From IMG/VR virus record IMGVR_UViG_3300043468_001158: a stretch of DNA of 64,000 nt. One strand, 5' to 3'. Positions 1-64,000 of this stretch are shown here, one piece after another. How positions within the stretch are numbered: position 1 is the stretch's first letter; each line of letters opens with the position of its first letter. The notes under the pieces were generated by a model. The model made no database searches. It was given only the letters and a program-made list of their open reading frames with translations, and had not been told where the DNA came from. Origin of the DNA: a virus (lineage: Duplodnaviria; Caudoviricetes). A program made the translations under genes and the position numbers.

Positions 1-2514
1 TTCAGGTGGAGCACTTTTGCCGATTGCAGTAATAGTTGGAGTTGTTGTGATGAAAGTAGTATCATTGATATTATGAGTAATGATTTCACCAGTCTGGTCA
101 ACTAAAATGCGGCTTGTCAAATTATTGTATTGACTAACTATTCTGTCTAATGGTTGATTGACCCATTCAGTTCCATTCCAAAGTAAAGATTGATTTGCAG
201 TTGGAGTAGTGATAGTTACATCAAGTAAATCATCTAAGTACTGAATACTAGAAGGAATTGACAGAGTAGCATTAACCCATTGACTTCCGTTATACTGAAG
301 TACTTGAGTATTTGATGGAGATGTTAAAGTAACATCAGATAGTTCATTAAGATTAGTAGCTCCAACATTATCAACAATGTTTGACGCAGATGTCACACGA
401 CCTTTAGCATCAACGGTAACGGAGTTATAAGTACCTGGTGTCACACCAGAATTTGCAAGAGTGGTCGTAATAGTTCCTGTTCCTGTTCCAGTAACATCAC
501 CTGTCAATGTAGTTGCTGTTGAAGTAGGCACATTAGTTGCAGCTGTCACACGACCTTTAGCATCAACAGTCACTGAGTTATAAGTACCAGCTACAACACC
601 AGTATGACTTAGCGCGGTTGAAATGATACCACGACCACTTGCAAGAACATCACCAGTTAATGTAGTGTCGTTATCGTAATCAACATTAGATGCACCAACT
701 ATTCGACCTTCTGCATTGACAGTAAAGTTATTCCATGTTCCAGGTGTTACACCTGTTGGAGTAAGTGAAGTATTGATGAGATTTGAACCACTTCCAGTAA
801 TTACTCCGGTCAAGGTAACAGTTGTCAAGTAAGGCTCATTTGTTCCGTTTGTCACACGACCTTTAGCATCTACGGTTACGTTGTTATAAGTACCTTGAGT
901 AACTCCAGTGTTACTTAGCGTTGTTGCAATAGTTGCACTACCACTTCCAGTAACATCGCCTGTCAGTGTTGAAGAGAGGTCAATCACATCAAAAGTTGCA
1001 GCTGTCACACGACCTTTAGCATCTACAGTCACTCGGTTATAGTTACCTGGTGCTACTCCAGTGTTACTTAGTTGAAAAACGACATCACCTGGATTGGTAA
1101 TAGTTCCTAATCCATAATTAGTTCCTAAGAAGTCGGAACCGAAGTTCAATAACTTTGTATTCCATGCAGTAACGTCAAGAGACGCGCCATTGACAAAATC
1201 TACAAGAAGAGGTGCAACATTTTGGTCTGGGACGAATGAACCACTAATGACACGACCTTTAGCATCAACAGTCACTGAGTTATAAGTACCCGGTGTTGTA
1301 ACATTAGTAAGAGTAACAGGTATTGAAGTTGAACCACTTCCGGTTGCATCACCGCTAAGAGTAATCACTTCATTATGAAGCAAGTAAGGCTCAACTGTGC
1401 CTGAAGTAGTTCTACCTTTAGCATCTACAGTAACATTGTTATAAGTACCTGGGGTAACACCGGAATTTGCAAGAGTGGTGTTGATTGCAGATGAAGATAA
1501 TCCAGCACCTGATACATCACCCGCTAAAGTAATACCGACAACTGCTTGTATCTGTCCAATACCACCTCTCCATTGAATATCAACAAAGATTGAAGTTTTG
1601 TCATAGACATAACCAACAACATACTTATCTTGTAATGAAGGTTCTACTAATGAAAGTTCCCCATTTACGCCAATGTAAAGAGGATGATTGACTTGAGATG
1701 GAGCAAAGTTCCACTGTTCATTTCGAACAAGACCGTTAGCAACAACATTACCGATTTGACCAGGGAAGTATTCATTGGTCATAATACCGTTAATGATTTC
1801 TTCCGGTCTATTGCTTGATGCAAGTTTGACTTTGCCAGGAATTTCATATGTTACGAAAGAAAATGCAGGGATGAACTCGACAGCTTCGCCAAATAGTTGC
1901 ATTGCTTCAATCTTAAGATTTTCACCTGAAGTATGAGAAGCGATTAAGTTGCTTTCAGATGTAATGAATGTGCCATCGCTATCACGCACAGGTTGGGCTG
2001 AAGACCCTAAAATGATGCTACCTGCTTTACATGCAACATTCAATCCTGCTTGAGAACCACGAGGTGACGGGATGACTATTGCGTTATTTGAGTATGTTCC
2101 CGCAAAAAGACGAAGCTTTGGTATCCACTTAGCCCCACTCCAAACTTTCATTTGGTTGATGTTAGTATCATACCAGTGTTGGTCGTTTTGCGGAGATGCT
2201 GGTTCATTAGGACCAGCATATGGAGAAACTGAAGTAAAGCCACGAGATAAGGTTGCATTGAGAAGTGAAATGTCCCAGTAAAGATACTGGGTTTCACCAT
2301 GAGCCGCCATAGGGCCCCAAGCATGAGTGACAGTTCTTGGTTCAGTTACAAGATAGTCAGCATTGACACCATGAGCAATAGCAAAGATAAGAGTATCTTC
2401 ATCACATACTAAGTCAATGAATTCGTCATTAGAACCAGACTTACGTAAGAAAGTTGCAGTACCAGATGTATCGATTTGATGACGTATGATGCCATGTCTA
2501 AAAGTTAGTTCCAT
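1..2514 (-). CDS. Tail fibre protein, partial (runs off the left edge; absent from the ORF track)
   Basis: ATG at 2514 (MELTFRHGIIRHQIDTSG...). The parts I translated are open, including the N-terminus and about 7 copies of a repeat like LTGDVTGSG-x-IxTTLxNSGVTPGTYNxVTVDAKGRVT between ~390 and ~1530, typical of phage fibre shafts. TAAATA late promoter at 2560-2565. Confidence 0.8.
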   Translation of the reverse strand, partial: MELTFRHGIIRHQIDTSGTATFLRKSGSNDEFIDLVCDEDTLIFAIAHGVNADYLVTEPRTVTHAWGPMAAHGETQYLYWDISLLNATLSRGFTSVSPYAGPNEPASPQNDQHWYDTNINQMKVWSGAKWIPKLRLFAGTYSNNAIVIPSPRGSQAGLNVACKAGSIILGSSAQPVRDSDGTFITSESNLIASHTSGENLKIEAMQLFGEAVEFIPAFSFVTYEIPGKVKLASSNRPEEIINGIMTNEYFPGQIGNVVANGLVRNEQWNFAPSQVNHPLYIGVNGELSLVEPSLQDKYVVGYVYDKTSIFVDIQWRGGIGQIQAVVGITLAGDVSGAGLSSSAINTTLANSGVTPGTYNNVTVDAKGRTTSGTVEPYLLHNEVITLSGDATGSGSTSIPVTLTNVTTPGTYNSVTVDAKGRVISGSFVPDQNVAPLLVDFVNGASLDVTAWNTKLLNFGSDFLGTNYGLGTITNPGDVVFQLSNTGVAPGNYNRVTVDAKGRVTAATFDVIDLSSTLTGDVTGSGSATIATTLSNTGVTQGTYNNVTVDAKGRVTNGTNEPYLTTVTLTGVITGSGSNLINTSLTPTGVTPGTWNNFTVNAEGRIVGASNVDYDNDTTLTGDVLASGRGIISTALSHTGVVAGTYNSVTVDAKGRVTAATNVPTSTATTLTGDVTGTGTGTITTTLANSGVTPGTYNSVTVDAKGRVTSASNIVDNVGATNLNELSDVTLTSPSNTQVLQYNGSQWVNATLSIPSSIQYLDDLLDVTITTPTANQSLLWNGTEWVNQPLDRIVSQYNNLTSRILVDQTGEIITHNINDTTFITTTPTITAIGKSAPPE

Positions 2515-2579
2515 AATGATGAATACCTGTATCGTAATGTATGTAAAGAGTGATACAGGTATTTATCTAAACTAGGCTT

Positions 2580-3170
2580 CTATGAAACACTAATCGTTAA
2601 AGTATAACGAAGTCTTAAGTTACGATTTTGAGTTTTTGCAATTGGATGAAAGACAATGTGTGTTAGTAAGTACGGATGATTGACATCATCACTTTCTGCG
2701 AATAAGCCAAGTTCATCAAATTCGAACGCATATCCACCAGGTTCGTTGATATTACCAGCACCATCCGCATCAGTAAGCCATTGGCCACTACCCGGTTCAT
2801 CGGGTGCAATCGTAAAGATGACTTCAACTAATGAAGTTACATCAGTCGTAGAAGCCATAGCAGTTACTGAATTACCGGCTGCATCAGCAAATTCTGAATA
2901 GGTTTCATTGTATAGTTTTGCAGTAGTGCCAATAGTATTCGGAATGTTGAAGTGTAATGCTCCAGTGCTATCAACATAGCTTCCACCATTACCAACTGCT
3001 ACTTTCCAAATGTGACTTTTGTTCTGGTTAGCAAGTCCTCTTGCAATGATATAGGCCATGTTCTCTGGATGAACTGCATTACAATCATCTAAGAAGATTT
3101 CACCAGTATTGGTATCTTCGATAATAACTCGTGAAGCAAACTTAACAGCTGCTTTATCTTGTGTTTGCAT
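2580..3170 (-). CDS. Virion structural protein (baseplate/tail-associated)
   Basis: 196-aa ORF in the tail operon with its own TAAATA (3204-3209). C-terminus FDELGLF...LLTHIVFHPIAKTQNRNLRLRYTLTI resembles baseplate/fibre-attachment proteins. Confidence 0.6.
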   Translation of the reverse strand: MQTQDKAAVKFASRVIIEDTNTGEIFLDDCNAVHPENMAYIIARGLANQNKSHIWKVAVGNGGSYVDSTGALHFNIPNTIGTTAKLYNETYSEFADAAGNSVTAMASTTDVTSLVEVIFTIAPDEPGSGQWLTDADGAGNINEPGGYAFEFDELGLFAESDDVNHPYLLTHIVFHPIAKTQNRNLRLRYTLTISVS

Positions 3171-3206
3171 AGTATGTATAACTCCGTGTGTAAATGTTTG
3201 TTGTAT

Positions 3207-6200
3207 TTAGTAAGATACTAATTGCAAGGGTTGAGGTCTATGAATGGTAATTGCTTTATACGATGGCTGTCCAGGAATACTACTTGTAGTATAATCCAGA
3301 CCTTCTTGTAATAAGTATCCTCTAACTCCAATTCCAGGAACTGACGGCGCATTAGTATAAAGTTCAATAACATTAGTCGCATCTTCTAACTGAAGTAACA
3401 ATTCTGCAACAGGATGTTCTATTCTAGTGTCAGTGTAAGTATCATGTAATTGTAATAAGATGTCTAATACTCTAATATTAGATGGGTCTGGTAAATCTTC
3501 ATCATATCCACCAAGTAAGTATGGAAGACCAGTTTCTAAATTGATTGCAAAATCAACCATATCATATCCATACATATCATATCCATGATAAGCAAGTATT
3601 TCATAATCAGACCTTGCATCTAACGAGAAGTCATCAAATTTTGTATCTGCCCAGTTATCACCATCATCAGTTCCGGGAACTCCGGTATCCGGTAAATTGA
3701 CGTTGATTGACTCTACCTCAATGTTAAGCATTTCAAGTTGCTCATACATCTTCACACGTACTAAGTCATTGTATTCATCAGCTTGTTCTACACGAATAGT
3801 TAGTTCAGTGTTTAGCTTCAAGTAATTAGAAGCAAAATGTGGAGTAACATCAAGCACTTGTCTAAAGACGTTATCAACTGGGTCAGCCATCCAAGTAATC
3901 GTTCCAACTTTGTTATGCTTTGCTTCTGATTGATAAGCAACATTACTTAAGAAGACATCATAGATGTAAGCTCGGTCCGGAATGTTTGGCGACTGCTTAT
4001 GTGGCTTATTAGGAAACGCACCGTCATTTGCTGTTCCGTAACCTGTAGTGTCATAAGGTTCAAACTCAAAGATAGCATCATATGGTCCGTTACCTTGAGG
4101 GTCAACATTGATTTCGTTGAAGCTATTGAAGATAACTTGACCATTTTGAATAAGTGTTGTTGCAGGACTTGTATAGTTCAGTGGAGTAAGTGTATGTCCA
4201 AAGACGTCATACCCAAGTCTAAGGATATGTCCATCATATCCTTTGCCAACATTATAGTCATCCGATGCGACAAGATATGTTGGGATAAGTTCTGAATAGC
4301 TTCCAAGTTCAGGATGATTAGTTCTAAGTTCTAATGTCAAGTTATCTTCACGATAAGTATTGACACGTAATGTATTGATTGGACCTACTTGATGTGGAAG
4401 AAGTAAGACATCTTGCGAATGACACATTTTGAACTTATTAGCAATAATGCTAATAGAGAACTCAAAGTCACTTGCATATGATCCAGGTTCAATTGTAAAG
4501 TTGAACATATTACTTCTTTCGGCGCCACGTTCAGCACATTCGGCAAATACTACTTCATACGGGTCACTACCTCCTACAATGGCTGATTGAAGTTGTCCTC
4601 TTGAACTTGAATAGACTAAGAACTGGTCGTACTCATCTATAAGAGGGCATTGGTCAATTTCTGGATGAAACTTCAAGTCTAATCGTTCATCATCTGCATC
4701 AAGTCGTGGAGGTTCATTGAAAGTAATGACATTACCATTTGAAAGAGTTATAGCTCCAGCACCTGTAAGAGCAACTCCTTGTAAAGTATTCCCTTCATGA
4801 ACTTGATACTTCGGTAAGTCAAGTTGAAAACCTATCTTCCCATTCCAGTAATATTGTCCAACCACTGCAGGTTTAGTATAACCTGTGACTGAACCATGTA
4901 CTAAGTAGTTAGGTCTTTCAGCAAGTATCTCAAAGTGAAAAGTATCTCCGTCAAGTAAGTCTAATGCTGCTATACTTCTTTCAGTATAACCTAGCATATA
5001 GTTACGAGGATCTTCAAGCATCTTGGATATATCAAAGACTTCTGATGAACTGACAAGTCTGAACCTTACCAAACCATTATCATACTCATGTCCAAGGAAT
5101 GCATTAGGATGCTCACCTGTTACTGAACCATCTACATAGAAGCACTTTTCGGATGCACTGAACGTAAGCTGAATAACTTCTGTCACTGCATTTGAGTATG
5201 CTTGTCCAAGAGGCAATAACTTGAGTGTTTCGCGACCTGGGTGGAATTCAGTGATGGTTCCAAAGTATGGAACATTAGTTAGACCATTATCATATGGGTT
5301 ATAGATTGGTGAGCTATAGTCATCAGTATCATATCCAAAGGCAAAGTATGCATAATCTCCTACATGCAATTGTCTTATAGAAGAAGTAATCGTAAACTCA
5401 AATAAGTCATCAGTTCCATTATTGATAGTGAAAGATGAACCTGTTCCACTAAAAGGTGGTTGATTGGTTGCTAAGTCGGTAATCAAATAAGTATCAGGTA
5501 ATGATACAAGCTCTATCTTATAACGATGACGTAAGTAGTCAAATTCAGGTAAAGTAATGTCAAACCCGTTCGGGTCAAGGGGATTAGGGATATCTTTTAG
5601 TGCTCGTATTTGAACAAGTGGTAATCCAACATATTCATGAACTAATTGACGGTAAGAAATCGGATTGACTTTGATAAGTGTCCAGATTTCTTCCGGTGCA
5701 TTAGGATGAATAGTAAAGCCTTCTTCTCGAAGTTCAATGTATGCTTCTAATCCACTTCCACCAGTAATATCGAATGAGATATGTTCATTCTCAAACCTAT
5801 CAATCACATGACTAAACACGATTGGGGTCAAGTCATCATGAACGGGTTCATTAAGTCGAATATGACCCGGTGTGATTGATGTAAAGCCGGTGTTTAGACC
5901 ATCGACTAATACTGATGACGGGTCATGAGCAATATAGAAGTCTTGTTGTTCAATAGTAGGAGTAACAACAATTGAGCCAGTCGTTACAAGTTTTGCATAT
6001 CCTAATAGTCCTTCATTTCTGCTAGTTACTTTATATGAATTGTTATATCCGTAAGATACATAGCCTTTATAAGCTGACGGGAAAGTCAACGTCATTGCAA
6101 CTGGAGATACAACAAAGTCAGGAGAATAGTCTTGAACATAAGAACCTATACCGTCATCGACATATATTGCAAAGAATGACAAGTCCGTTCCACTAAAGTT

Positions 6201-7319
6201 TCCAGGAATAGTCCAAGTAGTTGCAAGAGTTGATTGAGTAAATCCAAATGGCAAATTAGGTAAAAAGACTTTACCAACTTGTGGCATGCTAAACTGAAGT
6301 TCTACAGTATCTGCATCAAGAACTTTAGTTTCAACTGGAATAAGATACTCATAAGTAGATGGAGCAACTTCAATTAGTGGTTGAGCAAATACATTTAGAC
6401 TATTATGGTTATGAGTAATAGTCCAGGTTGTTGATGGTACTGATTGAACAAATACTTGGTCAGGAATAGTTTCATATACCACTACTTTACCAGTATGTGG
6501 CACCCCTAAAGTAATTTCAATAGTATTGTTATCAATAACAACAACTTGCATTGCAAGAATAGCTTCATATACTCCAGGAATATTCGATTCAATGTATGCT
6601 TGCCACATAATATTAGTTGAATCAAAGTTGTGATGAACCGTCCAAACATTCGATGCAATTGGAAAATCAAATTGAACAATAGGATTTCGTTCAATAGTCC
6701 ATTTATCAAATGATAATGAAGTATCTTTGAAGAAGATATTCGAAACATTGATTGGATTGAGCGGGTCTTTTTGAACGAGTAACAAACCTTCCCAAGTCTG
6801 AATTGGGGATTGAAAATCGCGATGAGGTTCTTGCCATTTACGAACAGCAGAACTAGGTTCATTCAGCTTGACAGACAACATACCCTTACTTACATAGTAG
6901 TCAAGTCCTTCAGCTAAACTTTCAGTTCCATTGACTATAACTGACTCGATACCTCTAGATGCTCGTAATTGATATGCGTTATCAATCCCGTAACTTGTTA
7001 GAAGATAGTTCGCTTTGCCAAAGTTTGAAGCTGTACTAAGAGTACTATCATAGTAATGTTGGTTAGACTCTAATGAATAACGCGGAAGATTGTAAGAAGG
7101 TGTCAAGAACCTACTACGTTGTCCATCATTGAAATACGACTTCTCCCATACTGAACTAAGTTCAATGTCAATGAATATGTTATCTTTGATATTGACATTG
7201 AACGAGTCATAGAAGTCATACTGCTCTATGATTTCACTGATTTTGCAATGATAAGGTTTAGTATCAAGAACGTAATCAACTAAACCCTGAACATATTGTG
7301 ATTTATTAGAAATAGACAT
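3207..7319 (-). CDS. Large virion structural protein (baseplate periphery, 1370 aa)
   Basis: Begins with a KPYHCKISEI motif; three WTxxHN-type beta repeats; acidic C-terminal (G/P)YD motifs; overlaps the 3059-aa gene by 14 nt. Confidence 0.6.
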   Translation of the reverse strand: MSISNKSQYVQGLVDYVLDTKPYHCKISEIIEQYDFYDSFNVNIKDNIFIDIELSSVWEKSYFNDGQRSRFLTPSYNLPRYSLESNQHYYDSTLSTASNFGKANYLLTSYGIDNAYQLRASRGIESVIVNGTESLAEGLDYYVSKGMLSVKLNEPSSAVRKWQEPHRDFQSPIQTWEGLLLVQKDPLNPINVSNIFFKDTSLSFDKWTIERNPIVQFDFPIASNVWTVHHNFDSTNIMWQAYIESNIPGVYEAILAMQVVVIDNNTIEITLGVPHTGKVVVYETIPDQVFVQSVPSTTWTITHNHNSLNVFAQPLIEVAPSTYEYLIPVETKVLDADTVELQFSMPQVGKVFLPNLPFGFTQSTLATTWTIPGNFSGTDLSFFAIYVDDGIGSYVQDYSPDFVVSPVAMTLTFPSAYKGYVSYGYNNSYKVTSRNEGLLGYAKLVTTGSIVVTPTIEQQDFYIAHDPSSVLVDGLNTGFTSITPGHIRLNEPVHDDLTPIVFSHVIDRFENEHISFDITGGSGLEAYIELREEGFTIHPNAPEEIWTLIKVNPISYRQLVHEYVGLPLVQIRALKDIPNPLDPNGFDITLPEFDYLRHRYKIELVSLPDTYLITDLATNQPPFSGTGSSFTINNGTDDLFEFTITSSIRQLHVGDYAYFAFGYDTDDYSSPIYNPYDNGLTNVPYFGTITEFHPGRETLKLLPLGQAYSNAVTEVIQLTFSASEKCFYVDGSVTGEHPNAFLGHEYDNGLVRFRLVSSSEVFDISKMLEDPRNYMLGYTERSIAALDLLDGDTFHFEILAERPNYLVHGSVTGYTKPAVVGQYYWNGKIGFQLDLPKYQVHEGNTLQGVALTGAGAITLSNGNVITFNEPPRLDADDERLDLKFHPEIDQCPLIDEYDQFLVYSSSRGQLQSAIVGGSDPYEVVFAECAERGAERSNMFNFTIEPGSYASDFEFSISIIANKFKMCHSQDVLLLPHQVGPINTLRVNTYREDNLTLELRTNHPELGSYSELIPTYLVASDDYNVGKGYDGHILRLGYDVFGHTLTPLNYTSPATTLIQNGQVIFNSFNEINVDPQGNGPYDAIFEFEPYDTTGYGTANDGAFPNKPHKQSPNIPDRAYIYDVFLSNVAYQSEAKHNKVGTITWMADPVDNVFRQVLDVTPHFASNYLKLNTELTIRVEQADEYNDLVRVKMYEQLEMLNIEVESINVNLPDTGVPGTDDGDNWADTKFDDFSLDARSDYEILAYHGYDMYGYDMVDFAINLETGLPYLLGGYDEDLPDPSNIRVLDILLQLHDTYTDTRIEHPVAELLLQLEDATNVIELYTNAPSVPGIGVRGYLLQEGLDYTTSSIPGQPSYKAITIHRPQPLQLVSY

Positions 7320-10300
7320 CTGCGTTGTTTACAATAGTTTCTGGAGTAACGGTGATGATGCTATGAACTGAAAGTCTTGAAGTTTTGAAGATGTCAGTGA
7401 ACTCATAGTTATTGGCAAGTGCATCATTTAGCACCTCAAAGAATAGTTCGTTGATATGTTGTGGCAAAGCATGTCTCCAGATATAGTCTAAAACTTGACG
7501 AGTAGAAGCCGGTGTCACGAACCAAGTTGATGATTGTGATAGGTCTAACCCGTTGATAGTTGCTGTAGTATTTATCCCGTTTAGATAAACTGAAGTTTTA
7601 GGATTTAGAATGCTATTAGTTAGTGAAGCAATAATCAATGAACGGTCAGCTAATACTTGGTCATCTCTAAAACCATAACGAGTTCTTGTACCATGTCTTT
7701 CATCATATAAGACTTTGTTCAATGCAGGTATTGCTTGACCTGCCAGGTTAGTACCGGCAGCAGAGTCAACAAGTTTGTTCCAAAGTGTAAGAGGTATCTT
7801 CATATCTTGTTGAGGTCTAATCAATGTCCATTCAGTATGAGAGTTCTTCAAATCAAGGTCTTGTGGGTTATCACGTAAGCTAAAGTCACGCGTAAAGCGA
7901 AGCTTATACGTATTATCCTTATTAACCATCATGTTCAATCCAGCAATCGTAATACCATGATAAGCGCCATCAAACAACTCTTGGAAAGTTAAGTAAGTAG
8001 AAGGTCCTTCACGAAGTAATTGAGCAGATTGCTGACAAGTCAATTGCTTATTACCTACAGGCACTGTCTTATCTTTTACCCAAAAGTAATAAGTATCGCC
8101 AGTGATATTACCAGAACTATCACGTGAAGGACGTATAACATATTGATAGTCTGACTTATATTGAGTTTGGATACTTGGGTCATCAGATACATCAGGGTCA
8201 AAAGCAAGTTCATCAGAAGTTGGTTCATAAGCAGACATAATAGCAACTACTTCATGTCCATGTGGAATAGCTTGAGTAGTTGAAATCAAAGTCCCGTTAG
8301 TTGAATAGAATGTACGAGGTTGGCTAATGCCATTCAAGTATAGACGTAATGTATTGTCCGCTATTCGGTTAGAAGAAGTAACTTGCAAGTCTAATGTATT
8401 ACCACTTCCAAACTTACGAATGACTTCTTGTTGCAATAATATCCAATCACCCCAAACAGGATTGAACTTTTCAACTGTGGTCCCGTCATTCAATACGAGT
8501 GGCTCTTTTTCATATGCAACAATTTCGTCAATCACTTGTCTTACCGAAGGCACTTCAACATAATCGCCATACACTGGAGTCCAACTATTATGTGGGTATT
8601 TGAGGTCGTTATCAAGTATCTCTTGGGTTGGAACATTGTAACCAATCCAACCGTATTCGTCAAGTACAGTAGAAGTGCTATTCTCGATGCCAATAGAACC
8701 AGTAGATGCATCATACCCAATGACAACCATAGCACCAATAGTGCCAAGTTCATCTATGACTTGTTGAGCATCTACTCCACTAGCAAAGTAATCAGGATGT
8801 ACATTCACATTGATAGTAATATGTCCAAGATTGAAGCTAAAAGTTTCTACAAGAGGTTGAATTGCTAAAGCAACCGAAGTCAAGGTATCAATAGCAAGTG
8901 ATGATACGACTAATGATGAACCCGACGGTGTCGCTTGTATTAGTTTCAAGTAATAGGTATCATTAGTTGTATTAAGTTCTCCAGTTACTGAATATGTGCC
9001 AACTGAAGCAGTTGGGTTTTTCACAAAAGTGACTTCACTAAATGCATTGATGCCGGTCACTGTCAATTTGTTATCATATGACACTGGCAAATTGATAGGT
9101 AACACATTGTCCAAAATCGAATGAGGGAACTGAATAAGTACTGTCACTGGAGCAACTTCTTTGATTTCCAAGTTGAACAGTCCAACATCAGGAGATAAGA
9201 CTTGTTGAAGGGCAACACTTATCTCAGCACCTGTCATAGTAGCGACAGCAGTTGTTGCTATCATCTTGATACCTAATTGAACGAAGTCAATTTCATAAGA
9301 CCCGCCAACTTGACCACTATAGTCGTATAGTGGTTGGGTAACAGATAGAGACCCACCTGATGCTTGTTCAATAGCACGAATGTAATAAGTTGAACCAACT
9401 TGACTCCATTCAAATTCAATATGACCAATTGCTGCACCTTTGTAGTTCTTGTTATCAGACCAAACAAACTGAATAACATCGAAGTAATTCCCGTCACCAG
9501 CACTTACGTGCATATCACCAGAATGATAACCATCACTTAATGTAAACGCGATTGGTCCGTTAAGTATTGCTTCACCATAAGGTTTGCCACCTAAGAACCC
9601 GCTAAAATGCATACCTGGCACTAACCCGTATTGTGCAAAGCGACCTTTCTCTAACGAGACAAACGTTTCGCCAACACCTGGGCTATTCAATGTCAAACGA
9701 GTTGTTCCTGCTTTGAACAATTGAACATCTTGTGCTTCAGGTGGAGTTGGAACATATGACCATGCAATAGGTCTTGCTTCCCAAGTTCTTGTTCTTTTGT
9801 ATGATTGCTTACGAGCAGCTTTACCAGTTTTCTTATCTTCAAGTGCAACGTCTGCTGACAATTGGTCGATTGCAGAACGAGCATCATATTCACTTGGAGC
9901 TATTGAAGACTTAACCCATTCGTAGACATTGATTGACGAGTATTCAGCCATGCTACCCCAACGGCCAAGTCTTTCTTCAAAAGTTGGAAAGATTTGCTTG
10001 TCATGGTAAGGCACATATTCAAGTAGTGTTTTGTCCCACCAAGTTCTTCCTACCTCTCTGTCACCCCATGATTTTTGAGGGTCAAAGTTAGGGTTCTTAA
10101 CAGTCAAAGTTGAATAGTTGTAGAATGCAGGGTCTTTTTCCGATACAACATTGATGACTTCCATTGCAATAGCAGTATGATTATCAAATGCTGGATGCCA
10201 AGTAGTAATGTCTTCAATCAAAGCTCTATCAACATAGTCAAACAGTTTGATTGGTGAGAACTTTGGTTTAGCTGGAACTTGAAGTTCAAACTCATAAGTT

Positions 10301-13300
10301 CCTAAAGTATCACATGAAATGACTGATTGAGTATGGAATGTTACATTAGCAGTTGGAGCCGGTTTGCTCACAATAGTATATGCATCAGCTTTTGGAAGAG
10401 CAATCATTTCACCAATAGTAGTAACCTCTAAACGATGAGTTCTTAACTCAGGTTCAAACTTCAATGACGTATTCAAGTCGCTCAGTGTGTACCAACGGTT
10501 TTCGTCAGTAGGCAAGATTGAAATGTAAGTTAACGGAGCTTGAACGACTAAGCTATCAGGTTGTTCAAAGAATAGCCTAGTATGTTTAAGAGTGCAATCA
10601 TTTGCATTCAACTTAAGTTCAGGATAAGTTGGAGTTCTTGCATCACCATACTCTGCTACTTTATAAGCCCAAAACTCATCAAGTTTTGCATGTTCAAATT
10701 TGACAGAGTTCAAGAATGCATCAATGCTGTACTGAGTGCCTTTTGCATTGACCATTGCTCTCCAGAAATTAAACTCTGAACGTTCGTTTGTTCTAAGTAA
10801 ATCAAAGTATCCTTTCTTACTAAAGCCTAATAACGAAAGAGCATGTTTAGTTGTATCATCGTTATCATATACTTTATCTGCATTGTAATAATGACCTACA
10901 TCATCGATGCTGCCTGCCAAGTTCTTCTTGAAGTCATGTCTATCATTCAGGAAGAACCCACCAAAAGTTGGTCTAAAAGTATGATTTCTTCTAGCTTTAG
11001 CATCAATCAATAGTTTCTCAACTGATAAGTTCAAGAATGGGTCATAGAACAAACCTTCTGGAAATGGTGAAGAAGTAATGTAGTTCTCAAATAAGATAAG
11101 ATGTTCATACTCGTCAATAGTTATATGAGACCCGAATATTGGAACATAGCCCGTGATTTCAGTATGGTCATCAAAACGAATGACCGTTGAACCATGTGGC
11201 TGAATGATGTCTCCAGTTACATCATAGATGAACTGTGAAGTTAGAATGTCATCAAAGCGACGTTGAACAAAAGAAGCTGGCAAACCTCTATTTGTAAACA
11301 ACCAAAACTTTTCCATGAATGGATTGACACCAAAACCTTTACCTGGAACTGTTCCTTTATACAACCCATCAATGAAGCGCTCTATTTCAAGTTGCCAATT
11401 CTCAAGTCTTCCGGAGATAGGGTCTTGAGCCGGATTATCACCTTGACCAAAGGCAAAGCCTTGGTCTTCAGTATACATTGCATAAGCATGTAAGAAATTG
11501 ACTACGTTTTGAATACCTGTGATATTGATTGGCAAATTAATTGATACTATACTTGTTACTTCTAAATAGTTTCTCCATTCATCGACTGAATGAGCTTTAG
11601 AAAAAGCATTGAAAGTTTCAAATGTTCCACTTGTATTTAGAGTATAAGTATCTATTTGTGGATGACGAGAGAAATAGTTCTCTATTCTAAACTTCCAATT
11701 AGAACCTTGATTTGGACCGGGTTTATATATATTATTTCCATTTGAATCTTGACCTAACCAAATCTTGTCTAATCCAATTTCAATTACTTGAACACGAAGT
11801 GCTTGAAGCCAAAGGTTCTTAGCAAGAGTGCTCTTATTCATGAATAGTCGATATGACGGGTCAGGAATATTGCGATAAGCATCATTTGATAAACGAAGAT
11901 TACCTTGTTCAATTAAAGTTCCTGAACGATATGCAAGTTGAGTTTTCCAATTTCTTAGTAACTGAACATTCTTAGAGACTGATGAATCCATTGCATTATA
12001 CGCTAAGAATTGTGTATAAAGTTGATTTAGTCCTTTATATGTAACTTTAGTTGCAGGAACAAAATTTGATGTTCCAGTTCCATTAGTAAGAAGAGTAACT
12101 TCAAACTTATCTCCTATAATCAATGGTCTCCCATTCTCAACTACCTCAAAGTTGAATGCAATATCAGCACCATTAGTAAAAGACGTTCCTTTATGTAAAA
12201 TGATAATAGTTTCATCTTTAGTTGCAAGAATAAGCTGAAGGTCTAATTGTTGATAAACTACTTCTAATGTAAAGTTTCTTGTGCCTCCAACTGATACATT
12301 GCTAAACACAATTTCAGGAATTCCTAATAAAGTATTACTTGTATGAACAGGTTCTCCATGTAACGAGAACTTATAATGGGTTAGTAAATCACCTGTCATT
12401 CTGTCTAATTCAAGTTCATTTGAAGCAAATGTTTGGAAACCCCAATTAGTTTCAAGAAACTTAACAGGATTTATCTTATAACTTGAACGTGCTTGTGAAT
12501 ATGCAAAGGCAATAGAATGTCGCCAAATAAGTTCAACAGGACCTTCATCTCCAAACAAGTAAGAGTCACGAACTCCTAACGGTTCAGCTGTCAAAAGAGC
12601 ATAAGAGCTTATCGGTGAAGAAAGAGAGACATAAGGTGGCAATAAAGTATCAGTATTAGGATTAACACAAAGTTTGATACCAGGATATAATGCTTGAACA
12701 TCAGTCCATAATGATGGATTCCATATTCTACACTCGTTGATAATAAAAGCATCAACATCAATAGTCAATGGAACTGAAGTTACTATCCAGAAAGACCCAG
12801 CATAAGGACCTTTATCAATCATAAAGAAGTCATATAAAGAAATATCACCTGAAGTATCATATCCAGCAACACGAGATAAAGTCAATCCATTCCAAACATA
12901 TAATCCGTTCTCAGAAGCATCTGTTTGAGATGTCAATAGAACAGTATCACCATTACCTAAACCAAAAGATGAAATACTAAGAGGCGGTACAATTGTCAAT
13001 AAATCAATGTTAGTAGTTGATACAATGCTTACACTTTGTTTTAAAATTCCTTGTGCTAATAATGATAATGGATAATCTGCTTCATATGCCCATTTACCTG
13101 GAATCGATGAAGGTTGTGCAAGTATAGCTTCTGCATAAGTGTCATGTCCAAAGAACTTCCAAGGTGTTGCATCAGGACGAGTAAGACCTGGAGCAATTCC
13201 AGCGAATGTCGCAAAATAAGCTTCATATAGTTTATGCCATCTTGCAATAGATGGTAGGGTTCCAACTGTTGCCAAATGATAGTTCCATGAAAACGGGTCA

Positions 13301-16300
13301 TTGATGTTATACACAGAACCTAATGGGTCATACGAGTTTTGAATAGCAAACTTAGCTAATTCATATTGCAAATTGTAAGGGTCTTGATAGACTGGGTTAG
13401 AAATATCCCATCTAAGAGTATTAACAGAAGAACCTAAAGTAGAAGCATCATAGAGTTTTTGTTCTGCTTTTAGAACTAATGCATTCACTATATCTTGGAT
13501 ATTGACAACAACCCAATTCAGCGGAGTTGAAGTAATATCCCATACTAAAGTTGTTGCATTGTAAAGTCTAAGTTCATTCGTAATTCGATTATACCAAGAC
13601 TTACCACTTGGGTTCAACACACCAGATACATCAGGTGCAACTTCACCTTCATAATCAACTGAAAGATACTTAAGCTCTGTACCATTATACCATAATTGAC
13701 CTCTATAAGGTTGAGTTGGCATCGAGACCGAAACTGTTCCTCGCGTAATAGTTCCATCATATCGTAATACTTCAGCTAAAGCAATGTTATGCGACAATGT
13801 TGAGTCTGCTGTAAAGATTGGAGATTGGTGTCCATCATGATGAATGGTAACATGTGCATCAAGTTCAAAGTCATATACTTGTAATGGTTGAACTGCATTC
13901 ATCATTCCCATCATTGGTAAAGTGATTGGCCAATATGTAATAGGCGCAGTTGTTGAACTGAACGCACCAACTGCAGCACCTTTTAGAGCATAATCTGCTT
14001 CATACATACTAAACAAGTTATCAAGACTTCCGTCAGCTGACATACCTAGTGCTTCGGGTAAAGAAGTCAAAATGTATTCAGGAATAGAGTTTAGTGCATT
14101 TCCATATTGAAGTTCTGCAAAATCTAACAACGAAATCGGAGTCAAATCTTGTTGGTTCAATAATGAGAAGAATAAGTTATGAGCTCCATTCAATGTTTTG
14201 ATTTTGCCACCAAAACCTGGGTTAGCATTTTGCAATAATCGATAGTTATTAGAACCAAATGAACTTCCAAAGAATTCAGGTTGATTTGCTATAGTGTTGA
14301 TAAAGTGATTAGACAAATCGCCAAATAGAATTTCAGAACGGTTTTCACGTTCAGGGTTCATCATCAATTGGGGAGGCGTAAGCCAGCATCCTGGATGATT
14401 GACATCATTGTAGATTGTACCTGTTTTTGGCATGCCATCTGCATCACTTATTGCATAACGAGGTTCTTCGTACGATGATGCAACACGGAATATCATATTA
14501 TCGCTTTGGGCACTAGTAAATGTTACTGAAGATGGAACAGGTGCATCAAAGTTGAATGCGATGAAATCACTATGATAAGTTGAACCGATTATCGCATTAG
14601 GTAATTGACCCGCTTTTGAACCTCTTACTTCATATGTTGTTGGGTTCTTATAGGTTAGTGTCCAAGTTTCGTTATTTGTATAGATAGAAGCTTCGATACC
14701 AGAGATGACAATGAATACCTCACTCTGGCTATATGTTCCATTAGCTTTTGGATGAATGAAGAACGAGATGTCCCCTGATGAACTTGTATAAGGAGTTCCT
14801 GCTACTGCATCGGGTGTCTGAATACCTGCTCTTGAACCTGTGACAGTAAAAGTAATCCCATCACTTTGTGGAACAATAGTCCATGTTTGACTATCAAGAA
14901 TTGGATTGATTTCAAGCGAAGTTAGATTGCCCGTACCACTTCTATCAATGATGGCTTCATTTACATAAGGTTCAACCGGTTGTTCTGATGAACGCCAAAT
15001 GGTTCTGATAACGCCATCCTGTTTGAATGCAAGCATTCTTCCATCGCTATCAGGGGTTTTGAGTCCTTGAGCAAAGTAAAAGTTACCCGTCTTATCTGCT
15101 TTGACACGACGTTGAAGCACAGCATCAAAATCTTCATTAGGGTCTTCGACATAGTAAAAGATTGAAGAAGTCCATGGAGCTTTAGTTCCATCAAGAGGCC
15201 AATATAAGTTGAACAGCGGAGGCTGATTGAACCTTGACTTGACTTGACCTGGAACAAGTTCAAGACCTTCATCATACTCAATGATTGGTCTTGTTGCGCG
15301 TTGAACTTCACCACTAGGATTTAGTCCAAATAGATGTAAATCTTTGCCATGAACCCAATAGTTAGAAGTTTGCCAATCAGAAAGTGGTTCTAGGTTAGCA
15401 TCCTCAGTATAAGTTTCTGCGTCTAAAGATTTGAACATCTTGCCATGATTAGTCGTTCCACTCTTTACATATACTTCTATTCCATTATTAGAGTAAGAAC
15501 CTTCTGTATCATATGTGCGAACCCAATTACCAGCAGAGACTAAGTAGATACCATTCTCACTTGATACCGCTTGGTTCTTGACTAATACTCTCATACCTTC
15601 AGTAAGAGTTACTCCATCTATAGAAGTAAAGGATAAAGTTCCTCTTGTTCCTGATAAGACTCCTGTTCCAATTCCGGTAAAACTTATTTGCGCAGGTAAA
15701 GTTGAAAGATGTTCAACTTGAATAGTAAACATATCTCCACTAACAAAAGGATTAGTTCCAACTTCAATAGTGAAAGCTAAAGGTTTAGAACCGCCTCCGC
15801 CTACATAAGTATAAGTTGAACCGCTAAAAGATATTGACTCAGGAATTGCATCAATAGAACCAACAATAGTAAATGACGTCGGTCCAGTAAAAGTTATAGT
15901 CCAAACTTGATTGAGTTTACCTGTTCCATTTAGAGCTTCAAGCGGGTTAGTTGTTGCTAATAAGACTGGAAGTTTCTGTTTACTTGATAGAGAAGGTTTA
16001 GCAATAGTATAGTATTCAGGTTTCTTTAGAGGGTTCCAACTAATATTTTCATAAGGTAAAGAAGATTGAACCCAAAAGTAACTTGAGTAATTTGCAAACT
16101 TGTCAATGTCAGTAGGTGGTGCAAAATTGAAAGCTTTTGATGACATCCAAGAACTTACTGTTGATAAGTCAATTCCAGAGATTTCTGCTTTGTTCAATAA
16201 GTCCGCAAATGACAGGAAATATTCTTCAGTTCCAACTTTAGTAGCTATCATTGGAACAAATTGGTTGAAAGCACGTTCAATACTTGATTGTGTTACCCAA

Positions 16301-16485
16301 GGTCGGGTTTCTTTAGCGTTCGGAAAATATCTGCCGATTAGTCCGTATAGTTTGACAGACTCTTCGTGTGTCAAACTTTTGTCAAACAAATCTGATAAGA
16401 GAGCGGTATTGACTGGGTTCTTGATGCTATTTGGAAGTAATGAAGTTAGACTTCTAAACGGTTTTGAGTAATCAGATGTTGACAT
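7306..16485 (-). CDS. Very large baseplate wedge/structural protein (3059 aa)
   Basis: Uninterrupted ORF directly downstream of gp6, with late promoter CATAAATAG (TAAATA at 16527-16532). Two RVLVKNQ/VLLTSQ-x-ENG(I/L)Y fibre-like modules. The gp7-like role is inferred from position. Confidence 0.6.
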   Translation of the reverse strand: MSTSDYSKPFRSLTSLLPNSIKNPVNTALLSDLFDKSLTHEESVKLYGLIGRYFPNAKETRPWVTQSSIERAFNQFVPMIATKVGTEEYFLSFADLLNKAEISGIDLSTVSSWMSSKAFNFAPPTDIDKFANYSSYFWVQSSLPYENISWNPLKKPEYYTIAKPSLSSKQKLPVLLATTNPLEALNGTGKLNQVWTITFTGPTSFTIVGSIDAIPESISFSGSTYTYVGGGGSKPLAFTIEVGTNPFVSGDMFTIQVEHLSTLPAQISFTGIGTGVLSGTRGTLSFTSIDGVTLTEGMRVLVKNQAVSSENGIYLVSAGNWVRTYDTEGSYSNNGIEVYVKSGTTNHGKMFKSLDAETYTEDANLEPLSDWQTSNYWVHGKDLHLFGLNPSGEVQRATRPIIEYDEGLELVPGQVKSRFNQPPLFNLYWPLDGTKAPWTSSIFYYVEDPNEDFDAVLQRRVKADKTGNFYFAQGLKTPDSDGRMLAFKQDGVIRTIWRSSEQPVEPYVNEAIIDRSGTGNLTSLEINPILDSQTWTIVPQSDGITFTVTGSRAGIQTPDAVAGTPYTSSSGDISFFIHPKANGTYSQSEVFIVISGIEASIYTNNETWTLTYKNPTTYEVRGSKAGQLPNAIIGSTYHSDFIAFNFDAPVPSSVTFTSAQSDNMIFRVASSYEEPRYAISDADGMPKTGTIYNDVNHPGCWLTPPQLMMNPERENRSEILFGDLSNHFINTIANQPEFFGSSFGSNNYRLLQNANPGFGGKIKTLNGAHNLFFSLLNQQDLTPISLLDFAELQYGNALNSIPEYILTSLPEALGMSADGSLDNLFSMYEADYALKGAAVGAFSSTTAPITYWPITLPMMGMMNAVQPLQVYDFELDAHVTIHHDGHQSPIFTADSTLSHNIALAEVLRYDGTITRGTVSVSMPTQPYRGQLWYNGTELKYLSVDYEGEVAPDVSGVLNPSGKSWYNRITNELRLYNATTLVWDITSTPLNWVVVNIQDIVNALVLKAEQKLYDASTLGSSVNTLRWDISNPVYQDPYNLQYELAKFAIQNSYDPLGSVYNINDPFSWNYHLATVGTLPSIARWHKLYEAYFATFAGIAPGLTRPDATPWKFFGHDTYAEAILAQPSSIPGKWAYEADYPLSLLAQGILKQSVSIVSTTNIDLLTIVPPLSISSFGLGNGDTVLLTSQTDASENGLYVWNGLTLSRVAGYDTSGDISLYDFFMIDKGPYAGSFWIVTSVPLTIDVDAFIINECRIWNPSLWTDVQALYPGIKLCVNPNTDTLLPPYVSLSSPISSYALLTAEPLGVRDSYLFGDEGPVELIWRHSIAFAYSQARSSYKINPVKFLETNWGFQTFASNELELDRMTGDLLTHYKFSLHGEPVHTSNTLLGIPEIVFSNVSVGGTRNFTLEVVYQQLDLQLILATKDETIIILHKGTSFTNGADIAFNFEVVENGRPLIIGDKFEVTLLTNGTGTSNFVPATKVTYKGLNQLYTQFLAYNAMDSSVSKNVQLLRNWKTQLAYRSGTLIEQGNLRLSNDAYRNIPDPSYRLFMNKSTLAKNLWLQALRVQVIEIGLDKIWLGQDSNGNNIYKPGPNQGSNWKFRIENYFSRHPQIDTYTLNTSGTFETFNAFSKAHSVDEWRNYLEVTSIVSINLPINITGIQNVVNFLHAYAMYTEDQGFAFGQGDNPAQDPISGRLENWQLEIERFIDGLYKGTVPGKGFGVNPFMEKFWLFTNRGLPASFVQRRFDDILTSQFIYDVTGDIIQPHGSTVIRFDDHTEITGYVPIFGSHITIDEYEHLILFENYITSSPFPEGLFYDPFLNLSVEKLLIDAKARRNHTFRPTFGGFFLNDRHDFKKNLAGSIDDVGHYYNADKVYDNDDTTKHALSLLGFSKKGYFDLLRTNERSEFNFWRAMVNAKGTQYSIDAFLNSVKFEHAKLDEFWAYKVAEYGDARTPTYPELKLNANDCTLKHTRLFFEQPDSLVVQAPLTYISILPTDENRWYTLSDLNTSLKFEPELRTHRLEVTTIGEMIALPKADAYTIVSKPAPTANVTFHTQSVISCDTLGTYEFELQVPAKPKFSPIKLFDYVDRALIEDITTWHPAFDNHTAIAMEVINVVSEKDPAFYNYSTLTVKNPNFDPQKSWGDREVGRTWWDKTLLEYVPYHDKQIFPTFEERLGRWGSMAEYSSINVYEWVKSSIAPSEYDARSAIDQLSADVALEDKKTGKAARKQSYKRTRTWEARPIAWSYVPTPPEAQDVQLFKAGTTRLTLNSPGVGETFVSLEKGRFAQYGLVPGMHFSGFLGGKPYGEAILNGPIAFTLSDGYHSGDMHVSAGDGNYFDVIQFVWSDNKNYKGAAIGHIEFEWSQVGSTYYIRAIEQASGGSLSVTQPLYDYSGQVGGSYEIDFVQLGIKMIATTAVATMTGAEISVALQQVLSPDVGLFNLEIKEVAPVTVLIQFPHSILDNVLPINLPVSYDNKLTVTGINAFSEVTFVKNPTASVGTYSVTGELNTTNDTYYLKLIQATPSGSSLVVSSLAIDTLTSVALAIQPLVETFSFNLGHITINVNVHPDYFASGVDAQQVIDELGTIGAMVVIGYDASTGSIGIENSTSTVLDEYGWIGYNVPTQEILDNDLKYPHNSWTPVYGDYVEVPSVRQVIDEIVAYEKEPLVLNDGTTVEKFNPVWGDWILLQQEVIRKFGSGNTLDLQVTSSNRIADNTLRLYLNGISQPRTFYSTNGTLISTTQAIPHGHEVVAIMSAYEPTSDELAFDPDVSDDPSIQTQYKSDYQYVIRPSRDSSGNITGDTYYFWVKDKTVPVGNKQLTCQQSAQLLREGPSTYLTFQELFDGAYHGITIAGLNMMVNKDNTYKLRFTRDFSLRDNPQDLDLKNSHTEWTLIRPQQDMKIPLTLWNKLVDSAAGTNLAGQAIPALNKVLYDERHGTRTRYGFRDDQVLADRSLIIASLTNSILNPKTSVYLNGINTTATINGLDLSQSSTWFVTPASTRQVLDYIWRHALPQHINELFFEVLNDALANNYEFTDIFKTSRLSVHSIITVTPETIVNNADVYF

Positions 16486-16552
16486 ATAAGGTTCTTCTTC
16501 TCTCGTATAAAAGGATGTATATCAACTATTTATGTACTTTAGCAAACTGTGA

Positions 16553-16791
16553 AAAAACTGACAGACTATATAATTGATTTCACCTGTGTCTAAGCAGTTG
16601 ATTTTATTACTCGAAAAACTGACAGACTAAGGGTATATATTATATTCAGTTGTCTCTCCCTCTTCTTCATTTTCATATCATTTTCTCTTTTACTTCTGGT
16701 TTGTCTTTTTCTAAGTAGTTGATTTTATTACTAAAAATATTTATCATTATCTTCGTAACTTATTGATTTATATACTAGTTTTCAAACACAT
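16553..16791. repeat. Copy 1 of a ~240-bp dispersed inverted repeat (non-coding, three IHF-consensus sites)
   Basis: 16598-16791 is the reverse complement of 53904-54097 with 1 mismatch in 194 bp. 16553-16581 matches 54114-54142 exactly. Internal direct repeat AAAAACTGACAGACTA at 16553 and 16614. Confidence 0.95.
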
Positions 16792-16829
16792 TATTTTTAC
16801 CGACCGATATGGCAGTACTTTTTAAGCAA

Positions 16830-16864
16830 AAAAGACGAAATGCTTAAAAAACATTTCGTCTTTT
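16830..16864. terminator. Intrinsic terminator hairpin (probably bidirectional) after gp6
   Basis: AAAAGACGAAATG-9 nt-CATTTCGTCTTTT: perfect 13-bp stem with A/T tracts on both sides. Confidence 0.8.
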
Positions 16865-16897
16865 ATATTTCTGCTAAAAGTTTGACAAGTAATGTCT

Positions 16898-19800
16898 TTA
16901 CAATCCACCTTGTCTAAGAACTGATGCATTCAATTCAGCAACAAGTTCAATGTCACTTAGCTGAGCACATGATTGAAGTATTTCATCAAGTCCTGAACTT
17001 ACAGTAAATAAAGAACCAAATGAATTCACTGCATAAATTGGAACAAGAACTACAGATGCAATTTCAGTTGGAAGTCTTTGGTGTATCAATGAGAACAATT
17101 CGGTTGCATAGAAAGTTTCGCCAAAGTCCCAGTTCTCAATTCCAAAGTAAGAGTTGATAACGGCAAGAACTTCAATCTTTAACTTCTCATCGGATAATGT
17201 TGATGTAATGGCTTTAACAACTTTGAATTTTGCACGGAACTGAGGTTCAGCTAATGCGCCAAACAGTAACTTAATCTTGCCAGGATGCAAGACCACAGTA
17301 TCCGATAACATTTTGTTATCAAGCAAGTCTGCAAATTGATTACGTAATTCAAGAGGTGTTGGTGGTGTCGGCAATACTAAAGTTCGTCCTTGTACATAGT
17401 TACTAATCGAGTTATAATAACCTTGAGTAAGAACGTAAGTATCATGAATGTTAGACACTGACGGGTCAATCAAGTTTTCGTATGGCGTAAAGTGTTGCCA
17501 CATAAAGTCAAGTGTCGTTCTTTTTAGAGTTCTTCCATAATAAACACCACCAATTTTTGCATTACTAACAAAACTTCCAGGAGCAAAGTAAGTTGTGGGG
17601 TCAAATGTTATATTAGCTGCATTTATTTCTGTTCCTGGAACTCTGATGCCTGAACTATCAAGTTGAAAGTATTCATAGTAATTACTTTCATTAGAAGCTG
17701 CTTCTGAAAACTCAGCAAATTGAAGAACACTATCCGGCAAAGTATTACCTGAAGTATCAATGTTTAACATATCCGATGGAATAACTTCAAGAGCATGCAA
17801 ATTGACTATACCATTACTATCAACTATTGGTCCAACTACATCATAGTTTTCATTATGTCCAAGTGGTCTTCCGTCAGGTTTCAAATTAGAACGCAATACT
17901 CGTATAGTATCATATACTCGATTTTTTGTTTGCGAGTCAATAATTTGAACTCCGGCATTATACCAAAACTTAGTATTCTGACTTGATACTTGTAACTTCA
18001 GTTCACGGAAATTGACAGTGAAACTGGTTGGCAATTGAGTTATAGGATTGAGAGTTGCTTTGACCCATATTAGCCATGAATTAGGATTTCTTACTCCAGG
18101 TGATATGTATAAAGTCGGGTCATAAGGAAGGACGTTTGGGTTGACTGTATTTCCCGAAGTAAGGTCAATACCATCAATCAATTCCCAACGACCGAGTAAG
18201 TTCAGTGTTGACACATTACTTGATGCTAGTGTAAATGCATATGGTCCCGGACCAACATCAGCTACTAAGTCAAGCGAATAACTTATCTTGATTGCATCAC
18301 CTGGCATTACTTGATAACTTGCAGTTGATAATTGTGATAAGGTAAAATCAATAGTATCAGAAGTAAAAGGTAAGTTCATCTCACCTGTGCCAATATACCC
18401 ACGAAGATTTGAACTAACATGAAGTAATGAACCGTTAGCAGCAACTTCAATCGTAATAACTTCTGCACCATATGTTAATGCATCAACTAAAATACGAGAA
18501 GTTAGTTGTCCAGTAAAGGTCAAGTCAGTCCCAACAATAGGAGTATGACGATTGAACGCAAGACCGAACTGAGATTGCCATGCAACTGATTGAAGACCTG
18601 AACCAACATCTCCAGGGATGTAAGGGTTTATACCGTCAATAGTTCGAGCAACAGTGTTTAGCCATATCTTCCCGTCATCCTCTGGATGTAACCCTGGGTC
18701 TTGTATACGTGCATATGAAATACCACTTATCGTTACAAAGTCAAGAGGTTCTCCATACCAATGTTGGTCAATTGCACCCTGTATCAATGTCTTTTCTTGA
18801 AGTGCACTTCGTTGACCAGTAGAATTCCAGTAGAGTTGTCTATTATCTTCAATGAATTGACGTCGTGTCAAACTTACCATGCCTGATGTAAGTGGGTCAG
18901 TTGAAGAAATATGTGCAAGCGTATTGATGATACCTGTAGATGATAGAAGAGGTTCAATGATTTCATCAATCAATCCTCGACTTGAAGTACTTGTTCCAGT
19001 TGAAAGAGAATTGATACCAAGTGCTAAGTCAATTGTCAAATCGTCGCCAAATAGTTTGATGTTTTGATATTGACCAGAAGCATCGTTCCATTCAATGTAT
19101 TTTGGTTGCCCTGCAAAAGTTCTATTCACTGAAGTCAATCTAAGAATAGATTGGTCTTTCAACATATAAGTATTGTAATCTTGAGCATTCACCATTCTAT
19201 TTTGAGCATAGTATGTTGAAGGTGCAGATTGACGAATATGTTCAATACTTTCTGAAGCAGCAGAGTTTTGAATAGTTGATGTAAGCGAGAATGTCATACC
19301 ACATGTTTCTGCCATACCTGTTGTAGGAGAAACATATTGAAACGCAAGTGGCTGATTGATAAGTCTATTTGTTGGAATGACGATACTTCTATTAGCTGAT
19401 TGACGCATCCAAAAGAAGAAGCGACCTACAGGAATATCTGAGAAGTCGCCATCGCCAAACATCAATTTAATTGCATCATTCTCTAAAGTTTCTACTTCAA
19501 ACTTTTTACGATTTTTGATGATATTGAATGATAAGTTTTGGTCCGCTAAAGTTTCTACTTCTTCCCAAATTTCTTCGATTGCTCCAGAAGAACTAACTCG
19601 TGTAACCCATACATCTGTATCATTGACATTGATTGGAGCTAATGATAACGCTCTATTCGGAATTGCTTCATTCATAACATATTCCAAACGGGTCAAGACA
19701 CCTTGCTTAGCATACATCAAAAAGCCAGTATAATCAGAACCATCACCAAGCCCATCATTTGAATAGATAACTGAAAGTTGTGAATTGACATCTGGAGTCT

Positions 19801-20467
19801 TTTCATACGGTCCATTTGAGTCTAACAAAACTGGCACAAGTTCCATTGGGAATGTTTCGATTCCAGTATCAACATTGAACGAGAAGATACCATTAGGAAT
19901 AGTATTCAAAGAATTGTTGAATGTATAGAGCTGCATTGATACATCGCCAATCTGTTGAAGACTTGCAAACTGTCCAAAGCTACCGGTCAAACATCTATTC
20001 ATGACTAAGAAGAAACGTTCTTTCCAAAGTGGAGAATTAGGGTCATTCCAAATGATGTTCAGCCCCGCTAAGTTGACGCCTTGGGAATCGATTACTCGTT
20101 CAGTAGTAGAGATTGAAGTAATCTTGACTAAACCACGAGCCGGGATATTGCGAGAAGGTGCATACGATATTAGTTTCGCTAACTTTAGAATTGATTGCTT
20201 TCTTTGCGCTGTACTAATAAAGTTTTCATGCGATAACATATCAACTCGATAAGCTAATTGTTCTGCAACATATGCAAAGCTTTCAATTAAAGTAATTAGC
20301 TCAGAACTTTCAATAAAGTCGTTGAAACTTTCTGGAAAGTAAATGCGAATATAATCAATGATACTTAGTTTAATTGTGCTATAATCATACGCTGCAAAAT
20401 TGATTTGCGAAAACGCTTGATATATCTTAGTCCAGCTTTCAGCTTGATAAAGGTTTTTGATTGACAT
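16898..20467 (-). CDS. gp6: Baseplate wedge protein, T4 gp6-like (1189 aa)
   Basis: N-terminal YDYSTIKLSIIDYIRIYFPESFNDFIESSE...AYRVDMLSHENFISTAQRKQSILKLAKLISY and central ESIEHIRQSAPSTYYAQNRMVNAQDY are gp6/baseplate-J signatures. TAAATA at 20510-20515. Confidence 0.85.
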   Translation of the reverse strand: MSIKNLYQAESWTKIYQAFSQINFAAYDYSTIKLSIIDYIRIYFPESFNDFIESSELITLIESFAYVAEQLAYRVDMLSHENFISTAQRKQSILKLAKLISYAPSRNIPARGLVKITSISTTERVIDSQGVNLAGLNIIWNDPNSPLWKERFFLVMNRCLTGSFGQFASLQQIGDVSMQLYTFNNSLNTIPNGIFSFNVDTGIETFPMELVPVLLDSNGPYEKTPDVNSQLSVIYSNDGLGDGSDYTGFLMYAKQGVLTRLEYVMNEAIPNRALSLAPINVNDTDVWVTRVSSSGAIEEIWEEVETLADQNLSFNIIKNRKKFEVETLENDAIKLMFGDGDFSDIPVGRFFFWMRQSANRSIVIPTNRLINQPLAFQYVSPTTGMAETCGMTFSLTSTIQNSAASESIEHIRQSAPSTYYAQNRMVNAQDYNTYMLKDQSILRLTSVNRTFAGQPKYIEWNDASGQYQNIKLFGDDLTIDLALGINSLSTGTSTSSRGLIDEIIEPLLSSTGIINTLAHISSTDPLTSGMVSLTRRQFIEDNRQLYWNSTGQRSALQEKTLIQGAIDQHWYGEPLDFVTISGISYARIQDPGLHPEDDGKIWLNTVARTIDGINPYIPGDVGSGLQSVAWQSQFGLAFNRHTPIVGTDLTFTGQLTSRILVDALTYGAEVITIEVAANGSLLHVSSNLRGYIGTGEMNLPFTSDTIDFTLSQLSTASYQVMPGDAIKISYSLDLVADVGPGPYAFTLASSNVSTLNLLGRWELIDGIDLTSGNTVNPNVLPYDPTLYISPGVRNPNSWLIWVKATLNPITQLPTSFTVNFRELKLQVSSQNTKFWYNAGVQIIDSQTKNRVYDTIRVLRSNLKPDGRPLGHNENYDVVGPIVDSNGIVNLHALEVIPSDMLNIDTSGNTLPDSVLQFAEFSEAASNESNYYEYFQLDSSGIRVPGTEINAANITFDPTTYFAPGSFVSNAKIGGVYYGRTLKRTTLDFMWQHFTPYENLIDPSVSNIHDTYVLTQGYYNSISNYVQGRTLVLPTPPTPLELRNQFADLLDNKMLSDTVVLHPGKIKLLFGALAEPQFRAKFKVVKAITSTLSDEKLKIEVLAVINSYFGIENWDFGETFYATELFSLIHQRLPTEIASVVLVPIYAVNSFGSLFTVSSGLDEILQSCAQLSDIELVAELNASVLRQGGL

Positions 20468-20537
20468 GTTAGTTAGATATTCCGTGTCGGCGAATGAAAT
20501 GCGATATTGTATTTATTAGGAATAGCATAAGATAATC

Positions 20538-20915
20538 CTATGCACTGGTTTTGACTTCTATTTTTAGCATATCTTGAACTCCAAACTCAAGATAGAAAAC
20601 ATCGACTAAACCGAGGATAACATTATTATCAGTTAATGAAACTACTTGCATATCAACCAATCTTACACGCGGGTCATATTCTATTACGTAACGAAGGTCA
20701 TCTTCTATGATCTTACGAGTATTCTCATCATTTGGTTCAAACGTAAGTAAAGGAATACGAGTTCCAAACGTGGGCATCATTACTCTATCACCTTTAGCAG
20801 TAAAGATGTGGTTGTATAAGTCTTGCTTGACTACTTCAAAGTTAGAGATACCAAACTGTTTAGAGCTCATCCACTTATTAGAAGAGAAGCCATGATACAA
20901 AGTTTTGAATGCCAT
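20538..20915 (-). CDS. gp25: Baseplate wedge subunit gp25 (GPW/gp25 family)
   Basis: VVKQDLYNHIFTAKGDRVMMPTFGTRIPLLTFEP...YDPRV motif. Confidence 0.9.
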   Translation of the reverse strand: MAFKTLYHGFSSNKWMSSKQFGISNFEVVKQDLYNHIFTAKGDRVMMPTFGTRIPLLTFEPNDENTRKIIEDDLRYVIEYDPRVRLVDMQVVSLTDNNVILGLVDVFYLEFGVQDMLKIEVKTSA

Positions 20916-20922
20916 TTACTTA

Positions 20923-22161
20923 TTATCCTTTATAATGCGAATTGCGATTTTTGTTTGCGGGTCTAACGAAAGGTTCATGCGATGGAACAATAGATGCACC
21001 CGATGCTTCTTGTGCACATTCACCTGCTGCAGCGGGTCCACCTGGTAAGATACGTTCGTCTTTGTCAGCATCGGTTGGCGTTGTTTCTACTGCCGCAGTA
21101 ATCTTACTTCCTTGCATAGCAAATAAACCCAAACTTTTGATATCAACTGTGTCACCAGTCAAACGGGTTTTTGTACCAACTAAGTCTAATGTACATCCTG
21201 TCGCAGCAAGAGTTGCTCCGGCTTTAATATGTACATTCCCACCCTGAACCCTAGTATCTGCTTCGCTTTTGATGTTGATACCAGTCTTTGCTTCAAGATT
21301 AATGTTACGACCTGCCGCTAAGTTAATGTCTTCTTCTGCTCGCACTGAGATAGACTTTGCCCCATACATATGAATGTGTCCGTCTTCATCAAGTTCTACC
21401 CAAGTATTACCTGAAGCAGTTGATATGTAGATACGTTCGTTAGTATCGTCAAGAATGATTTGATTGCCTTCACAAGTCTTGACTCTTATTCGACAGTTAT
21501 CAGCAGTGTCGTTCATTGTGATGACATGATGACCTGGAGTTACCCAACAATAAGTTTGCGGGTCAAGATACTCAGTTGGGTCAGCCGCTGCCGGTGCATA
21601 TCCTTCATTCCCGTCTGGGTGAAGTTTTGGTTGGGCAACTTGTCGTTCACTTACCCCACGAGTTTGAGCGATTGGATTACTTACGTCTCCATTGAAAGCT
21701 GCACGTAAGTTAGAGTAAGCAGGTTCCAGAGGGTCATACGAGTCGGTAAACGGGCCAACTGTTGTTTCATCAGGTTTCTTATTTCTTCCAGAAGGTAGTC
21801 CTCTATTTCGATGTAAGTCATACGCCGCAGCAAAGAAGAACCTTCGATTAGGATTACCATTCAGAAGAAAGACTAACACTTGAGAATTGAGTTTAGGTAA
21901 GCAATAGAAACCATAAGGTACAGGTCCTTTAGGTGCTTTTCTATTTCGACCAGCTGGGAAGTCATTAGTAACTCCACCAAAAGGTGCTGCATATTCTGCC
22001 CAAGGTAATTGGCTAATATTATAAGACTCACCATCTAAAGCTGGACACCATACTTTCATTCTTCCCATTTGATTTGGGTCGTCCGTATCCATCACGAAAC
22101 CATTAGTGATAAATGGAAAATGATTTTGATATCGATTTAGGATTGATTTATTAGTTTGCAT
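20923..22161 (-). CDS. gp5: Baseplate central spike, gp5/VgrG-like (OB fold plus beta-helix)
   Basis: GFVMDTDDPNQMGRMKVWCPAL OB-fold motif, followed by GHHVITMND/GNQIILDD/GNTWVELD beta-helix repeats. No lysozyme domain visible. Confidence 0.8.
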   Translation of the reverse strand: MQTNKSILNRYQNHFPFITNGFVMDTDDPNQMGRMKVWCPALDGESYNISQLPWAEYAAPFGGVTNDFPAGRNRKAPKGPVPYGFYCLPKLNSQVLVFLLNGNPNRRFFFAAAYDLHRNRGLPSGRNKKPDETTVGPFTDSYDPLEPAYSNLRAAFNGDVSNPIAQTRGVSERQVAQPKLHPDGNEGYAPAAADPTEYLDPQTYCWVTPGHHVITMNDTADNCRIRVKTCEGNQIILDDTNERIYISTASGNTWVELDEDGHIHMYGAKSISVRAEEDINLAAGRNINLEAKTGINIKSEADTRVQGGNVHIKAGATLAATGCTLDLVGTKTRLTGDTVDIKSLGLFAMQGSKITAAVETTPTDADKDERILPGGPAAAGECAQEASGASIVPSHEPFVRPANKNRNSHYKG

Positions 22162-24217
22162 TATTCACACCTTCTTGTGCCTTTAGCGTACTTATTGCAC
22201 CATAATTATGTTGCATTATTAGTATAAGTTCTTGCGTAAAATCACTTCCGCTAAAAGTATGAACAACTGATTGTATCATATACCAATCATCATAAAATAG
22301 TTTGACTTTGTATTCATCTACATTACCTTCTTGGTTGAATGGATAATCTCGTGGTCCATATACATTCACTTTAGCGAATTGGGTTTCTCCTAAAAACTTC
22401 TTATCAATCATTTGACGTTCAACAAACTTACGATGTTCAAGATGAGCTTGAACAATACTTCCATTTCCAGTTGCAGCGGTTTCATTCTTAGGGTCGTATT
22501 CCCATTTAGATAATTTGTCAATATAAGATGCATCGCCATTTTCAATATAGTCTTTGACCGAAGTAGTAATTTTTGGAACAGGAGCAATTGCTTCAACTAC
22601 GAAGTTAGAAAATAAGTTAGGGTTTCCTCGAATTTTGACACTTGTTGTTCCCATTGCAAAATGCATATCTGCCAAAGTTTGATGAAATGCTTGCGCATTT
22701 TTAAATACTTCTTTTGCTAATGGATTATTCGTAGGTGCAACATCTGCCTGATTAGAACGTTGAGTAGTTGTTTTTGGCGGTAGATACATAGGCTGATTTT
22801 TACCAGGATTCCCAACGAATGTTTTCTTATCAACTTCAGGAGAAAGTTTATCTTTCTTCTTTTGAGATTGGCTTGTAATATCTTTTCCTGTTTCATAAGG
22901 CGCACCTGATGATGTTTCAAGTCCTACAAATAAATTATCTATTTTGATGTTGAAGTCTAATACGTCAGGATTATGTCCTGAATAAAGATAGTCAAATTCA
23001 ATTGAACCGTCAGGATTTTTTGCATCTCGTTCCGGTCCGGTTCTTGTGCCTTCACTTACTTTCTTTTGGTCGGCATCTGGGTTTGGCATCTTATACTGTA
23101 TTACATCAAAATGTATAACCATTTCTTCTTCATTTGAAGAAACTGATTGATTGATTTTGAATTTAGTTATTTCATCAACCTTTGATATTTGACTAGCCAT
23201 ACCTGTAACTTCAGGACACAATTTCAGTAAGTTTTCTAAGATTTGTTTGACGTCATTAGAAATTTGAGATGAATATACTCCGCTATTTGCCTTATTATCT
23301 TCCATCGATTTTTGAACTTTAGCATACTCTTCTTCAGCCGCCGCTTTTGAACCGTCTCCATAAAAGATGGTTTCTGGAGTTCTATCATTAGTAGCACATA
23401 CTGTAAGATAGAACCAATTAGGTGGAATAGTAATCATATAACGAATGATGCGACCTTTTCTTTCAGTCTTATCTTTCTTTTCGACGGGTTGTCCAGCTTC
23501 ATCACGAGGTTTACTAACAGGATTAGCTTTTAGATACCATTCACGTGCAGCAACATTTAGTTGGTTTTCAATTGCTTGAACAGCCGTTCCAAGTAACGAG
23601 TTTTCGAACTTGACAGAAAGAACTTTTGGTATTTCTGACATTTGCGGCATTTGGCCGATACCCATAGTCTGAGCACAAAAGCCCATATCATAAACAGCAC
23701 CACGAGTTGTGTATTCTGATAAAGTAAACTCTCCACCCATTATCATAGGAATACCAACCGTTGACACATGTTCAGTTGTTCCAGTATCAGTATGTCCAAT
23801 GAAGGTGATATGTAAACAAAAGACTAATCCACTCCCATCCGTTTTTAGCTTATCAAAAGTAAGGTATCTAAAGTAATTGAAGAACCCAACACCGGATGGG
23901 TCAACAACTTGAATATGAATAAGCCCTTCATTAGTAAGGGTTTGTCCAGCATATTCACCTGAAGCATTCACGAGAGTAGTAAAGGTCACATTAGCAATTG
24001 AGAACTCTGATGTCTTTCTTGAGTCAACAAGTAGATAAACACCTCCACCTATATCATCTCCTAGCTTCTTCCCTGTAACATTTGCTAGGAACCCTACCCC
24101 ATCTGGTTTGCTAGGTGCTAGATATGGTTGAAATGCTTCTGAATTACTCGCAACGGTCATAATGTAATGGATACTATGTGACCTATACTTGTCTAATGGA
24201 TTTGCTGGGATGCTCAT
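22151..24217 (-). CDS. Baseplate hub protein (gp27-like, by position)
   Basis: 688 aa between the gp53-like and gp5-like genes. C-terminal VKIRGNP...YMIQSVVHTFSGSDFTQEL resembles gp27/late-control-D hubs. Confidence 0.6.
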   Translation of the reverse strand: MSIPANPLDKYRSHSIHYIMTVASNSEAFQPYLAPSKPDGVGFLANVTGKKLGDDIGGGVYLLVDSRKTSEFSIANVTFTTLVNASGEYAGQTLTNEGLIHIQVVDPSGVGFFNYFRYLTFDKLKTDGSGLVFCLHITFIGHTDTGTTEHVSTVGIPMIMGGEFTLSEYTTRGAVYDMGFCAQTMGIGQMPQMSEIPKVLSVKFENSLLGTAVQAIENQLNVAAREWYLKANPVSKPRDEAGQPVEKKDKTERKGRIIRYMITIPPNWFYLTVCATNDRTPETIFYGDGSKAAAEEEYAKVQKSMEDNKANSGVYSSQISNDVKQILENLLKLCPEVTGMASQISKVDEITKFKINQSVSSNEEEMVIHFDVIQYKMPNPDADQKKVSEGTRTGPERDAKNPDGSIEFDYLYSGHNPDVLDFNIKIDNLFVGLETSSGAPYETGKDITSQSQKKKDKLSPEVDKKTFVGNPGKNQPMYLPPKTTTQRSNQADVAPTNNPLAKEVFKNAQAFHQTLADMHFAMGTTSVKIRGNPNLFSNFVVEAIAPVPKITTSVKDYIENGDASYIDKLSKWEYDPKNETAATGNGSIVQAHLEHRKFVERQMIDKKFLGETQFAKVNVYGPRDYPFNQEGNVDEYKVKLFYDDWYMIQSVVHTFSGSDFTQELILIMQHNYGAISTLKAQEGVNNAN

Positions 24218-24222
24218 ATGTA

Positions 24223-24597
24223 TTATAGGACTAATGGAGGGAGGATAGCTTCGCTACTTCTAGCACTATCTATTCCTCCAACTTTTTGGGTCAATAAGAG
24301 TTGAACTCGTTCGTTTGATGGTATCGTTAGCACACGACCGATGAAAGCTTCTTCATACGGGTCTAATAAGTAGTTGTATTGAGCAATGACCCACCATAAC
24401 CCCGGGTCATTGTAGAACCCATAAGCTACTTTGTCTAATCTTCCAGCAGTCGTTTCATTGATAGTATAGAGAACATCACTTGCTTCATCCACTGGGAAAT
24501 TGAAACGACCCCACCATTCTAAACCAATAGGACCGACTTCAGTTAGACCACCTTGAACAAATCGTGATAATTTTTGTTGAACACTTGATGTTGTCAT
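24223..24597 (-). CDS. gp53: Baseplate wedge protein gp53-like (LysM-like)
   Basis: GRLDKVAYGFYNDPGLWWVIAQYN motif. Confidence 0.75.
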   Translation of the reverse strand: MTTSSVQQKLSRFVQGGLTEVGPIGLEWWGRFNFPVDEASDVLYTINETTAGRLDKVAYGFYNDPGLWWVIAQYNYLLDPYEEAFIGRVLTIPSNERVQLLLTQKVGGIDSARSSEAILPPLVL

Positions 24598-26030
24598 TAA
24601 TTACTTTGACCTCTACTGAAAGCCTTAGGAATAGTTTTTTCTGCTGTTGCTGAGTCTATGACTGAGTCTACAAAATCTTTACCTTCATAAAATCCTAAAG
24701 TGCTAACTGCTTTTTTCAAAGTCGAGGTTGAACTATTCTTTTCTATGATTGCTTTTGCTTTTTGTTCTAATTGTTCTTTACCCCAAGAGCCGAGTGATGT
24801 CGTTGCTTCAGACTTAGCAGTCGACGCATTTGTAGCTGCTGGTGAAGTCGGTGTAACACCTGAAGAATTAGCTGGTGTTGGTGCCGCATCAATTCCTTTT
24901 GGAGTTTCTGCAGGTTTAGCAGTTGGTTCTCCAGCTGAAGGAGTTGCTCTCGAACCATCATAAGCACCTTTCATATCACCTTTCTTGTAAGCACTTAAAC
25001 TAAATCCACTATATTCTCGTGGCGACCAAGCTTCTTTCAATGATATGCTTACGTTCATAATAACAGGAAATGCTTGACCATCTGATGTATGTAAGTAATC
25101 AACATCATTAGGCCAATCAATGTTTAGCTGTGTCAAAACGACTGAAATGTTTCCAATGTTCTTACTGCCATACGCATTCAGTTCTAATAAGTCAGGTGGT
25201 GCTCCTAACATATTCCTATTCTCTGCTTCAGTTCCATAACCATAATATGGCATCAACCAGCTTCGTAATACATTGAGCACTCGTTGGTTTTCAGTTGCTT
25301 CAGAAATGTTTCGTGAAATTAGTTTGATTGAACCAATAGACCAACCTCTCGCTGCAGTATGATTATACTTCAACATCGAACCAGGATGATGAGCAGGTGT
25401 CACATCATCATACATTGCACCACGTTCTTCAGAAATAGTTGGAGTCACATTGAAATAGACAATCTCACCACTTGTAATAGACTTTAGCTCAACTCCTTGA
25501 CGTTTAGGACCACCTGCGTCTGAAGCAATTCCGCTACTCAATAAGGCTGAAGTCACATCAGTCGAACCGATAATCTTATCCACAAAACCAGGTTTCAAAC
25601 TATCAAAATTGAGTGAGTCTCCAATTCCCTTGATAGCATTCTCAGTTACCGATGAAAAGTTTCCGTTAGTCAATGATTTGAACGATTGAGGTATCATATT
25701 GTTTAAAGCATCGCTACTTCCTAATGCACCAGAAATCATATGCCCTGGAGTATTAGAATCGCCTGAAAAGAAGTCACCGATGTTGTCCATCATTTTAGAT
25801 GCACCCCATTTGATTTGACTTGCAACTTCACCAAGCTTTTCGAAAGGCTGTGTCAAGTCAGACATGCTCGGTAATGAAGGCAGGTCACTTTTTATTGCAT
25901 CCCACGTAGAACCGGTGCCGTTATTTGCCGCATGCCAAGCCCTTGCTTGTTCAATAGTATATGCCTGACCATTAGGTCTATTGATTTGACTAGTCGGATA
26001 GATTGGTGGAAAAGAAGCATCCCAAGTCAT
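24597..26030 (-). CDS. Baseplate-tail tube initiator (gp48/gp54-like)
   Basis: VYFNVTPTISEERGAMY...MLKYNHTAARGWSI and VVLTQLNIDWPND...PVIMNVSISLKE resemble tube-initiator folds; Ser/Thr/Ala-rich C-terminal tail. Confidence 0.6.
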   Translation of the reverse strand: MTWDASFPPIYPTSQINRPNGQAYTIEQARAWHAANNGTGSTWDAIKSDLPSLPSMSDLTQPFEKLGEVASQIKWGASKMMDNIGDFFSGDSNTPGHMISGALGSSDALNNMIPQSFKSLTNGNFSSVTENAIKGIGDSLNFDSLKPGFVDKIIGSTDVTSALLSSGIASDAGGPKRQGVELKSITSGEIVYFNVTPTISEERGAMYDDVTPAHHPGSMLKYNHTAARGWSIGSIKLISRNISEATENQRVLNVLRSWLMPYYGYGTEAENRNMLGAPPDLLELNAYGSKNIGNISVVLTQLNIDWPNDVDYLHTSDGQAFPVIMNVSISLKEAWSPREYSGFSLSAYKKGDMKGAYDGSRATPSAGEPTAKPAETPKGIDAAPTPANSSGVTPTSPAATNASTAKSEATTSLGSWGKEQLEQKAKAIIEKNSSTSTLKKAVSTLGFYEGKDFVDSVIDSATAEKTIPKAFSRGQSN

Positions 26031-26033
26031 AAC

Positions 26034-26765
26034 TTATTCCCCTTCGTTATCGTCAGTAAACCCAAATGACTTTTGAAGTTTCTTGAACATTAATCGTGCA
26101 AGTGTCTTATTATGTTCTAAACCAACAATAGTTGCAAATTCGTCTTCATACCCAAGCTCTACCGCTCGACGTGCAACTGAACCACTTATCTCGTCATCAT
26201 TCAAGTTCCCTGACGTATGTAGTTTTTCCATTGCTCTATCTAAAGCGGATTGCTTATCAGCTTTCTTGGTCTCAACCGCATCGTCCGTTCTATCAAGCCC
26301 TGGAATGATGATATGTTCAATAGGCTTATCATCTTCAGTCTTGAAGCCTTTGTCTAACATATCTTTATAACCCTTAGCCCTGTCAGAACCCGCACCAATT
26401 GCAATCGGTTCGAACCCTGCATCACGAATAGCACCAAGTGCAAAGAACGCACTTTTAGAAGTCAAGAACTCTACACCGTTAGCCTTACCTGATGCTTGCA
26501 TATAAGTAATACGTTCATCAGCGGTAAGGGGGTTTTTCTTCTTATCTAAAGATGACTTCTCGCCAGCAATCACAACAACTACAGGTTTAGCTTCAATGTC
26601 TAAATGAGGGTTCTTACGAATGAACTCTTTCATTTTGTTGATTACTTTATAGTGGCCTTGAGTGGGCGGATTTAGTCTGCCTATCATAAACGCCACTCTT
26701 TTATTCTGCATTGGTGGCAAAGCTTCAAATAGGAATTCTTCTTCTGTTTCGTTTAGTAATGACAT
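26034..26765 (-). CDS. Cytidylyltransferase-like (HIGH-superfamily) nucleotidyltransferase
   Basis: GRLNPPTQGHYKVI (HIGH-like), KKKNPLTADER, AGSDR and ISGSVARRA motifs as in the T4-like phage cytidylyltransferase family. Late promoter at 26800-26805. Confidence 0.8.
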   Translation of the reverse strand: MSLLNETEEEFLFEALPPMQNKRVAFMIGRLNPPTQGHYKVINKMKEFIRKNPHLDIEAKPVVVVIAGEKSSLDKKKNPLTADERITYMQASGKANGVEFLTSKSAFFALGAIRDAGFEPIAIGAGSDRAKGYKDMLDKGFKTEDDKPIEHIIIPGLDRTDDAVETKKADKQSALDRAMEKLHTSGNLNDDEISGSVARRAVELGYEDEFATIVGLEHNKTLARLMFKKLQKSFGFTDDNEGE

Positions 26766-26910
26766 ATTGTTAATTCACACTTATTTTGGAGTATAGAACT
26801 ATTTATCATTCAACAAAGAATGAAAAAATTACACAAAATATCAAAATAGTGATATAATTGATTAGTGGTCATTTATAACAGCACTAACCTTACAAGGGAG
26901 TTCCAATCAA

Positions 26911-27474
26911 ATGACCAAATCAATTTTAATTTTTGAACCTAATTCTAACGATACACCTTTAGAAGAACCAACAGCTTTAGAACCTCAGATAGAACAAAAA
27001 ACAAAGAAAGAAAAACCACCTAAACCTCCAAAATTCAAACGTCCAAAGGCAACTTCTACTGAAGGGCATTATGTAACCAATGCCGTCTTATTGCCTGAAA
27101 TGCTCCGTGCTAAAGCTCTCGGCCGAGTAACACCCGAACTCGCCGAAATGTTTTTGAAGATTGCTACTCGTTATTCAATGAGTAAGAATTATGCTCATCT
27201 ATCATCTATTCGTGATGATATGATTTCCAATGCAGTTCTCAATCTACTTCAAAACGGTCTCAAATTCAACCCTGAAAAATCTAGTAATCCATTCAGTTAT
27301 ACTACGCAATGTTGTTATCATAGTTTCTTAATGGTTATTGCAGAAGAAAAGAAACAACGCGAAATTCGAGATACATTACTTTTAGATAATGGAGTAAATG
27401 CATCGCTTGGACATATGGAAAAAGAACACGATAGTTATCGCGAAAAACATGCGGAGTTCTTTGATAATGAGTAA
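26911..27474 (+). CDS. gp55: Late-transcription sigma factor, T4 gp55-like
   Basis: HYVTNAVLL...RDDMISNAV...KFNPEKSSNPFSYTTQCCYHSFL...EKKQREIR; directly upstream of gp47/gp46 as in T4-like phages. Confidence 0.9.
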   Translation: MTKSILIFEPNSNDTPLEEPTALEPQIEQKTKKEKPPKPPKFKRPKATSTEGHYVTNAVLLPEMLRAKALGRVTPELAEMFLKIATRYSMSKNYAHLSSIRDDMISNAVLNLLQNGLKFNPEKSSNPFSYTTQCCYHSFLMVIAEEKKQREIRDTLLLDNGVNASLGHMEKEHDSYREKHAEFFDNE

Positions 27475-28552
27475 TGATATTGCTTTCATTGACATTTGTA
27501 CAGAATACGGTATTCATATTTCATCAATCAGTAAAATTGCAATGTTTACTGATATTCATTGGGGAAATCATCATAATTCAGTTCAACATAATATAGATTG
27601 TGCAACTTATATTGAATGGTTTATAAAACAAGTTGCAAAGAATGATGTTGATTGTATCTTCTTTCTTGGAGATTGGTTTGAACATCGTGGTGCAATCAAT
27701 AGTTTGACTGCACACTATTCAATTAACGCTCTTAGACGATTAAACTCGTTAGGTATTCCAATATTAATGTTAGTAGGGAATCATGATTTATATCATAGAC
27801 ATAATCGAGAAATCCATTCAGCGGAAACTTTCAAAGAATTGAACAATGTTCATATTATCGATGCTCCGGCTAAACTTAATGATATGTTATTATTGCCTTA
27901 TCTTTTCAAAGATGAATATCCATTAGTTGCACCACAAGTTAATAAATCTAAATATGTCTTTGGTCATTTTGAGTTTAGAAACTTTTATTTGACTGGTACT
28001 AATGCAAGAGCCGAACATGGATATCATCATAAATTATTTGATGGTCCAACTCATATCTTCTCTGGTCATTATCATAAAAGACAAGCAACTGATAATGTTA
28101 TCTACATAGGTAATCCGTTCGGCACTTCATATGCAGATGCTGGCGATTATGAACGAGGTTGTTGTATCTTAAATGTTAGTACAGCTGAAGTATCTTTTAT
28201 TGATTATGAAGCAGGTCCAACTTATCTAAAAACTGAGTTAAGCTCGTTACTTGATGAATTAGTAAAACCTAAGAATAAAGCACGAGTTAGATGTTTATTA
28301 GATGTGGAAGTAACTTACTCTGAAGCTCAAGCACTAAAGCAAGAGTTTATGGAGTTATACGACTTACGTGAGTTAATACTTGAAGAAAATGTCAAAGAAC
28401 AACAAGCGGCTCTTGAAGAAAGTATTGCTGAGCTTGAAGAATTAGACTTAAGTTCTTTAGATGAAACTGTTATGAAACTTATTGAAACTGGGGTTCAAGC
28501 AACATCAACTATTAACCCTACCACATTAGTATCAATCTACAAACTATTATAG
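27467..28552 (+). CDS. gp47: Recombination endonuclease subunit gp47 (Mre11/SbcD-like)
   Basis: TDIHWG, FLGDWFEHR, VGNHD, GHFE and FSGHYH metallophosphoesterase motifs. Start re-called to ATG 27467, overlapping the gp55 stop. Confidence 0.9.
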   Translation: MSNDIAFIDICTEYGIHISSISKIAMFTDIHWGNHHNSVQHNIDCATYIEWFIKQVAKNDVDCIFFLGDWFEHRGAINSLTAHYSINALRRLNSLGIPILMLVGNHDLYHRHNREIHSAETFKELNNVHIIDAPAKLNDMLLLPYLFKDEYPLVAPQVNKSKYVFGHFEFRNFYLTGTNARAEHGYHHKLFDGPTHIFSGHYHKRQATDNVIYIGNPFGTSYADAGDYERGCCILNVSTAEVSFIDYEAGPTYLKTELSSLLDELVKPKNKARVRCLLDVEVTYSEAQALKQEFMELYDLRELILEENVKEQQAALEESIAELEELDLSSLDETVMKLIETGVQATSTINPTTLVSIYKLL

Positions 28553-28556
28553 AATT

Positions 28557-30308
28557 ATGCAAAGATTAAAAGCAATAAGATTACGTTTTAGAAACTTCAT
28601 GTCATTTGGTAACCAATGGACTGAAATCAATTTTGAAGACTCTACTTCTACTTTCATTTACGGAGAAAACATAGATACTAATACTAGAAATGGTGCTGGT
28701 AAAACTTCAATTCTAAATGCTATTGTATATGCCGTCTATAATCGAGCTTTTGATAATATCACCTTACCTCGACTAATCAATATCACTAATGCGGCAAAGA
28801 ATACTTTGATGGAAGTTGAGTATCTTTTTTCTAAAGGTTCTGACATATATGAAATCAAACGTAAGCGAGGTGAATCTCACGGTGTAACTTTAGAAGAAAA
28901 TGGAATTGATATTACTCCAGATAGTATTAACGAAACTGATGCATTGATAGAACGTATCTATGGTAGAAGTTATGAACTTTTTACTAGAGTAATTGTCTTT
29001 GCTGGTAATACTACGCCATTCCTTGATTTACCGGTTAGTTTGCAACGAGCTCATATTGAAGAACTATTCAACATTACAGTCTTAAGCGAAAAAGCTCAAA
29101 AGCTGAAGAAGGTTATTCAAACTAGTGAAAGTGATGCAAAGGTAGAAGAAGCCTTATTGAAAGAACGAGAAACTTCGTCAAAGCTGAAGCAGAAACGTTT
29201 AGCAGAGTTTGAACAAAAGGTCATTAGTTGGGAAGAACAGAAAGAAGCTAAGCTAATAAGTTATCGCAAGCAATTAGCTTCAGTAGAAGGCATTGACTTT
29301 ACTAATGAACGAGAACTATTTGAACGTAAGACAAAGTTGTCAGAAGAACAACAACGAACCTCTTCAACTAAGGCATCGCTAACACGAGCTAAAGAACGAC
29401 TTGATAAAGATATTGCAACACTCCTAAAACAGCAACAGCATTTGGAAGATGACAAGTGTCCGTATTGCTTACAGAACATGGCAGATGCAGCTTCTAAGCT
29501 ACATGACATTGAAGAGAAGCTGTTAGCTCTTGTTGCTTCTTTAGAAGAGCATGAAGAAAAACTAGCGACAGAAACGACTAAGCTAACTAACATCCAAGCT
29601 GAATTGAAAGAAGTCAACGAAAGTATGACATATGATAATCTTCCAGTGTTACTTGATACATTAGCAAACATGAATACCTTACAAGTTCAATTACGCGAAC
29701 TCGAACTAGCAGAAAATCCATACTTTGAAACATATGAACAAATGGAGTCAGAAGTAAATGAAAGTTCTATTAGCTATGAGAAACTAGATGAATTGAAAAG
29801 CACCATTGAACACCAACAGTTTCTTTTGAAACTTTTGACTGATAAGAATAGCTTCTTAAGACGTCGCATTATCAGTCGAACTATCCCGTTTCTAAATCTT
29901 AGAATGAATACTTATGCTAAGCAATTAGGATTACCACATGTCATACAGTTCAAAGATGATATGACTTGTATGGTGTCTCAGTATGGACGAGAACTTGATT
30001 TTGGTAACTTATCCGCTGGCGAAAAGAAACGTGTCAATCTTGCAATGTCATTAGCTTTTAGAGATGTCTTACATCATTTACATGCAAAAGATAACTTACT
30101 GTTTGTCGATGAAATTGATGCTTCGTTATGTGCATCCGGGGTTGAAAGTGTTGTTGCTTTACTAAACCAAAAGACAAAAGAAGATGAACTATCAACCTGG
30201 GTCATTATGCATCGTGAAGGTGTAGAAGATAAGTTTGATAGAAAGATGTTGGTCATAAAGGAGAATGGCTTTAGTACCGTTAGTTTGCAAAGCGAAGAGT
30301 GTAAATAG
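28557..30308 (+). CDS. gp46: Recombination ATPase gp46 (Rad50/SbcC-like)
   Basis: Walker A NGAGKT, coiled coil with CPYC zinc hook, signature LSAGEK, Walker B LFVDEID. Confidence 0.93.
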   Translation: MQRLKAIRLRFRNFMSFGNQWTEINFEDSTSTFIYGENIDTNTRNGAGKTSILNAIVYAVYNRAFDNITLPRLINITNAAKNTLMEVEYLFSKGSDIYEIKRKRGESHGVTLEENGIDITPDSINETDALIERIYGRSYELFTRVIVFAGNTTPFLDLPVSLQRAHIEELFNITVLSEKAQKLKKVIQTSESDAKVEEALLKERETSSKLKQKRLAEFEQKVISWEEQKEAKLISYRKQLASVEGIDFTNERELFERKTKLSEEQQRTSSTKASLTRAKERLDKDIATLLKQQQHLEDDKCPYCLQNMADAASKLHDIEEKLLALVASLEEHEEKLATETTKLTNIQAELKEVNESMTYDNLPVLLDTLANMNTLQVQLRELELAENPYFETYEQMESEVNESSISYEKLDELKSTIEHQQFLLKLLTDKNSFLRRRIISRTIPFLNLRMNTYAKQLGLPHVIQFKDDMTCMVSQYGRELDFGNLSAGEKKRVNLAMSLAFRDVLHHLHAKDNLLFVDEIDASLCASGVESVVALLNQKTKEDELSTWVIMHREGVEDKFDRKMLVIKENGFSTVSLQSEECK

Positions 30309-30345
30309 TAATAACTTTCCACGAATACGTACAGGATTACTTTAC

Positions 30346-30942
30346 ATGAGCATATTACAAGAACTATTAGAACTTCGCCGTCAATCACTAACTGAAGAAG
30401 GCGAACAAGAACAACAGCAAGAAGGTGGGGATAAAGAGGATGCACCTAAAGATGAACATAAAAGCATGAAAGACCATCTTCAAGATATGTTCAAAGAAGC
30501 TGATGGTAATGGCAGTCTTCAACCTTATGTAAAGAATGAAACTTTACAAGCTAAGGAAGCAAATGTTGGAGAAGAAATCCATCAAAACTTTCCTGGTGTT
30601 CCGTCAAAGAACATTGTGACAAAAGAAGGTGACTTAGTTGTTCGTGATAGCGAAAATCCAAATGCAATGAAAGTTGTTCCAAAACACGAGTTTGAAGTTG
30701 AATACGAAATCGAAAAAAGCGATAGCAAACCAGATGCAGAAGGCTATACATCATATCGTTCAAAAGGGCAAATCTTAGCATTTCAATATAACGAACATGA
30801 ACCTCTTAGACTGCAAGATGAACATGGACATACCATTCACGTAAAGTTCGGTGACTATCTCGGCTATCCAACCGATGATGCTTCAACTCTAATCCAACTT
30901 GATAAGACTCATTTTGAACAAAACTATCGATTAGCGGACTAA
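30346..30942 (+). CDS. Late protein with two PGDYG-like modules; possible head protein
   Basis: Start re-called to MSILQELLELR (ATG 30346) after TAAATA at 30302-30307. Two repeats (KEGDLVVRD...FEVEYE; KFGDYLG...FEQNY). Confidence 0.5.
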   Translation: MSILQELLELRRQSLTEEGEQEQQQEGGDKEDAPKDEHKSMKDHLQDMFKEADGNGSLQPYVKNETLQAKEANVGEEIHQNFPGVPSKNIVTKEGDLVVRDSENPNAMKVVPKHEFEVEYEIEKSDSKPDAEGYTSYRSKGQILAFQYNEHEPLRLQDEHGHTIHVKFGDYLGYPTDDASTLIQLDKTHFEQNYRLAD

Positions 30943-30943
30943 T

Positions 30944-31483
30944 ATGCAAACAGAAACTATAACAATACCTATAAAGAAGAAGCGAATAAATTCCAAAAGT
31001 AAAGGTTCTTCAAATGAACTGAAGCTCTCAAAACTTTTAGCAGAACATTTGGCACCCCTTAAATTCGTAAGAACACAACAATCTGGTGCAATTACTGGCG
31101 GAAAGAACTTTGGGTTTAGAGGACATATGTTCTCTAAGCAAACACTTGAACATTATGTTGGTGATGTAGTGCCAAGTAATGAAGAAGAAGCAGGAGTAAA
31201 GTTTCGATTTGTGATTGAGACTAAAGCATACAAAACTCCTGATAGCTTTGAGTCCCTCTTTGTCGGAAAGCATAGTGTGTATGGTTGGCTTGATGAAGTT
31301 GATGTTGATAAAGTCAAGGTCAATAAAGAAGGAATTGTGATTATGAAATGGAACAACACCCCTTACTATGCCGCAGTAAGACCTCACATTGAACTCCCAT
31401 GCAAACATATGACTTTACCATCTGGCGATAAAGTCTGTCATTTGTTAGAGCTTCTAAAACATAACTCTTTTTGGATATTGTGA
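30944..31483 (+). CDS. Holliday-junction resolvase-like PD-(D/E)XK nuclease
   Basis: INSKSKGSSNELKL...RTQQSGA...GDV...VIETKAY motif set. Confidence 0.75.
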   Translation: MQTETITIPIKKKRINSKSKGSSNELKLSKLLAEHLAPLKFVRTQQSGAITGGKNFGFRGHMFSKQTLEHYVGDVVPSNEEEAGVKFRFVIETKAYKTPDSFESLFVGKHSVYGWLDEVDVDKVKVNKEGIVIMKWNNTPYYAAVRPHIELPCKHMTLPSGDKVCHLLELLKHNSFWIL

Positions 31484-31522
31484 TATAATATAACTTCAAT
31501 AATACTTTTAGGAAATACCCAT

Positions 31523-31807
31523 ATGAACTTAAAAACTGCAAAAGCATTAAGAAAAGCTGCTCGTGTTATGGCTGCTTCTAGTGGCATTGTCTTAGACAGA
31601 CAATTGGTTGAAAACGAAAGCCGTCGCAAGTATCACTTTGAACTATTGAAAGATATTGATGGTGGTCCAATTGTTGATAGCGAAACAGGTCGTCCAAAAT
31701 ACAATGCAACGTTTGTTGCTTATGGGCAAATGACCAACGAACCTGCTTCAGTTCGCGGCACTTACCGTTCGTTAAAACGTTCTTTCAAAAACACTCCTAA
31801 TCGCTAA
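31523..31807 (+). CDS. Hypothetical basic protein (94 aa)
   Basis: ORF with GGAA RBS; no recognisable motif. Confidence 0.6.
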   Translation: MNLKTAKALRKAARVMAASSGIVLDRQLVENESRRKYHFELLKDIDGGPIVDSETGRPKYNATFVAYGQMTNEPASVRGTYRSLKRSFKNTPNR

Positions 31808-32028
31808 TACACAGGGTTGTGTTTCTTAGCTTCCTGCTCTAATCTTTTATTGATAAAGTCGGAAGCAATGTCACGTTCACCCGCTGTCATTTGCAAAGTT
31901 GTATGATAATCCCATGCACCACGAGAATACCAAGATAGTTCTAAACAACTTTGAATGATTGATTTTATCTCTGCTCCGAGCTGGTCAATTAGTGCTTGAA
32001 TTCGTGCTAATTCACCTGAACGGAGCAT
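31804..32028 (-). CDS. Baseplate hub assembly protein, gp51-like
   Basis: 74 aa; LELSWYSRGAWDYHTTLQMTAGER; follows the gp26-like gene. Confidence 0.55.
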   Translation of the reverse strand: MLRSGELARIQALIDQLGAEIKSIIQSCLELSWYSRGAWDYHTTLQMTAGERDIASDFINKRLEQEAKKHNPVY

Positions 32029-32813
32029 TAGGAGAAAAAACTTATAGGGTTCAATGGAAGTTCAACATCAAATTTTTCACCACAATCACGACATACTAAA
32101 GTAGATGTCAAATCTAATCCCCAATTATTGATATCATCAAGATATCCTGCTATTCGGTCAATATGATTTGCTCCAGCAGATCTAATCCATTCGCTAATCA
32201 AATTTCTATCTTCAATTCCGTCAATACTCTGAATAACACTCATTAGGTTCATAAAGATATTGTTTTGAATATCCTCAACTGAGAGTTTTTCTTTGCCTTC
32301 GTTTGCTTGTAACACTTCAATAATTTTGTCATATCTAGCAGGTTGAAGTTTTACTATTTGTCCATTTTCTAATCTAACCACAAACTGATTTTCTAGAATA
32401 GTTGAGTCAAGATACTTTATTGTTGATAATACTTGTTCTAAATCAATAGTATATGTATGTTGTCTTCCGTTTTCGCAACGATGATTGGCAGTAATTTCAT
32501 AACTTGGTCCATAAGTCACTAATCTCAAGAATAGCATAATAGCATCAACATCTTTACCAAATAGTTCAGTTGGTTTTATAATTCCTTGAATACAATTTGA
32601 GAATACTGGGTCTAATGCTTTACCGGTAAATAACATATCAGGATTCTTGAGAACTACTTCATCAAATGCATTCATTGGCTGAATATGTAATTCTCCAGCA
32701 GTAATACTACTATCTAATTCCCCGTTCGAATATAGAAGACCTCTAGAAGGTAATTGAAGAACTCGGCCTGGAAGTTTTAATTTAGCGAGAAGTGGATTGT
32801 GTTCATTTAACAT
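32028..32813 (-). CDS. Baseplate hub assembly chaperone, gp26-like
   Basis: LQLPSRGLLY...IQPMNAFDEVVLKNPD...DVDAIMLFLRLVTYG, two Cys pairs (CENG; CRDCGE). Perfect TATAAATA late promoter on the minus strand near 32867. Confidence 0.7.
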   Translation of the reverse strand: MLNEHNPLLAKLKLPGRVLQLPSRGLLYSNGELDSSITAGELHIQPMNAFDEVVLKNPDMLFTGKALDPVFSNCIQGIIKPTELFGKDVDAIMLFLRLVTYGPSYEITANHRCENGRQHTYTIDLEQVLSTIKYLDSTILENQFVVRLENGQIVKLQPARYDKIIEVLQANEGKEKLSVEDIQNNIFMNLMSVIQSIDGIEDRNLISEWIRSAGANHIDRIAGYLDDINNWGLDLTSTLVCRDCGEKFDVELPLNPISFFS

Positions 32814-32935
32814 GATGTAAGAAACCTTATAATATAGAGTTATGATTATACAATAAATACTAAAACTATTTATACTTTGTAAATACCCACCATATACCCA
32901 ACATCACTGCAAAGCAAGAGAGAGAAATACAAATT

Positions 32936-35900
32936 ATGGCAAGAGCAGTTTCTGAAGCACAATTACGAGAAGAAACATACCAAATTCTTCTAAAGATAGA
33001 AAGAGCACTTAGTAATGGTAGTGCTTCAGTTGGTTCGGGTGGTGATAGAGGAAGTGACCGACGAGGAGCAGGAAGTGGGACTAACGATAGCGGAAGTAAT
33101 ACTCAAAGTGATGCTGCTCAACGACGTCGTGAAGCCCTACAGAACCGCACTACACAAGAGTTAGAACAAACTCTTGATAGTTTGATAAACTCTATTGAAG
33201 ACTTAAAGAATAGCGTTGAAGGACATGAAGAAAGGTTATCAGATGATAGAAGACAACTTCTTGCTGACCAACGCGAAGAAGCTCAAATAGCACGTGAAAT
33301 CATTCTTGAAGCTAGACGTGGGGAAATAGAACAATCAGAAATTATCCAAAATAGTTCGAGAAGATTAGGTCGAGCTTTATCAAGTTTGACCGAACCTGTT
33401 CGTGCAAACTGGAATGCTTTTGAAGACTATAACTTGAGCATGAACAAATCCATTTCCGCTCAGTCTTCAATGTTAGCTGGAATGGTCGAAGGTTCAAGTC
33501 TTCAAAATGCGGCATATGATAAGTATATTACTAAGCTACTTGATGCAAGTGATACACTATCAAGCTTTACTAATTTAGGTCGAGAGTTGTCTTCGGTTCA
33601 AGATTTGTCTGAAGCAATTGATGAACTGAATAAAGATGGTAAAGTATTTGAAGCATTACTGAAAGAGCACGGAAATCAAACATCGGAATACATTGAAAGT
33701 CTATACGAGCTTGAACAAGCTACTGGTAATTTAACAGACCATCAACGAGAGATTCTGGAAATTGCAAGAAAAACTAATATGATGGATGAACATGGACGAG
33801 TTCAAAATGTTCAGGCTATTCGAAATCATACAAATCAAATCAAAGCTGATATGATAAAAATGCAAGAGATTGCAGTCAAGCATATGACTATTGCTAAAAT
33901 GACACAATCGTTCCATGATAAGTTTGGAAAATACGCTAGCGCATTATTTGGAGGCAAAGGCCCATTTGGGTTATTTGCTTTAGGTGTTATGATGCTTGGC
34001 GATAGCATTGTCAAAGTCTATGACCAGTTTACTAAAGCTGCTGATATTGGTATGCTTGGCGCAAATGATTACTTAGGAAGTTTTGCAAGACTCAAAGAAG
34101 CACAAGTTCAGTTAGGTATTAGTTTTGAAGAAACTGCTAAAATCTTCCAAGAGAACCGAAGAATGGCTTATAGCGTTGGTGATAATGTTGGTGATTTTGC
34201 AGATGCCTTAGATGAAGGTCAAAAGAGTTTGATTTTGTTAGGCATGGGTAATGAAGATGCTGCTAAGACTGCGGTTGATTTTGCAAAGAATGCAACTAAA
34301 GCAGGTATTGACATCACAAGTAATGATAAAGTAAGAAAGGCTATGAAGACTCAAACGGAAGCATATGGCCGATTGAAAGTATTGACAGGTGCTTCAGCTT
34401 CAGAGTTCAAAGCTCTTAATGATGAGCTTTTTGACGCTCAATCTGTTCAAGAGCAATTGAATGGTATAGGTCGAGACGAGCGAGAAGTAAGAATGAATGC
34501 GATGTTCAAATTACGTGAAGACTTCGTCAAGTTAGGACTTTCAGCTCAATCCGCTAATAAAGCACTTATCTCTATTCAGGATTTAGGCAAAGAAAAGTTA
34601 GCAGACAGATTTACCCAAGCAGCAAAGTTCCAACAATTAGCAGGTGTTCTTGGAATGAAGAATGCAGCTCAACTTGGTCAAATAGTTCGTAAAGGTGATA
34701 GAGCTACAGCTGATGAGAAGAAAGAACTAATGGAAGCTGCGGTTGAAATGCAAAAACGCGCTGATGTTAGAAGACGCGGAAGTTATGGCGATGAGAACAT
34801 TATCCAGTCTTTAGTTGGTGGTTTATCAGGACCGTTACTTGCTATGATGGAACAAGGACGAGAAGCTTCTAAAACAACCGATGCTTTAGGCAAGTTTGCT
34901 GAGAAAGCTTTTGGTCGTCAAACCGTTGATGGAGATATCAAGATACCGCCTTGGGCAGCAACATTGATTGACATTGGACATAGTATTGAGACTGTTATCA
35001 CTGACCCGATTGTAAAAGCTATTGGTGGAATTGCTCTTGCTGCTGGTGGCTTGCTTCTGCTTTTTAGAGCCGGAGGTTCAGTTATTGAAACTTTCAGAAG
35101 CATGAAAAATTCGTTGTTCAATATTGACAAGAACACTGGTAGTATGTCATCATCGACAGGTGATGATAGTAGTGGTGGAACCGCACAAGAAAGAGCTGAA
35201 CGACGTAGAAGAGAAGAAAGTCAAAGAAGAAGACGAGGTGGGGTTAGAAATAGAACGACACCTGCAAGACCAAGAGCTGGAAATGTTAGCCGATTAGCTG
35301 GGGCGTTGAAGCCAACAGGTTTTGGAGTTGGTGCATTAGCTTCAGGTTTAGCGGCTAATGCTATTATTGACAATCAAACTAACCCGGAAACTGGCGAAGT
35401 ATCAACTGGCGGAAAATTGGCTGCAATGGCATCAGGCGCGATGTCCGGTGCATCATTGGGAATGCTATCTGGTAACCCGTTAGTCGGTTTAGCAGGTGGA
35501 GTGATTGGCGCAGGTGTTGGTTTATATGGTGCATCGGGAGGAGGAGAAGGTTCAAGTGATGCGTCTCCAACATCTGGTATATCAAGTTCATATCCGGTAG
35601 GAACGAATCCCCCATCAATCTATAGTCCACAACCATCTGCGTCAACAGCTTCTAGAGTAACCCCAATAGGTGGTTCAACTGCTGGAACATCAAGTTCAAG
35701 TAGTTCAAACGAAGCTGATGCTCCAGTTATTAGGCTGTCAAAAGATACTATCGCTAAACTTGGTAATTATCTAACAACTTTGAATGACACACAAACTAAG
35801 TCACTAAATATAGAACAAGACCAGCTTGATATGCTTGCCGCATTAGTGACAGCAAGTGATGAAGCTTATAAGAATGCAAAAAGTCTCAAACCAATTCCAG

Positions 35901-35950
35901 GTCATTCATCATTATTTGGCAGAGGTGGTCGTTATGAATATATCAACTAA
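32936..35950 (+). CDS. Tape-measure-like protein (1004 aa)
   Basis: Long helical/coiled-coil protein with Gly-rich hydrophobic segments; divergent from the gp26-like gene and upstream of the portal; TAAATA at 32880-32885. Confidence 0.6.
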   Translation: MARAVSEAQLREETYQILLKIERALSNGSASVGSGGDRGSDRRGAGSGTNDSGSNTQSDAAQRRREALQNRTTQELEQTLDSLINSIEDLKNSVEGHEERLSDDRRQLLADQREEAQIAREIILEARRGEIEQSEIIQNSSRRLGRALSSLTEPVRANWNAFEDYNLSMNKSISAQSSMLAGMVEGSSLQNAAYDKYITKLLDASDTLSSFTNLGRELSSVQDLSEAIDELNKDGKVFEALLKEHGNQTSEYIESLYELEQATGNLTDHQREILEIARKTNMMDEHGRVQNVQAIRNHTNQIKADMIKMQEIAVKHMTIAKMTQSFHDKFGKYASALFGGKGPFGLFALGVMMLGDSIVKVYDQFTKAADIGMLGANDYLGSFARLKEAQVQLGISFEETAKIFQENRRMAYSVGDNVGDFADALDEGQKSLILLGMGNEDAAKTAVDFAKNATKAGIDITSNDKVRKAMKTQTEAYGRLKVLTGASASEFKALNDELFDAQSVQEQLNGIGRDEREVRMNAMFKLREDFVKLGLSAQSANKALISIQDLGKEKLADRFTQAAKFQQLAGVLGMKNAAQLGQIVRKGDRATADEKKELMEAAVEMQKRADVRRRGSYGDENIIQSLVGGLSGPLLAMMEQGREASKTTDALGKFAEKAFGRQTVDGDIKIPPWAATLIDIGHSIETVITDPIVKAIGGIALAAGGLLLLFRAGGSVIETFRSMKNSLFNIDKNTGSMSSSTGDDSSGGTAQERAERRRREESQRRRRGGVRNRTTPARPRAGNVSRLAGALKPTGFGVGALASGLAANAIIDNQTNPETGEVSTGGKLAAMASGAMSGASLGMLSGNPLVGLAGGVIGAGVGLYGASGGGEGSSDASPTSGISSSYPVGTNPPSIYSPQPSASTASRVTPIGGSTAGTSSSSSSNEADAPVIRLSKDTIAKLGNYLTTLNDTQTKSLNIEQDQLDMLAALVTASDEAYKNAKSLKPIPGHSSLFGRGGRYEYIN

Positions 35951-35963
35951 TACGGAATACTAA

Positions 35964-37688
35964 ATGGCAACTTTACAAAGTTACTTCAGAATAATCACTC
36001 CAGTATCGAGTCAGAAGCAATATACTCAATTGCATGCTGACTCGACTAATATGAATGGACCTAACGGGTTCTCAAACGCTGCATCGTCTGTTGCTTTTCT
36101 AACTCAAGTAATGAAAGGCGCTGGAACTCGTATGCAACGATACATTCAGTATGATAGCATGGATAATGATATTGACATCTCTCGTGCTCTTGATATTATC
36201 GCTGAAGAAATATCAAATGACGACGAAACCACCAATCTTCCATTCGAAATAGAGTATCAAACTGAAGATGACCAGGAAGTATCGGAAAATACCGTTACTA
36301 CTATTCGTGCGGCTCTTAGACAATGGTCTCGCGTTCAAGACTTTAGCAATCGCATCTTCCGCATTGGTCGCATTATGTCAAAGTATGGCGACTGCTTCTT
36401 CAAGAAGTCGGCTGATACTAAAAAGTGGGAATACCTTGACCCATCTAAAGTATTGGGTATCTATCTTGACGAAAATGGTGACCGAGTTGCATACCAACTA
36501 AAAGGCGATGGTGGTGGAATGGTTGGATATGCAGGTAAGGTGACTGATGTAGAGGTCGTACCTGCTGCAGGGATTATCCACTTTACCCTGTCTGATGACA
36601 TGGGTGAAAGTGCTCCATTCGGCGAAAGTGTTCTTCAACCAATCTTTAGAACCTTCAAACAGCTTTCAATGTTAGAAGACTCTGTCATCATCTACCGTCT
36701 TGTTAGGGCACCTGAACGTCGAGTCTTCTATGTTGACGTTGGTAATATGCCTCAACAACGTGTTAAGCAATATCTTGAGAACATCAAGAATGAGATACGT
36801 CAAAAGAGAATGCCTAACACAACCAACAATCAAGACGTCATCGACGGAACTTATAATCCTAACAGTATCTCTGAAGACTATTACTTTCCAGTGACTGCCT
36901 CAGGTCGTTCTTCTCGTGTAGAAGTATTGCCAGGTGGCGAAAACTTGGGTGAATTGAATGAGTTGAAATACTTCCGTGAAAAGCTTTACAAAGGCTTACG
37001 TGTTCCAACCTCTTACTTAGGTGGAGCAGATGCACAACCTCAACAATACAATGACGGTAAGTTAGGTGTTGCACTTCTTGACGAGTTACGATTTGCCAAC
37101 TACATCCGTCGATTACAGAACAAGATTGAATGTGTGATGGACGAACAGTTCAAACTCTATCTCAAAACGATTGGTATCAATGTCGAAGATTGGTTATTCC
37201 TTCTTAGATTACCTGAACCACAAAACTTTGGTATCTACCGTCAAAATGCTCTTGACTCAGACTTAATCAATGCATTCAAATCGATTGAAGATGTCAAACA
37301 GTTGTCAATGAGATGGAAACTAAAACGTTACTTAGGCTTAACTGAAGATGACTTGCAAATGAATGAGAAAATGCTCAAACAAGAACTTGAGATTGATGAA
37401 GATGCTAATGTTTCTGATTTACGTCAAATCTATGACCCAGTTCAAATGGAAGCTAGACAAGCCGCGAAAATCAAACCTAAACATATCGAGTCAGATGAAG
37501 CTCCGGCTGGTGGAGGCGGAGGCGGAGATGAGTTAGGTATGGACATGGGAGGAGGAAGCCCTCCTCCAGGTGATGATTTAGGTGGTGGTCTTGGTGGTGA
37601 TTTAGGTGGTGGTCTTGGTGGTGGAGCTGACGACATGGGACTTGGAGCACCAGGAGCCGGTGGTGGCATGGACAATTTAGGTCTATAA
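35964..37688 (+). CDS. gp20: Portal protein gp20
   Basis: LSMLEDSVIIYRLVRAPERRVFYVDVGNMP, EDYYFP, VEVLPGGENLGE, LRVPTSYL; Gly/Asp-rich C-terminal tail. Confidence 0.95.
   Translation: MATLQSYFRIITPVSSQKQYTQLHADSTNMNGPNGFSNAASSVAFLTQVMKGAGTRMQRYIQYDSMDNDIDISRALDIIAEEISNDDETTNLPFEIEYQTEDDQEVSENTVTTIRAALRQWSRVQDFSNRIFRIGRIMSKYGDCFFKKSADTKKWEYLDPSKVLGIYLDENGDRVAYQLKGDGGGMVGYAGKVTDVEVVPAAGIIHFTLSDDMGESAPFGESVLQPIFRTFKQLSMLEDSVIIYRLVRAPERRVFYVDVGNMPQQRVKQYLENIKNEIRQKRMPNTTNNQDVIDGTYNPNSISEDYYFPVTASGRSSRVEVLPGGENLGELNELKYFREKLYKGLRVPTSYLGGADAQPQQYNDGKLGVALLDELRFANYIRRLQNKIECVMDEQFKLYLKTIGINVEDWLFLLRLPEPQNFGIYRQNALDSDLINAFKSIEDVKQLSMRWKLKRYLGLTEDDLQMNEKMLKQELEIDEDANVSDLRQIYDPVQMEARQAAKIKPKHIESDEAPAGGGGGGDELGMDMGGGSPPPGDDLGGGLGGDLGGGLGGGADDMGLGAPGAGGGMDNLGL
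37575..37622 (+). repeat. 24-bp tandem duplication in the portal C-terminal tail
   Basis: GATTTAGGTGGTGGTCTTGGTGGT x2, encoding DLGGGLGG. Confidence 0.9.
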
Positions 37689-37753
37689 AAATCAAAGATT
37701 ATCCTAAATAGATAATCACTTAAAAATCTACAAATACATGGAGAGACAATATC

Positions 37754-38374
37754 ATGTCACAACAAATATTACTTACTGAAGACCTAACTCCTGATCAAGC
37801 TAACTTAATTGAAAGCATTGATGATGGCAAAAACTATTATCTTTCTGGCATTATGATGCAAGCAGGCGTTATCAATGGAAATGGCCGCGAGTATCAATTA
37901 GCAGAAATGTTGAAAGTTGTTGAAGAAAACTCTAAAAAGATTGCAAGCGGTCAGCTAATCATGGGTGAGCTGACCCACCCTAACAATATCGCTATCAACC
38001 TTGCCAACGTATCTCATGCTATTACTGAAATGAGAATGGATGGTTCAAACGTAGTTGGTAAAATGAAACTTTTGAATACTCCATCTGGTCAAATTGCAAA
38101 AGCGATTCTTGAAGGTGGTGTTAGACTTGGTGTTTCTTCTCGTGGTACAGGTTCAGTCGGTGCTGACGGTAAAGTATCTGGCTTTAGCTTTGTGACTGTT
38201 GATATCGTTGATAATCCTTCAGCTCCTGATGCTCGCCCTAACCTTGTTCGTGAAAGCTTAGAAAATCAAAAGATAGTAACCTTAGCTGAAATTGTGGTAG
38301 AAGACAAAAGTGCTCAAAAGCATTTAGAAAAAGAAATCAAAAAATTCTTACTATCAATAGTTACAAAAAAATAA
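37754..38374 (+). CDS. gp21: Prohead protease gp21
   Basis: NGNGREY, GELTHP, GVSSRGTGS, TVDIVDNPSAPDA. TAAATA at 37705-37710. Confidence 0.95.
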   Translation: MSQQILLTEDLTPDQANLIESIDDGKNYYLSGIMMQAGVINGNGREYQLAEMLKVVEENSKKIASGQLIMGELTHPNNIAINLANVSHAITEMRMDGSNVVGKMKLLNTPSGQIAKAILEGGVRLGVSSRGTGSVGADGKVSGFSFVTVDIVDNPSAPDARPNLVRESLENQKIVTLAEIVVEDKSAQKHLEKEIKKFLLSIVTKK

Positions 38375-38395
38375 AGAACCAGGGAGAAAATAAAA

Positions 38396-38872
38396 ATGAA
38401 ACCAGAAAAATCAATGAAAGAATTGTTTGAAATTGCTGGTATTAAAGATATTGATAAAGCTCTATCTTTGATTACCGAAGTTAATCTACGAGAAGTCGAC
38501 CTTACTACAAAACAAATTGCCGATAAAATAAGTGCAGCATTTGAAAAAGATTTTGGTTCGCTTAGAACCAGCGAAACTGAAAACCTGTCGAATAAAATGT
38601 ATAAGCTAATTGTAGATAAAGATTTTCTTGATGGAAAAACACCTGTTGCTAGATTTAGAATACCAGTTATTACAAAAGCAAATGATTTGCATAACATTCA
38701 CAATTCTTATGAAGCATTTAACAAAATACTAGATAAGTTCTACAATTCTTTACGTAATGAAGGATATCTTATAACTCAACCAAAAGGCGGGTATATTAAG
38801 GGTGATACTTGGGAAGGCAATGGAACAGTTGGAAATATCATGACATTTTTTGTAGCAGGAAAACCGGAGTAA
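38396..38872 (+). CDS. Paralog array member 1 (putative internal head protein)
   Basis: N-terminus MKPEKSMKELFEIAGIKDIDKALSLITE shared with 38879 and 41124. Confidence 0.65.
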   Translation: MKPEKSMKELFEIAGIKDIDKALSLITEVNLREVDLTTKQIADKISAAFEKDFGSLRTSETENLSNKMYKLIVDKDFLDGKTPVARFRIPVITKANDLHNIHNSYEAFNKILDKFYNSLRNEGYLITQPKGGYIKGDTWEGNGTVGNIMTFFVAGKPE

Positions 38873-38878
38873 GTCAAA

Positions 38879-39505
38879 ATGAAATCAGAAAAATCAATGA
38901 AAGAGCTGTTTGAGATTGCAGGTATTAAGGATATTGACTCAGCTCTGTCTTTGATTACTGAGGCATCAACTTCATCAGCAGGTTGGGCAGACTGGAATGA
39001 TACTTTACGAGATGCGTTACAGATAATACTTATTGGTAAAGAACTTACCCGAGTTACTTTATCTGACCCATCATCAGCAGTCATTATAAAAAATGTTGCA
39101 TTTAATTCTTTTCGTGACCCTGAGAAATTGTTAATCATTTATGATAAAACTATAGATTGGCATCCGCTAAGAGAGCATAAAGAATATCAACAAGGCATGC
39201 TCAAGAAGATAAAAAGCTTTTTACCAAAAGGTAGTAAAGTGGGTGGATATGAAAGTCAAAACTATCAATCACAAGGGATGATAGGCATTGATGGAGTAAA
39301 AATAAAAGCTCAATATCCTGGCAATTATGTTGGCGGTTTATTGTCTAATGTCAAAGATAAAGTTCCGGTTATAGTTGGAGCTAAAGCATCAGAACAATTA
39401 TTAGAGGCAGCAAAGATTGTCAATGACGCCATTAAGAATAACGTAAATGTCATTGCATGCCAACGAGAACTAATTGAAAAGAATTTAGACGAGTACGCAG
39501 AATAA
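38879..39505 (+). CDS. Paralog array member 2 (putative internal head protein)
   Basis: N-terminus as member 1; C-terminus ACQRELIEKNLDEYAE shared with members 3 and 4. Confidence 0.65.
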   Translation: MKSEKSMKELFEIAGIKDIDSALSLITEASTSSAGWADWNDTLRDALQIILIGKELTRVTLSDPSSAVIIKNVAFNSFRDPEKLLIIYDKTIDWHPLREHKEYQQGMLKKIKSFLPKGSKVGGYESQNYQSQGMIGIDGVKIKAQYPGNYVGGLLSNVKDKVPVIVGAKASEQLLEAAKIVNDAIKNNVNVIACQRELIEKNLDEYAE

Positions 39506-40098
39506 TGAAAATTAACGAACTATTTACTGAAGCAGCACCAACTAAGTTTAATAAAGACCTATACGTTTTAAATTATATAAAAGAAAAACTTATTGGAAAA
39601 ACATTAGTGATGCATAATGAAAACATGGCAGTACGTGATTCACGTAGTATGATGAAATTAGAAATAACTGATATTGATATATGGAAACGTGGATGGAATG
39701 ATTATCAGATTTATGTAAATGGACTTAAGAAGATGCCTATATGGCATAATCCAAGTAAGAAAGCGCTAATGCATCCCTATGGAGATAATTCTATAATTTC
39801 TCAAATTAAAGTACTTCTCGGAACTGATATGAGTTTTTCTGTTAGTTGGACTGAAAATGGGCAACAATCAAAAAACTCTTTAGGAGTTTTTATTGATATG
39901 TGGGAGTATGATAATAATTTTAAAGGGGGCTTATTGCATCATCTTAAATCTAAAAAACCAATTTTAGTTGGCCCAAATGCCAGTAGTGAATTAAGAATGT
40001 CGGCTGATATTATCAATTCTTGTATTCAAAAAAATACCGACATCGTTGCATGTCAACGAGCATTAATTGAAAGAGACTTAGACGAGTACGCAGAATAA
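39505..40098 (+). CDS. Paralog array member 3 (putative internal head protein)
   Basis: MKINELFTE start; C-terminal GGLL...ACQRALIERDLDEYAE. Confidence 0.65.
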   Translation: MKINELFTEAAPTKFNKDLYVLNYIKEKLIGKTLVMHNENMAVRDSRSMMKLEITDIDIWKRGWNDYQIYVNGLKKMPIWHNPSKKALMHPYGDNSIISQIKVLLGTDMSFSVSWTENGQQSKNSLGVFIDMWEYDNNFKGGLLHHLKSKKPILVGPNASSELRMSADIINSCIQKNTDIVACQRALIERDLDEYAE

Positions 40099-40700
40099 TG
40101 AAAATTAATGAACTGTTTGAAAAGGTAACTTTACAAGAAGCATCGTTAGGATTTGCTGAGCATAATGATATTCTATTGTTTTTTATTCAAAAGAAACTTG
40201 TCAAAAAACAATTGAAAACCAGTAAATCGCTAATCATTGATGAAGTAACCAAAATAGCTTCTCCTGATAGTAAAGAATATAACATTAGTTATACAATTCA
40301 AGGTGAAGAACCAGGTCCACGTAAACATCAAGTAGATTACAATGAAGATGCGGAAAATTTAGCAATTTCAAAAGAAAAACAATTATTTGGAAAATTAATT
40401 GAACCATTAATTGCTAACGGGACACAAGTTGAAGTTTTACGTCAATCACGAAATTTTGTTAAAGGCAATGGTTCTTTTGGCACAACAATACAGGTGCCAA
40501 TTCAATACGACAATAAGTTTGTTGGTGGTTTATTGCGTCATGTCAAAGAAGGAATCCCTGTTATCATTGATGAAAATGCAATACCTGCGTTAAAACAAGC
40601 AGCAAAAAAAATAAATGAATATGTTTTAAAAAATAACACAGACATTATTGCATGTCAACGAGAAATGATTGAGCGTGATTTAGACGAGTACGCAGAATAA
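40098..40700 (+). CDS. Paralog array member 4 (putative internal head protein)
   Basis: MKINELFE start; C-terminal GGLL...ACQREMIERDLDEYAE. Confidence 0.65.
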   Translation: MKINELFEKVTLQEASLGFAEHNDILLFFIQKKLVKKQLKTSKSLIIDEVTKIASPDSKEYNISYTIQGEEPGPRKHQVDYNEDAENLAISKEKQLFGKLIEPLIANGTQVEVLRQSRNFVKGNGSFGTTIQVPIQYDNKFVGGLLRHVKEGIPVIIDENAIPALKQAAKKINEYVLKNNTDIIACQREMIERDLDEYAE

Positions 40701-40741
40701 CAAAATTTAACCCCCGAACACTTCATACGGAGAATTATAAA

Positions 40742-41119
40742 ATGAAAGACTTTGAAAAACTAATGAAAATTGCTGGAATTACTAATATCAATGAAAATGC
40801 TTTCAGCCAAAGCATTTATAGTGATGAAAAAGATTTTGAAACTAAAGAAAAAGCAATCAAAGGAAAACTCTTTAATGATCTTAAATCAAAAGATGAAAAG
40901 AAAATTGCATATGACTTAATATCAGAAGCAGAGCTTCTTCTTGGTCAATTCAATATGATGGTAAACGATTTTGATAAGTATCTTGGTGTTCCTAAAACTG
41001 AAAGATTTTACCATGAAGTAGTACGTTTTGGTGAGGCACTTCAGGCTCATTGTAAAAAAATAACCGGGTTTGACGGCGTTCAATCCTTAAATTTACATGT
41101 ACATAGCTTAAAGGACTAA
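40742..41119 (+). CDS. Paralog array member 5 (putative internal head protein)
   Basis: MKDFEKLMKIAGITNINE start containing the IAGI motif. Confidence 0.6.
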   Translation: MKDFEKLMKIAGITNINENAFSQSIYSDEKDFETKEKAIKGKLFNDLKSKDEKKIAYDLISEAELLLGQFNMMVNDFDKYLGVPKTERFYHEVVRFGEALQAHCKKITGFDGVQSLNLHVHSLKD

Positions 41120-41123
41120 GATA

Positions 41124-41423
41124 GTGAAAACTCTTCAACAACTATTTGAAATTGCTGGCATCAAAGACATTGATAAAGCAATGGCAATTCTGAATGAAGA
41201 CGACTTTCACACAATACTTTACAAGATTGATAAATGGATGCCTAGTGATTTATCAATTCAAGATGAGTATGATGATTTAGTTAGTAAAAAACATAAATCT
41301 TCAGCTGATGTTGAAGATTTAGCAGCTTTATTGTATAGAGAAGCAGATGAAGAAGTATTAAAGAAATACGGTTTTAGTGGTAATTGGAAAGCTTTAGCTA
41401 ATTATATTATTACTAATAAATAA
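41124..41423 (+). CDS. Paralog array member 6 (putative internal head protein)
   Basis: GTG start; LQQLFEIAGIKDIDKAMAILNE. Confidence 0.6.
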   Translation: MKTLQQLFEIAGIKDIDKAMAILNEDDFHTILYKIDKWMPSDLSIQDEYDDLVSKKHKSSADVEDLAALLYREADEEVLKKYGFSGNWKALANYIITNK

Positions 41424-41471
41424 AATCTAATAATGTAAATAGATTTTTATAATAATTGTAGTAGGAGATTT

Positions 41472-42203
41472 ATGTATTCGTTTTATCTAATTTATAGAAC
41501 TATATGTATAGTGAATAATAAATTTTATATAGGAAAACATAAAACAAACAATCTTAACGATAATTATTTAGGTAGTGGAAAACTTCTAAAAACCGCTATT
41601 GCCAAATATGGCAGAAATAATTTTGTTAGAGAAATATTACATTTTTGTTCCTCAGAAGAAGAAATGAACGAGTTAGAGACAAAAATTGTAAATGCCGAAA
41701 TGATTATGCGAGAAGATACTTATAATATTGCTATTGGCGGACAAGGAGGGTTAGGTGTAGCTCAATGTATTTCTGACGAAAAACGAAAAGAAATGACTGA
41801 TAGAATGGCACAAACCAAATCGGGAAGGACAAAAGAAGATTTTGAGTATCTACAGCGAATTAGTAATAAACTGCTTGGTAAAAATAAATTTAATACAGAA
41901 CATCATAGAAAAAATTCAGAAAGAATGTCTAAAGAAAATAAAGAAAACTCTGAAAGATGTAGAACACATTCTGAATTTATGAAAATAAAAATGAAAGGAG
42001 CAAATAATCATAATGCAAAAAATTGGATATTAGAAAATCCAATCGGAGAAGTGATTGAGACCGGAGACATAACGCTCTTTTGTCAAGAACTTGATTTAGC
42101 ATATTCAATTTTTAGATATAAAGCTCAAGTTCAAAACACTCTTCCTGTAACTAGGGGTAAAAGTAAAGGATGGAAAGTCATTTCATCATATTCAAAAACG
42201 TAA
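41472..42203 (+). mobile_element. Free-standing GIY-YIG (Seg-like) homing endonuclease
   Basis: YLIYRTICIVNNKFYIGKH...YLGSG...E...YN GIY-YIG motifs plus NUMOD-like C-terminal region; TAAATA at 41436-41441. Confidence 0.88.
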
Positions 42204-42224
42204 TAAAACTTAGGAGATACACAT

Positions 42225-42404
42225 ATGTCAGAAACGAAAGATTCAATAAGAAACTTCATTCAAAGCTTAATTAAAGATAATACAACTCAAGCAGAAATGG
42301 ATTTACATCCAGTTTTTACCACTAAAATGAAAGAGATAGCCGGCATTCAATCAAAACCTTCAGGCGAAGATTCTATTTCTTCTGAAGAAGATAATGACGA
42401 GTAA
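42225..42404 (+). CDS. Small acidic prohead core protein (gp67-like), 59 aa; absent from the ORF track
   Basis: AGGAG RBS; translated MSETKDSIRNFIQSLIKDNTTQAEMDLHPVFTTKMKEIAGIQSKPSGEDSISSEEDNDE; directly before the scaffold gene. Confidence 0.65.
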   Translation: MSETKDSIRNFIQSLIKDNTTQAEMDLHPVFTTKMKEIAGIQSKPSGEDSISSEEDNDE

Positions 42405-42491
42405 AAATCAAATTTATAGGTAACTACTATAAATAAAGTTAGCACCCTTGAATTAGGGTTTTAGATAATCAATATATCTTTGGAGGTAAAT

Positions 42492-43412
42492 ATGGATGAA
42501 ATTTTACAAAAGTTGTTAGAAACAGACCTACTTAGCGAAGACACAAAAACCGAAATCTCAGAAGCATGGGCTGAAGCTGTTGAAGCTAAGCGTGCAGAAA
42601 TTAGAGAAGAAGTATCTTTGGAAGTTCGCGCAGAGTTAGCTGAACAATTTGTTGTTGCTCGTGAAGCATTAGTCGATAAGGTTGATGCATTTGTTACTGA
42701 ACAACTAAAACAATCATACATCGAATTGAAAAGCGATATCGAACGTTTTCGCGATTTGGAAGCTGAGTTCGCTGGTAAACTAGTTGAAGAAAAGAAAAGA
42801 TTAGCAGAAGAAGTTGAGTCTGAAATCGAGTCTTTAGTTGATAAATTGGATTCTTTCTTGGAAGTTAGACTTTCAGAAGAATTTGAAGAAATGAAAGAAG
42901 ATTTAGAAGTTGTAAAACAAAATGACTTCGGTAAACGTGTATTTGAAGCGTTCGTAACCGAATATTCAAAATCATATGTTGATGAAACTTCTATTCAATC
43001 ACAATTAAGTATTGCAGAAAGTAAATTGGCTGATGCTGAAAAACGTATGCAAGAAGTTGAAACTGAAAAAGCACAATTAGTTCGCGAAGCTAAAATGCAA
43101 GACGTGTTAAGACCACTTTCTGGTTCAAAACGTGAGCAAATGAGTTTTGTTTTACAAAACGTTGAAACTGAAAAATTAGAAGAAGCTTATGGTTACTTCA
43201 TCGGTCGTATTTTGAAAGAAGAAGCTGCTGCACCTAAATCATCCGCTACTGTCGCAAAAGACAAAGTTATTTCTGAAGACAAAGCTTTAGAAGACGCAGT
43301 CGTTCTTGCAACTGGTGATGATGAAACTAAACAGCCAATCATTTCTGAACAACAACAAAAATCTATTGCTGATTTAGCGTTCTTAAAAAGAATTGCCGGC
43401 ATAACATCTTAA
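42492..43412 (+). CDS. gp22: Prohead core scaffold protein gp22
   Basis: Acidic coiled-coil protein before the major capsid gene; GGAGGT RBS before ATG 42492; TATAAATA at 42428-42435; C-terminal LKRIAGI. Confidence 0.85.
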   Translation: MDEILQKLLETDLLSEDTKTEISEAWAEAVEAKRAEIREEVSLEVRAELAEQFVVAREALVDKVDAFVTEQLKQSYIELKSDIERFRDLEAEFAGKLVEEKKRLAEEVESEIESLVDKLDSFLEVRLSEEFEEMKEDLEVVKQNDFGKRVFEAFVTEYSKSYVDETSIQSQLSIAESKLADAEKRMQEVETEKAQLVREAKMQDVLRPLSGSKREQMSFVLQNVETEKLEEAYGYFIGRILKEEAAAPKSSATVAKDKVISEDKALEDAVVLATGDDETKQPIISEQQQKSIADLAFLKRIAGITS

Positions 43413-43450
43413 AAATAAAATCTTAATATATCTGAATAGGAGTTAACTAT

Positions 43451-44743
43451 ATGGAACTTTTTGAAAATTGGTCACAAACCAAAGAAGCTTTACTAACTGA
43501 ATTACCTGCTCATAAAAAAGCCTACATGGGCCGTATTATGGAAAACACTAAACAACAGTTGATGGAAACTGCTGCTGCTGGTGTTAACGCTGCAGGCGCA
43601 ATTGGTAATTTCCAAAAAATCATTATCCCAATGATTCGTCGTATTATCCCTGGCACTATCGCTACTGAACTTGTTGGTATCCAACCAATGTCAGGTCCAG
43701 TATCTTTAGCGTACTCATTACGTTTCCTTTTCTCTCAAAATACTGATGTTCCAACTGTTAGTTATGTTACTAATCCAGATGGAACTATTTCTGCTGTGAA
43801 CTTAACACCAGGTGCTGGTCCTGAAGACATCATCGGTGCTGGTTTAGTTGACCCAGTAACTGGTACTTATTTAGGTGCTACTGAAGTATTTGGTAACAAC
43901 AGCAAAACTAAACGTTGGTATTCTGGTGCAATCAATGCTGGTGGTATGGCTCTTGGTACTGCAGCTCTTACAGCTGACTTCGAAGCGTACGGCGGACGTC
44001 AATTGCAATTAGAAGTATTGAAACAAACTGTTACTGCTGGCTCACGTAAATTACAAGCTAAATGGACAGTTGAAGCGATGCAAGACCTTTCAGCACAACA
44101 TGGTTTAGACCTTGAAGCTGAAATCACTGCAGCTCTTTCTGCTGAAATCGTTTCTGAAATCGACAACGAAATCATCAATGACTTGATTGCTCTTGCTGGT
44201 ACTGTTGAAACTTTCGACATGAATGGTACTTTCACTGGTGTTCCTAACTATGTTGGTGACCGTCATGCAGTTCTTGGTACTTTAATCAATAAAGTTGCAA
44301 ACGAGATTGCTCGCAAAACTCGTCGTAATGCAGCTAACTGGATTGTTGTATCTCCAATCGTTGCTTCAGTATTACAATCTGCTGCAAAATCAGTATTTGC
44401 TCCAGCAGTAAGCGGTTCATTCGAAGGTCCTAACAACACCAAATTGATTGGTACTTTAAACGGTTCTATCAAAGTTTACACTTACATCTATCATGACACT
44501 GGTTCTGAGCCAATCTTGGTTGGTTACAAAGGTGGAAACGGCGAAATGGATACCGGTTATTTCTACTGCCCATACGTTCCACTTATGAGCTCAAACGTAT
44601 TGTTTGACCCTGCAACTTACAACCCACAAGTAAGCTTGATGACAAGATATGGAAAAGCTACATTTACCGATACTGCTACTTCGTTGGGCAATAGTGCCGA
44701 TTACTATGGTCGTGTGAATGTTGCAAATCTTTCATTCATCTAA
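43451..44743 (+). CDS. gp23: Major capsid protein gp23
   Basis: VGIQPMSGPVSLAYSLR, SRKLQAKWTVEAMQDLSAQHGLDLEAE, EIDNEII, FYCPYVPL, SLMTRYG. Confidence 0.97.
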   Translation: MELFENWSQTKEALLTELPAHKKAYMGRIMENTKQQLMETAAAGVNAAGAIGNFQKIIIPMIRRIIPGTIATELVGIQPMSGPVSLAYSLRFLFSQNTDVPTVSYVTNPDGTISAVNLTPGAGPEDIIGAGLVDPVTGTYLGATEVFGNNSKTKRWYSGAINAGGMALGTAALTADFEAYGGRQLQLEVLKQTVTAGSRKLQAKWTVEAMQDLSAQHGLDLEAEITAALSAEIVSEIDNEIINDLIALAGTVETFDMNGTFTGVPNYVGDRHAVLGTLINKVANEIARKTRRNAANWIVVSPIVASVLQSAAKSVFAPAVSGSFEGPNNTKLIGTLNGSIKVYTYIYHDTGSEPILVGYKGGNGEMDTGYFYCPYVPLMSSNVLFDPATYNPQVSLMTRYGKATFTDTATSLGNSADYYGRVNVANLSFI

Positions 44744-44765
44744 TAGAAATTAGAAATACGAAAGT

Positions 44766-44794
44766 AAAAAAACCCGCTTCATGGCGGGTTTTTT
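44766..44794. terminator. Intrinsic terminator after gp23 (bidirectional)
   Basis: AAAAAAACCCGC-TTCATG-GCGGGTTTTTT between convergent genes. Confidence 0.9.
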
Positions 44795-44798
44795 GTTA

Positions 44799-46346
44799 TT
44801 ACCCATCTGACAGTTCTAATTGATATTTTAGTTGTCCTGCATCCGAAATAGAATACCATCCTAGTGAGTCCCAATAATCTTTAGTGATAATATCATGTCC
44901 TAAATGAGCAGGTCTTCTAAATCCCCATCGATGTTTTCTTTCAGTAAAGTTAGTAAAGAATACGCCAATCTTAGTTTCACCTACTAATGAAAAGCCCAAG
45001 GTTTGATATACATTTTTATTATAATCAGTCCATCGCAAATCTGCCCAAGAAATAATTTTCTTTGTTGGATTATTTTTTATAAAACATGATAATAATTTCC
45101 CTGCACCACCAATAATCTGATAATCACTATGAGTTGCATAACGTAATAACTCCCACGTATTACCATCATCAATTTGGTTCATCATTATTCGAGGTCTGCA
45201 AAATGTCATTACTGCTACTAAATCAATACCAGTGAATAATCCAATTTGCACTTTAGATTTTGCTGAACCTTGAATATGATATTGATTTAGAAATAACGTA
45301 GCTTCATTTGATGAAATAATTTTAGCTTGTAATTTACGTGCAAAAAGTTTCGTTGAAACATTACAACCAATAATGTTGATGATTTTATTTTTTACTAAAT
45401 CTTTTTTTGACAACCATTCATCTTCAAAAATTTGAACTAATCTAATTCCACGTTCTTTACATAATTCATATTTTTTCCGATGCTTATACCTATCATAACC
45501 AGCTTTACTTGAATGCCAATATAAGCCATGATATTCGATAGCAATGTTTTTGCTTGGAATATAAATGTCAAGTTCTAAGTTATTCGGAAGAATACTTTTA
45601 TTATGTCTAACAATTTCAACATATTGAGACACAAAGTCAGCCAATTCTACTTCAGCTTTACTTTCTCCTTTTAGAGGAGGGAAGCAAGTATGACATAAAG
45701 TATTAGCAAATTGATGCTTTTTCAAAGTAACTAATGCAACATTCGAAACGTTATTACATGTACTGCATTTGATACTAAATCTAAAATTGCCTGATATGAA
45801 ATGTTCACTATTTTCTAAAACTTCACCCCATTCAATTTGAAGATTAGTTTCTAGTTTTTTAGCGGTTTCTTCTTTCCTTCGCTTAGCAATTTTTTCTAGG
45901 TGAGGTATTTGAAACTCCATTCTTTCATCAGAAAGTGGAGGTTTTGGATTGTTATGATAATATTCATTTAGCGCAATACTCAGTTTTTCACGATATTCAT
46001 CTGAACGTTCATGAGTTCTACCAGTATTGAAATGCTCTCCATTTTCTGCAGCTTCTTTAGATCGTTGTCCAATACCATTCTTTTGTTTATCAGAAACCCT
46101 ACCTTCTTGCCAAAGTTTTTTTGTAGTTTCAACAAGTTTAGCTTTAGTTTTAGTTTCTTCTGAATGACCTTTACCTTTTAGGGGATGATTGTCACCAGAC
46201 TTTTTTGCTTTTAGCTCTGGTGAATATCCAAATGGAGCATCATTTCCAAACTGTTCAAAGTATTCTTCTTTAGAAAAACCATGAGCTTTTAGATGTTGCT
46301 TATCAATTTTAGATAGCTTTCGGTTACATATTGGACATTCAATCAT
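44799..46346 (-). mobile_element. Hef-like homing endonuclease (Zn finger, NUMOD-like region, PD-(D/E)XK/DUF559-like domain)
   Basis: CPIC...HLKAHG; ELDIYIPSKNIAIEYHGLYWHS...IRLVQIFEDEW; C-terminal WELLRYAT...IISWADLRW. Confidence 0.8.
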
Positions 46347-46681
46347 AAAATCTGCTTTACTTTTACCGGTCGTACTTTCTTCAAATACTCTGCATAACGT
46401 TTTTCACTTTCTTCTTCGATTGCTAATTGTCTTTGGTTATACTCTTCAACTTTTTCATATGAAGTCAAAGTCTTTGCAAACACAATAGCTTCTTGATAGG
46501 TTCCTAACCATCGAGTCCAACAAAGTCCAGCATATGATACATCACCTTTAAGGTAATGATATTGTTCAATTGTAACCCAAGTCTTGAATAAACCAAAAAA
46601 CCAGTATTCAGTGTATTCGATTTGATAATATTTGCTTGCCAAGCCAAGGGATTTGATGCGAACTTCAAATGGTCTTTTCAT
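46343..46681 (-). CDS. Hypothetical protein (112 aa)
   Basis: ATGA-type overlaps on both sides; operon from the promoter at 46979-47007. Confidence 0.65.
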   Translation of the reverse strand: MKRPFEVRIKSLGLASKYYQIEYTEYWFFGLFKTWVTIEQYHYLKGDVSYAGLCWTRWLGTYQEAIVFAKTLTSYEKVEEYNQRQLAIEEESEKRYAEYLKKVRPVKVKQIL

Positions 46682-46947
46682 TTCACTAATGGCTCTTTTG
46701 AGTAAATCGATTCAAAGTATTTGTTGGTAAAGTACTTGTAAGCTTCATGGGAAATGTTTCGCATTGTCATAATAACACCGCCAGAATAATCGATGTTTGC
46801 TTCCCATTCTTGGGCTTTTTCTCGTAACAGACAATCACCAATTATACTACTTTTGTTGAATCGTTGGTCATCAGCAACAATTTCTTTCCAATCATCTTCT
46901 GTAAAGGATTCCAAAAATTTGGTCCAGGTCATCGGTTTGGTTGTCAT
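46678..46947 (-). CDS. Hypothetical protein (89 aa)
   Basis: GGGGAG RBS; directly downstream of a sigma70-type promoter. Confidence 0.7.
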   Translation of the reverse strand: MTTKPMTWTKFLESFTEDDWKEIVADDQRFNKSSIIGDCLLREKAQEWEANIDYSGGVIMTMRNISHEAYKYFTNKYFESIYSKEPLVK

Positions 46948-46978
46948 CGTAGTTCTCCCCTCTTTAGAATATGTAGCT

Positions 46979-47007
46979 ATTATAAAAGGAATAAAGTCAG
47001 ATGTAAA
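46979..47007 (-). promoter_or_regulatory. Early sigma70-type promoter TTTACA-N17-TATAAT
   Basis: Read directly on the minus strand; palindrome TGATAACTAGTTATCA at 47018-47033. Confidence 0.8.
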
Positions 47008-47023
47008 CGGTTAAAAGTGATAA

Positions 47024-47788
47024 CTAGTTATCAAAATCGACAATATGTTGATGGAGCTTCTTGAGGAACCGCTTCCAAATGCGTTGGTCAAGTCGTTCTT
47101 CTGAAGTGCCAAAGTGTGTCCAATACTTGGTGATAGATGTGCCAATGGTGTCTTGTTTGGAAGTCTCGTTCTTTAGGTTATCTATAGAGTGCAAAATTTT
47201 GTTCTTGTCATTGTCAAATCTATTCATTAGCATCTCTGCTGTATTGACAGCAAGTGCTTCAATTTCTGATGGGTTGCTAAGGTAAGGCTTTATCATCACT
47301 TCCCCTTGGTCATCATGATAGTTAGAACGTTTGATGCTCTTTTCTGTAGGAGTTCTTTGGTTTTGAACTGCATGGGTTAGTTCATGCAGTAGGATAGCAA
47401 TGGCAAGAGAAATGAACTTGTCTCGCTTAGCATCTCCAAAGTAGGTTGCTTTATTGACCAAATCGAATGGTATGTAAAACTCTAACCCACCATACCCGGC
47501 TGCGAAAGAACCAATACGTGCATGTCCGCTGTCGAAGTAAGCTTCTTTAGCCCCTTGGATGACAACAGTCTTTACACCAAACTCTTTTAGCTCTTGTGCA
47601 ATTTTAAGTTCAAGCTTTTTGATGGCTTGGATGCTTTCACTTATTTGTTCTAATGGTTTATAATGTTCATCAAAGATTTCAAGCTTACCGGAAAGCTTTT
47701 CAAGCTCTAAGCGGATGATTTTGTTCAACTTTGCTCGTATATCGGTAAGATTGATTTTTTCAGTTAGGAAGAGTTCGCGTACTTTCAT
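47024..47788 (-). CDS. Zincin-like metallopeptidase (HExxH), late-promoter gene
   Basis: ILLHELTHAVQ and YLSNPSEIEALA; MKVRELFLTE start; TAAATA at 47827-47832 (minus strand). Confidence 0.7.
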   Translation of the reverse strand: MKVRELFLTEKINLTDIRAKLNKIIRLELEKLSGKLEIFDEHYKPLEQISESIQAIKKLELKIAQELKEFGVKTVVIQGAKEAYFDSGHARIGSFAAGYGGLEFYIPFDLVNKATYFGDAKRDKFISLAIAILLHELTHAVQNQRTPTEKSIKRSNYHDDQGEVMIKPYLSNPSEIEALAVNTAEMLMNRFDNDKNKILHSIDNLKNETSKQDTIGTSITKYWTHFGTSEERLDQRIWKRFLKKLHQHIVDFDN

Positions 47789-47828
47789 TGTATGTCCAAA
47801 ATTGTGAAGTAGTTATCATTATTGTCTA

Positions 47829-47857
47829 TTTACATTTGCAACACTTCTGTATACAAT
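47829..47857 (+). promoter_or_regulatory. Early promoter TTTACA-N17-TACAAT overlapping a divergent late promoter
   Basis: The -35 box shares bases with the minus-strand TAAATA at 47827-47832. Confidence 0.75.
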
Positions 47858-48074
47858 GGTTCCATCAACTAAAGAGAGGAACCTAAAGATGTATAGCTTA
47901 ACATGTTTGAAAGATGCATTCCAATCTAATCCCAGTAACTTCAAAGTATTCAGTTTCAATGGTATGTTCATGACAACCATTCATGGCGAATGGGGAATGG
48001 CTGGAAACGAATACTACTTGAACCGTCAAATGATTTCTCGTAAAGAAATCAAAGCAATGTTGGCAGGAGCATAA
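47856..48074 (+). CDS. Hypothetical protein (true start probably MYSLTC)
   Basis: GAGGA RBS precedes the internal ATG; TAATG coupling to the next gene. Confidence 0.6.
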   Translation: MVPSTKERNLKMYSLTCLKDAFQSNPSNFKVFSFNGMFMTTIHGEWGMAGNEYYLNRQMISRKEIKAMLAGA

Positions 48075-48331
48075 TGAACTTATATTCAGACCTTATAGAT
48101 AAAGCAAAATACAACGTAAGATCATATGGGCATGGTGCATTTGGCGAACCTGAAGCTTATACTGATACATATGTCAATTCAGATAAGTTGATTGAATTGA
48201 CATATCAAGAGGTATTAGATATCCTTAATGAGCAAATAGCTCAAATACCTTTAGATGAAATCACTAGTGTTCGTCGAGGAGTTTTGCACTCTATTAGAGG
48301 AGAAATCCTTGAACGGTTGGAGTTGAAATGA
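48074..48331 (+). CDS. Hypothetical protein (85 aa)
   Basis: Coupled ORF with AGGAG RBS. Confidence 0.65.
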   Translation: MNLYSDLIDKAKYNVRSYGHGAFGEPEAYTDTYVNSDKLIELTYQEVLDILNEQIAQIPLDEITSVRRGVLHSIRGEILERLELK

Positions 48332-48567
48332 GCGTTTTAGCATATCAAAAAACAGAAAAAGAATCTCGTTTCGGATTTGATGCATTCGATGATGGGCGTG
48401 AAACTAATCACAAAATTGTCGCTCAAGATATGTCATTCATTGAAGTGTTTGACGAGCTTAATAGACAACTTGACGAGCTCAAAGAATGTACGTCAAGAGA
48501 TGCGTTGAAGGCCAAACAAATCTTATTACATGCTAAAGCTAACCTAATCAAAAACTTCAAACAGTAA
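48328..48567 (+). CDS. Hypothetical protein (79 aa)
   Basis: ATGA overlap; GGAG RBS. Confidence 0.65.
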   Translation: MSVLAYQKTEKESRFGFDAFDDGRETNHKIVAQDMSFIEVFDELNRQLDELKECTSRDALKAKQILLHAKANLIKNFKQ

Positions 48568-48728
48568 TGTGGTATCTTTATAGACGACATATGTATTCGA
48601 CTTCTATGTCGTCTGAATTGATTGGCAAGTATCGCTACAAGTGGGTAGCATTTCTTATTGCTTTTAGACGCATATCCAAATTTCATACGCTTACACTACG
48701 GTACCAAGACGATGACTACTCCTTCTGA
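48567..48728 (+). CDS. Small basic hypothetical protein (53 aa); absent from the ORF track
   Basis: TAATG-coupled; MWYLYRRHMYSTSMSSELIGKYRYKWVAFLIAFRR... Confidence 0.5.
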   Translation: MWYLYRRHMYSTSMSSELIGKYRYKWVAFLIAFRRISKFHTLTLRYQDDDYSF

Positions 48729-48915
48729 TATTGATGAAAATCGAAAAGCTCTTTTTGGCTGGATGATATTGAACAAGCTTGGTAATGATGCTGTTCATCA
48801 CGTGGAACGGGAACCATCAAAACTTCCCTTATGGAAAGAACGTGGTTATCAGTGTATCCCGGTCTATGTTACTCTCAAAGATGCTTTTGCAGTAGGTATG
48901 ACTTACAAGATTTGA
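48712..48915 (+). CDS. Hypothetical protein (67 aa)
   Basis: Start re-called to MTTPSDIDENRK. Confidence 0.55.
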   Translation: MTTPSDIDENRKALFGWMILNKLGNDAVHHVEREPSKLPLWKERGYQCIPVYVTLKDAFAVGMTYKI

Positions 48916-48938
48916 TAACTGGTTATCACAAATAGCCA

Positions 48939-48968
48939 TTTACACTTTTACATTTTGTATAGTATAAT
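48939..48968 (+). promoter_or_regulatory. Early promoter TTTACA-N18-TATAAT
   Basis: Followed by AGAC like sister promoters; palindrome TGATAACTGGTTATCA at 48913-48928. Confidence 0.7.
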
Positions 48969-49004
48969 AGACACATATTCAAACAGTATAGAGAGTAAGT
49001 CATC

Positions 49005-49352
49005 ATGATGAAAATTGTATATGATCCCAAAGAAGGTCAAGTTGTTAGTGATGCAAACATTGAAGATTTCTACAAAATGTATTGTCGGTATCTTAAGCAT
49101 AACCTGAAAATTGGGAAGACAATGAGAGTTCGAGTTGGTTCTGAACTTATTGTTCAACGCTTTCGTTTGGGTGTTGCTGAAGGTGATATCCCTGCATCTC
49201 AAATCGAGTTCTGGTTTGAAGGTAAGCAACTTGAAATGACTACATTCGGTAGCTACAACGGAATGCCTCCTAAAGGTTTCTGTGACTACTTGCAAACATA
49301 CATTATGAGAATGTCCAAAAAACGTAGAGCAAATTTAACGGTAGTTGAATGA
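49005..49352 (+). CDS. Hypothetical protein (115 aa)
   Basis: First gene after the promoter; GAGAG RBS. Confidence 0.65.
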   Translation: MMKIVYDPKEGQVVSDANIEDFYKMYCRYLKHNLKIGKTMRVRVGSELIVQRFRLGVAEGDIPASQIEFWFEGKQLEMTTFGSYNGMPPKGFCDYLQTYIMRMSKKRRANLTVVE

Positions 49353-49630
49353 ACATTACATACCACGATTTTGGATTCTTTGCTCCAATCACCCTTATTG
49401 CTGGTTGCATAATGTTGATATACATCTATCGTTATGCGCGAAAAGAATATTGTCGAAAGCGTCAAATGACATTAATGGACATTTTTGGACTTACTTCATG
49501 GTGCATCTTATCATTTTGCCCAATTCTTGGATTTTGTATTTGTATTGTAGCATCAATCAATTTGGGCATTGATAAACTAATCAATCTTTTTTCTAAACTT
49601 GAAGACATTGTTATTTTTCGGAAGAAGTAA
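49349..49630 (+). CDS. Small membrane protein (2 predicted TM segments)
   Basis: Hydrophobic stretches FFAPITLIAGCIMLIYIY and IFGLTSWCILSFCPILGFCICIV. Confidence 0.6.
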   Translation: MNITYHDFGFFAPITLIAGCIMLIYIYRYARKEYCRKRQMTLMDIFGLTSWCILSFCPILGFCICIVASINLGIDKLINLFSKLEDIVIFRKK

Positions 49631-49632
49631 GT

Positions 49633-49806
49633 ATGGCAAAACTTGACCCTAACAATTGTTGCATAATGTTTGATGAATGCTTATTCTGGGCTTTAGTCCA
49701 TGACATTATTGCACACCCGTTAATTGCACTAACATTGTATCAGTGGCAGCCAGCAATTGACTTCCATAACTGGACATCGCAAAAAGCATGGAAACGAAAG
49801 CTATAA
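49633..49806 (+). CDS. Small hypothetical protein (57 aa); absent from the ORF track
   Basis: MAKLDPNNCCIMFDECLFWALVHDIIAHPL...; fills the gap between neighbours. Confidence 0.55.
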   Translation: MAKLDPNNCCIMFDECLFWALVHDIIAHPLIALTLYQWQPAIDFHNWTSQKAWKRKL

Positions 49807-49888
49807 ATAGATATACGAGCTTATACTATTCGGTTCGTATACTTTATTGATTTTTACTTTTTACACACATTTTAGAGGTTTATACTTT

Positions 49889-50980
49889 ATGGATACTTTA
49901 GCACAACAATACAAAACTCACGTCCTTATCTCCTTAGACCATTCTGCGTCTATGCGTGGTATTGCCAAACAAGCAGCTCGCGATTACAATTCCCAAATTG
50001 CAACAATCAAACAAAATGCAATTGACCTATCGCAAAACGTAGTCGTATCATTAGTCAATTGTGGTTATGGTCGAACTCGTGAAGTTCGAACTGAATTCGT
50101 CAATGCATCAATCACTGGCCTTGCTTCCATTCCTGAACACAGTTATGAAACTGATGGTAGTGGTACTCCGCTTTACGACAGCGTCGGCGAGCTTATTGAC
50201 ATTGCAAAAAAATCTCCAGACTTTGCCGACCCAAACACTTCATTCTTGGTGTTGGTTGTAACTGATGGTGAAGAAAACAGCTCTTATAACTGGAGAGCAA
50301 CAACATTAGCGGCTGAAATCAAAGCACTTCAAAGCACTGACCGTTGGACCTTTGCTTTTAGAACTCCAAAAGGCTATGCACGTCAATTAGTCCGTGACCT
50401 TGGCTTATACGATGGCAATGTTCAAGAATGGGAAACTACTGCTCGTGGTATGGAACAATCAACAACCATTACGACTACTTCATTAGGTTCTTACTTTACT
50501 GCTCGTAGCGAAGGTAAGACTGCAACTCGTTCGTTTTACGCAGACTTGCATAATGTATCACTTGACGAAGTCAAAGCTCAATTGGTCGATATCTCATCTC
50601 AAGTCACTTCATGGTTGGTCCAAACTGAAGCTGAAGGTTCAAACATTCGTGAGTTCGTTGAACATAAGCTTGGCGACAAAATGTTGAAAGGTGGAGCATT
50701 CTACAAACTTGTTGGCGGCAAAAAGACTGCAGACAAAGTACAACAAACCAAGCTGATTATGATTCGAGACAAAAATACGAAAGTCATCTATTCTGGTCAA
50801 GCTGCTCGCGATATGTTGGGATTGCCAAAGTATGGTGATGCGAAACTTAGACCTGGCGATTTGGGCAAGTGGGAAGTATTCGTTCAATCTACATCAGTGA
50901 ATCGCAAACTGCCTGTCGGAACTGAAGTTCTTTACTGGCCTCAAGTTGGTGTTCACTTCAAAGAAGGGATTAGCGCATAA
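49889..50980 (+). CDS. von Willebrand factor A (MIDAS) domain protein
   Basis: LDHSASM (DxSxS), GTPLYD and VVTDGEENSS; perfect TATAAATA at 49802-49809; start re-called to ATG 49889 after GAGG. Confidence 0.85.
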   Translation: MDTLAQQYKTHVLISLDHSASMRGIAKQAARDYNSQIATIKQNAIDLSQNVVVSLVNCGYGRTREVRTEFVNASITGLASIPEHSYETDGSGTPLYDSVGELIDIAKKSPDFADPNTSFLVLVVTDGEENSSYNWRATTLAAEIKALQSTDRWTFAFRTPKGYARQLVRDLGLYDGNVQEWETTARGMEQSTTITTTSLGSYFTARSEGKTATRSFYADLHNVSLDEVKAQLVDISSQVTSWLVQTEAEGSNIREFVEHKLGDKMLKGGAFYKLVGGKKTADKVQQTKLIMIRDKNTKVIYSGQAARDMLGLPKYGDAKLRPGDLGKWEVFVQSTSVNRKLPVGTEVLYWPQVGVHFKEGISA

Positions 50981-51249
50981 TGAAACTTACAGCTCTTAAC
51001 GACTTATGCGATGCTATTCTAAATCACGCAAGATCATTTGACCGGGACGCTAATATGTGTGCTACAATGTATGCTCGGTCTGATAATCGTGATGATAAAG
51101 CATCATTCCAAATGTATGAGGCTAAAGCGGCAACAGTTCGTGAAGTTCATGTCTTAATGTGTCAGCACTTACATTATTTTGAATCGCTTTTGACTAAAGA
51201 CGAAATTGCTCAATTGAACAAAATCGAAGAGGACAAAAAAGCAAAATGA
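50980..51249 (+). CDS. Hypothetical protein (89 aa)
   Basis: TAATG-coupled ORF. Confidence 0.6.
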   Translation: MKLTALNDLCDAILNHARSFDRDANMCATMYARSDNRDDKASFQMYEAKAATVREVHVLMCQHLHYFESLLTKDEIAQLNKIEEDKKAK

Positions 51250-51881
51250 AATTAAGTGAAGTGTTTATAGATTGGTCAAAAATCGATATTGACCTTCAAG
51301 ATTTATCTGGGCGGTTAGGTATACGACCAATCTATAATGGCCATGTATTACGAGAAGAATATGTTTATCCTCCAGTGTGGGATGAATTTGTTCTAAACGA
51401 AATGGCTTTACCGGTAAAATGGGAACGAGCTACTGAAACAGGGCTGAATGGATTCTTTTCATCACAAGGTTTTGATTACGTTATTCATTTTGAACTTTTT
51501 CAATACAAAGTAAATGATACTTTATTAAAAGGGGTTAATGTTAGTTTTGAAGTAAAAGTAGATGGTGAATATACAACTAATCTAACTTCTGCTGGACAAC
51601 CCAATCAGGTAATAGGAACTATTCAAAACTCATTAGGTGAAAAGATTATTCATTTTGATGTTGATGTAGTATTATTTGTTGCTGTTGACAACATAGAACC
51701 TCGAATGCGACTCTATGGTAGAATGGCAGATAAATTTGCGAAAAAGTTTGGAAATGTGTATAGAGATATTATATTACCTAAAGGTAAAGCTATAGCAATT
51801 ATAGCTAGACATATACCAGAATTAAAGCAAAAAGAAATCTATCAATTAGTAATAGAGGCAGGTCAGGATAAAACTCTATGA
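51246..51881 (+). CDS. Hypothetical protein with MKLSEVF-type leader (possible head cargo)
   Basis: ATGA overlap, GAGGA RBS; leader contains VLREE and VLNE. Confidence 0.6.
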   Translation: MKLSEVFIDWSKIDIDLQDLSGRLGIRPIYNGHVLREEYVYPPVWDEFVLNEMALPVKWERATETGLNGFFSSQGFDYVIHFELFQYKVNDTLLKGVNVSFEVKVDGEYTTNLTSAGQPNQVIGTIQNSLGEKIIHFDVDVVLFVAVDNIEPRMRLYGRMADKFAKKFGNVYRDIILPKGKAIAIIARHIPELKQKEIYQLVIEAGQDKTL

Positions 51882-52294
51882 GTAGAACTCTTTCATGGGA
51901 CGTTAATAACGACGGAGATAAGGTTGAAGTTTTTGTGTATAACAATACGTTACACGTTCAAGAACCAACCTTACTTTCTATTTCAATTAGCGAAATCAAA
52001 CAAGCGGCTGATAGCAAAAAGTTCCAAAGAATGTCAAAAATCAATGAACATAGGAAGGATGTTATGCCATCAAACAAATCAAAAGCAAATTTGTCTATTA
52101 CCGTTACAGAAGCTAAAGCTTTTGCTGAATGGATTTTAGAACATGCAGAAACGTGTCCTTACATCAAAGACCATGAAGAAGTCTTTACTCAAATTCACTT
52201 CAAAACTTCTCATGAAAGTGGTATCGGTCCAACTCATATCGTCACATGTGATTGCGGTGAATCGATTGACATTACTGATGTAAGTTCTTGGTAA
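51878..52294 (+). CDS. Hypothetical protein (138 aa; C-terminal Cys/His cluster)
   Basis: ATGA overlap; CPY...H...HIVTCDCG. Confidence 0.6.
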   Translation: MSRTLSWDVNNDGDKVEVFVYNNTLHVQEPTLLSISISEIKQAADSKKFQRMSKINEHRKDVMPSNKSKANLSITVTEAKAFAEWILEHAETCPYIKDHEEVFTQIHFKTSHESGIGPTHIVTCDCGESIDITDVSSW

Positions 52295-52378
52295 TATAAG
52301 ATAAACTGATTACAAGTGTGGCATATACGATTAAATAGTTTATGCCACTAGTAATCATACAATAAGAAGGATAAAGAT

Positions 52379-52681
52379 ATGAACACTCTACAATTACCCA
52401 CACATCATGATGTAAATCTAAGCTTGGACTTCAATGATAATTGTATCATTATTCAATTAGAGCTAAATAGCCCAGAACGTTTTAGCTTTGAAGACGAATA
52501 CGATATCAATGTTATTGATAAGGTAAGCAAAGAGTCCGGAGTTCCTATAAGCCAAATCATTCTCAAAGGTTTGTTTTTAGAACTTCAGGAAATTGGTGTG
52601 ACAGTAAGTTATGAAAATGAACAGTACATCAAACAACAAGTTGAAATGTACTGTGACTATTGCACCTTAGGCGACTACTAA
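52379..52681 (+). CDS. Hypothetical acidic protein (100 aa)
   Basis: AAGGA RBS; TAAATA at 52332-52337. Confidence 0.6.
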   Translation: MNTLQLPTHHDVNLSLDFNDNCIIIQLELNSPERFSFEDEYDINVIDKVSKESGVPISQIILKGLFLELQEIGVTVSYENEQYIKQQVEMYCDYCTLGDY

Positions 52682-52687
52682 AAACTA

Positions 52688-52716
52688 TTTACAACTAGTA
52701 AAGTCTATGGTATAAT
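52688..52716 (+). promoter_or_regulatory. Early promoter TTTACA-N17-TATAAT
   Basis: Exact consensus followed by AGAC. Confidence 0.8.
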
Positions 52717-52764
52717 AGACCTGTAAGTAAAGTTTTATTTCAATCTTTTATACAGGAAAATACG

Positions 52765-53016
52765 ATGACTACTAAACCTGATTATTCTGACAATGCTTTC
52801 TTCTCAATGAAGTTTATTGCTTCATTGCAAAATGAAAAAGATTTGACAAAAGCAAAGGAACGTGCTTACGAAGAAGTTAAAGCTAAGTCAAACGCTCGCC
52901 CAAAAAATATTGCAAAAGCAAATGCTCAAATCGCTAACGCTAAAAACATCAAACAACTAATGCAAGGTTGTGTCAATTTTCAGTTAGCCCATGATGGATT
53001 AGGCGTTATCAAATAA
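52765..53016 (+). CDS. Hypothetical basic protein (83 aa)
   Basis: AGGA RBS; directly after the promoter. Confidence 0.7.
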   Translation: MTTKPDYSDNAFFSMKFIASLQNEKDLTKAKERAYEEVKAKSNARPKNIAKANAQIANAKNIKQLMQGCVNFQLAHDGLGVIK

Positions 53017-53024
53017 TCCCGCTC

Positions 53025-53762
53025 TTAATTAGAAAGGGATGTTTGTTCTTTTACTTGCATCCCTTTCAAAAATTCAATTCCTGTCTCATCTTTTATATCT
53101 TTCAGCTTTACCAATTTACGAGGTAATAAGCTAGAAGATATCTTTTCATTCGGTACAATAAAAGACCAACTCTCAGATGACTTAGGGTCAAAAATGACTT
53201 TATACATTGCACGTGGAACTGGTATTCTATTTGGTCCGATAGTCAATGTAGTTTTACTCAACACAGGTCCAGTGAAGATAATCACTTCGCCATGCGACTT
53301 AGCAGTATCTTTAGCAAACTTTTCTAATACCTTCCAAATTCCTCGATTGTTTGACGGCTTCTGAGGCATCATGTTTGACAACAAGAAACTATCAGTCATT
53401 CCTTCAAGGGTATGCATATCTCCAGTTGGTACCATATGACCTCTATCAAAACCTGAGTTAGTATAATCATATAGTTCAGCACGTTGTCCTTTTTCTAACT
53501 CTGGGTCTGCTTTGAATAAACTCATTCTTGGTTCAGTATCTCGAGCTTCAATTGCAGTTAGTTTTTCACCTGCCCACAATGTTATTTTTTTCTCAGTAGA
53601 ATAACCAAGTTCAAATTCAGACCTGCATAGTTTAGTAATTTGATATGATAGCTTCGGTTCCAATGTATCATCAAGTTCAGGACAAGCATTTACATTGGAT
53701 GCTACTAAAATGCTACTTAGAAGAAAAGATGTAGGAGTATAATGTTTGGCGAACCTAATCAT
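53025..53762 (-). CDS. DNA/RNA non-specific endonuclease (NucA/EndoG family) with signal peptide
   Basis: DRGHM active-site motif, FLLSNMMPQ, NNRGIW, VPRAMYKVI; start re-called to MIRFAKH... with signal-like LLSSILVASNVNA. Confidence 0.88.
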   Translation of the reverse strand: MIRFAKHYTPTSFLLSSILVASNVNACPELDDTLEPKLSYQITKLCRSEFELGYSTEKKITLWAGEKLTAIEARDTEPRMSLFKADPELEKGQRAELYDYTNSGFDRGHMVPTGDMHTLEGMTDSFLLSNMMPQKPSNNRGIWKVLEKFAKDTAKSHGEVIIFTGPVLSKTTLTIGPNRIPVPRAMYKVIFDPKSSESWSFIVPNEKISSSLLPRKLVKLKDIKDETGIEFLKGMQVKEQTSLSN

Positions 53763-53903
53763 ATGAACGAGAACCTTTGTTTGAAAGTGTTTGTATAAGT
53801 ATATTTTATCACTATTTATGACACCCATAAACATCAAAATATGATTTTCTTCAAAATCCTCATTTTTCTTCAAAAATTGCCGAGTGATTAGTCATGGAAA
53901 ATG

Positions 53904-54142
53904 ATGTGTTTGAAAACTAGTATATAAATCAATAAGTTACGAAGATAATGATAAATATTTTTAGTAATAAAATCAACTACTTAGAAAAAGACAAACCAGA
54001 AGTAAAAGAGAAAATGATATGAAAATGAAGAAGAGGGAGAGACAACTAAATATAATATATACCCTTAGTCTGTCAGTTTTTCGAGTAATAAAATCAATAA
54101 GTTACACCTAAGCGAAATCAATTATATAGTCTGTCAGTTTTT
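53904..54142. repeat. Copy 2 of the ~240-bp dispersed inverted repeat
   Basis: Reverse complement of 16553-16791; WATCAANNNNTTR at 53927, 53971 and 54092. Confidence 0.95.
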
Positions 54143-54169
54143 GAGAGTAAAGTCCATAAGTGATGTCCG

Positions 54170-54198
54170 TTTACATCAACACAGAACTTGTATATAAT
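54170..54198 (+). promoter_or_regulatory. Early promoter TTTACA-N17-TATAAT
   Basis: Exact consensus directly after the repeat. Confidence 0.8.
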
Positions 54199-54230
54199 TA
54201 ACATTTGTATGTAATAGTGGAATAAATATA

Positions 54231-54503
54231 ATGAATACGACTGATATTGCCAATCGTAAAAAAATGCTCAAAAGTTTTTTGAGTCATAATAAAGTTCAAG
54301 TGACATTTACCAAAGTCAACGGCGACACACGAATAATGAACTGCACCCTCAATGAAGACTTGATACCGGTGACATTAGACAAAAGTGTTTATGAACCAAA
54401 AAATAAAGCTGATAATCCTAATACGATTGCCGTATATGATTTAGATAAGAATGCATGGCGATCTTTTCGAATTGAAAATATCATAGAAACTAAACTATTA
54501 TAA
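54231..54503 (+). CDS. WYL_2/SH3-like beta-barrel protein
   Basis: VQVTFTKVNGDTRIMNCTL...VYDLDKNAWRSFRIENI. Confidence 0.75.
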   Translation: MNTTDIANRKKMLKSFLSHNKVQVTFTKVNGDTRIMNCTLNEDLIPVTLDKSVYEPKNKADNPNTIAVYDLDKNAWRSFRIENIIETKLL

Positions 54504-54520
54504 GGGGAGATAACATACAT

Positions 54521-54907
54521 ATGAAAAAACTATACATAGCACTATTACTTTTAGCAACATCAGCAGGTTGTTCAAACATCAAGTTTGACGGACTTCAATA
54601 TGATAGGTTTGTGACTATCTATGAAGTCGCTGTAGATTTGCAAACCAAATGTAGTGACCCGTCAGCAGTTCGTAAAGATACCCAAAGTATCAAGAACTAT
54701 GTTCATCATATGGCAACATATGCGGAATTCAGGTCAAACAGTCCAGAAATCCAACGTTCATCTAAAGCACTACTTTCAATGGTCCAAGAATTCAGTGATA
54801 AGTATGCTGAAGGTATGACACCTCCATCAGTACCATATTGCACAGAAAAACTCAAAAACATTGCAGACGGCTCACGTCTCATTGCCGCAACTTTAGGAGC
54901 TCAATAA
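54521..54907 (+). CDS. Lipoprotein (128 aa)
   Basis: MKKLYIALLLLATSAGC lipobox; GGGGAG RBS. Confidence 0.75.
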   Translation: MKKLYIALLLLATSAGCSNIKFDGLQYDRFVTIYEVAVDLQTKCSDPSAVRKDTQSIKNYVHHMATYAEFRSNSPEIQRSSKALLSMVQEFSDKYAEGMTPPSVPYCTEKLKNIADGSRLIAATLGAQ

Positions 54908-54908
54908 C

Positions 54909-55154
54909 ATGGAATTGAATGACTTTCTTTTATCACCTGTCCCAGTTGTTAAGGACTTAGCTGAAAGGTCTCAACGTATCATCAAGCTTCACGAAAACAA
55001 GGAAATCTCAACAGTTGAATACATTGAACTGTTGAATGACTTGACTGACTTGAAACATATCAATGAAGACATGGTCGATTTACAAGCTATCAAAGAGTTC
55101 TGGGATTTGCTCGAACTATTGAAAAACTTGAAATTCATGGCAACCCTAATCTGA
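54909..55154 (+). CDS. Hypothetical helical protein (81 aa) coupled to the lipoprotein gene
   Basis: AGGAG RBS; starts 1 nt after the upstream stop. Confidence 0.7.
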   Translation: MELNDFLLSPVPVVKDLAERSQRIIKLHENKEISTVEYIELLNDLTDLKHINEDMVDLQAIKEFWDLLELLKNLKFMATLI

Positions 55155-55186
55155 TAACCACTTCACATTTTCTATCACATCAACCG

Positions 55187-55215
55187 TTTACATTGTATGG
55201 TTGATGTGGTATGAT
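55187..55215 (+). promoter_or_regulatory. Early promoter TTTACA-N17-TATGAT inside a 10-bp inverted repeat
   Basis: CACATCAACC (55176-55185) pairs with GGTTGATGTG (55199-55208). Confidence 0.75.
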
Positions 55216-55252
55216 AGACCCATATTCAAACAAACGTTGAGGAGAGAGTATC

Positions 55253-55525
55253 ATGGGGATGGTATTAAGTAGAGAGAGTTTTTTGCATGTTTTGGCTCAA
55301 GATGCGTTATCACGTGGATTACCTGAAGCTGCTTTTTTGAATTTTGTTGATGGCAAAGTTCGTCAAGCAAAAGAAAAACGTGATACCTTTGACACCTTTT
55401 TCAAAGTTATTCAAGATTTGAAAAGTGAAATGAACCACTTACGAAATGCTGCGTATCAACAAGGCGATGATTTTTTTGTTATGATGTTTGACTCTAATCT
55501 AAAAATCCTAAATGCCATCGTATAA
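55253..55525 (+). CDS. Hypothetical protein (90 aa)
   Basis: GAGGAG RBS. Confidence 0.7.
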   Translation: MGMVLSRESFLHVLAQDALSRGLPEAAFLNFVDGKVRQAKEKRDTFDTFFKVIQDLKSEMNHLRNAAYQQGDDFFVMMFDSNLKILNAIV

Positions 55526-55558
55526 ATAGACTTTTTATCTCAATTAGGAAATGAAACA

Positions 55559-55957
55559 ATGAAACACAATACTTTACTTATTACTGCTATTGTAGCTGCT
55601 GTGACTACTTTATCTGGTTGTGCATCAGTGACAAACTATAGACCAGTAGTTGATACTTATGGCGACCCACGTGCAGCTTTCTTATCACAAGACTCTTATG
55701 AATGCGAACAATTGGCATCAGAAAACTCAGGTGCTGCTAAAGGTGCTGCAACTGACGGTTTAGCTGGTGCCTTACTTGGTGGTGCTGCCGGTGCCGTTGG
55801 TGGTGCATTCTTGGGCAATCCGGGCATGGGAGCAGCAGTAGGTGCATCAGCCGGTGCGTTAGGTGGTGTTGCTAAAGGTGCAATTGAAGGCGATGAAACT
55901 TACAAACGTATCTATCGCAACTGTATGCGTGGACGTGGACATCGCGTCTTAGACTAA
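55559..55957 (+). CDS. Glycine-zipper outer-membrane lipoprotein
   Basis: TTLSGC lipobox, GAxxGAxxG zipper, C-terminal CMRGRGH; TATAAATA at 55521-55528. Confidence 0.85.
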   Translation: MKHNTLLITAIVAAVTTLSGCASVTNYRPVVDTYGDPRAAFLSQDSYECEQLASENSGAAKGAATDGLAGALLGGAAGAVGGAFLGNPGMGAAVGASAGALGGVAKGAIEGDETYKRIYRNCMRGRGHRVLD

Positions 55958-55991
55958 TTTTACTCACGTAGTAATAACCTTTATAACAAAT

Positions 55992-56246
55992 ATGAAATCT
56001 GAAATAAACTTTGAAAAGTGCGATGTCAATTGGTTGGATACATCTCAATTGACATCGTCTCATGTCATTACAATTGGTGTTGATATTGGAACTATGTCAA
56101 AAGCCAAAGAGCATATGGAAGCTTATGCAGCAGCGGCAAAGAAAGCTTTTGAACCAGCACGAATTGTGGTCTATCCAAAAGGTTTAGCAGAGTTCAATGT
56201 TGAAGAAGTTGTAGCTTCTCTAGCGACATCTGAAACAGAACAGTAA
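55992..56246 (+). CDS. Hypothetical protein (84 aa)
   Basis: ORF in the plus-strand operon. Confidence 0.6.
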   Translation: MKSEINFEKCDVNWLDTSQLTSSHVITIGVDIGTMSKAKEHMEAYAAAAKKAFEPARIVVYPKGLAEFNVEEVVASLATSETEQ

Positions 56247-56249
56247 GTA

Positions 56250-56432
56250 ATGACTGCTACGTCAGAGCAATTAGGTATCGATGATGCTCAACGTCATCGA
56301 TATCAACTTCTGATAAAAGCAGAAATACTAACAGAGAATGGTGAATATCATCCAAGATGGTTTTCACAAGAAACAATAGAACGAGATAAACAACATAGAA
56401 ATCAAACTCAGAAGAGGAATAACGAAAGATGA
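56250..56432 (+). CDS. Hypothetical protein (60 aa)
   Basis: ATGA overlap with the next gene. Confidence 0.55.
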   Translation: MTATSEQLGIDDAQRHRYQLLIKAEILTENGEYHPRWFSQETIERDKQHRNQTQKRNNER

Positions 56433-56875
56433 CTTCATTACTACAACAAATCAAAGACCGTTCGCTTGAAGCTCGCAAGGCTAAAGCGCCTGAAGCAGTG
56501 TATCTAACAACTTTGTTAGGCGAAGCTTCTCGTCCTGGTAAAGACGATGGCAGTCGTGAAAGTACTGACGAAGAAGTACTGAAAGTTTTGACTAAGTTCA
56601 AGACCGGTGCTCTTGAAATGCTTGATGTCTTCGAACGAGTTGAAGATGTTAATAAGATTATCGTGACCGAACGCGAACTTGCAATCTTGGACAGTTATCT
56701 GCCAAAGCAAATGTCAAACATCGAGCTTGAAAACATCATTGCCAAGTTTGTCGTTGATGCAGATAAGACACCATCAATTGGTATGATTATGGCATACTTG
56801 AAGTCTAACTATGCTGGTCAGTATGATGGTAAAGCTGCTTCAGTATTTGCTAAGTCTGCGATTGAGGAACTGTAG
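56429..56875 (+). CDS. GatB/YqeY-domain protein
   Basis: LEARKAK...LTTLLGE...DEEV...ELAILDSYLPKQMS...GMIMAYLK...YDGK. Confidence 0.85.
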   Translation: MTSLLQQIKDRSLEARKAKAPEAVYLTTLLGEASRPGKDDGSRESTDEEVLKVLTKFKTGALEMLDVFERVEDVNKIIVTERELAILDSYLPKQMSNIELENIIAKFVVDADKTPSIGMIMAYLKSNYAGQYDGKAASVFAKSAIEEL

Positions 56876-56887
56876 GAAATGTAGGAA

Positions 56888-57088
56888 ATGAAAATCAATC
56901 TCCAATTATTTCTTATCGTACTTCTGTTGTTTAGCATTATGCCATTGCTAAAATACTTAGACATTTCTAGACAAACCTCAGAAAATGTGATACAATGCAT
57001 TGGAGATTACAGCTTTTCGCAAGACTTTCTGGATTTTTGGCGACCATATGAAGACGAAAATCCAGAACATATCAGATGTAATGACTGA
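56888..57088 (+). CDS. Small membrane-anchored protein (66 aa)
   Basis: N-terminal TM LFLIVLLLFSIMPLL; stop codon overlaps the 5-prime end of the tRNA-like RNA. Confidence 0.55.
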   Translation: MKINLQLFLIVLLLFSIMPLLKYLDISRQTSENVIQCIGDYSFSQDFLDFWRPYEDENPEHIRCND

Positions 57089-57207
57089 ATAGCTTAATCG
57101 GCAGAGCATCTCAGCTAGGGCAGGGGGTTAGGTTCGATTCCTAACAGATAAGTGGCGCCTGTAAGTCCGCATGAGGTAGGTAGTGGGTTCGAACCCCCTT
57201 TCAGTCA
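57083..57207 (+). ncRNA. tRNA-like RNA whose anticodon loop is replaced by a 58-nt domain with a second T-arm
   Basis: GACTGAA/TTCAGTC acceptor stem; D-arm GCTT-AATCGGCA-GAGC; stem TCTCA/TGAGG; T-loop TTCGAAC; insert contains GTTAGG-TTCGATT-CCTAAC; no encoded CCA. Confidence 0.8.
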
Positions 57208-57240
57208 ATCCTTTCATAACAACACACGAGGAATAGAGTA

Positions 57241-57417
57241 ATGATTACTGCTAACATACAAAGCAATCCTGATGCGCTAATAGCTGACTTAGTTGAGCTT
57301 GCACGCACTTATGGATGGTTTGGCGACTATTTGGAAGTCCGTGATTTCGTAGAATGGTCAATTGAACATTTGGGTAAAGATGCAGATAACTATGAGCTTG
57401 AACCTTATGAAGACTAA
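57241..57417 (+). CDS. Small acidic hypothetical protein (58 aa); absent from the ORF track
   Basis: GAGGA RBS; MITANIQSNPDALIADLVELARTYGWFGDY... Confidence 0.6.
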   Translation: MITANIQSNPDALIADLVELARTYGWFGDYLEVRDFVEWSIEHLGKDADNYELEPYED

Positions 57418-57418
57418 T

Positions 57419-57820
57419 ATGGAAGAAGAACGTTTTAGGTTCTCAACAATCGATGGTACTTTGAATGACAAGTGGTTGATGTTTGATTTGCCACGTGAAA
57501 AGACAAATCTTCCAATGGTATCACTTGCTCTAACTAAGAACTGTGTATCAGACGACAATGGTCCAAGAATTCGTATTGCTATTCATGATGGCGACATTGT
57601 TGATACTTCATCTGAACTAACATCATTCTTCTTTGGACATTCATATGTCAAAGGGCCATTTGATGTTATCATGACAAAACCACGATTTGAACTGGTTGAA
57701 GGTTTTATCAAGCTCAATCGTCAAGTTCTTTTGGATTTTTGGAATTGCAATATCAATGGTGCTCAATTGTTAGATGACATTGTTCCGTATAGTCATAGAT
57801 TGTATAGCAGCTGGCTATAA
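57419..57820 (+). CDS. Hypothetical protein (133 aa)
   Basis: Start re-called to MEEERFRF, 1 nt after the upstream stop. Confidence 0.6.
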   Translation: MEEERFRFSTIDGTLNDKWLMFDLPREKTNLPMVSLALTKNCVSDDNGPRIRIAIHDGDIVDTSSELTSFFFGHSYVKGPFDVIMTKPRFELVEGFIKLNRQVLLDFWNCNINGAQLLDDIVPYSHRLYSSWL

Positions 57821-57851
57821 ATACCTTTTAGATAATAAAGGAGAGTATATA

Positions 57852-58199
57852 ATGAAACGTTATCAATTAGGAGCATTGTTAGGAATAATCGGTTTTATGA
57901 CGAGCATGTCTATTCATGCTTATGATGGCGATTACTATTATGATACTCAACCGCCACGATATTATCAACAACCGTCTTCTGGTAGTATCACAATCCCACT
58001 TGGGAATACTTACAATTCTCCAAGCATTACATTTTCAGTTCCAACCTATGTTAGACCTCCTGTAGTGTATGAGCATCACTATTATGCACCTCCAGTAGTG
58101 TATCATCGTCCATACTACTATAGAGGATATACTTCTTACCGTAGCGGAGAACATAGACATCACCACGGTCATTATAATAGTCATCATTATGATGACTAA
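57852..58199 (+). CDS. Secreted Tyr/Pro/His-rich low-complexity protein
   Basis: Start re-called to MKRYQLGALLGIIGFMTSMSIHA (signal-like) after AAGGAG; TATAAATA at 57816-57823. Confidence 0.7.
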   Translation: MKRYQLGALLGIIGFMTSMSIHAYDGDYYYDTQPPRYYQQPSSGSITIPLGNTYNSPSITFSVPTYVRPPVVYEHHYYAPPVVYHRPYYYRGYTSYRSGEHRHHHGHYNSHHYDD

Positions 58200-58271
58200 G
58201 AAAGCATATATCATTGCTCTTCATGTCATTGTATTTGGATTGATTTTTTATATGCATTTGCTAATTAACCG

Positions 58272-58300
58272 TTTACATTCTGAAAAAACTAGTATACAAT
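58272..58300 (+). promoter_or_regulatory. Early promoter TTTACA-N17-TACAAT
   Basis: Preceded by AACCG like sister promoters. Confidence 0.75.
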
Positions 58301-58377
58301 GTCCTTCAGAATCAAGTGAAACTCGTGACATCCAAGTCACTACTTATCAACTATAACTACGAAGAGAGAGAACTATC

Positions 58378-58569
58378 ATGATGAAACGTATTCTTATTAG
58401 CCTTGCAATTATTTTCGCACTCATTGTTGGTCTTTATGTTTTCAATTACGAAAAAGCCATGAAAGACATGGAATTTAGACGTACTTGTGACAGCCAAAAT
58501 GGCTTCATCATTGCAGATGAAGTTGGTGGTAAATACTGCTTACGTCGCAATAATGAAATAAGTCAATAA
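58378..58569 (+). CDS. Small membrane-anchored protein (63 aa)
   Basis: N-terminal TM segment; periplasmic Cys pair. Confidence 0.65.
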   Translation: MMKRILISLAIIFALIVGLYVFNYEKAMKDMEFRRTCDSQNGFIIADEVGGKYCLRRNNEISQ

Positions 58570-58576
58570 CCTTTTC

Positions 58577-58653
58577 AGGCCGGAAGCTTAAGCGGTATAA
58601 GCAACTCCCTCATAAGGTGAAGACAGCGGGTTCGAATCCCTCCCGGCCTACCA
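58577..58653 (+). tRNA. tRNA with CAT anticodon (Met or Ile2)
   Basis: AGGCCGG/CCGGCCT acceptor stem, GCTT/AAGC D-stem, loop CTCATAA, T-loop TTCGAAT, encoded ACCA; anticodon stem has two mismatches. Confidence 0.8.
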
Positions 58654-58713
58654 TTTTCATACTATCTCCATAAATAGTGGTATAACCAAATACACTTATA
58701 TGGAGATAACGAT

Positions 58714-59007
58714 ATGAACACTCAAAAACCTGACACTACAGAAGAAATCACAAAACCTAATCAACTTGATACATTGGGTATTCTTGATGATGGCAAGATT
58801 GATATGCAGGACGCGAAGCGCATCATTCAAAGCAAGACAATCTGGGTAAATTTGTTAGCTTTTGTAGCATTCTTTTTACAGAGCAAGTACGGTTATGTCA
58901 TGGATGAAGGTATGCAAGCTCAAATCTTGACTATCATCAATATTGGTCTTCGTTATGTCACTTCTACTCCAATCGTATGGGGCGGACCAGAAAAAGCTGC
59001 AAAGTAG
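58714..59007 (+). CDS. Holin-like small membrane protein
   Basis: QSKTIWVNLLAFVAFF...ILTIINIGLRYVTSTPI (2 TM); CATAAATAG late promoter (TAAATA at 58671-58676); GGAG RBS. Confidence 0.6.
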   Translation: MNTQKPDTTEEITKPNQLDTLGILDDGKIDMQDAKRIIQSKTIWVNLLAFVAFFLQSKYGYVMDEGMQAQILTIINIGLRYVTSTPIVWGGPEKAAK

Positions 59008-59009
59008 TG

Positions 59010-59273
59010 ATGAACCGATACAATCAAGGCTTCTGGAAGTTTGGTCCTATGGAGCAATGCAAGGATGGCATTTGGGGTAAGTATGCAGACTTTTTGCGAG
59101 TTCTTCAATATGCAGTAAAAAGCAAGAACGAACAAATTGAAGAACTCACTGAAGAATTACGTATAGCTCAAATGAAAATCAAGAAGCTTGAATCTCGCTT
59201 ACAGTTTGTCGATAATGAACATCGTTCTTTTATTGACAAAATAATCAAACATCTTTTTCCAATGGCACAATAA
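59010..59273 (+). CDS. Hypothetical coiled-coil protein
   Basis: Start re-called to ATG 59010, just after the holin-like stop. Confidence 0.55.
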   Translation: MNRYNQGFWKFGPMEQCKDGIWGKYADFLRVLQYAVKSKNEQIEELTEELRIAQMKIKKLESRLQFVDNEHRSFIDKIIKHLFPMAQ

Positions 59274-59276
59274 CAT

Positions 59277-59453
59277 ATGAAAGCTCTACTTATCTTAATC
59301 ACAATCACGATGGTTCTTACTGCGTGTGGAACAACAAGTGTCTATCAAGATGATGGTTCAAAACAACCGTCTGGCTATCATCGCAATGAATACAGTCATC
59401 GTCATGGCAATGCACCACCTGTTCCTGACCAAAACCAACTTCCGCAAAAATAA
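59277..59453 (+). CDS. Small lipoprotein (58 aa); absent from the ORF track
   Basis: MKALLILITITMVLTAC lipobox. Confidence 0.65.
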   Translation: MKALLILITITMVLTACGTTSVYQDDGSKQPSGYHRNEYSHRHGNAPPVPDQNQLPQK

Positions 59454-59456
59454 CCG

Positions 59457-59485
59457 TTTACTTTAGTCCTTCTGCTTGTTATAAT
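59457..59485 (+). promoter_or_regulatory. Early promoter TTTACT-N17-TATAAT
   Basis: AACCG before and AGAC after; followed by a 10-bp hairpin. Confidence 0.75.
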
Positions 59486-59520
59486 AGACTCATAATCTTA
59501 AAACCTTATGAGTCTTTTAT

Positions 59521-59814
59521 ATGGCAGTTCAAATTCGTGGTACTCAACAACAGATAGTTTCTATCAATGTGTCTGAATCAGACCTGATTAGCGCAGTTCT
59601 TTCTTTAGTTGAAGACATCTATGTTCCACTTGAGTCCATTGAGGCTATCAATCCCGCTGGTTATATTGTTCAGACTGAATATGATATGCATAATCATGAC
59701 CCACGAAGTGTAGTCACTGATGTACTTGCAACTGAACAAGACAGGTATTATGTAGACTTTCGCGAAAAACTTCTTACACTAAGATATCATCTACGTAAGA
59801 AATCTGGTATATAA
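59521..59814 (+). CDS. Hypothetical protein (97 aa)
   Basis: First ORF after the promoter. Confidence 0.65.
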   Translation: MAVQIRGTQQQIVSINVSESDLISAVLSLVEDIYVPLESIEAINPAGYIVQTEYDMHNHDPRSVVTDVLATEQDRYYVDFREKLLTLRYHLRKKSGI

Positions 59815-59863
59815 TACAACTTTATCGTAATACTTATAAACATATCACAAGAGGTAAATCAAA

Positions 59864-60628
59864 ATGACAAAACTCCACGAAATCCTAGCTGTTGAAAAAA
59901 CTCGTAACACTGCAGTTGCAAAATTACTGGATGACACTAGCAACAAATTCCGTAAAGACCAGTTTTTTGCAGGTCATATCAAAACATTGAAAATGTTGGT
60001 TGATTCTCCGGAAAATGCTGCAATTGAAGAAGCTGCTCGTGACGAAAAAGCTTTGCCAACTACAGTCCCTGAAACTCTTGAATATGTGTTTGACTTCTGG
60101 GCAAAAGCCGAAGACATCACTTTTGCAAAAAATCGTACTAACCAAATTGCCAATGCTGACCTGTTGTTCCGTGGACAAGTATTAGTACCTAATGTACCGG
60201 TTGATGAATTGCTTGGTCTTGAAACTCGTCTGCAAACATTGCGTAATGTGATGGATACGGTTCCAACTTTGGATGCGTCTAAAGAATGGAAAGTAACTGA
60301 CAATGGTCGTAAAGGCGAGTTCGTAACGACAGGTGAAGAAGTCACCAGCAAAACTGAAAAGACAATGACTGCTGTGGTCTTGTATGAAGCAACTGACAAA
60401 CATCCAGCTCAAATTGAAAAAGTGACTGCCGATAAAGTTGTTGGAACATTCAAACGTCGTTTGATTTCTGGTGCTGCTACTTCCAAGCAAAAAGCAGATG
60501 CAATTGCAATTCTTGATGAATTGTTGGTTGAAACCAAACAAGCAAGACAGCGTGCAAACTCTGTTGAAGTCATCAACGAAAAAATCGGTAACACGATTGC
60601 AAACTTGATTTTGGATGTCTTCAAATAA
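59864..60628 (+). CDS. Conserved 254-aa helical protein (recalled as DUF7873-like), upstream of the tRNA-mimic RNA
   Basis: GAGGT RBS; MTKLHEILAVEK, NVPVDELLGLETRL, EATDKHPAQIEKV, FKRRLISGA and ARQRANSVEV match a family I recall from phages and actinobacteria (unverified). Confidence 0.65.
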   Translation: MTKLHEILAVEKTRNTAVAKLLDDTSNKFRKDQFFAGHIKTLKMLVDSPENAAIEEAARDEKALPTTVPETLEYVFDFWAKAEDITFAKNRTNQIANADLLFRGQVLVPNVPVDELLGLETRLQTLRNVMDTVPTLDASKEWKVTDNGRKGEFVTTGEEVTSKTEKTMTAVVLYEATDKHPAQIEKVTADKVVGTFKRRLISGAATSKQKADAIAILDELLVETKQARQRANSVEVINEKIGNTIANLILDVFK

Positions 60629-60632
60629 ACCG

Positions 60633-60661
60633 TTTACATTGACTAAAAAGCATGATAGAAT
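60633..60661 (+). promoter_or_regulatory. Early promoter TTTACA-N17-TAGAAT
   Basis: AACCG-prefixed; positioned to transcribe the leader hairpin, the 119-aa ORF and the downstream RNA. Confidence 0.75.
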
Positions 60662-60671
60662 AGATACAAAT

Positions 60672-60742
60672 AAAAGTTCAACCGGAGCTAATGGATTATC
60701 CCGTTAAGATACAAACCCATAAGCGTTTTTAGTTGTACTTTT
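60672..60742 (+). ncRNA. Structured leader hairpin sharing motifs with the 61690-61758 insertion
   Basis: AAAAGTTCAAC/GTTGTACTTTT outer stem; GCTAATGG/CCATAAGC inner stem; exact 13-mer AGCGTTTTTAGTT also at 61699-61711. Confidence 0.6.
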
Positions 60743-60776
60743 ACCAAATTGTGAAATAAAGTGGAGAGAAAATTCG

Positions 60777-61136
60777 ATGTACAGACCTGAAGGTATAGGC
60801 CAAGTTATTTGGAAGTTTGCAAAATCTTCTAAAGAAGTTACAATGGAAAATCTAAAAGAAGTCATATCAGAATATTCTGGTATTGTACCTGATATGCTTT
60901 CTGATTATTCTGTGTATGAAGTAGTATTTGAAACTGTTGGTCAAGCAATAGAAGCTGGAGTAATCAGAGCTCATATGTTTAGGGATTTTGCAAATGCAAT
61001 TGTTCCATCTCCATTTTTTAGAAATTATCAAGCAATAGAAGTTCTAACTGAATTGACTATGATTCAGTGTATGATAAATATGATTAGATATGTCCAGGTC
61101 ATAGACGGTGATACCATTTTGATTGACCTGGATTAG
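60777..61136 (+). CDS. Hypothetical protein (119 aa) between the RNA elements
   Basis: GGAG RBS; open frame. Confidence 0.65.
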   Translation: MYRPEGIGQVIWKFAKSSKEVTMENLKEVISEYSGIVPDMLSDYSVYEVVFETVGQAIEAGVIRAHMFRDFANAIVPSPFFRNYQAIEVLTELTMIQCMINMIRYVQVIDGDTILIDLD

Positions 61137-61180
61137 AAAACAAACGAGCCAAACTTATCTTTATTATTGTAGTAAATCGT

Positions 61181-61304
61181 TTTAGAATTGATGTGGTGGT
61201 TCGAGTCCATCCTTCCCCACAAAGTGTTTTATCAACATAGAATATTTTGTGGGGAAGTAGAAGAACAGGCATATTCTGCTCTTATGTGAGTATTCAGTTC
61301 TATT
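61181..61304 (+). ncRNA. Circularly permuted tRNA-like module 1
   Basis: T-arm GGTGG-TTCGAGT-CCATC (61195-61211); CTTCCCC (61212-61218) pairs with GGGGAAG (61251-61257) across a capping hairpin; TAGAATTGA pairs with TCAGTTCTA. Confidence 0.7.
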
Positions 61305-61393
61305 ACAAAGTTATCTTCTTCGTATCGCTCAGCATACGTGACTAGGAAGGCATCTTAACAATTGCAAATAGGCACAATCTTATCATTCTATTA

Positions 61394-61502
61394 TGATAAA
61401 CCGAAAGTCGTGGGTTCGAATCCCATTTCCACCTCCACTTGGTATTGAATAGCTCGTCAGTATCAAGTGGGGTGGAGTAACTCAGTGGTTAGAGTGTCGG
61501 TC
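61394..61502 (+). ncRNA. Circularly permuted tRNA-like module 2 (rejoined halves read as a tRNA with GAU anticodon)
   Basis: 3-prime half TGATAA-ACCGA-AAGTC-GTGGG-TTCGAAT-CCCAT-TTCCACC-T-CCA precedes 5-prime half GGTGGAG-TA-ACTC-AGTGGTTA-GAGT-G-TCGGT-C. Confidence 0.88.
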
Positions 61503-61657
61503 AAATATAACTCAAACTCATCGTCAAACATGTGGGTTATTTGCAAAAAGATGTAAGACAAAGGTTCTTGATGACTGGTGGTTAGACAGGTATGTTCTAA
61601 TCGCTAGTCATTCTATAAAAAAGTATTAGAATAAATAGTATTTTTCTATAGAATAAT

Positions 61658-61793
61658 GTGAATGATAGCTCAGTTGGTAGAGCAGCCGCCATCAAAATAG
61701 CGTTTTTAGTTTTTGTTCAATTCACGTTGAACCGTTGAAAATGATTATCCAAATCCAAGCAGCATGTCATAGGTTCGAATCCTATTCATTCAC
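61658..61793 (+). ncRNA. tRNA-like module 3 with a 69-nt insertion in the anticodon loop
   Basis: (G)TGAATGA/TCATTCA(C) acceptor stem; GCTC-AGTTGGTA-GAGC D-arm; GCCGC/GCAGC stem; ATAGG-TTCGAAT-CCTAT T-arm; 3-prime end TTCA rather than CCA; TAAATA at 61632-61637. Confidence 0.82.
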
Positions 61794-61807
61794 TTCAAAT
61801 TATACGT

Positions 61808-61893
61808 GGCATCGTGGGGGAATTAGGTATACCCAGCAGACTTAAAATCTGCCAGCTTCGGCTATCCCGGTTCAAGTCCGGGCGATGCTACCA
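61808..61893 (+). tRNA. tRNA-Leu(TAA)
   Basis: GGCATCG/CGATGCT acceptor stem, GCAGA-CTTAAAA-TCTGC anticodon arm, long variable arm, CCCGG-TTCAAGT-CCGGG T-arm, ACCA. Confidence 0.95.
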
Positions 61894-61917
61894 ATAAATG
61901 CGAATAAACTAATGAAT

Positions 61918-62397
61918 TTATTCAATACTAACAGCTGAAGAACCGGCTTTTTTCATGTTTTCTAACTCCATTTTTAATCGTTCTATTTCTAAAGCGTAAA
62001 GTTGTGTGCAATCAATTCTCGCAGGTTCTTCTCCAATAGGAATAACAATTCGAGCATAAACTCCAATGTCATTACCGGCGATATTATTAGAAGATTCTTG
62101 ATTAGAATAATAATTATTGATAACTTGTGGGTCTGAACTATTAGATGCATTAGTATTTTTTGTTCCGGTAATACCAAAATCTAATGTAGGGCCAATATGA
62201 GTTCCTTGATTACATGTTGTTCCATCACGTCCTCTAACAGAATCTCCACCAATTGAGTTTTGAGGAGTCATTGGCATCATTGGTGAGCCATAACCATTAT
62301 TTGAAACTATAAGTAATAGTATTATTGAGAAACTTTTGTGGTAACTATAGAGCATGTTCTTAACCTCATTGATTGAGAATCTTTTAGAACCGCACAA
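61918..62397 (-). CDS. Secreted protein with C-terminal coiled coil, third gene of the pilin-like cassette
   Basis: Signal-like IILLLIVSNNGYG (true start probably MLYSYHK); DSVRGRDGTTC...LDFGITG...IGVYARIVIPI...RIDCTQLYALEIERLKMEL. Confidence 0.65.
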   Translation of the reverse strand: MCGSKRFSINEVKNMLYSYHKSFSIILLLIVSNNGYGSPMMPMTPQNSIGGDSVRGRDGTTCNQGTHIGPTLDFGITGTKNTNASNSSDPQVINNYYSNQESSNNIAGNDIGVYARIVIPIGEEPARIDCTQLYALEIERLKMELENMKKAGSSAVSIE

Positions 62398-62687
62398 AGA
62401 TAATATTTTGAATTATCTTTTATGATAATATCAATTGGAATAATTCGTTCTTGCTCTTTACCTAAAACAAATTCAGAAATAATTTTGTCTTCATTTTTTT
62501 GTAAATCAATTACTTTTACAAATTCTATAGAAGCAGTTTCAAAGTGACCATAAATTTTAAATTGAATCGGAGTTTTAGTACCAATAACTCCGGTTGTAGT
62601 TATTTTGTTTGGAAAAACACTTACTGCAAATACTGATTGGATTGATATAAAAAAGGTAATAAATAAGTTTATTAGATGCTGTTTCAT
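62322..62687 (-). CDS. Small PapD-like/Ig-fold chaperone-like secreted protein
   Basis: Signal peptide then VSVFP; beta-strand pattern with FVLGKEQERII and a C-terminal Cys pair. Confidence 0.5.
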   Translation of the reverse strand: MKQHLINLFITFFISIQSVFAVSVFPNKITTTGVIGTKTPIQFKIYGHFETASIEFVKVIDLQKNEDKIISEFVLGKEQERIIPIDIIIKDNSKYYLCAVLKDSQSMRLRTCSIVTTKVSQ

Positions 62688-62786
62688 AATATGTCATTTA
62701 TAATTATAAATCCAGTAATAAGTTGAGAGAAGGACCTGGATTAAATCTTTTCGGGTTATAAATTCCCTATCCCCCAACTTATTATT

Positions 62787-63299
62787 TTACATTGTGCAAG
62801 ATACTGGTATTTTTAATTGATATGTTCCAGCAGGGAAAGCAGAACCATCTTGACGCGTAACATTAGCATTTACGGCAATGTTGTATGTTCCGCCATCAAA
62901 GAAGAATGTATTAGACGCAGCATCTGGTCCAAATTGACTTACAGCAACGCCAAATAAATCAGAACCATTACCATTTGCTGAAGTAGTTACAATCGCGTCA
63001 GATAAAACTCCATTAGGACCAATAATAATTGGCGCTCCTAATGGTAAAGAATATCCATTCACATTAGCACGTAAGCTTACTGAAGCTGGAGAACCACCTG
63101 AATTTTCAGAAGATAATTGAGTTTGGTCTGCTGAAGTAGTAATTGTTCCATCGACAAAAGTCATAAGATTACAAGATGGAGCTACAGTTCCATTAAATTT
63201 TAAGTCTCCTGATGTTGGTCCGACTGCTGCAGGTAAAATAGCTGCAGAAGCTGAAAAACTAATTAAAAGACTGAGTGGTAAAAGTAATATTCCTTTCAT
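62787..63299 (-). CDS. Fimbrial (pilin-like) subunit
   Basis: Signal peptide ending FSASA; LKFNGTVAPSC; C-terminal FPAGTYQLKIPVSC; TATAAATA on the minus strand at 63357-63364 and 63391-63398. Confidence 0.65.
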   Translation of the reverse strand: MKGILLLPLSLLISFSASAAILPAAVGPTSGDLKFNGTVAPSCNLMTFVDGTITTSADQTQLSSENSGGSPASVSLRANVNGYSLPLGAPIIIGPNGVLSDAIVTTSANGNGSDLFGVAVSQFGPDAASNTFFFDGGTYNIAVNANVTRQDGSAFPAGTYQLKIPVSCTM

Positions 63300-63440
63300 T
63301 TTTATTTCCTTTTAAGTTGTTGATAATAAACTCATCATAATAATCTCAGCAAATGCTATTTATATAAATTTGCATTAGGTCATTTCAGGTTATTTATATA
63401 AGTTGGAAGTGACCAGTCAAATTATAATTTGTATAAACTA

Positions 63441-64000
63441 TCAAAAGGAATAAACAAAGTTGGTCGCAATCATCCACCAATTTTCATACGCACCTGGGTC
63501 TGCATTATAGTTTTCAGGTAATGCCCATCTTCCACCTTGTATCTTATGTGCTTCAAGTCCAATCATCCAATTATCACGATGATAGTTCAAACCAAAATTG
63601 ATGTCACCAGTATGAATTGTCGTATAAGGTGGTGTTGGTAAATTTTTTAGTTGCTGAGAGTGGTAAAAATTATAATTTGCATATCCAGATACATGTTCTG
63701 TTATTTCATAACGAGCACTAAACGAATATCCACCTGACCATTGACCCGGTGAATCCCATTCATTGAAGAAGGTTTTGACACGAATATCTTCAGCAGACAA
63801 AGTCAAATCTCGCCACGTGTATTCCAAACTATTCACAAAGATGTTCAACTTCTGGTCTTGATTGACATCATTTGGAAAGATAATTGCCATAGTTTGACTA
63901 GTCTTATTTCCTAAATTGATACGTGCCCATGAGGATTTGAAAACCAGGTCATCATAAGTATATTTCAATGTGGCTAATCGGTAATCCCCAAAACTTGTAT
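63441..64000 (-). CDS. Outer-membrane beta-barrel (porin-like) protein, partial (start lies beyond the window)
   Basis: Frame stays open from 64000 through the track start at 63968; alternating aromatic strands; C-terminal MIATNFVYSF ending in Phe. Confidence 0.7.
   Translation of the reverse strand, partial: TSFGDYRLATLKYTYDDLVFKSSWARINLGNKTSQTMAIIFPNDVNQDQKLNIFVNSLEYTWRDLTLSAEDIRVKTFFNEWDSPGQWSGGYSFSARYEITEHVSGYANYNFYHSQQLKNLPTPPYTTIHTGDINFGLNYHRDNWMIGLEAHKIQGGRWALPENYNADPGAYENWWMIATNFVYSF

What the first reader, a model, noticed from the sequence alone, without database searches (positions are those of the whole stretch)
38396..41423. Modular paralog array between gp21 and gp22 with recombination-ready DNA repeats
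Seen: six genes mix two constant modules around unrelated middles. One is an N-terminal leader (ELFEIAGIKDID.AL.LITE in members 1, 2 and 6; MKINELF in 3 and 4). The other is a C-terminal GGLL...ACQRxxIExxLDEYAE (members 2-4). A 31-bp exact repeat TTAGACGAGTACGCAGAATAATGAAAATTAA spans gene junctions at 39485 and 40078, and its first 21 bp recur up to 40700. Established: T4 internal-protein (IP) genes are variable, capsid-packaged anti-defence proteins. Inference: a shuffling or accordion locus of injected effectors.
Basis: partly seen in the sequence, partly recalled or inferred. Interest (0 to 1): 0.72.

Follow-up and report, generated by a model that had tools for sequence, protein, structure and literature searches.

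The report
Tagged head-cargo gene array in phage
A giant lake phage carries, between its capsid protease and scaffold genes, a fast-changing row of six genes whose products all start with a short tag that probably loads them into the capsid. Three of them belong to a large, undescribed phage gene family.

Summary
Six same-strand genes (38396-41423) lie between the gp21-type protease and the gp22-type scaffold of a freshwater jumbo phage related to RsoM2USA and XacN1. However, members 2-4 are full-length paralogs (34% identity), not unrelated middles.

Each leader ends at a T4-type [L/I]-x-E site. One leader type copies the scaffold's conserved C-terminal peptide. The other matches the functional residues of the T4 capsid-targeting sequence.

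In 55 related sources this interval ranges from 56 to 4109 nt with different contents. A strain 98% identical in the flanks has a different set.

Members 2-4 belong to an unnamed family with a leader, a variable middle (often leucine-rich repeats) and a 60-residue C-module. It forms tandem arrays of 14 or more genes in relatives. One member, RsoM2USA ORF89, was reported among the most abundant virion bands.

Best reading: T4-internal-protein-like capsid cargo cassettes exchanged at conserved junctions. Cleavage, ejection and anti-defence roles are untested.

The scan noted comparable tag arrays in other phages, and it read this same stretch once before.

The parts
37754..38374 (+). Prohead protease (T4 gp21 type, peptidase S77). 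Its N-terminus MSQQILLTE carries an [LI]xE site.
   Evidence: Pfam PF03420 E 8e-24; phrog_207 E 6e-54.
38396..38872 (+). M1: leader A (residues 1-28, ..MKELFEIAGIKDIDKALSLITE) plus a 130-aa body unrelated to the other members.
   Evidence: The body is 70% identical to a leaderless, decayed copy in L004/L005. It is replaced by another leader-A gene in L003.
38879..39505 (+). M2: leader A joined to a body of the C-module family.
   Evidence: C-module HMM E 6e-22. Ortholog in L003 at 87% aa identity with a different tail.
39505..40098 (+). M3: leader B (MKINELFTE), paralogous body and C-module. Its start overlaps the M2 stop (TAATG).
   Evidence: E 2e-22.
40098..40700 (+). M4: leader B (MKINELFEKVTLQE), paralogous body and C-module. 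Its start overlaps the M3 stop.
   Evidence: E 4e-22. AF2 model pLDDT 71.8, with residues 1-18 disordered.
40742..41119 (+). M5: divergent leader A (MKDFEKLMKIAGITNINE) plus a unique 107-aa body.
   Evidence: A 92% homolog, P0062, was found. each give 7052 nt as the longest contig for an M4-like, an M6-like and this M5-like protein, so they may share one contig.
41124..41423 (+). M6: leader A (GTG start; ..LFEIAGIKDIDKAMAILNE) plus a 74-aa acidic body.
   Evidence: Relatives at 74, 53 and 40% identity in L005, L006/7 and L003. Only 4 clusters in the 5.8-billion-protein set.
38383..38478 (+). Leader-A DNA block (ribosome-binding site plus codons 1-28). The second copy is at 38866-38961 (85%). 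Shorter copies lie at 40755-40797 and 41137-41179.
   Evidence: Repeat families D2 and D4.
39450..39525 (+). Junction DNA block (end of the C-module, stop/start overlap, start of leader B). Other copies are at 40043-40118 and 40645-40720. The 31-nt exact core starts at 39485 and 40078.
   Evidence: Repeat family D1; identity profile; codon test. Public assemblies break exactly here.
41472..42203 (+). GIY-YIG (SegE-like) homing endonuclease inserted in the array.
   Evidence: PF01541, PF19835 and phrog_314 E 8e-39. 99% identical in L003 and absent in L005-L007.
42225..42404 (+). Conserved small acidic core protein (T4 gp67-like build) that carries the peptide MKEIAGI.
   Evidence: Orthologs lie just upstream of the scaffold gene across the clade. 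Build compared with T4 gp67. The PA5oct counterpart EST35_0151 is flagged ESI-MS/MS.
42428..42435 (+). TATAAATA, a T4-late-promoter-like box 45 nt upstream of the scaffold gene.
   Evidence: The motif is not enriched in the window as a whole (7 found, 5.7 expected).
42480..43412 (+). Scaffold (gp22 type). Its C-terminus is ..LAFLKRIAGITS and it has 13 [LI]xE sites.
   Evidence: phrog_10922 E 1e-22. The C-terminal L..LKRLAGIK motif is in 36 of 39 distinct C-termini listed. Sites counted.
43451..44743 (+). Major capsid protein (gp23 type). Its propeptide is MELFENW..ALLTE..LME|TAAAG.
   Evidence: PF07068 E 4e-96. The N-terminal L.ETA site is conserved in the clade.

Best explanation
The six genes are a hypervariable cassette array of capsid cargo, in the manner of T4 internal proteins. 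They are embedded in the head-assembly operon of a freshwater jumbo phage with a T4-type head.

Each product has an N-terminal leader of 9-28 residues. I infer that the leader docks the protein into the scaffolding core while the prohead forms. It ends at an [L/I]-x-E site, which I infer is cut by the adjacent gp21-type protease. The body would then stay free inside the capsid and leave with the DNA.

Two leader types are used:
- Leader A (..L.EIAGI..) copies the conserved C-terminal peptide of the scaffold (L..LKRLAGIK). The same peptide occurs in the small gp67-like core protein. The cargo would therefore use the contact that the core proteins use.
- Leader B (MKINELFE; in relatives MQxFKQYLxE) has the aromatic residues at positions 4 and/or 7 and the L/I-x-E at positions 8-10. 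These are the positions that matter in the T4 capsid-targeting sequence.

M2-M4 are the local, non-LRR branch of a large family built as leader, variable middle and a roughly 60-residue C-terminal module.

Conserved DNA blocks at the gene junctions (tail, stop/start overlap, next leader) and over leader A are the places where cassettes are duplicated, lost or swapped by the phage's homologous recombination.

Shown here: the anatomy, the motif sharing, the variability, the breakpoints, and virion presence of relatives in two cultured phages.

Inferred: loading, cleavage and ejection of these six proteins. Their function is also inferred. My best guess is binders or inhibitors of host defence proteins.
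For: Position and packing:
- The order is portal, S77 protease, six genes, gp67-like protein, scaffold, MCP. All are on one strand, separated by 0-41 nt or by overlapping stop/start.

Leader A and the core proteins:
- The IAGI-type peptide clusters here: 6 of its 7 hits in the window lie in this block, including the scaffold C-terminus and the core protein.
- The scaffold C-terminal motif is in 36 of 39 distinct C-termini listed across the clade. It is also in PA5oct, XacN1 and RsoM2USA.
- The leader-A pattern occurs in 26 of 104 unique ORFs of the protease-scaffold interval against 5 of 601 ORFs elsewhere in the same loci. Three of those 5 lie just upstream of the protease (Fisher P 1e-18).

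Leader B and the T4 sequence:
- T4 IPII and IPIII start MKTYQEFIAE|A.
- Passages of PMC9026906 state that targeting depends on residues 4 and 7 and processing on residues 8 and 10.
- The consensus of 124 family proteins has F most common at position 4 (37 of 124), F/L/Y at 7, L most common at 8 (40) and E most common at 10 (37).
- [LI]xE lies within the first 14 residues in 107 of 124 family proteins against 158 of 528 controls (P 2e-31).
- Every one of M1-M6 has such a site at the end of its leader. The scaffold has 13.

Variability:
- The interval spans 56-4109 nt in 55 sources and its contents differ.
- L003 is 98% identical up to the M1 start codon and 99% in the endonuclease. It has another first gene, lacks M3-M5, and has an M2 with a foreign tail.
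- L005 holds a decayed M1.

The family:
- 38 profile hits among 1.84 billion representatives. Six are full-length; the others match only the C-module.
- 280 ORFs (134 unique) in 50 loci, with arrays of up to 14 consecutive genes beside tail-tube, head-closure, neck and sheath genes.

Virions:
- RsoM2USA ORF88-90 are family members (HMM E 3e-18, 8e-12, 3e-10).
- ORF89 is named among the 10 virion bands assigned by LC-MS/MS (PMC8504454 section 25; mass check).
- PA5oct EST35_0150 (MKINDIITE..) is flagged ESI-MS/MS in its record.

Junction blocks:
- Nucleotide identity is 80-90% over the last 45-60 nt plus about 15 nt after the stop, against about 30% beside them.
Against: - There is no direct evidence for packaging, cleavage or ejection of M1-M6.
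- The two virion detections are in distant relatives. They do not say whether the protein is inside the head or whether it is processed. The RsoM2USA paper words its band assignments as 'most likely correspond'.
- The leader-B pattern is loose. My regular expression also hits 78 of 601 control ORFs, and [LI]xE occurs in 30% of control N-termini.
- Mature M4-M6 would be acidic (pI 4.8-6.1). The passages of PMC9026906 that I read call the T4 internal proteins basic.
- Many family members are LRR solenoids. That fold is also common in external adhesins.
- The exact array is the same in 19 runs over five years, so turnover is slow on that scale.
- In the large arrays, tails share synonymous codons only slightly more than codon usage predicts: 0.66 against 0.55, and 0.60 against 0.58. 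The junction identity there is thus mostly protein-level constraint, not recent gene conversion.
- No fold match suggests a function.
Confidence: 0.62

Rival explanations
1. The six proteins are accessory scaffold or core components, like T4 gp67 and gp68. They would help build or size the very large prohead, then be degraded and expelled. They would not be delivered to the host.
For: - They share the scaffold's terminal peptides and lie between protease and scaffold.
- The gp67-like core protein carries the same motif.
- T4 gp68 ends ..RRKALGLS, which is similar to the clade's scaffold end.
- M2 and M4 contain several internal [LI]xE sites.
Against: - Core parts should be conserved, yet the set differs between strains that are 98% identical in the flanks.
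- Some relatives have almost no gene here: the interval is 353-444 nt in L019, L025 and L030.
- M1, M5 and M6 have only 1-3 [LI]xE sites against 13 in the scaffold.
- A family member is an abundant band in mature RsoM2USA virions. That does not fit a degraded scaffold.
Confidence: 0.14
2. The shared N-termini and C-termini are only family features of a duplicated gene family with a cytoplasmic role, for example host takeover. The proteins would not be capsid-targeted, and their place in the head operon would be incidental insertion into a permissive site.
For: - The interval is a known kind of insertion hot spot. It holds a homing endonuclease here, and in XacN1 it holds about 20 ordinary untagged genes.
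- Family arrays occur away from the protease in relatives.
- No promoter of their own was found.
Against: - Bodies with no detectable similarity to one another (M1, M5, M6, L003 gene X and many others) share the leader, which duplication alone does not explain.
- Leader A is almost confined to the head module: 26 of 104 against 5 of 601.
- The leader matches the peptides at the scaffold ends.
- Virion detection in RsoM2USA and PA5oct.
Confidence: 0.12
3. The family members are external virion proteins, such as LRR adhesins or decoration proteins that vary with host range. The window's M2-M4 would be a degenerate offshoot.
For: - The typical member folds as an LRR solenoid with pLDDT 93.3. Its nearest structures are LRR binders, although no PDB match reached E 0.001.
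- The large arrays sit beside tail-tube, neck and sheath genes.
- Virion detection does not tell inside from outside.
Against: - M2-M4 are not LRR proteins, and they lie inside the prohead operon.
- N-terminal leaders with protease sites have no role in external proteins.
- No fibre or decoration domain was found by Pfam or PHROGs.
Confidence: 0.08

Closest known systems
Phage T4 internal proteins IPI, IPII, IPIII and Alt, with the capsid-targeting sequence (CTS) removed by gp21
   Same: - A short N-terminal tag is shared by otherwise unrelated small proteins.
- The tag ends at L/I-x-E.
- The phage has an S77 protease and a gp22-type scaffold.
- The genes vary strongly between related phages.
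- Leader B keeps the CTS positions 4, 7, 8 and 10.
- In T4 all three IPs inhibit distinct GmrSD restriction enzymes (PMC12373910, passages read).
   Different: - In T4, gene 21 is followed directly by gene 22 and the ip genes lie elsewhere.
- Here there is a second leader type that copies the scaffold C-terminus, and leaders run up to 28 residues.
- Three members carry a conserved C-terminal module that T4 IPII and IPIII do not show.
- Several mature forms would be acidic.
- Pfam and PHROGs gave no family match for the six proteins. I ran no direct comparison with the T4 IPs.
- Packaging and function are untested.
Head paralog families and propeptide-bearing ejection proteins of phiKZ-like giant phages (SPN3US families A and B, B with 20 members; PMC5694885, passages read)
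   Same: A giant phage with large, copy-number-variable families of head proteins that are processed by a gp21-like protease.
   Different: - A different phage lineage.
- Several SPN3US propeptides exceed 100 residues.
- SPN3US family A has similarity to pfam12699. The Pfam scan gave no family match at E 0.01 or better for M2-M6, and M1 gave only a weak Sds3 hit below its cut-off.
- No common C-terminal module is described there.
Cargo loading by a shared shell- or scaffold-binding peptide (herpesvirus protease/scaffold common C-terminal tail; encapsulin cargo-loading peptides). Recalled from memory, not checked by any search.
   Same: Works alike in principle: unrelated cargo gains entry by carrying the short peptide that the assembly protein itself uses.
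   Different: - Here the peptide is N-terminal on the cargo and is followed by a protease site.
- The binding partner is unknown.
Modular shuffling at conserved short cassettes in T4-type genomes (PeSL cassettes; PMC2839356 and PMC4122927, seen only in the search listing) and recombination-driven amplification in T4 (PMC9391042, search listing and start of the abstract)
   Same: Short conserved DNA blocks between variable genes serve as recombination points. Gene content differs between close relatives.
   Different: Here the blocks are coding. They are the 3' end of one gene plus the 5' leader of the next, or leader A plus its ribosome-binding site. They are not promoter or terminator cassettes.

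Membership tests
T4-type internal proteins (CTS cargo) | A short N-terminal tag shared by otherwise unrelated proteins | tested here: met
   M1/M2 are 87% identical over residues 1-30 and nothing after. M1/M6 are 62% identical over 24 residues. The same tags head unrelated genes in relatives.
T4-type internal proteins (CTS cargo) | The tag ends at the gp21 cleavage consensus L/I-x-E | tested here: met
   ITE28 (M1, M2), INE5 (M3; its LFTE9 is off the consensus), LFE8/LQE14 (M4), INE18 (M5), LNE25 (M6). 107 of 124 family proteins against 158 of 528 controls. This is sequence only; no cut was measured.
T4-type internal proteins (CTS cargo) | Tag residues needed in T4: aromatic at positions 4 and 7, I/L at 8, E at 10 | tested here: inconclusive
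   Met by the MQxFKQYLxE subtype and by RsoM2USA ORF89 (MKTFKQFLSE). The window's MKINELFE has only F7 and L-x-E at 6-8. Leader A is a different peptide.
T4-type internal proteins (CTS cargo) | The phage has an S77 prohead protease and a gp22-type scaffolding core | tested here: met
   PF03420, phrog_207 and phrog_10922.
T4-type internal proteins (CTS cargo) | The protein is present inside mature heads and is ejected with the DNA | not testable with these tools
   Indirect only: RsoM2USA ORF89 among the virion bands and PA5oct EST35_0150 flagged ESI-MS/MS.
T4-type internal proteins (CTS cargo) | Gene content varies between closely related phages | tested here: met
Unnamed leader + variable middle + C-module family (this report) | A C-terminal module of about 60 residues (..LL..LK......A..IIN.....CQ.ELI...L..YA..) | tested here: met
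   M2, M3 and M4 score E 6e-22, 2e-22 and 4e-22. No other ORF of the window matches, so M1, M5 and M6 are not members.
Unnamed leader + variable middle + C-module family (this report) | Head-to-tail tandem genes with overlapping stop and start and a conserved junction block | tested here: met
   TAATG overlaps at 39505 and 40098; junction profile.
Leucine-rich-repeat proteins | An LRR solenoid in the variable middle | tested here: not met
   The M4 model is an alpha/beta fold with no solenoid and gave no LRR matches. The typical family member P0024 is a solenoid. Its Pfam LRR_4 score of 21.6 is below the cut-off of 27.
phiKZ/SPN3US head paralog family A (pfam12699) | A match to the Pfam family | tested here: not met
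   The Pfam scan gave no family match at E 0.01 or better for M2-M6, and only a weak Sds3 hit below cut-off for M1. None was found for 17 family proteins apart from weak LRR_4.

The most novel reading that the evidence does not exclude
These jumbo phages may load their capsids with a large, diversified repertoire of tagged binder proteins. There would be dozens per genome, many of them LRR solenoids. Each would have a T4-type loading tag at the front and a common 60-residue adaptor module at the back.

On this reading the variable middle recognises different host targets, such as defence proteins. The shared module connects them to one common partner, and it evolves in concert within each genome. 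Coding junction repeats keep generating new combinations.

This would be an injected, combinatorial counter-defence library, with no described equivalent in phages. In addition, one of its loading tags works by copying the scaffold's own terminal peptide.
Probability: 0.25. Interest if true: 0.85.

Novelty: new variant of a known kind. Interest (0 to 1): 0.7.

Why it matters
- T4's capsid-targeting sequence is the classic way a phage delivers ready-made proteins into a cell. All three T4 internal proteins are now known to inhibit restriction enzymes. If this finding holds, the same principle operates in a distant, uncultured jumbo-phage clade.
- It would operate there on a much larger scale, through arrays of 14 or more tagged genes.
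- It would also use a second tag that mimics the scaffold's end.
- The finding gives a simple sequence rule for listing candidate injected proteins in such genomes.
- It defines an unnamed protein family: 134 unique members in the loci fetched, with no match in Pfam or PHROGs.
- It offers natural leader peptides that could be tested for packaging foreign proteins.
- The genome-specific tails pose a clear evolutionary question: gene conversion, or co-evolution with a partner?

Tried and rejected
- Near-identity DNA search of 5.8 kb against 50,697 phage records: no match.
- tblastn of M4 against the same records: no match.
- No whole genome is held for this window.
- Pfam and PHROGs on M1-M6: nothing usable. 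M2 gave only weak hits, the best phrog_3532 at E 6e-4.
- Pfam and PHROGs on 17 and 14 family proteins: only sub-threshold LRR_4 and one family of unknown function.
- Foldseek of the M4 model against the PDB: nothing at E 0.001 or better. VIA-align wide search: best Z 5.7, generic alpha/beta folds.
- ESM Atlas on P0032: no usable hit.
- Complex prediction with the MCP (23-row alignment) and M6 (4-row alignment): no verdict, score 0.00 in two runs. This is neither for nor against binding.
- T4 late-promoter box: 7 found in the window against 5.7 expected, and none inside the array.
- Sigma-70 and terminator scans: at chance level.
- XacN1: the protease-scaffold interval there holds about 20 ordinary untagged genes, so it is not informative for tags.
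- PA5oct paper: no text on gp150 or gp151.
- Repoila et al. 1994 is not held, so I cite it only through PMC3012670.
- Literature searches for this family found no description. The search targeted T4 internal-protein literature.
- Deletion or duplication variants of M3 in public runs: no such joint was seen in 4 runs. The runs are k=31 contigs that break at the 31-nt repeat, so they could not show one.
- The idea that junction identity in the large arrays reflects recent gene conversion is weakened by the codon test.


Full report
**What is there.** The window is AT-rich (36.9% G+C). Its major capsid protein is closest to the jumbo phages RsoM2USA (60%), XacN1 (55%) and PA5oct (41%). No near-identical DNA exists among 50,697 phage records, and no whole genome is held. 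The local order on the + strand is as follows:
- portal (35964-37688)
- S77 prohead protease (37754-38374)
- six ORFs, M1-M6 (38396-41423)
- a GIY-YIG homing endonuclease (41472-42203)
- a 59-residue acidic protein (42225-42404)
- scaffold (42480-43412)
- major capsid protein (43451-44743)

Spacers inside the array are 0-41 nt. M2/M3 and M3/M4 overlap as TAATG. In T4 itself, gene 21 is followed directly by gene 22.

**Checking the observation.** The 31-nt repeat starts at 39485 and 40078, and its first 21 nt recur at 40680. It is the core of a 76-nt family with three copies at 100, 87 and 75% identity. A 96-nt block over the ribosome-binding site and the first 28 codons of M1 and M2 is 85% identical.

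One statement is wrong. M2, M3 and M4 do not have unrelated middles. They align over their full lengths: M2/M4 at 34% over 194 residues and M3/M4 at 34% over residues 1-197. M1, M5 and M6 share only the leader.

**The leaders.** A simple pattern for the IAGI peptide hits seven places in all six-frame ORFs of the 64-kb window. Six of them are in this block: M1, M2, M5, M6, the 59-residue protein (MKEIAGI) and the last residues of the scaffold (FLKRIAGITS).

I fetched 66 related loci with the protease as query. Fifty-five sources, counting the window and RsoM2USA, hold both protease and scaffold. Across them:
- The scaffold nearly always ends L..LKRLAGIK (36 of 39 distinct C-termini listed). This is also so in PA5oct, XacN1 and RsoM2USA.
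- A small acidic protein carrying ..KTREVAGL.. sits just upstream of the scaffold gene.
- The variable genes in between start either with a copy of that peptide (M..R.L.LAG[LIV]..E; leader A) or with MK[ILV].EL[FL]..E (leader B).

Leader A occurs in 26 of 104 unique ORFs of the interval and in 5 of 601 ORFs elsewhere in the same loci. Three of those five lie directly upstream of the protease (Fisher P 1e-18).

Leader B, and its variant MQxFKQYLxE, resemble the T4 capsid-targeting sequence. I read that sequence from the T4 record as MKTYQEFIAE|A in IPII and IPIII. Passages of PMC9026906 state three things: the first ten residues of IPIII suffice for packaging, positions 4 and 7 carry targeting, and positions 8 and 10 carry processing. 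The consensus of 124 family proteins has F most common at position 4, F/L/Y at 7, L at 8 and E at 10.

Each of M1-M6 has an [LI]-x-E site at the end of its leader, and the scaffold has 13 such sites. The capsid protein's propeptide keeps a conserved L-x-E|TA site across the clade. The protease and scaffold N-termini themselves look like leader B, much as T4 gp22 begins MLKEQLIAEA.

**Variability and breakpoints.** The protease-scaffold interval ranges from 56 to 4109 nt, and the window's is the longest.

The closest relative, L003, compares with the window as follows:
- It is 98% identical up to the fifth base of M1.
- It then has a different leader-A gene.
- It keeps M2 at 93% DNA identity up to 39424-39436.
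- It lacks M3-M5.
- It has an M6 only 40% identical.
- It is again 99% identical in the endonuclease.

The last roughly 70 nt of L003's M2 resemble the tails of L005/L006 (..QEELIDN.LKDFAEL), not the window's.

L004/L005 hold one M4-like gene, then a leader-A ORF that stops after 15 codons, fused out of frame to the distal M1 body, then an M6. L006/L007 hold only an M4-like gene and an M6-like gene. M5 has a 92% homolog, P0062. each give 7052 nt as the longest contig for an M4-like, an M6-like and this M5-like protein, so they may share one contig.

Within one homologous family, M2 carries leader A while M3, M4 and their relatives carry leader B. The switch lies at the conserved ..TE|AS site.

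Against fast turnover, 19 lake or freshwater runs from 17 studies (2020-2025) hold at least 99% of the sampled words of 37700-43500.

**A much larger family.** A profile of the M2-M4 family found 38 proteins among 1.84 billion representatives. Six are full-length. The others match only the last roughly 60 residues, at their own C-termini, and most start with leader B. In the window only M2-M4 carry this module.

A scan of viral contigs gave 51 loci. In 50 of them I found 280 ORFs (134 unique) with the module, often in long head-to-tail arrays. L074 has 14 consecutive genes. Their neighbours are tail-tube, gp4-like head-closure, small-terminase, neck and sheath genes. Neither Pfam nor PHROGs knows the family, and my literature searches found no description.

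A typical member (P0024, 24-row alignment) folds with pLDDT 93.3 as a leader, an LRR-like solenoid and C-terminal helices. Its structural neighbours are weak, but almost all are LRR proteins. M4 folds as an alpha/beta domain with a disordered leader (pLDDT 71.8) and has no informative fold match.

**Virion evidence in relatives.** The only cultured phage with a sequence match is RsoM2USA. Its tandem ORF88, ORF89 and ORF90 match the C-module profile (E 3e-18, 8e-12, 3e-10). They start MKLHEISE.., MKTFKQFLSE.. and MSFKTFLES... Section 25 of PMC8504454 lists ORF89 (28.57 kDa) among the ten bands of purified virions assigned by LC-MS/MS, worded 'most likely correspond'. My computed mass is 28.56 kDa. 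In PA5oct, the 73-residue EST35_0150 (MKINDIITEG..) between portal and protease, and the gp67-like EST35_0151, are flagged ESI-MS/MS in the record. None of this shows processing or an internal location.

**The DNA repeats.** In the window and in four arrays, the last 45-60 nt of each gene plus about 15 nt beyond the stop are 80-90% identical between genes. The DNA beside them is about 30% identical.

In the window, 10 of 13 conserved residues in the last 24 codons use identical codons in all three genes. Codon usage predicts 4.4 (P about 7e-4). The six final codons include minority codons. This points to recent shared descent or conversion of that block, although the bodies are only 34% identical.

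Tails are genome-specific:
- Tail identity is 0.77 within genomes and 0.53 between them, while the middles score 0.31 and 0.29.
- For five reciprocal-best ortholog pairs between two genome types, bodies are 62% identical to the ortholog and 31% to own-genome paralogs. Tails are 65% identical to the ortholog and 88% to own-genome paralogs.

So the tails evolve in concert. In the large arrays, however, synonymous-codon sharing in the tails is only a little above expectation, for example 0.66 against 0.55 and 0.60 against 0.58. Old conversion events or selection to fit a genome-specific partner both remain possible.

**Public reads.** Contigs of four runs break exactly at the 31-nt repeats. Many other contigs of the same samples share only the 45-51-nt tail block with 0-3 differences and then diverge. 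More family genes therefore exist in those samples.

Two metatranscriptome runs hold the whole stretch. In one sample the RNA-to-DNA depth ratio is 0.27 for the contig 37700-39514 and 1.46 for 40079-43500. That is not what plain DNA carry-over would give. Contig depth cannot rank genes, so this is only a weak hint of transcription.

**Interpretation.** The simplest account of all this is a T4-internal-protein-like cargo system. Tags that mimic the ends of the scaffold bring variable proteins into the core. The neighbouring protease removes the tag. Conserved coding junctions let the phage's recombination system swap, duplicate and lose cassettes.

What the cargo does is unknown. By analogy with T4, where Ip1, Ip2 and Ip3 each block a distinct GmrSD enzyme (PMC12373910, passages read), and given the LRR binder fold of many members, I favour binders or inhibitors of host defence proteins, at about one chance in three.

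An earlier unchecked note on this genome (e1-5377599) reports a DNA sugar-modification operon, which would make Type IV restriction enzymes a natural target. Another (e1-5377609) reports tag-like N-termini on enzymes elsewhere in the genome. The scan has noted comparable tag arrays with other tags in other phage lineages. It also read this same stretch once before under an 'IAGI peptide' title. I had reached that motif independently.

Noticed in passing
window 41472-42203: A GIY-YIG (SegE-like) homing endonuclease sits inside the array. It is 99% identical in L003 and absent from L005-L007. Other endonuclease-like genes interrupt the same interval, or the portal-protease interval, in L020, L031, L041 and L053. 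It may add to local recombination.
   Followed up: partly
window 47024-47788 (- strand): A 254-residue protein starts MKVRELFLTE (leader-B-like) but lacks the C-module. A counterpart lies at the matching place in L005 (15415-16179, MKISELFILHE..). It has no PHROG match. It may be another tagged head protein.
   Followed up: partly
window 16553-16802 and 53853-54142: An element of about 290 nt is present twice in the window in opposite orientation. It also lies within 2-3 kb of family genes in L092, L094, L098 and L101 at 81-89% identity.
   Followed up: no
L123 9936-12458 (RsoM2USA ORF86) and L090 108-2732: An 840-874-residue AAA-type ATPase lies next to the family arrays in both RsoM2USA and L090 (the L090 one matches phrog_1297). 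ORF86 is also listed among the RsoM2USA virion bands. It is a candidate partner or loader for the family.
   Followed up: no
L124 2224-2649 (T4 gene 68): T4 gp68 ends ..KALKRRKALGLS, which resembles the scaffold C-terminus L..LKRLAGIK of this clade. T4 gp22 does not end this way. The peptide may be an old feature of T4-type core proteins.
   Followed up: no
window 39194-40107, run X4: In one lake sample, the contigs covering the last third of M2 plus M3 have depth 58-60 against 32-34 for the flanks. A different sequence joins at 39194. This suggests a second strain or copy that shares this segment in another context.
   Followed up: no
L050 9027-10229: The capsid-protein reading frame of this relative contains one in-frame stop. 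This could be a sequencing error, an intron or a pseudogene; I did not examine it.
   Followed up: no
window 38879-40700 (C-termini): The window's three C-modules end ..EYAE and then stop. Most family members end ..EYAEL or ..EYAEF. The DNA differs at one base of the stop/start overlap, and all three window copies and their closest relatives share this state.
   Followed up: partly

What the first reader, a model, noticed from the sequence alone, without database searches (positions are those of the whole stretch)
57083..57207. Two-headed tRNA: a second T-arm and D-like loop replace the anticodon
Seen: in an otherwise complete tRNA frame, the anticodon stem is extended (GC..GGGC/GTCC.GC) into a junction. 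The junction carries a perfect T-arm GTTAGG-TTCGATT-CCTAAC and then a hairpin ACAG-ATAAGTGGCGC-CTGT whose loop has a D-loop-like AGTGG. The T-then-D order matches the permuted modules at 61 kb. It lies ~200 nt after a YqeY tRNA-binding-domain gene. Inference: a dimeric elbow mimic with no decoding capacity.
Basis: partly seen in the sequence, partly recalled or inferred. Interest (0 to 1): 0.8.

Follow-up and report, generated by a model that had tools for sequence, protein, structure and literature searches.

The report
Homologue of phage T5 tRNA-like RNA2
This 125-base gene is a real, conserved phage RNA with a complete tRNA body whose anticodon loop is replaced by a second, miniature tRNA "elbow". 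It is a distant relative of RNA2 of phage T5, a tRNA-like stable RNA annotated with unknown function.

Summary
Window 57083-57207 (+) is a full tRNA frame (Rfam tRNA, 35.3 bits). A 58-nt insert replaces the anticodon loop and contains a second perfect T-arm.

The element belongs to a phage-restricted RNA family. I found about 20 distinct members in IMG/VR and 247 cultured-phage records, mostly T5-like phages of Escherichia, Salmonella and Klebsiella. A covariance model built without the window's clade scores the window at 79.9 bits; ordinary tRNAs in the same search score 35 or less.

The phage T5 member is the annotated misc_RNA rna2: "RNA2, tRNA-like stable RNA with unknown functions".

All six helices covary. 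The insert is the most conserved part: GGGY, a short helix, the T-arm, a D-loop-like A-R-N-N-GG strand, GUAA, RUCC and GCA.

No single excision rule gives a canonical anticodon loop across members, so an intron reading is unlikely.

Ro60 is absent from 3 of 3 near-complete member genomes. YqeY is no more frequent with the element than without it.

Best reading: a non-decoding, tRNA-scaffolded RNA that displays an acceptor-less elbow mimic; its partner is unknown.

This scan flagged the same family earlier on other DNA (e1-5378893).

The parts
57083..57207 (+). Whole tRNA-like RNA gene, a homologue of phage T5 RNA2
   Evidence: Rfam tRNA 35.3 bits, model 1-71. Family model R1 97.2 bits. Model R2, built without this clade, 79.9 bits, E 5.6e-17.
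57083..57089 (+). Acceptor stem 5' strand (GACTGAA). It pairs with 57200-57206 (TTCAGTC); the discriminator is A57207.
   Evidence: All 7 pairs change on both sides across the family. C3-G70 becomes U-A in L026/L001.
57092..57107 (+). Outer D-arm (GCTT-AATCGGCA-GAGC) with G18 G19
   Evidence: cmscan alignment. 2 of 4 pairs covary.
57109..57113 (+). Anticodon-stem 5' strand (TCTCA). It pairs with 57172-57176 (TGAGG).
   Evidence: 5 of 5 pairs covary and 95% of cells are paired. L026 and L001 differ in the element only here, at 9 positions that keep the pairing.
57114..57117 (+). 5' side of an internal loop (GCTA; family consensus N-C-K-W), opposite the invariant GCA at 57169-57171
   Evidence: Family alignment A4.
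57118..57121 (+). Helix P1 5' strand (GGGC). It pairs with 57165-57168 (GTCC).
   Evidence: G-C and G-C are invariant and the G.U is present in 15 of 16. The fourth pair is C-G (5), U-A (5) or U.U (6), and C is always opposite G.
57122..57125 (+). Short helix P2 5' strand (AGG or GGG). It pairs with CCT at 57158-57160.
   Evidence: A helix of 3 bp or more sits at this place in 12 of 15 lineages, against 42% of cross-lineage pairings; permutation p = 0.002. The register is ambiguous.
57127..57145 (+). Inner T-arm (GTTAGG-TTCGATT-CCTAAC)
   Evidence: 3 of 5 stem pairs covary and G53-C61 and G52-C62 are invariant. Loop positions 59-60 are UU in 17 of 20 members, whereas the outer T-loops vary.
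57146..57157 (+). Unpaired D-loop-like strand (AGATAAGTGGCG) with the conserved GG
   Evidence: GG is invariant, within an A-R-N-N-G-G(-U) consensus that resembles the D-loop consensus in the Rfam tRNA and YrlA models.
57161..57164 (+). Invariant GUAA bulge between P2 and P1
   Evidence: Invariant in all 16 and all 20 aligned members.
57183..57199 (+). Outer T-arm (GTGGG-TTCGAAC-CCCCT; one U.C mismatch)
   Evidence: cmscan alignment. 3 of 5 pairs covary.
56888..57088 (+). 66-aa small membrane-type ORF whose stop codon (57086-57088) lies inside the RNA's acceptor stem
   Evidence: ORF list. A 64%-identical homologue sits in the same place in L026/L001. An analogous ORF overlaps the element in L161.
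56429..56875 (+). YqeY-domain gene upstream. It is context only and is not shown to be a partner.
   Evidence: Pfam PF09424, E 9.8e-16. Association tests are negative.

Best explanation
The element is a gene for a stable, non-decoding tRNA-like RNA of the phage T5 RNA2 family.

Shown: the outer part is an ordinary tRNA body (acceptor, D and T arms, and a 5-bp anticodon stem). Its sequence drifts freely as long as pairing is kept.

Inferred: this body acts as a scaffold. It lets host RNase P, 3' trimming enzymes and the CCA-adding enzyme cut the RNA out of a polycistronic transcript and keep it stable, in the way engineered tRNA scaffolds work.

Shown: the anticodon loop is replaced by a module conserved in sequence. 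In order it holds helix P1 (GGGY/RUCC, with a fixed G.U), an invariant GUAA bulge, a short helix P2, a T-arm, and a D-loop-like strand ending in GG.

Inferred: this has the strand order of a circularly permuted tRNA core without an acceptor stem. It would fold into a second small elbow at the tip of a lengthened anticodon arm, where it would bind or sequester a factor that recognises tRNA elbows. Because the same sequence is kept in phages of very different hosts, that factor is probably a conserved bacterial one, or a widespread phage tRNA-binding protein.

The partner and the benefit to the phage are unknown.
For: Real and conserved:
- Full tRNA match with a 58-nt insert.
- The orthologue in a phage whose flanking proteins are 64-77% identical keeps every helix through compensatory changes.
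- In a MAFFT alignment of 16 members, 89.6% of cells are paired against 61.6% in shuffles. The covariation score is 0.724 against 0.197 or less when the partners are slid. All six helices have covarying pairs.

Family:
- Members score 64-107 bits and ordinary tRNAs 51 or less.
- A model built without the window's clade gives the window 79.9 bits.
- T5 rna2, annotated "tRNA-like stable RNA with unknown functions", scores 95.7 bits although it was not in the seed.
- There are 247 cultured-phage records, one copy per record in 5 of 5 records, and only 1 true hit in one genome each of 185,579 prokaryote species.

Not a decoder:
- The nucleotides on the 5' side of the module vary (CGA, AUA, CUU, CUA) while the 3' side is a fixed GCA. 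Every excision rule I tried gives C33 or a pyrimidine at 37.
- The insert is the best conserved part of the RNA.
- Discriminator bases and acceptor stems are not conserved.

Elbow-mimic reading:
- The inner T-loop is canonical, with extra conservation at positions 59-60.
- The GG strand resembles a D-loop.
- P2 is supported at p = 0.002.
Against: - No direct evidence that this window's RNA is made as a 125-nt species. Four metatranscriptome runs from one study hold the region only as long unspliced contigs, which cannot show ends and may include DNA.
- The experimental basis of the T5 "stable RNA" annotation could not be read in the paper library.
- Thermodynamic folding alone prefers pairing the two T-arms with each other (z-score only -1.5).
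- The three-dimensional elbow, T-loop/GG docking and any binding partner are all inferred.
- P2 is short and its register is ambiguous.
- The viable T5Mos deletion 30661-38625 spans rna2 (32959-33083), if the paper uses the RefSeq coordinates. That would make the RNA dispensable on laboratory E. coli (PMC11464382).
Confidence: 0.6

Rival explanations
1. It is an interrupted but functional tRNA gene. The roughly 50-nt insert is an intron that is cut out and the halves religated, giving a decoding tRNA (ARAGORN proposes Gly-UCC).
For:
- Devoto et al. 2019 reported "enigmatic introns" in Lak megaphage tRNAs, one of which "may encode a tRNA" (PMC6784885).
- Earlier notes of this scan, which I did not check, say this phage encodes RNA ligase-like enzymes.
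Against: - The ARAGORN solution needs a G.A closing pair and a shifted stem. For the near-identical L001 it gives a different isotype (Ile-tat) with different splice points.
- The CU it relies on is CG, AU or AA in other members.
- No excision rule gives U33 plus a purine at 37 across the family.
- There is no bulge-helix-bulge motif (my reading of the sequence), and the insert is far too short for a group I intron.
- The insert is more conserved than the supposed exons.
- T5 annotates the full 125-nt RNA as the stable species.
- Only the unspliced form appears in RNA contigs, which is weak evidence.
- No insert-less orthologue was found.
Confidence: 0.08
2. It is a Y-RNA-type partner of the phage's Ro60 protein, and the insert is the Ro60 docking or effector module.
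For: - The module has the T-then-D order of the YrlA tRNA-like domain (Chen et al. 2014, PMC4201824).
- The syntenic relative's record (G001, L161) encodes a TROVE protein.
- Earlier notes place Ro60 elsewhere in this phage and suggest a Ro module in similar RNAs. I did not check those notes.
Against: - TROVE is found in 1 of 5 member records and in 0 of 3 that are at least 96% complete, including the T5-like phage Sugarland.
- The Rfam YrlA model does not match the element even at E 10.
- The element sits in tRNA arrays, not beside Ro60.
Confidence: 0.07
3. It is the dedicated RNA ligand of the YqeY-domain protein encoded 208 nt upstream. That protein would be a tRNA-elbow binder, as the homologous tail domain of GatB is.
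For: - The same-strand adjacency (about 210 nt) is seen in the window, in L001/L026 and in L161.
- From my own knowledge: the GatB tail (YqeY) domain contacts the D-loop corner of tRNA.
- T5.081, annotated "tRNA amidotransferase" at the edge of the T5 tRNA region, is a weak YqeY relative (BLASTP E 3e-6).
Against: - L161 is syntenic with the window (6 shared flanking genes), so its adjacency is not independent evidence.
- Elsewhere the two genes lie 11-21 kb apart, or Pfam YqeY is absent.
- YqeY is equally common in tRNA-rich phages that lack the element (3 of 5).
Confidence: 0.1
4. It acts mainly in cis. It would be a tRNA-shaped processing or stability signal that punctuates the polycistronic transcript, and the insert would only tune that processing.
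For: - It lies between ORFs with no terminator nearby.
- The stop codon of the upstream 66-aa ORF lies inside the acceptor stem here, and in L161 the stop of an analogous ORF overlaps the element's 5' end. RNase P cleavage would therefore cut that mRNA.
Against: - In most members it sits in tRNA arrays, not after that ORF.
- A simple processing signal would not need an invariant 45-nt module kept across unrelated phages.
- T5 annotates it as an RNA that accumulates.
Confidence: 0.08

Closest known systems
Phage T5 RNA2 (misc_RNA rna2, T5s06; NC_005859 32959-33083, minus strand), annotated 'tRNA-like stable RNA with unknown functions'
   Same: Same family. It has the tRNA body, 5-bp anticodon stem, GGGC, short helix, inner T-arm, AAUGG strand, GUAA, GUCC and GCA. 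It scores 95.7 bits with a model that did not contain it. The window scores 79.9 bits with a model that contains T5 RNA2 but not the window's clade.
   Different: The host phage differs: T5 is a roughly 120-kb siphovirus of E. coli, while the window is an uncultured freshwater phage with SbcCD-like, portal and major-head genes. The scaffold sequence is unrelated in detail. The genomic setting also differs: the window's gene follows a small ORF and a YqeY gene, whereas T5 RNA2 lies in a tRNA/stable-RNA array next to RNAIV.
YrlA-type bacterial and phage Y RNAs (Rfam RF02553; Chen et al. 2014, PMC4201824)
   Same: They hold a permuted tRNA-like domain in which the T-arm precedes the D-arm, closed by a stem that stands in for the anticodon stem. 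In Chen et al. 2014, YrlA carries tRNA-type modifications and is a substrate for enzymes that recognise tRNAs.
   Different: Here the acceptor-like hairpin and the D-stem 5' strand are missing. The closing stem leads into a complete second tRNA body, not into a Ro60-binding stem. The GNCGAA motif is absent (my reading of the sequence). The YrlA model does not match. Ro60 is absent from most member genomes.
Phage T4 species 1 RNA (rnaC) and species 2 RNA (rnaD)
   Same: They are small stable RNAs of unknown function encoded in a phage tRNA cluster. rnaC has a tRNA-like acceptor stem and T-arm.
   Different: They are not the same family. The Rfam tRNA model does not match them at E 1. The family model gives rnaC 19 bits, from the acceptor and T-arm only, with an unrelated interior.
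'Enigmatic introns' in Lak megaphage tRNAs (Devoto et al. 2019, PMC6784885)
   Same: These are phage tRNA genes with conserved inserts in the anticodon region, one of which looks like a tRNA itself.
   Different: Those inserts were read as introns because alleles exist with and without them. Here no insert-less allele was found, and no excision rule restores a canonical loop. I did not test sequence relatedness.
Engineered tRNA scaffolds for recombinant RNA (Ponchon and Dardel 2007; cited from memory)
   Same: A foreign structured RNA replaces the anticodon loop of a tRNA, and the chimera is processed and accumulates stably in E. coli. This is the mechanism I infer for the scaffold.
   Different: They are man-made. 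This resemblance is a lead, not a test.

Membership tests
Phage T5 RNA2-type tRNA-like RNA | Complete tRNA frame (acceptor stem, D-arm with GG, 5-bp anticodon stem, T-arm) | tested here: met
   Rfam tRNA 35.3 bits, model 1-71. The helices covary.
Phage T5 RNA2-type tRNA-like RNA | Anticodon loop replaced by the module GGGY - short helix - T-arm - ...GG - GUAA - RUCC - GCA | tested here: met
   The window has GGGC, AGG/CCT, GTTAGG-TTCGATT-CCTAAC, AAGTGG, GTAA, GTCC and GCA, aligned column by column with T5 RNA2 and 18 other members.
Phage T5 RNA2-type tRNA-like RNA | Scores with a family covariance model well above ordinary tRNAs, using a model that does not contain it | tested here: met
   Model R2 was built from 18 members without the window, L001, L026 or L161. 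It gives the window 79.9 bits (E 5.6e-17); the next hits in the same search are 35 bits or less.
Phage T5 RNA2-type tRNA-like RNA | Accumulates as a stable full-length RNA in infected cells | not testable with these tools
   Only the T5 record's annotation says so. For the window, only unspliced RNA-library contigs are available.
Canonical decoding tRNA (Rfam RF00005), possibly with an intron | A 7-nt anticodon loop with U33 and a purine at 37, present or restorable by a consistent excision | tested here: not met
   58 nt stand in place of the loop. No excision rule works across 20 members. ARAGORN's solutions are inconsistent between near-identical copies.
YrlA / Y RNA (RF02553) | Match to the family model; a stem bearing the Ro60-binding motif; Ro60 gene in the genome | tested here: not met
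   No YrlA hit on the element at E 10. TROVE is in 1 of 5 member records and 0 of 3 near-complete ones.
Archaeal/eukaryal-type tRNA intron | Bulge-helix-bulge motif (two 3-nt bulges on opposite strands, 4 bp apart) at the splice sites | tested here: not met
   The observed geometry is a 4 x 3-nt internal loop, then a 4-bp helix, then a 0-1 x 4-nt loop. This is my reading of the alignment; no dedicated BHB search tool was run.

The most novel reading that the evidence does not exclude
The conserved insert is an acceptor-less tRNA elbow. The RNA would then be a rigid two-elbow molecule that phages of very different hosts use to trap or bridge a universal bacterial factor that reads tRNA elbows. 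Candidates are a tRNA-processing or tRNA-modifying enzyme, or a tRNA-directed defence nuclease. On this reading, T5 RNA2 and its relatives would be a widespread class of phage tRNA decoys.
Probability: 0.25. Interest if true: 0.75.

Novelty: new member of a known kind. Interest (0 to 1): 0.5.

Why it matters
T5 RNA2 is annotated in the T5 record as a stable RNA of unknown function. It has no Rfam model, and most deposited genomes I saw leave it unannotated ("none" under the match in the listed records).

This window shows that the RNA is not peculiar to T5-like phages. The same module sits in a freshwater phage with T4-type head genes, in a 363-kb phage and in other large phages, always as a single copy. 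That conservation argues for a common target.

T5 is genetically tractable and deletion strains covering the gene already exist, so the function can now be tested directly.

There is also a practical point for annotation. Default tRNA finders and Rfam's fast filters miss or misname such genes, or call them intron-bearing tRNAs.

Tried and rejected
- Single-sequence and three-sequence folding pair the two near-palindromic T-arms with each other. I rejected this because the cloverleaf-type structure has 21 of 30 pairs changed on both sides, against 3 of 39 for that fold.
- The INPHARED search with 2.3 kb of the window found nothing useful. The family in cultured phages only surfaced with a different member as the query.
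- DNA patterns built on ATAAGTGG were too narrow. They returned only the same two lineages plus chance hits (L018, L039).
- A homologue search with the upstream 66-aa ORF found only two protein clusters.
- Laying four metatranscriptome runs gave one unbroken contig per run, with no joints and no ends at the element. This says nothing about processing or splicing, and binding is untested.
- Ro60 partnership was tested and not supported.
- A YqeY-specific link was tested and not supported. Pfam does not detect YqeY in T5.081, although BLASTP shows a weak relation.
- No conserved neighbouring protein family was found across lineages.
- T4 rnaC/rnaD as relatives: rejected.
- The alternative "double cloverleaf" fold proposed for another member (ACCC/GGGT and GAAT/ATTC, note e1-5378893): those pairings are not possible in the window or in most members.
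- Levitt-pair-type covariation between the D-like strand and the nucleotide before the inner T-stem was looked at by eye and was inconclusive.
- The literature search found no paper in the library that describes T5 RNA2 itself.

Full report
**1. What is in the sequence**

Window 57083-57207 (+) reads as a tRNA from end to end. It has a 7-bp acceptor stem, U8 A9, a D-arm with GG, A26, a 5-bp anticodon stem, a 6-nt variable loop, a T-arm and discriminator A.

Rfam's tRNA model matches it full length (model 1-71) at 35.3 bits against a gathering score of 29. Fifty-eight nucleotides stand where the 7-nt anticodon loop should be. ARAGORN in default mode does not report it.

The insert contains a perfect 6-bp T-arm with the loop TTCGATT (57127-57145). 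The motif GGTTCRANNCC occurs 9 times in the window against 0.35 expected. Seven of those are + strand sites inside tRNA-like elements between 57 and 62 kb.

A YqeY-domain gene (Pfam E 1e-15) ends 208 nt upstream. A 66-aa ORF fills the gap between the two, and its stop codon lies inside the acceptor stem.

**2. Close relatives**

The neighbouring YqeY protein led to IMG/VR contig L001 (77% protein identity). L001 carries a 124-nt orthologue of the element.

The upstream 66-aa ORF has only two protein clusters in 5.8 billion sequences. Their contigs give three variants of the element.

Between the window and the other two variants, compensatory changes keep four helices:
- the acceptor stem: C-G becomes U-A
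- the inner T-stem: GUUAGG/CCUAAC becomes GAUGGG/CCCAUC
- the extension: GGGC/GUCC becomes GGGU/AUCC
- the outer T-stem.

All three variants have different, fully paired anticodon stems.

L026 and L001 are about 95% identical in this region. Within the element they differ at 9 positions. All 9 lie in or next to the anticodon stem, and they keep its pairing.

**3. The wider family**

A scan of IMG/VR for two T-loops 28-56 nt apart turned up a distant look-alike, L132, with the same GUAA-N-UCCGCA motif. A pattern joining the inner T-loop to that motif then recovered about 20 distinct tRNA-framed members, among chance hits.

I tested my proposed structure on a MAFFT alignment of 16 members that had not been fitted to any structure:
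- 89.6% of cells form standard pairs, against 61.6% in shuffles.
- The covariation score is 0.724, against 0.197 or less when the partners are slid by 1-3 columns.
- All six helices contain pairs that change on both sides.

A covariance model built from this alignment (R1) separates members (64-107 bits) from the hundreds of ordinary tRNAs in the same loci (51 bits or less).

To avoid circularity I built a second model (R2) from 18 members, leaving out the window, L001, L026 and L161. R2 gives the window 79.9 bits (E 5.6e-17). The next hits in that search score 35 bits or less.

**4. The family includes a named RNA of phage T5**

One IMG/VR member, L198, is identical to a stretch of Klebsiella phage Sugarland. 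By blastn it matches 247 cultured-phage records: Salmonella 103, Escherichia 64, Klebsiella 51 and others. In the records listed there is no annotation under the match.

In the T5 RefSeq record, model R1 hits 32963-33081 on the minus strand at 95.7 bits. This lies inside misc_RNA rna2 (T5s06), "RNA2, tRNA-like stable RNA with unknown functions", 32959-33083.

T5 RNA2 has every part of the module. The window element is therefore a distant homologue of T5 RNA2.

The annotated T5 RNA is 125 nt long, so the insert is counted as part of the stable species. I could not read the primary papers behind that annotation.

A viable T5 strain, T5Mos, carries the deletion 30661-38625 (PMC11464382). If the paper uses the RefSeq coordinates, this deletion removes rna2. 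The RNA would then be dispensable on laboratory E. coli.

**5. Anatomy of the insert**

The order of parts, from alignment A4 of 20 members, is:
- the anticodon stem (5 bp)
- an internal loop: N-C-K-W on the 5' side, an invariant GCA on the 3' side
- helix P1, GGGY/RUCC: two G-C pairs, a nearly fixed G.U, and a fourth pair that is C-G, U-A or U.U, with C always opposite G
- 0-1 nt on the 5' side, opposite an invariant GUAA
- a short helix P2
- the T-arm
- a 7-15-nt unpaired strand that ends in GG, often GGU, just before the 3' strand of P2.

P2 examples are GAG/CUC, AUG/CAU, GGA/UCC, AUU/AAU, GAGA/UCUC and GGC/GCC. P2 is at least 3 bp in 12 of 15 lineages, against 42% of cross-lineage pairings (permutation p = 0.002). 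Its register is ambiguous.

In the T-arm, G53-C61 and G52-C62 are invariant. Loop positions 59-60 are UU in 17 of 20 members. The outer T-loops of the same RNAs vary freely at those positions.

The unpaired strand (for example AAUAUGGU, or AAGUGG in the window) resembles the D-loop consensus seen in the Rfam tRNA and YrlA models.

The strand order matches a circularly permuted tRNA core, as in YrlA, with the acceptor hairpin and the D-stem 5' strand removed:
- P1 stands in for an anticodon stem.
- The 5' strand of P2 stands in for the variable-loop strand.
- The 3' strand of P2 stands in for the D-stem 3' strand.

That this folds into a real elbow is inference.

**6. Is it a tRNA with an intron?**

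That call needs a G.A closing pair. For the near-identical L001 it returns a different isotype and different splice points.

Across the family, the two nucleotides the call relies on (CU) are CG, AU or AA. I tried every combination of k nucleotides from the 5' side and 7-k from the 3' side. Each puts C at position 33 or a pyrimidine at 37.

Other points against an intron:
- There is no bulge-helix-bulge geometry.
- The insert is far too short for a group I intron.
- The insert is more conserved than the supposed exons.
- No insert-less allele turned up.
- RNA-library contigs show only the unspliced form, but contigs cannot exclude a rare spliced form.

The closest precedent in print is the "enigmatic introns" of Lak megaphage tRNAs, one of which "may encode a tRNA" (PMC6784885). 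I rate the intron reading at about 0.08.

**7. Candidate partners tested**

Ro60: a TROVE gene is present in 1 of 5 member records. It is absent from all 3 that are at least 96% complete, including the T5-like phage. The one positive record is the syntenic relative of the window's phage. Ro60 is therefore not a general partner.

YqeY: Pfam finds it in 4 of 10 member records and in 3 of 5 large tRNA-rich control records that lack the element. The close YqeY-to-element adjacency recurs only in L161 (G001: 102657-103073 and 103286-103405). L161 shares six flanking genes with the window, so its adjacency is not independent.

T5.081, annotated "tRNA amidotransferase" at the edge of the T5 tRNA region, is not detected by Pfam. 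It does align weakly with the window's YqeY protein (BLASTP E 3e-6). YqeY-like proteins therefore look like general companions of phage tRNA regions, not specific partners of this RNA.

No protein family recurs next to the element across lineages.

Distribution: there is one copy per record in 5 of 5 records. In one genome each of 185,579 prokaryote species, only one true member was found, on a 167-kb contig binned as "bacterium".

**8. Most likely mechanism**

Shown:
- It is a conserved, single-copy, phage-restricted RNA gene.
- It has a tRNA body under purely structural selection.
- It has a sequence-conserved module in place of the anticodon loop.

Inferred:
- The body secures processing and stability.
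- The module is the working part. It presents a second, acceptor-less elbow at the end of a longer anticodon arm.
- Its target is a factor common to many bacteria, or to tRNA-rich phages.

I put 0.6 on this reading as a whole. Individually, I put about 0.9 on "real RNA of the RNA2 family", about 0.8 on "not a decoder", and about 0.35 on the elbow-decoy mechanism.

**9. Comparison with known systems, and novelty**

It is a member of the T5 RNA2 kind. It works like a natural tRNA-scaffolded RNA, and it resembles the YrlA tRNA-like domain in strand order. It fails the YrlA membership tests.

T4 rnaC shares only an acceptor stem and a T-arm with the family, rnaD gave no significant match, and both have unrelated interiors.

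What appears to be new here:
- the breadth of the family beyond T5-like phages
- a covariation-supported structure of the module
- the negative tests for Ro60 and YqeY.

The function remains unknown.

A further note (e1-4037503) may describe the same kind.

Noticed in passing
window:61659-61793 (+): A second tRNA frame with a 68-nt AU-rich insert in place of the anticodon loop. Rfam tRNA gives 45.3 bits in the sensitive search, but the default gathering run missed it. The insert is unrelated to the RNA2 module (34-36 bits with the family models, the level of an ordinary tRNA).
   Followed up: partly
window:61195-61259 and 61402-61499 (+): Two permuted tRNA-like modules (T-arm, then a capping hairpin, then a D-arm). 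The second gives a weak YrlA match (25 bits against a gathering score of 69) and the first a weak tmRNA-type match. Earlier notes of this scan cover them.
   Followed up: no
window:56888-57088 (+); L026:6001-6204; L161:3502-3709: A small membrane-type ORF (66-69 aa) ends inside or at the first bases of the tRNA-like RNA in three diverged relatives. RNase P cleavage at the RNA's 5' end would therefore remove the ORF's stop codon from its mRNA.
   Followed up: partly
window:56968-56996 (+): A sigma-70-like promoter candidate with an extended -10 (TAGACA, 17 nt, TG-n-TACAAT; 10 of 12 matches). It lies inside the 66-aa ORF, about 87 nt before the RNA. The -10 stretch GAAAATGTGATACAATG is identical in L001, but it also encodes conserved residues.
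   Followed up: partly
L358 (phage T5 NC_005859, 26000-42000): The T5 record annotates seven further stable or tRNA-like RNAs of unknown function in its tRNA region: RNA1, RNA3, RNAI, RNAIII, RNAIV, RNA2H and RNAX. RNAIV lies 18 nt downstream of RNA2. None was examined here.
   Followed up: no
L359:118-552 (-) (T5.081): The T5 gene annotated 'tRNA amidotransferase' has no Pfam hit at E 0.01. It aligns with the window's YqeY protein over residues 90-141 (BLASTP E 3e-6), so it is probably a divergent YqeY-like protein.
   Followed up: partly
L041:4857-4977, L100:1680-1787, L135:593-692, L139:4219-4336, L149:7940-8044: Other phage tRNA frames whose anticodon region holds a T-loop-bearing insert of a different type (38-46 bits with R1, so not this family). 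One encodes CCA, and one has a GNRA-capped hairpin. Such tRNA bodies with varied inserts look common in phage tRNA arrays.
   Followed up: no
L233:8614-8734 (-), L258:2994-3111 (+): In two members the acceptor helix can extend to 9-10 bp through pairing of leader and trailer (GUG...CAC). This would be unusual for an RNase P substrate.
   Followed up: no
L175:7640-7745 (-): A family member that seems to lack the outer D-arm: 6 nt lie between the acceptor and anticodon stems. It keeps the whole insert module (65.6 bits).
   Followed up: no

What the first reader, a model, noticed from the sequence alone, without database searches (positions are those of the whole stretch)
59864..61136. Candidate protein partners of the tRNA-mimic RNA
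Seen: a 254-aa helical protein and a 119-aa ORF directly precede or sit between the RNA elements on the same strand. Recall (unverified): the 254-aa motif set matches a family (DUF7873-like) that I associate with Ro60/TROVE and structured-RNA loci. Inference: protein plus tRNA-mimic array form one ribonucleoprotein system, perhaps working with a host or distal Ro60 or without one.
Basis: inference. Interest (0 to 1): 0.72.

Follow-up and report, generated by a model that had tools for sequence, protein, structure and literature searches.

The report
DUF7873 dimer beside tRNA-mimic RNA
A lake-water giant phage carries a protein of unknown function (DUF7873) that, in phages and bacteria alike, is almost always followed by a structured RNA made of two back-to-front tRNA look-alikes, so the two probably work as one undescribed protein-RNA unit; the small 119-aa gene lying between them here is real but a local insertion.

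Summary
Both ORFs are real. The 254-aa ORF (59864-60628) is a full-length DUF7873 (PF25283, E 1.4e-66). The 119-aa ORF (60777-61136) is a fast-evolving, lineage-restricted gene (two homologues at 54-57% identity, dN/dS 0.29).

In 158 homologue loci, 143 carry a T-loop motif within 800 nt downstream on the same strand, against 10 on the opposite strand. Strict permuted tRNA-like modules are about 300 times denser there than elsewhere. In a sample of 300 Actinomycetes genomes picked by the Pfam model alone, 19 of 19 intact genes have them.

No protein neighbour is conserved. TROVE/Ro60 lies within 10 kb in 2 of 166 loci and RtcB in 1 of 167. TROVE co-occurs at genome level (odds ratio about 11) but was not found in 21 of 50 bacterial genomes or in three complete phage genomes.

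DUF7873 gives a confident fold (pLDDT 94.5) with no clear solved relative. It is predicted to form an intertwined homodimer (ipSAE 0.75, best control 0.00). Direct RNA binding is inferred, not shown.

ORF119 is an insertion that splits a normally tight gene-RNA junction. This scan has met the DUF7873-RNA pair before on other DNA; I found no paper naming DUF7873.

The parts
59457..59485 (+). Promoter-like site (TTTACT, 17 nt, TATAAT, TG-extended) ahead of the 97-aa ORF and DUF7873
   Evidence: Consensus scan, 10 of 12 matches. The preceding block CCGTTTAC is shared with the 60633 site. Function not tested.
59521..59814 (+). 97-aa ORF of unknown function, directly upstream and co-oriented with DUF7873
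   Evidence: ORF list. No Pfam, PHROG, NCBIfam or PADLOC match. It is not a conserved neighbour of DUF7873 in other loci.
59864..60628 (+). DUF7873 gene (254 aa); predicted intertwined homodimer of a fold with no clear solved relative
   Evidence: PF25283 E 1.4e-66. 1950 clusters at 50% identity match it. AF2 pLDDT 94.5. No clear PDB or BFVD match. Homodimer ipSAE 0.75 against a best control of 0.00.
60633..60661 (+). Internal promoter-like site (TTTACA, 17 nt, TAGAAT, TG-extended) just after the DUF7873 stop codon
   Evidence: Consensus scan, 10 of 12 matches. The site is conserved in the diverged relative L176.
60672..60742 (+). Conserved leader block ahead of ORF119 (GCTAATGGATTATC ... CCATAAGCGTTTTTAGTT)
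   Evidence: The whole 60626-60780 stretch is 84% identical to L176, although synonymous sites there are saturated. Its predicted fold is not better than shuffles (z -0.8).
60777..61136 (+). ORF119: a lineage-restricted small protein inserted between DUF7873 and its RNA
   Evidence: Homologues of 122 aa at 54-57% identity. Same position in L176. dN/dS 0.29. No family match. AF2 pLDDT 64.6, helical with a C-terminal hairpin.
61195..61276 (+). Permuted tRNA-like module A: T-arm 61195-61211, acceptor strands 61212-61218 and 61251-61257 closed by a cap, then a class-II-like D-arm
   Evidence: Sequence and module detector. MFE fold of 61137-61570 has z -7.0. Weak tmRNA-type Rfam hits at 61195-61259.
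61394..61500 (+). Permuted tRNA-like module B: T-arm 61410-61426, acceptor 61427-61433, discriminator T, encoded CCA 61435-61437, cap 61438-61470, acceptor 61471-61477, D-arm 61480-61495, closing stem 61394-61398 with 61496-61500
   Evidence: Sub-threshold YrlA hit of 25 bits against a gathering score of 69. An RNA-library contig joins 61437 directly to 61471.
61659..61793 (+). tRNA-like gene in normal arm order with a 68-nt insert in the anticodon loop
   Evidence: Rfam tRNA model, 45.3 bits. ARAGORN does not call it.
61808..61893 (+). tRNA-Leu(UAA)
   Evidence: ARAGORN and Rfam.
61933..61948 (+). The only terminator-like hairpin in 59300-62000; likely end of the co-directional unit
   Evidence: Consensus scan.

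Best explanation
The 254-aa protein is a DUF7873 family member. It most likely forms an intertwined homodimer. Together with the two-headed tRNA-mimic RNA encoded downstream, it forms a self-contained, co-inherited protein-RNA unit.

Shown here:
- The gene and the RNA travel together in phages and in many bacterial lineages, with no other conserved partner gene.
- In this phage the unit lies in a tRNA island. It runs from promoter 59457 through DUF7873, an internal promoter at 60633, ORF119, RNA modules A and B, a third tRNA-like gene and tRNA-Leu, to the terminator at 61933.

Inferred:
- The dimer binds the RNA, perhaps one protomer per tRNA-like head. The exposed, conserved beta-hairpin tip (T177, H180-P-A-Q183) and conserved basic residues could take part.
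- The particle acts on a tRNA-directed process such as tRNA surveillance, repair or counter-defence. It would be analogous to Ro60 with YrlA or SmpB with tmRNA, but would not need Ro60.

ORF119 is a real but lineage-specific gene that was inserted, with its own promoter, into the normally tight gene-RNA junction. It is not a core component.
For: Pairing of gene and RNA:
- A T-loop motif lies within 800 nt downstream on the same strand in 143 of 158 loci. The reverse complement has it in 10 of 158 and the upstream side in 40 of 158 (Fisher p 3e-58).
- Strict permuted modules (perfect T-stem, perfect 7-bp closed acceptor, D-arm) occur in 117 of 158 loci. Their density is 0.94 per kb downstream against 0.003 per kb elsewhere on both strands.
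- The result holds for bacterial loci (57 of 74) and viral loci (59 of 83).
- The median distance from the stop codon to the first T-loop is 106 nt.
- In 300 Actinomycetes genomes sampled by the Pfam model alone, 19 of 19 intact genes have modules downstream. The one degraded fragment has none.
- The module order is conserved: a class-II-like D-arm first, then a class-I-like one, in 46 loci. CCA follows the discriminator in 99 of 215 modules.

No other partner gene:
- Clustering of neighbouring ORFs finds no family shared beyond genus-level synteny.
- The neighbours that recur within single bacterial genera are unrelated: a sensor, methyltransferases, an ATP-grasp protein, a transporter.

The RNA looks trans-acting rather than a passive tail of the mRNA:
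- In this lineage a promoter and ORF119 separate gene and RNA, yet the RNA stays 80-85% identical to L176 while dS is 0.7-1.3.
- In one RNA library a 178-nt contig (61259-61436) has depth 379, against 27 for the flanking contig.
- An RNA-library contig joins CCA (61437) to the first acceptor base (61471), dropping the 33-nt cap.

The protein:
- The AF2 model has pLDDT 94.5.
- The homodimer scores ipSAE 0.75 against a best control of 0.00. In the tool's calibration, 20 of 30 proteins solved as pairs of one chain reached the mark, and 1 of 23 solved as single chains did. The runs agree in at least 98% of contacts, and the partner's pLDDT is 91. My own alignment was used, so these counts hold only roughly.
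- Many near-invariant residues (F29, F35, G37, V68, N93, P112, P134, S202, G203) lie in the predicted interface. The conserved hairpin tip does not.
Against: - No binding datum exists. The tools cannot model protein-RNA contacts.
- The family is slightly acidic: median pI 6.2, median net charge -2. That is unusual for a dedicated RNA binder.
- No known RNA-binding fold or motif was found.
- Adjacency on one strand without a terminator also fits a cis-acting RNA element.
- The RNA-library data are contigs. They cannot show strand, ends or expression level with certainty, and such libraries can contain DNA.
- My loci were mostly the best hits to a 12-sequence alignment, at 28-74% identity to the query. 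The most distant of the 1950 family clusters were not sampled.
Confidence: 0.55

Rival explanations
1. The tRNA-like modules are a cis-acting 3' element of the DUF7873 transcript. tRNA-processing enzymes would cut there to set the 3' end, or the element would control stability or translation. The protein's own function would then have nothing to do with binding that RNA.
For: - The RNA is on the same strand, a median of 106 nt after the stop codon.
- No terminator lies between gene and RNA in the window.
- RNA-library contigs run from the gene into the modules.
- The protein is not basic.
Against: - Two elaborate modules in a conserved class-II then class-I order, often with an encoded CCA, are more than an end-processing signal needs.
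- In 9 of 147 loci, the window included, the first T-loop lies more than 400 nt from the gene. In the window a separate promoter and ORF119 sit between them, yet the RNA remains strongly conserved.
- In one library a 178-nt piece is about 14 times deeper than the flanking contig.
Confidence: 0.15
2. DUF7873 is an enzyme that acts on tRNAs or on the exposed CCA end of the mimic. It might modify, trim, join or transfer something from that end. The RNA would be its substrate, cofactor or decoy rather than a stable partner.
For: - Many conserved polar residues lie outside the predicted dimer interface: H5, E6, D84, K89, D99, E120, R127, K166, T177, H180, Q183, K210, D218, R228, N232.
- CCA is encoded in 99 of 215 modules, and the cap is dropped exactly after CCA in an RNA-library contig.
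- In phages the gene sits in tRNA and RNA-repair islands. Arthrobacter phage Talia1610 has an annotated RNA ligase 7 kb downstream.
Against: - No catalytic family or motif was recognised by Pfam, NCBIfam, PADLOC, a PDB profile search or fold searches.
- In Actinomycetes the caps are short (4-9 nt) and mostly lack CCA, so an exposed end is not universal.
Confidence: 0.15
3. The RNA is an ordinary Y RNA that works with Ro60/Rsr encoded elsewhere in the phage or the host. DUF7873 would be an accessory factor of that Ro60 system.
For: - The architecture is YrlA-like, with a weak YrlA hit of 25 bits.
- The two closest viral relatives carry TROVE on the same contig, 4 kb and 50 kb away. The Rhizobium phages carry it about 5 kb downstream.
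- In the Actinomycetes sample, 9 of 19 genomes with DUF7873 have TROVE, against 21 of 281 without it (odds ratio 11, p 1.4e-5).
Against: - TROVE lies within 10 kb in only 2 of 166 loci.
- No TROVE was found in 21 of 50 bacterial genomes that carry DUF7873. None was found in the complete genomes of phiRSL1, FBKp24 and Vibrio phage K479.
- Where TROVE is present it has its own adjacent YrlA-like RNAs with short caps.
- Rfam's YrlA gathering score is not reached.
Confidence: 0.1
4. The adjacency has no functional meaning. DUF7873 would merely hitch-hike in variable tRNA islands, next to decaying or rearranged tRNA genes.
For: - In phages the gene sits among many ordinary tRNA genes, all on the same strand.
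- Homing endonucleases and insertions are common in these islands.
Against: - The pairing also holds in bacterial chromosomes that have no tRNA cluster there.
- The modules keep perfect stems, a fixed order and a fixed distance.
- The enrichment is about 300-fold.
Confidence: 0.03

Closest known systems
Ro60/Rsr with YrlA-type Y RNAs (Rfam RF02553; Chen et al. 2014, PMC4201824)
   Same: - The RNA has the same back-to-front tRNA-like domain: T-arm, acceptor-like stem closed by a loop, D-arm, with the RNA ends where the anticodon arm would be.
- M. smegmatis YrlA also has a 7-bp acceptor stem, is cut by RNase P and receives CCA.
- The RNA is encoded next to its protein gene and occurs in both phages and bacteria.
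   Different: - The neighbouring protein is DUF7873, not a TROVE ring protein.
- TROVE is rarely nearby and often not found at all.
- There are two tandem modules in a fixed order, and the phage forms carry long caps and an encoded CCA.
- Rfam's YrlA threshold is not reached.
- I did not establish whether the Ro60-binding GNCGAAN0-1G motif is present.
SmpB with tmRNA, especially two-piece (permuted) tmRNA
   Same: - A small dedicated protein is paired with a tRNA-like RNA.
- In permuted tmRNA genes the CCA-ended acceptor piece comes first and an intervening segment is removed (established knowledge). Here the 33-nt cap after CCA is dropped in an RNA-library contig.
- Weak tmRNA-type Rfam hits fall on module A.
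   Different: - No tag reading frame or pseudoknots were identified.
- A full D-arm is present.
- There are two heads.
- DUF7873 has no detected similarity to SmpB in sequence or fold.
- All Rfam tmRNA scores are far below threshold.
Phage tRNA and RNA-repair islands (tRNA genes, RNA ligases, Ro-like proteins; Iyer et al. 2021, PMC7824862)
   Same: In cultured phages the gene lies inside tRNA clusters. In some it lies near a TROVE or RNA ligase gene.
   Different: - That survey does not describe this protein or RNA in the passages I searched.
- The unit also occurs in bacterial chromosomes away from such islands.

Membership tests
Pfam DUF7873 (PF25283) | Score above the curated gathering cut-off with end-to-end coverage of the model | tested here: met
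   225.1 bits against a cut-off of 27. Residues 1-250 lie on profile positions 1-242 of 244. All 120 listed homologues carry PF25283.
Pfam DUF7873 (PF25283) | Family-conserved residues present (M1, F29, F35, G37, V68, N93, P112, P134, W142, T177, H180, A182, Q183, R228, N232) | tested here: met
   All are present in the window protein in the 60-sequence alignment.
Ro60/Rsr-Y RNA system | A TROVE-domain protein encoded beside the RNA | tested here: not met
   None of the 18 window ORFs scanned against Pfam, including every ORF in 56.4-61.1 kb, is a TROVE protein. TROVE lies within 10 kb of DUF7873 in 2 of 166 loci. The rest of this phage genome could not be searched.
Ro60/Rsr-Y RNA system | The RNA reaches Rfam's YrlA (RF02553) gathering score | tested here: not met
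   25 bits against 69 for 61402-61499. No YrlA hit at gathering threshold in 8 homologue loci.
Ro60/Rsr-Y RNA system | A tRNA-like domain with T-arm, closed acceptor-like stem and D-arm in that order | tested here: met
   Modules A and B in the window, and 117 of 158 homologue loci under a strict detector.
Ro60/Rsr-Y RNA system | A Ro60-binding helix with the GNCGAAN0-1G motif (Chen et al. 2014) | not tested
   I only looked by eye at a few loci and ran no systematic scan.
Ro60/Rsr-Y RNA system | Physical binding of the RNA by Ro60 | not testable with these tools
   This needs immunoprecipitation or a gel shift.
SmpB-tmRNA | The RNA reaches an Rfam tmRNA gathering score and carries a tag reading frame | tested here: not met
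   beta_tmRNA 23.2 bits against 84; tmRNA_permuted 19 against 47. ARAGORN reports no tmRNA.
SmpB-tmRNA | The partner protein is an SmpB homologue | tested here: not met
   Pfam assigns only DUF7873. SmpB is not among the rows listed by the fold searches, which by itself is inconclusive.
Known anti-phage defence or phage protein families (PADLOC, PHROGs) | A match to any model in the library | tested here: not met
   No PADLOC or PHROG family matches either protein.

The most novel reading that the evidence does not exclude
DUF7873 dimers and the two-headed RNA form a Ro60-independent particle. tRNA-processing enzymes open its tRNA-like heads to expose a CCA end. The particle then presents these anticodon-less tRNA mimics to tRNA-directed enzymes or toxins. 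In phages this would counter host immunity aimed at tRNA. In bacteria it would be a tRNA-end surveillance device. The result would be a third class of tRNA-mimic particle, beside Ro60-YrlA and SmpB-tmRNA, built on a protein fold with no solved relative.
Probability: 0.18. Interest if true: 0.85.

Novelty: new variant of a known kind. Interest (0 to 1): 0.68.

Why it matters
The tRNA-like domain of bacterial Y RNAs has had no assigned partner or function since 2014.

This work points to a widespread sister system. It has about 1950 protein clusters at 50% identity, occurs in about 6% of sampled Actinomycetes, and is carried by many large phages. In it, the same kind of tRNA mimic is tied to a different, uncharacterised protein rather than to Ro60.

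That makes the question directly testable, because cultured systems carry the unit:
- Ralstonia phage phiRSL1 (ORF270).
- Klebsiella phage FBKp24 (gp365).
- Gordonia, Arthrobacter and Rhizobium phages.
- Nocardia, Streptomyces and Glycomyces strains.

For annotation, the RNA is currently unmarked in GenBank records, or possibly called as an odd tRNA.

Tried and rejected
Protein family and fold searches:
- PHROGs, NCBIfam and PADLOC gave nothing for either protein.
- A PDB profile search gave no hit at E up to 10.
- Foldseek against PDB and BFVD gave nothing at E 0.001 or better.
- The best VIA-align match was 3kdq, a protein of unknown function (Z 10.1, rmsd 7.5 A over 147 residues). All other rows were below Z 8. 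For a helical protein this is not interpretable.
- The atlas search returned only the DUF7873 cluster itself, plus short phage proteins at TM 0.44-0.46 by the query (0.52-0.63 by the match).

Neighbour analysis:
- Clustering of neighbouring ORFs found no conserved protein partner.
- The recurrent neighbours within single bacterial genera are unrelated to each other.
- TROVE and RtcB are not adjacent.

ORF119:
- The AF2 model is of low confidence (pLDDT 64.6), so I ran no fold search on it.
- The atlas's own model resembles winged-helix regulators only at TM about 0.5. This is a lead, not a finding.
- I considered that ORF119 binds the conserved leader motif. I dropped the idea because L005 has the motif and no detectable ORF119 homologue.
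- The predicted fold of the leader is no better than shuffles (z -0.8).

RNA motifs:
- Enriched hexamers in the downstream RNA (CAGACTC in bacteria, TTATCG and CGTTAT in phages) are unexplained leads.

Technical failures:
- The first all-against-all BLAST timed out, and a background job was lost.
- The 60-sequence alignment was too diverse for locus scans.
- No whole genome is held for the window.

Literature:
- Burroughs and Aravind 2016 and Sim et al. 2020 are not held.
- An earlier check names the former as the nearest idea in print. I could not verify that.

RNA-library data:
- Stretches of the window without RNA-library cover in some runs are not interpretable.
Full report
**What is there**

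The window is part of a large tailed phage. It encodes a baseplate wedge, portal, major head protein, SbcCD and homing endonucleases. The phage is abundant in freshwater samples.

The finding lies in a co-directional island of tRNAs and small genes. ORF 59864-60628 encodes 254 aa with a good ribosome-binding site.

ORF 60777-61136 encodes 119 aa and matches no family. It nevertheless has two full-length homologues at 54-57% identity. One of them (L176) lies in the same place, between a DUF7873 C-terminus and the same RNA modules. dN/dS is 0.29. Both ORFs are real genes.

Promoter-like sites lie at 59457-59485 and 60633-60661. The only terminator-like hairpin is at 61933-61948, after tRNA-Leu.

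**The RNA**

Downstream lie two back-to-front tRNA-like modules.
- Module A has its T-arm at 61195-61211. Its acceptor strands, 61212-61218 and 61251-61257, are closed by a cap.
- Module B has its T-arm at 61410-61426, its acceptor strand at 61427-61433, discriminator T, and an encoded CCA at 61435-61437.
- Module B then has a 33-nt cap, the second acceptor strand at 61471-61477 and a D-arm at 61480-61495.

After them come a tRNA-like gene with a 68-nt anticodon-loop insert (61659-61793) and tRNA-Leu. Module B gives a sub-threshold YrlA hit of 25 bits against a gathering score of 69. The region 61137-61570 folds far better than shuffles (z -7.0).

**Is the protein tied to such RNA elsewhere?**

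Yes. The family is large: 1950 clusters at 50% identity match it.

In cultured phages the gene sits inside tRNA clusters and is followed by an unannotated gap of 300-500 nt. This holds for phiRSL1, the Klebsiella jumbo phage FBKp24, Rhizobium RHph phages, 78-kb Vibrio phages and Arthrobacter phage Talia1610.

I collected 80 bacterial and about 90 viral loci.
- A T-loop motif lies within 800 nt downstream on the same strand in 143 of 158 loci.
- The opposite strand has it in 10 of 158 and the upstream side in 40 of 158 (p 3e-58).
- A strict detector requires a perfect T-stem, a perfect 7-bp closed acceptor and a D-arm. It finds modules in 117 of 158 loci.
- Their density is 0.94 per kb downstream against 0.003 per kb elsewhere.
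- The median distance from the stop codon to the first T-loop is 106 nt.
- The usual design is two modules, the first with a class-II-like D-arm and discriminator A, the second with a class-I-like D-arm.
- CCA follows the discriminator in 99 of 215 modules.

An earlier check in this scan doubted that the pairing is the rule. I therefore drew a sample independent of my query: 300 Actinomycetes genomes searched with the Pfam model alone. Nineteen intact genes were found, and all 19 have modules 95-480 nt downstream. The one degraded fragment has none.

**Ro60/TROVE and RtcB**

The recalled neighbourhood link does not hold. TROVE lies within 10 kb in 2 of 166 loci and RtcB in 1 of 167. None of the 18 window ORFs scanned against Pfam is a TROVE protein. 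The rest of this phage genome could not be searched.

At genome level there is a non-obligate co-occurrence.
- 29 of 50 bacterial genomes with DUF7873 have TROVE.
- In the Actinomycetes sample, 9 of 19 genomes with DUF7873 have TROVE, against 21 of 281 without it.
- The two closest viral relatives carry TROVE 4 kb and 50 kb away.
- The complete genomes of phiRSL1, FBKp24 and Vibrio phage K479 show none.

Where TROVE is present it has its own adjacent YrlA-like RNAs with short caps. The DUF7873 unit is therefore a separate system that often shares a genome with Ro60.

**The protein**

No other protein neighbour is conserved.

AlphaFold2 gives a confident model (pLDDT 94.5). It has four long helices, a beta-hairpin, and a long two-stranded beta-arm at residues 159-198. 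The near-invariant T177 and H180-P-A-Q183 fall between the arm's two strands.

No solved or predicted viral structure matches clearly. The family is slightly acidic, with median pI 6.2.

A two-copy prediction supports a symmetric, intertwined homodimer.
- ipSAE is 0.75 against a best control of 0.00.
- The runs agree in at least 98% of contacts, and the partner's pLDDT is 91.
- In the tool's calibration, 20 of 30 proteins solved as pairs of one chain reached this mark, and 1 of 23 solved as single chains did.
- My own alignment was used, so these counts hold only roughly.

Many of the most conserved residues are in that interface. The hairpin tip and a set of conserved charged residues are not. 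A dimer facing an RNA with two heads is an attractive match, but it is an inference.

**Expression**

Contigs from freshwater metatranscriptome libraries of two studies cover the gene, ORF119 and the modules.
- One contig joins 61437 (the A of CCA) directly to 61471 (the first acceptor base), dropping the cap.
- In another run a 178-nt contig ending at the CCA has depth 379, against 27 for the flanking contig.

These are contigs, and such libraries can hold DNA. This is therefore suggestive only.

**ORF119**

It occurs only in this phage lineage. The window is one of 9 of 147 loci in which more than 400 nt separate the gene from the first T-loop. It evolves faster than DUF7873: dN is 0.38 against 0.10 for the compared C-terminal stretch of DUF7873. 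Its model is of low confidence and mostly helical.

I read it as an insertion, with its own promoter, into the gene-RNA junction. It is not a core partner.

**Verdict**

The coupling of DUF7873 to a tRNA-mimic RNA is real and general. Direct binding is likely but unshown. ORF119 and Ro60 are not core parts.

The closest known systems are Ro60-YrlA and SmpB-tmRNA. This is not a member of either. I found no paper that names DUF7873. This scan has met the same pair on other DNA many times.

Noticed in passing
window 61680-61697: RNA-library contigs of two runs replace 16 nt inside the anticodon-loop insert of the third tRNA-like gene with 786 other letters. Variant contigs of the same phage carry a NUMOD3 homing-endonuclease gene just downstream of ORF119. 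This looks like a mobile insertion that is polymorphic in the population.
   Followed up: no
window 56429-56875: A 148-aa YqeY-domain protein (PF09424, E 1e-15; PHROG label 'tRNA amidotransferase') lies 3 kb upstream on the same strand in the same tRNA island. It belongs to a family thought to bind tRNA and may be another candidate partner of the tRNA mimics.
   Followed up: no
window 57083-57207: A 125-nt match to the tRNA model carries a 58-nt insert in the anticodon loop, and the insert itself contains a T-arm-like hairpin. Similar long tRNA matches of 97-126 nt recur in six other DUF7873 loci (L001, L002, L004-L007).
   Followed up: partly
L178-L196 compared with viral loci: DUF7873-linked modules in Actinomycetes mostly have short caps (4-9 nt) and often no CCA. 
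   Followed up: partly
L002 7013-7097 (NC_061421.1 46041-46120): The 'tRNA-Sup-TTA' annotated in Klebsiella phage FBKp24 starts about 250 nt after the DUF7873 stop and overlaps the second permuted module. It may be a miscall of the mimic RNA. ARAGORN makes similar odd calls in L118 and L119 (tRNA-Asp atc).
   Followed up: no
600 nt downstream of DUF7873 in all loci: Short linear motifs outside the tRNA-like parts are enriched. AGACTC and CAGACT are enriched 17-23 fold in bacterial loci. CGTTAT and TTATCG are enriched 4-5 fold in viral loci. By eye, ACT-containing repeats flank the modules. These are possible protein-binding or processing sites.
   Followed up: no
window 60687-60734; L176 206-252; L005 19205-19253: A conserved pair of blocks about 50 nt across (GCTAATGGATTATC ... 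CCATAAGCGTTTTTAGTT) recurs in related phages. In L005 no detectable ORF119 homologue accompanies it.
   Followed up: partly
window 61918-63300, minus strand: A cassette of secreted, pilin-like small proteins lies on the opposite strand right after the terminator. It is part of the phage, since the same contigs continue into a VanY peptidase gene.
   Followed up: no
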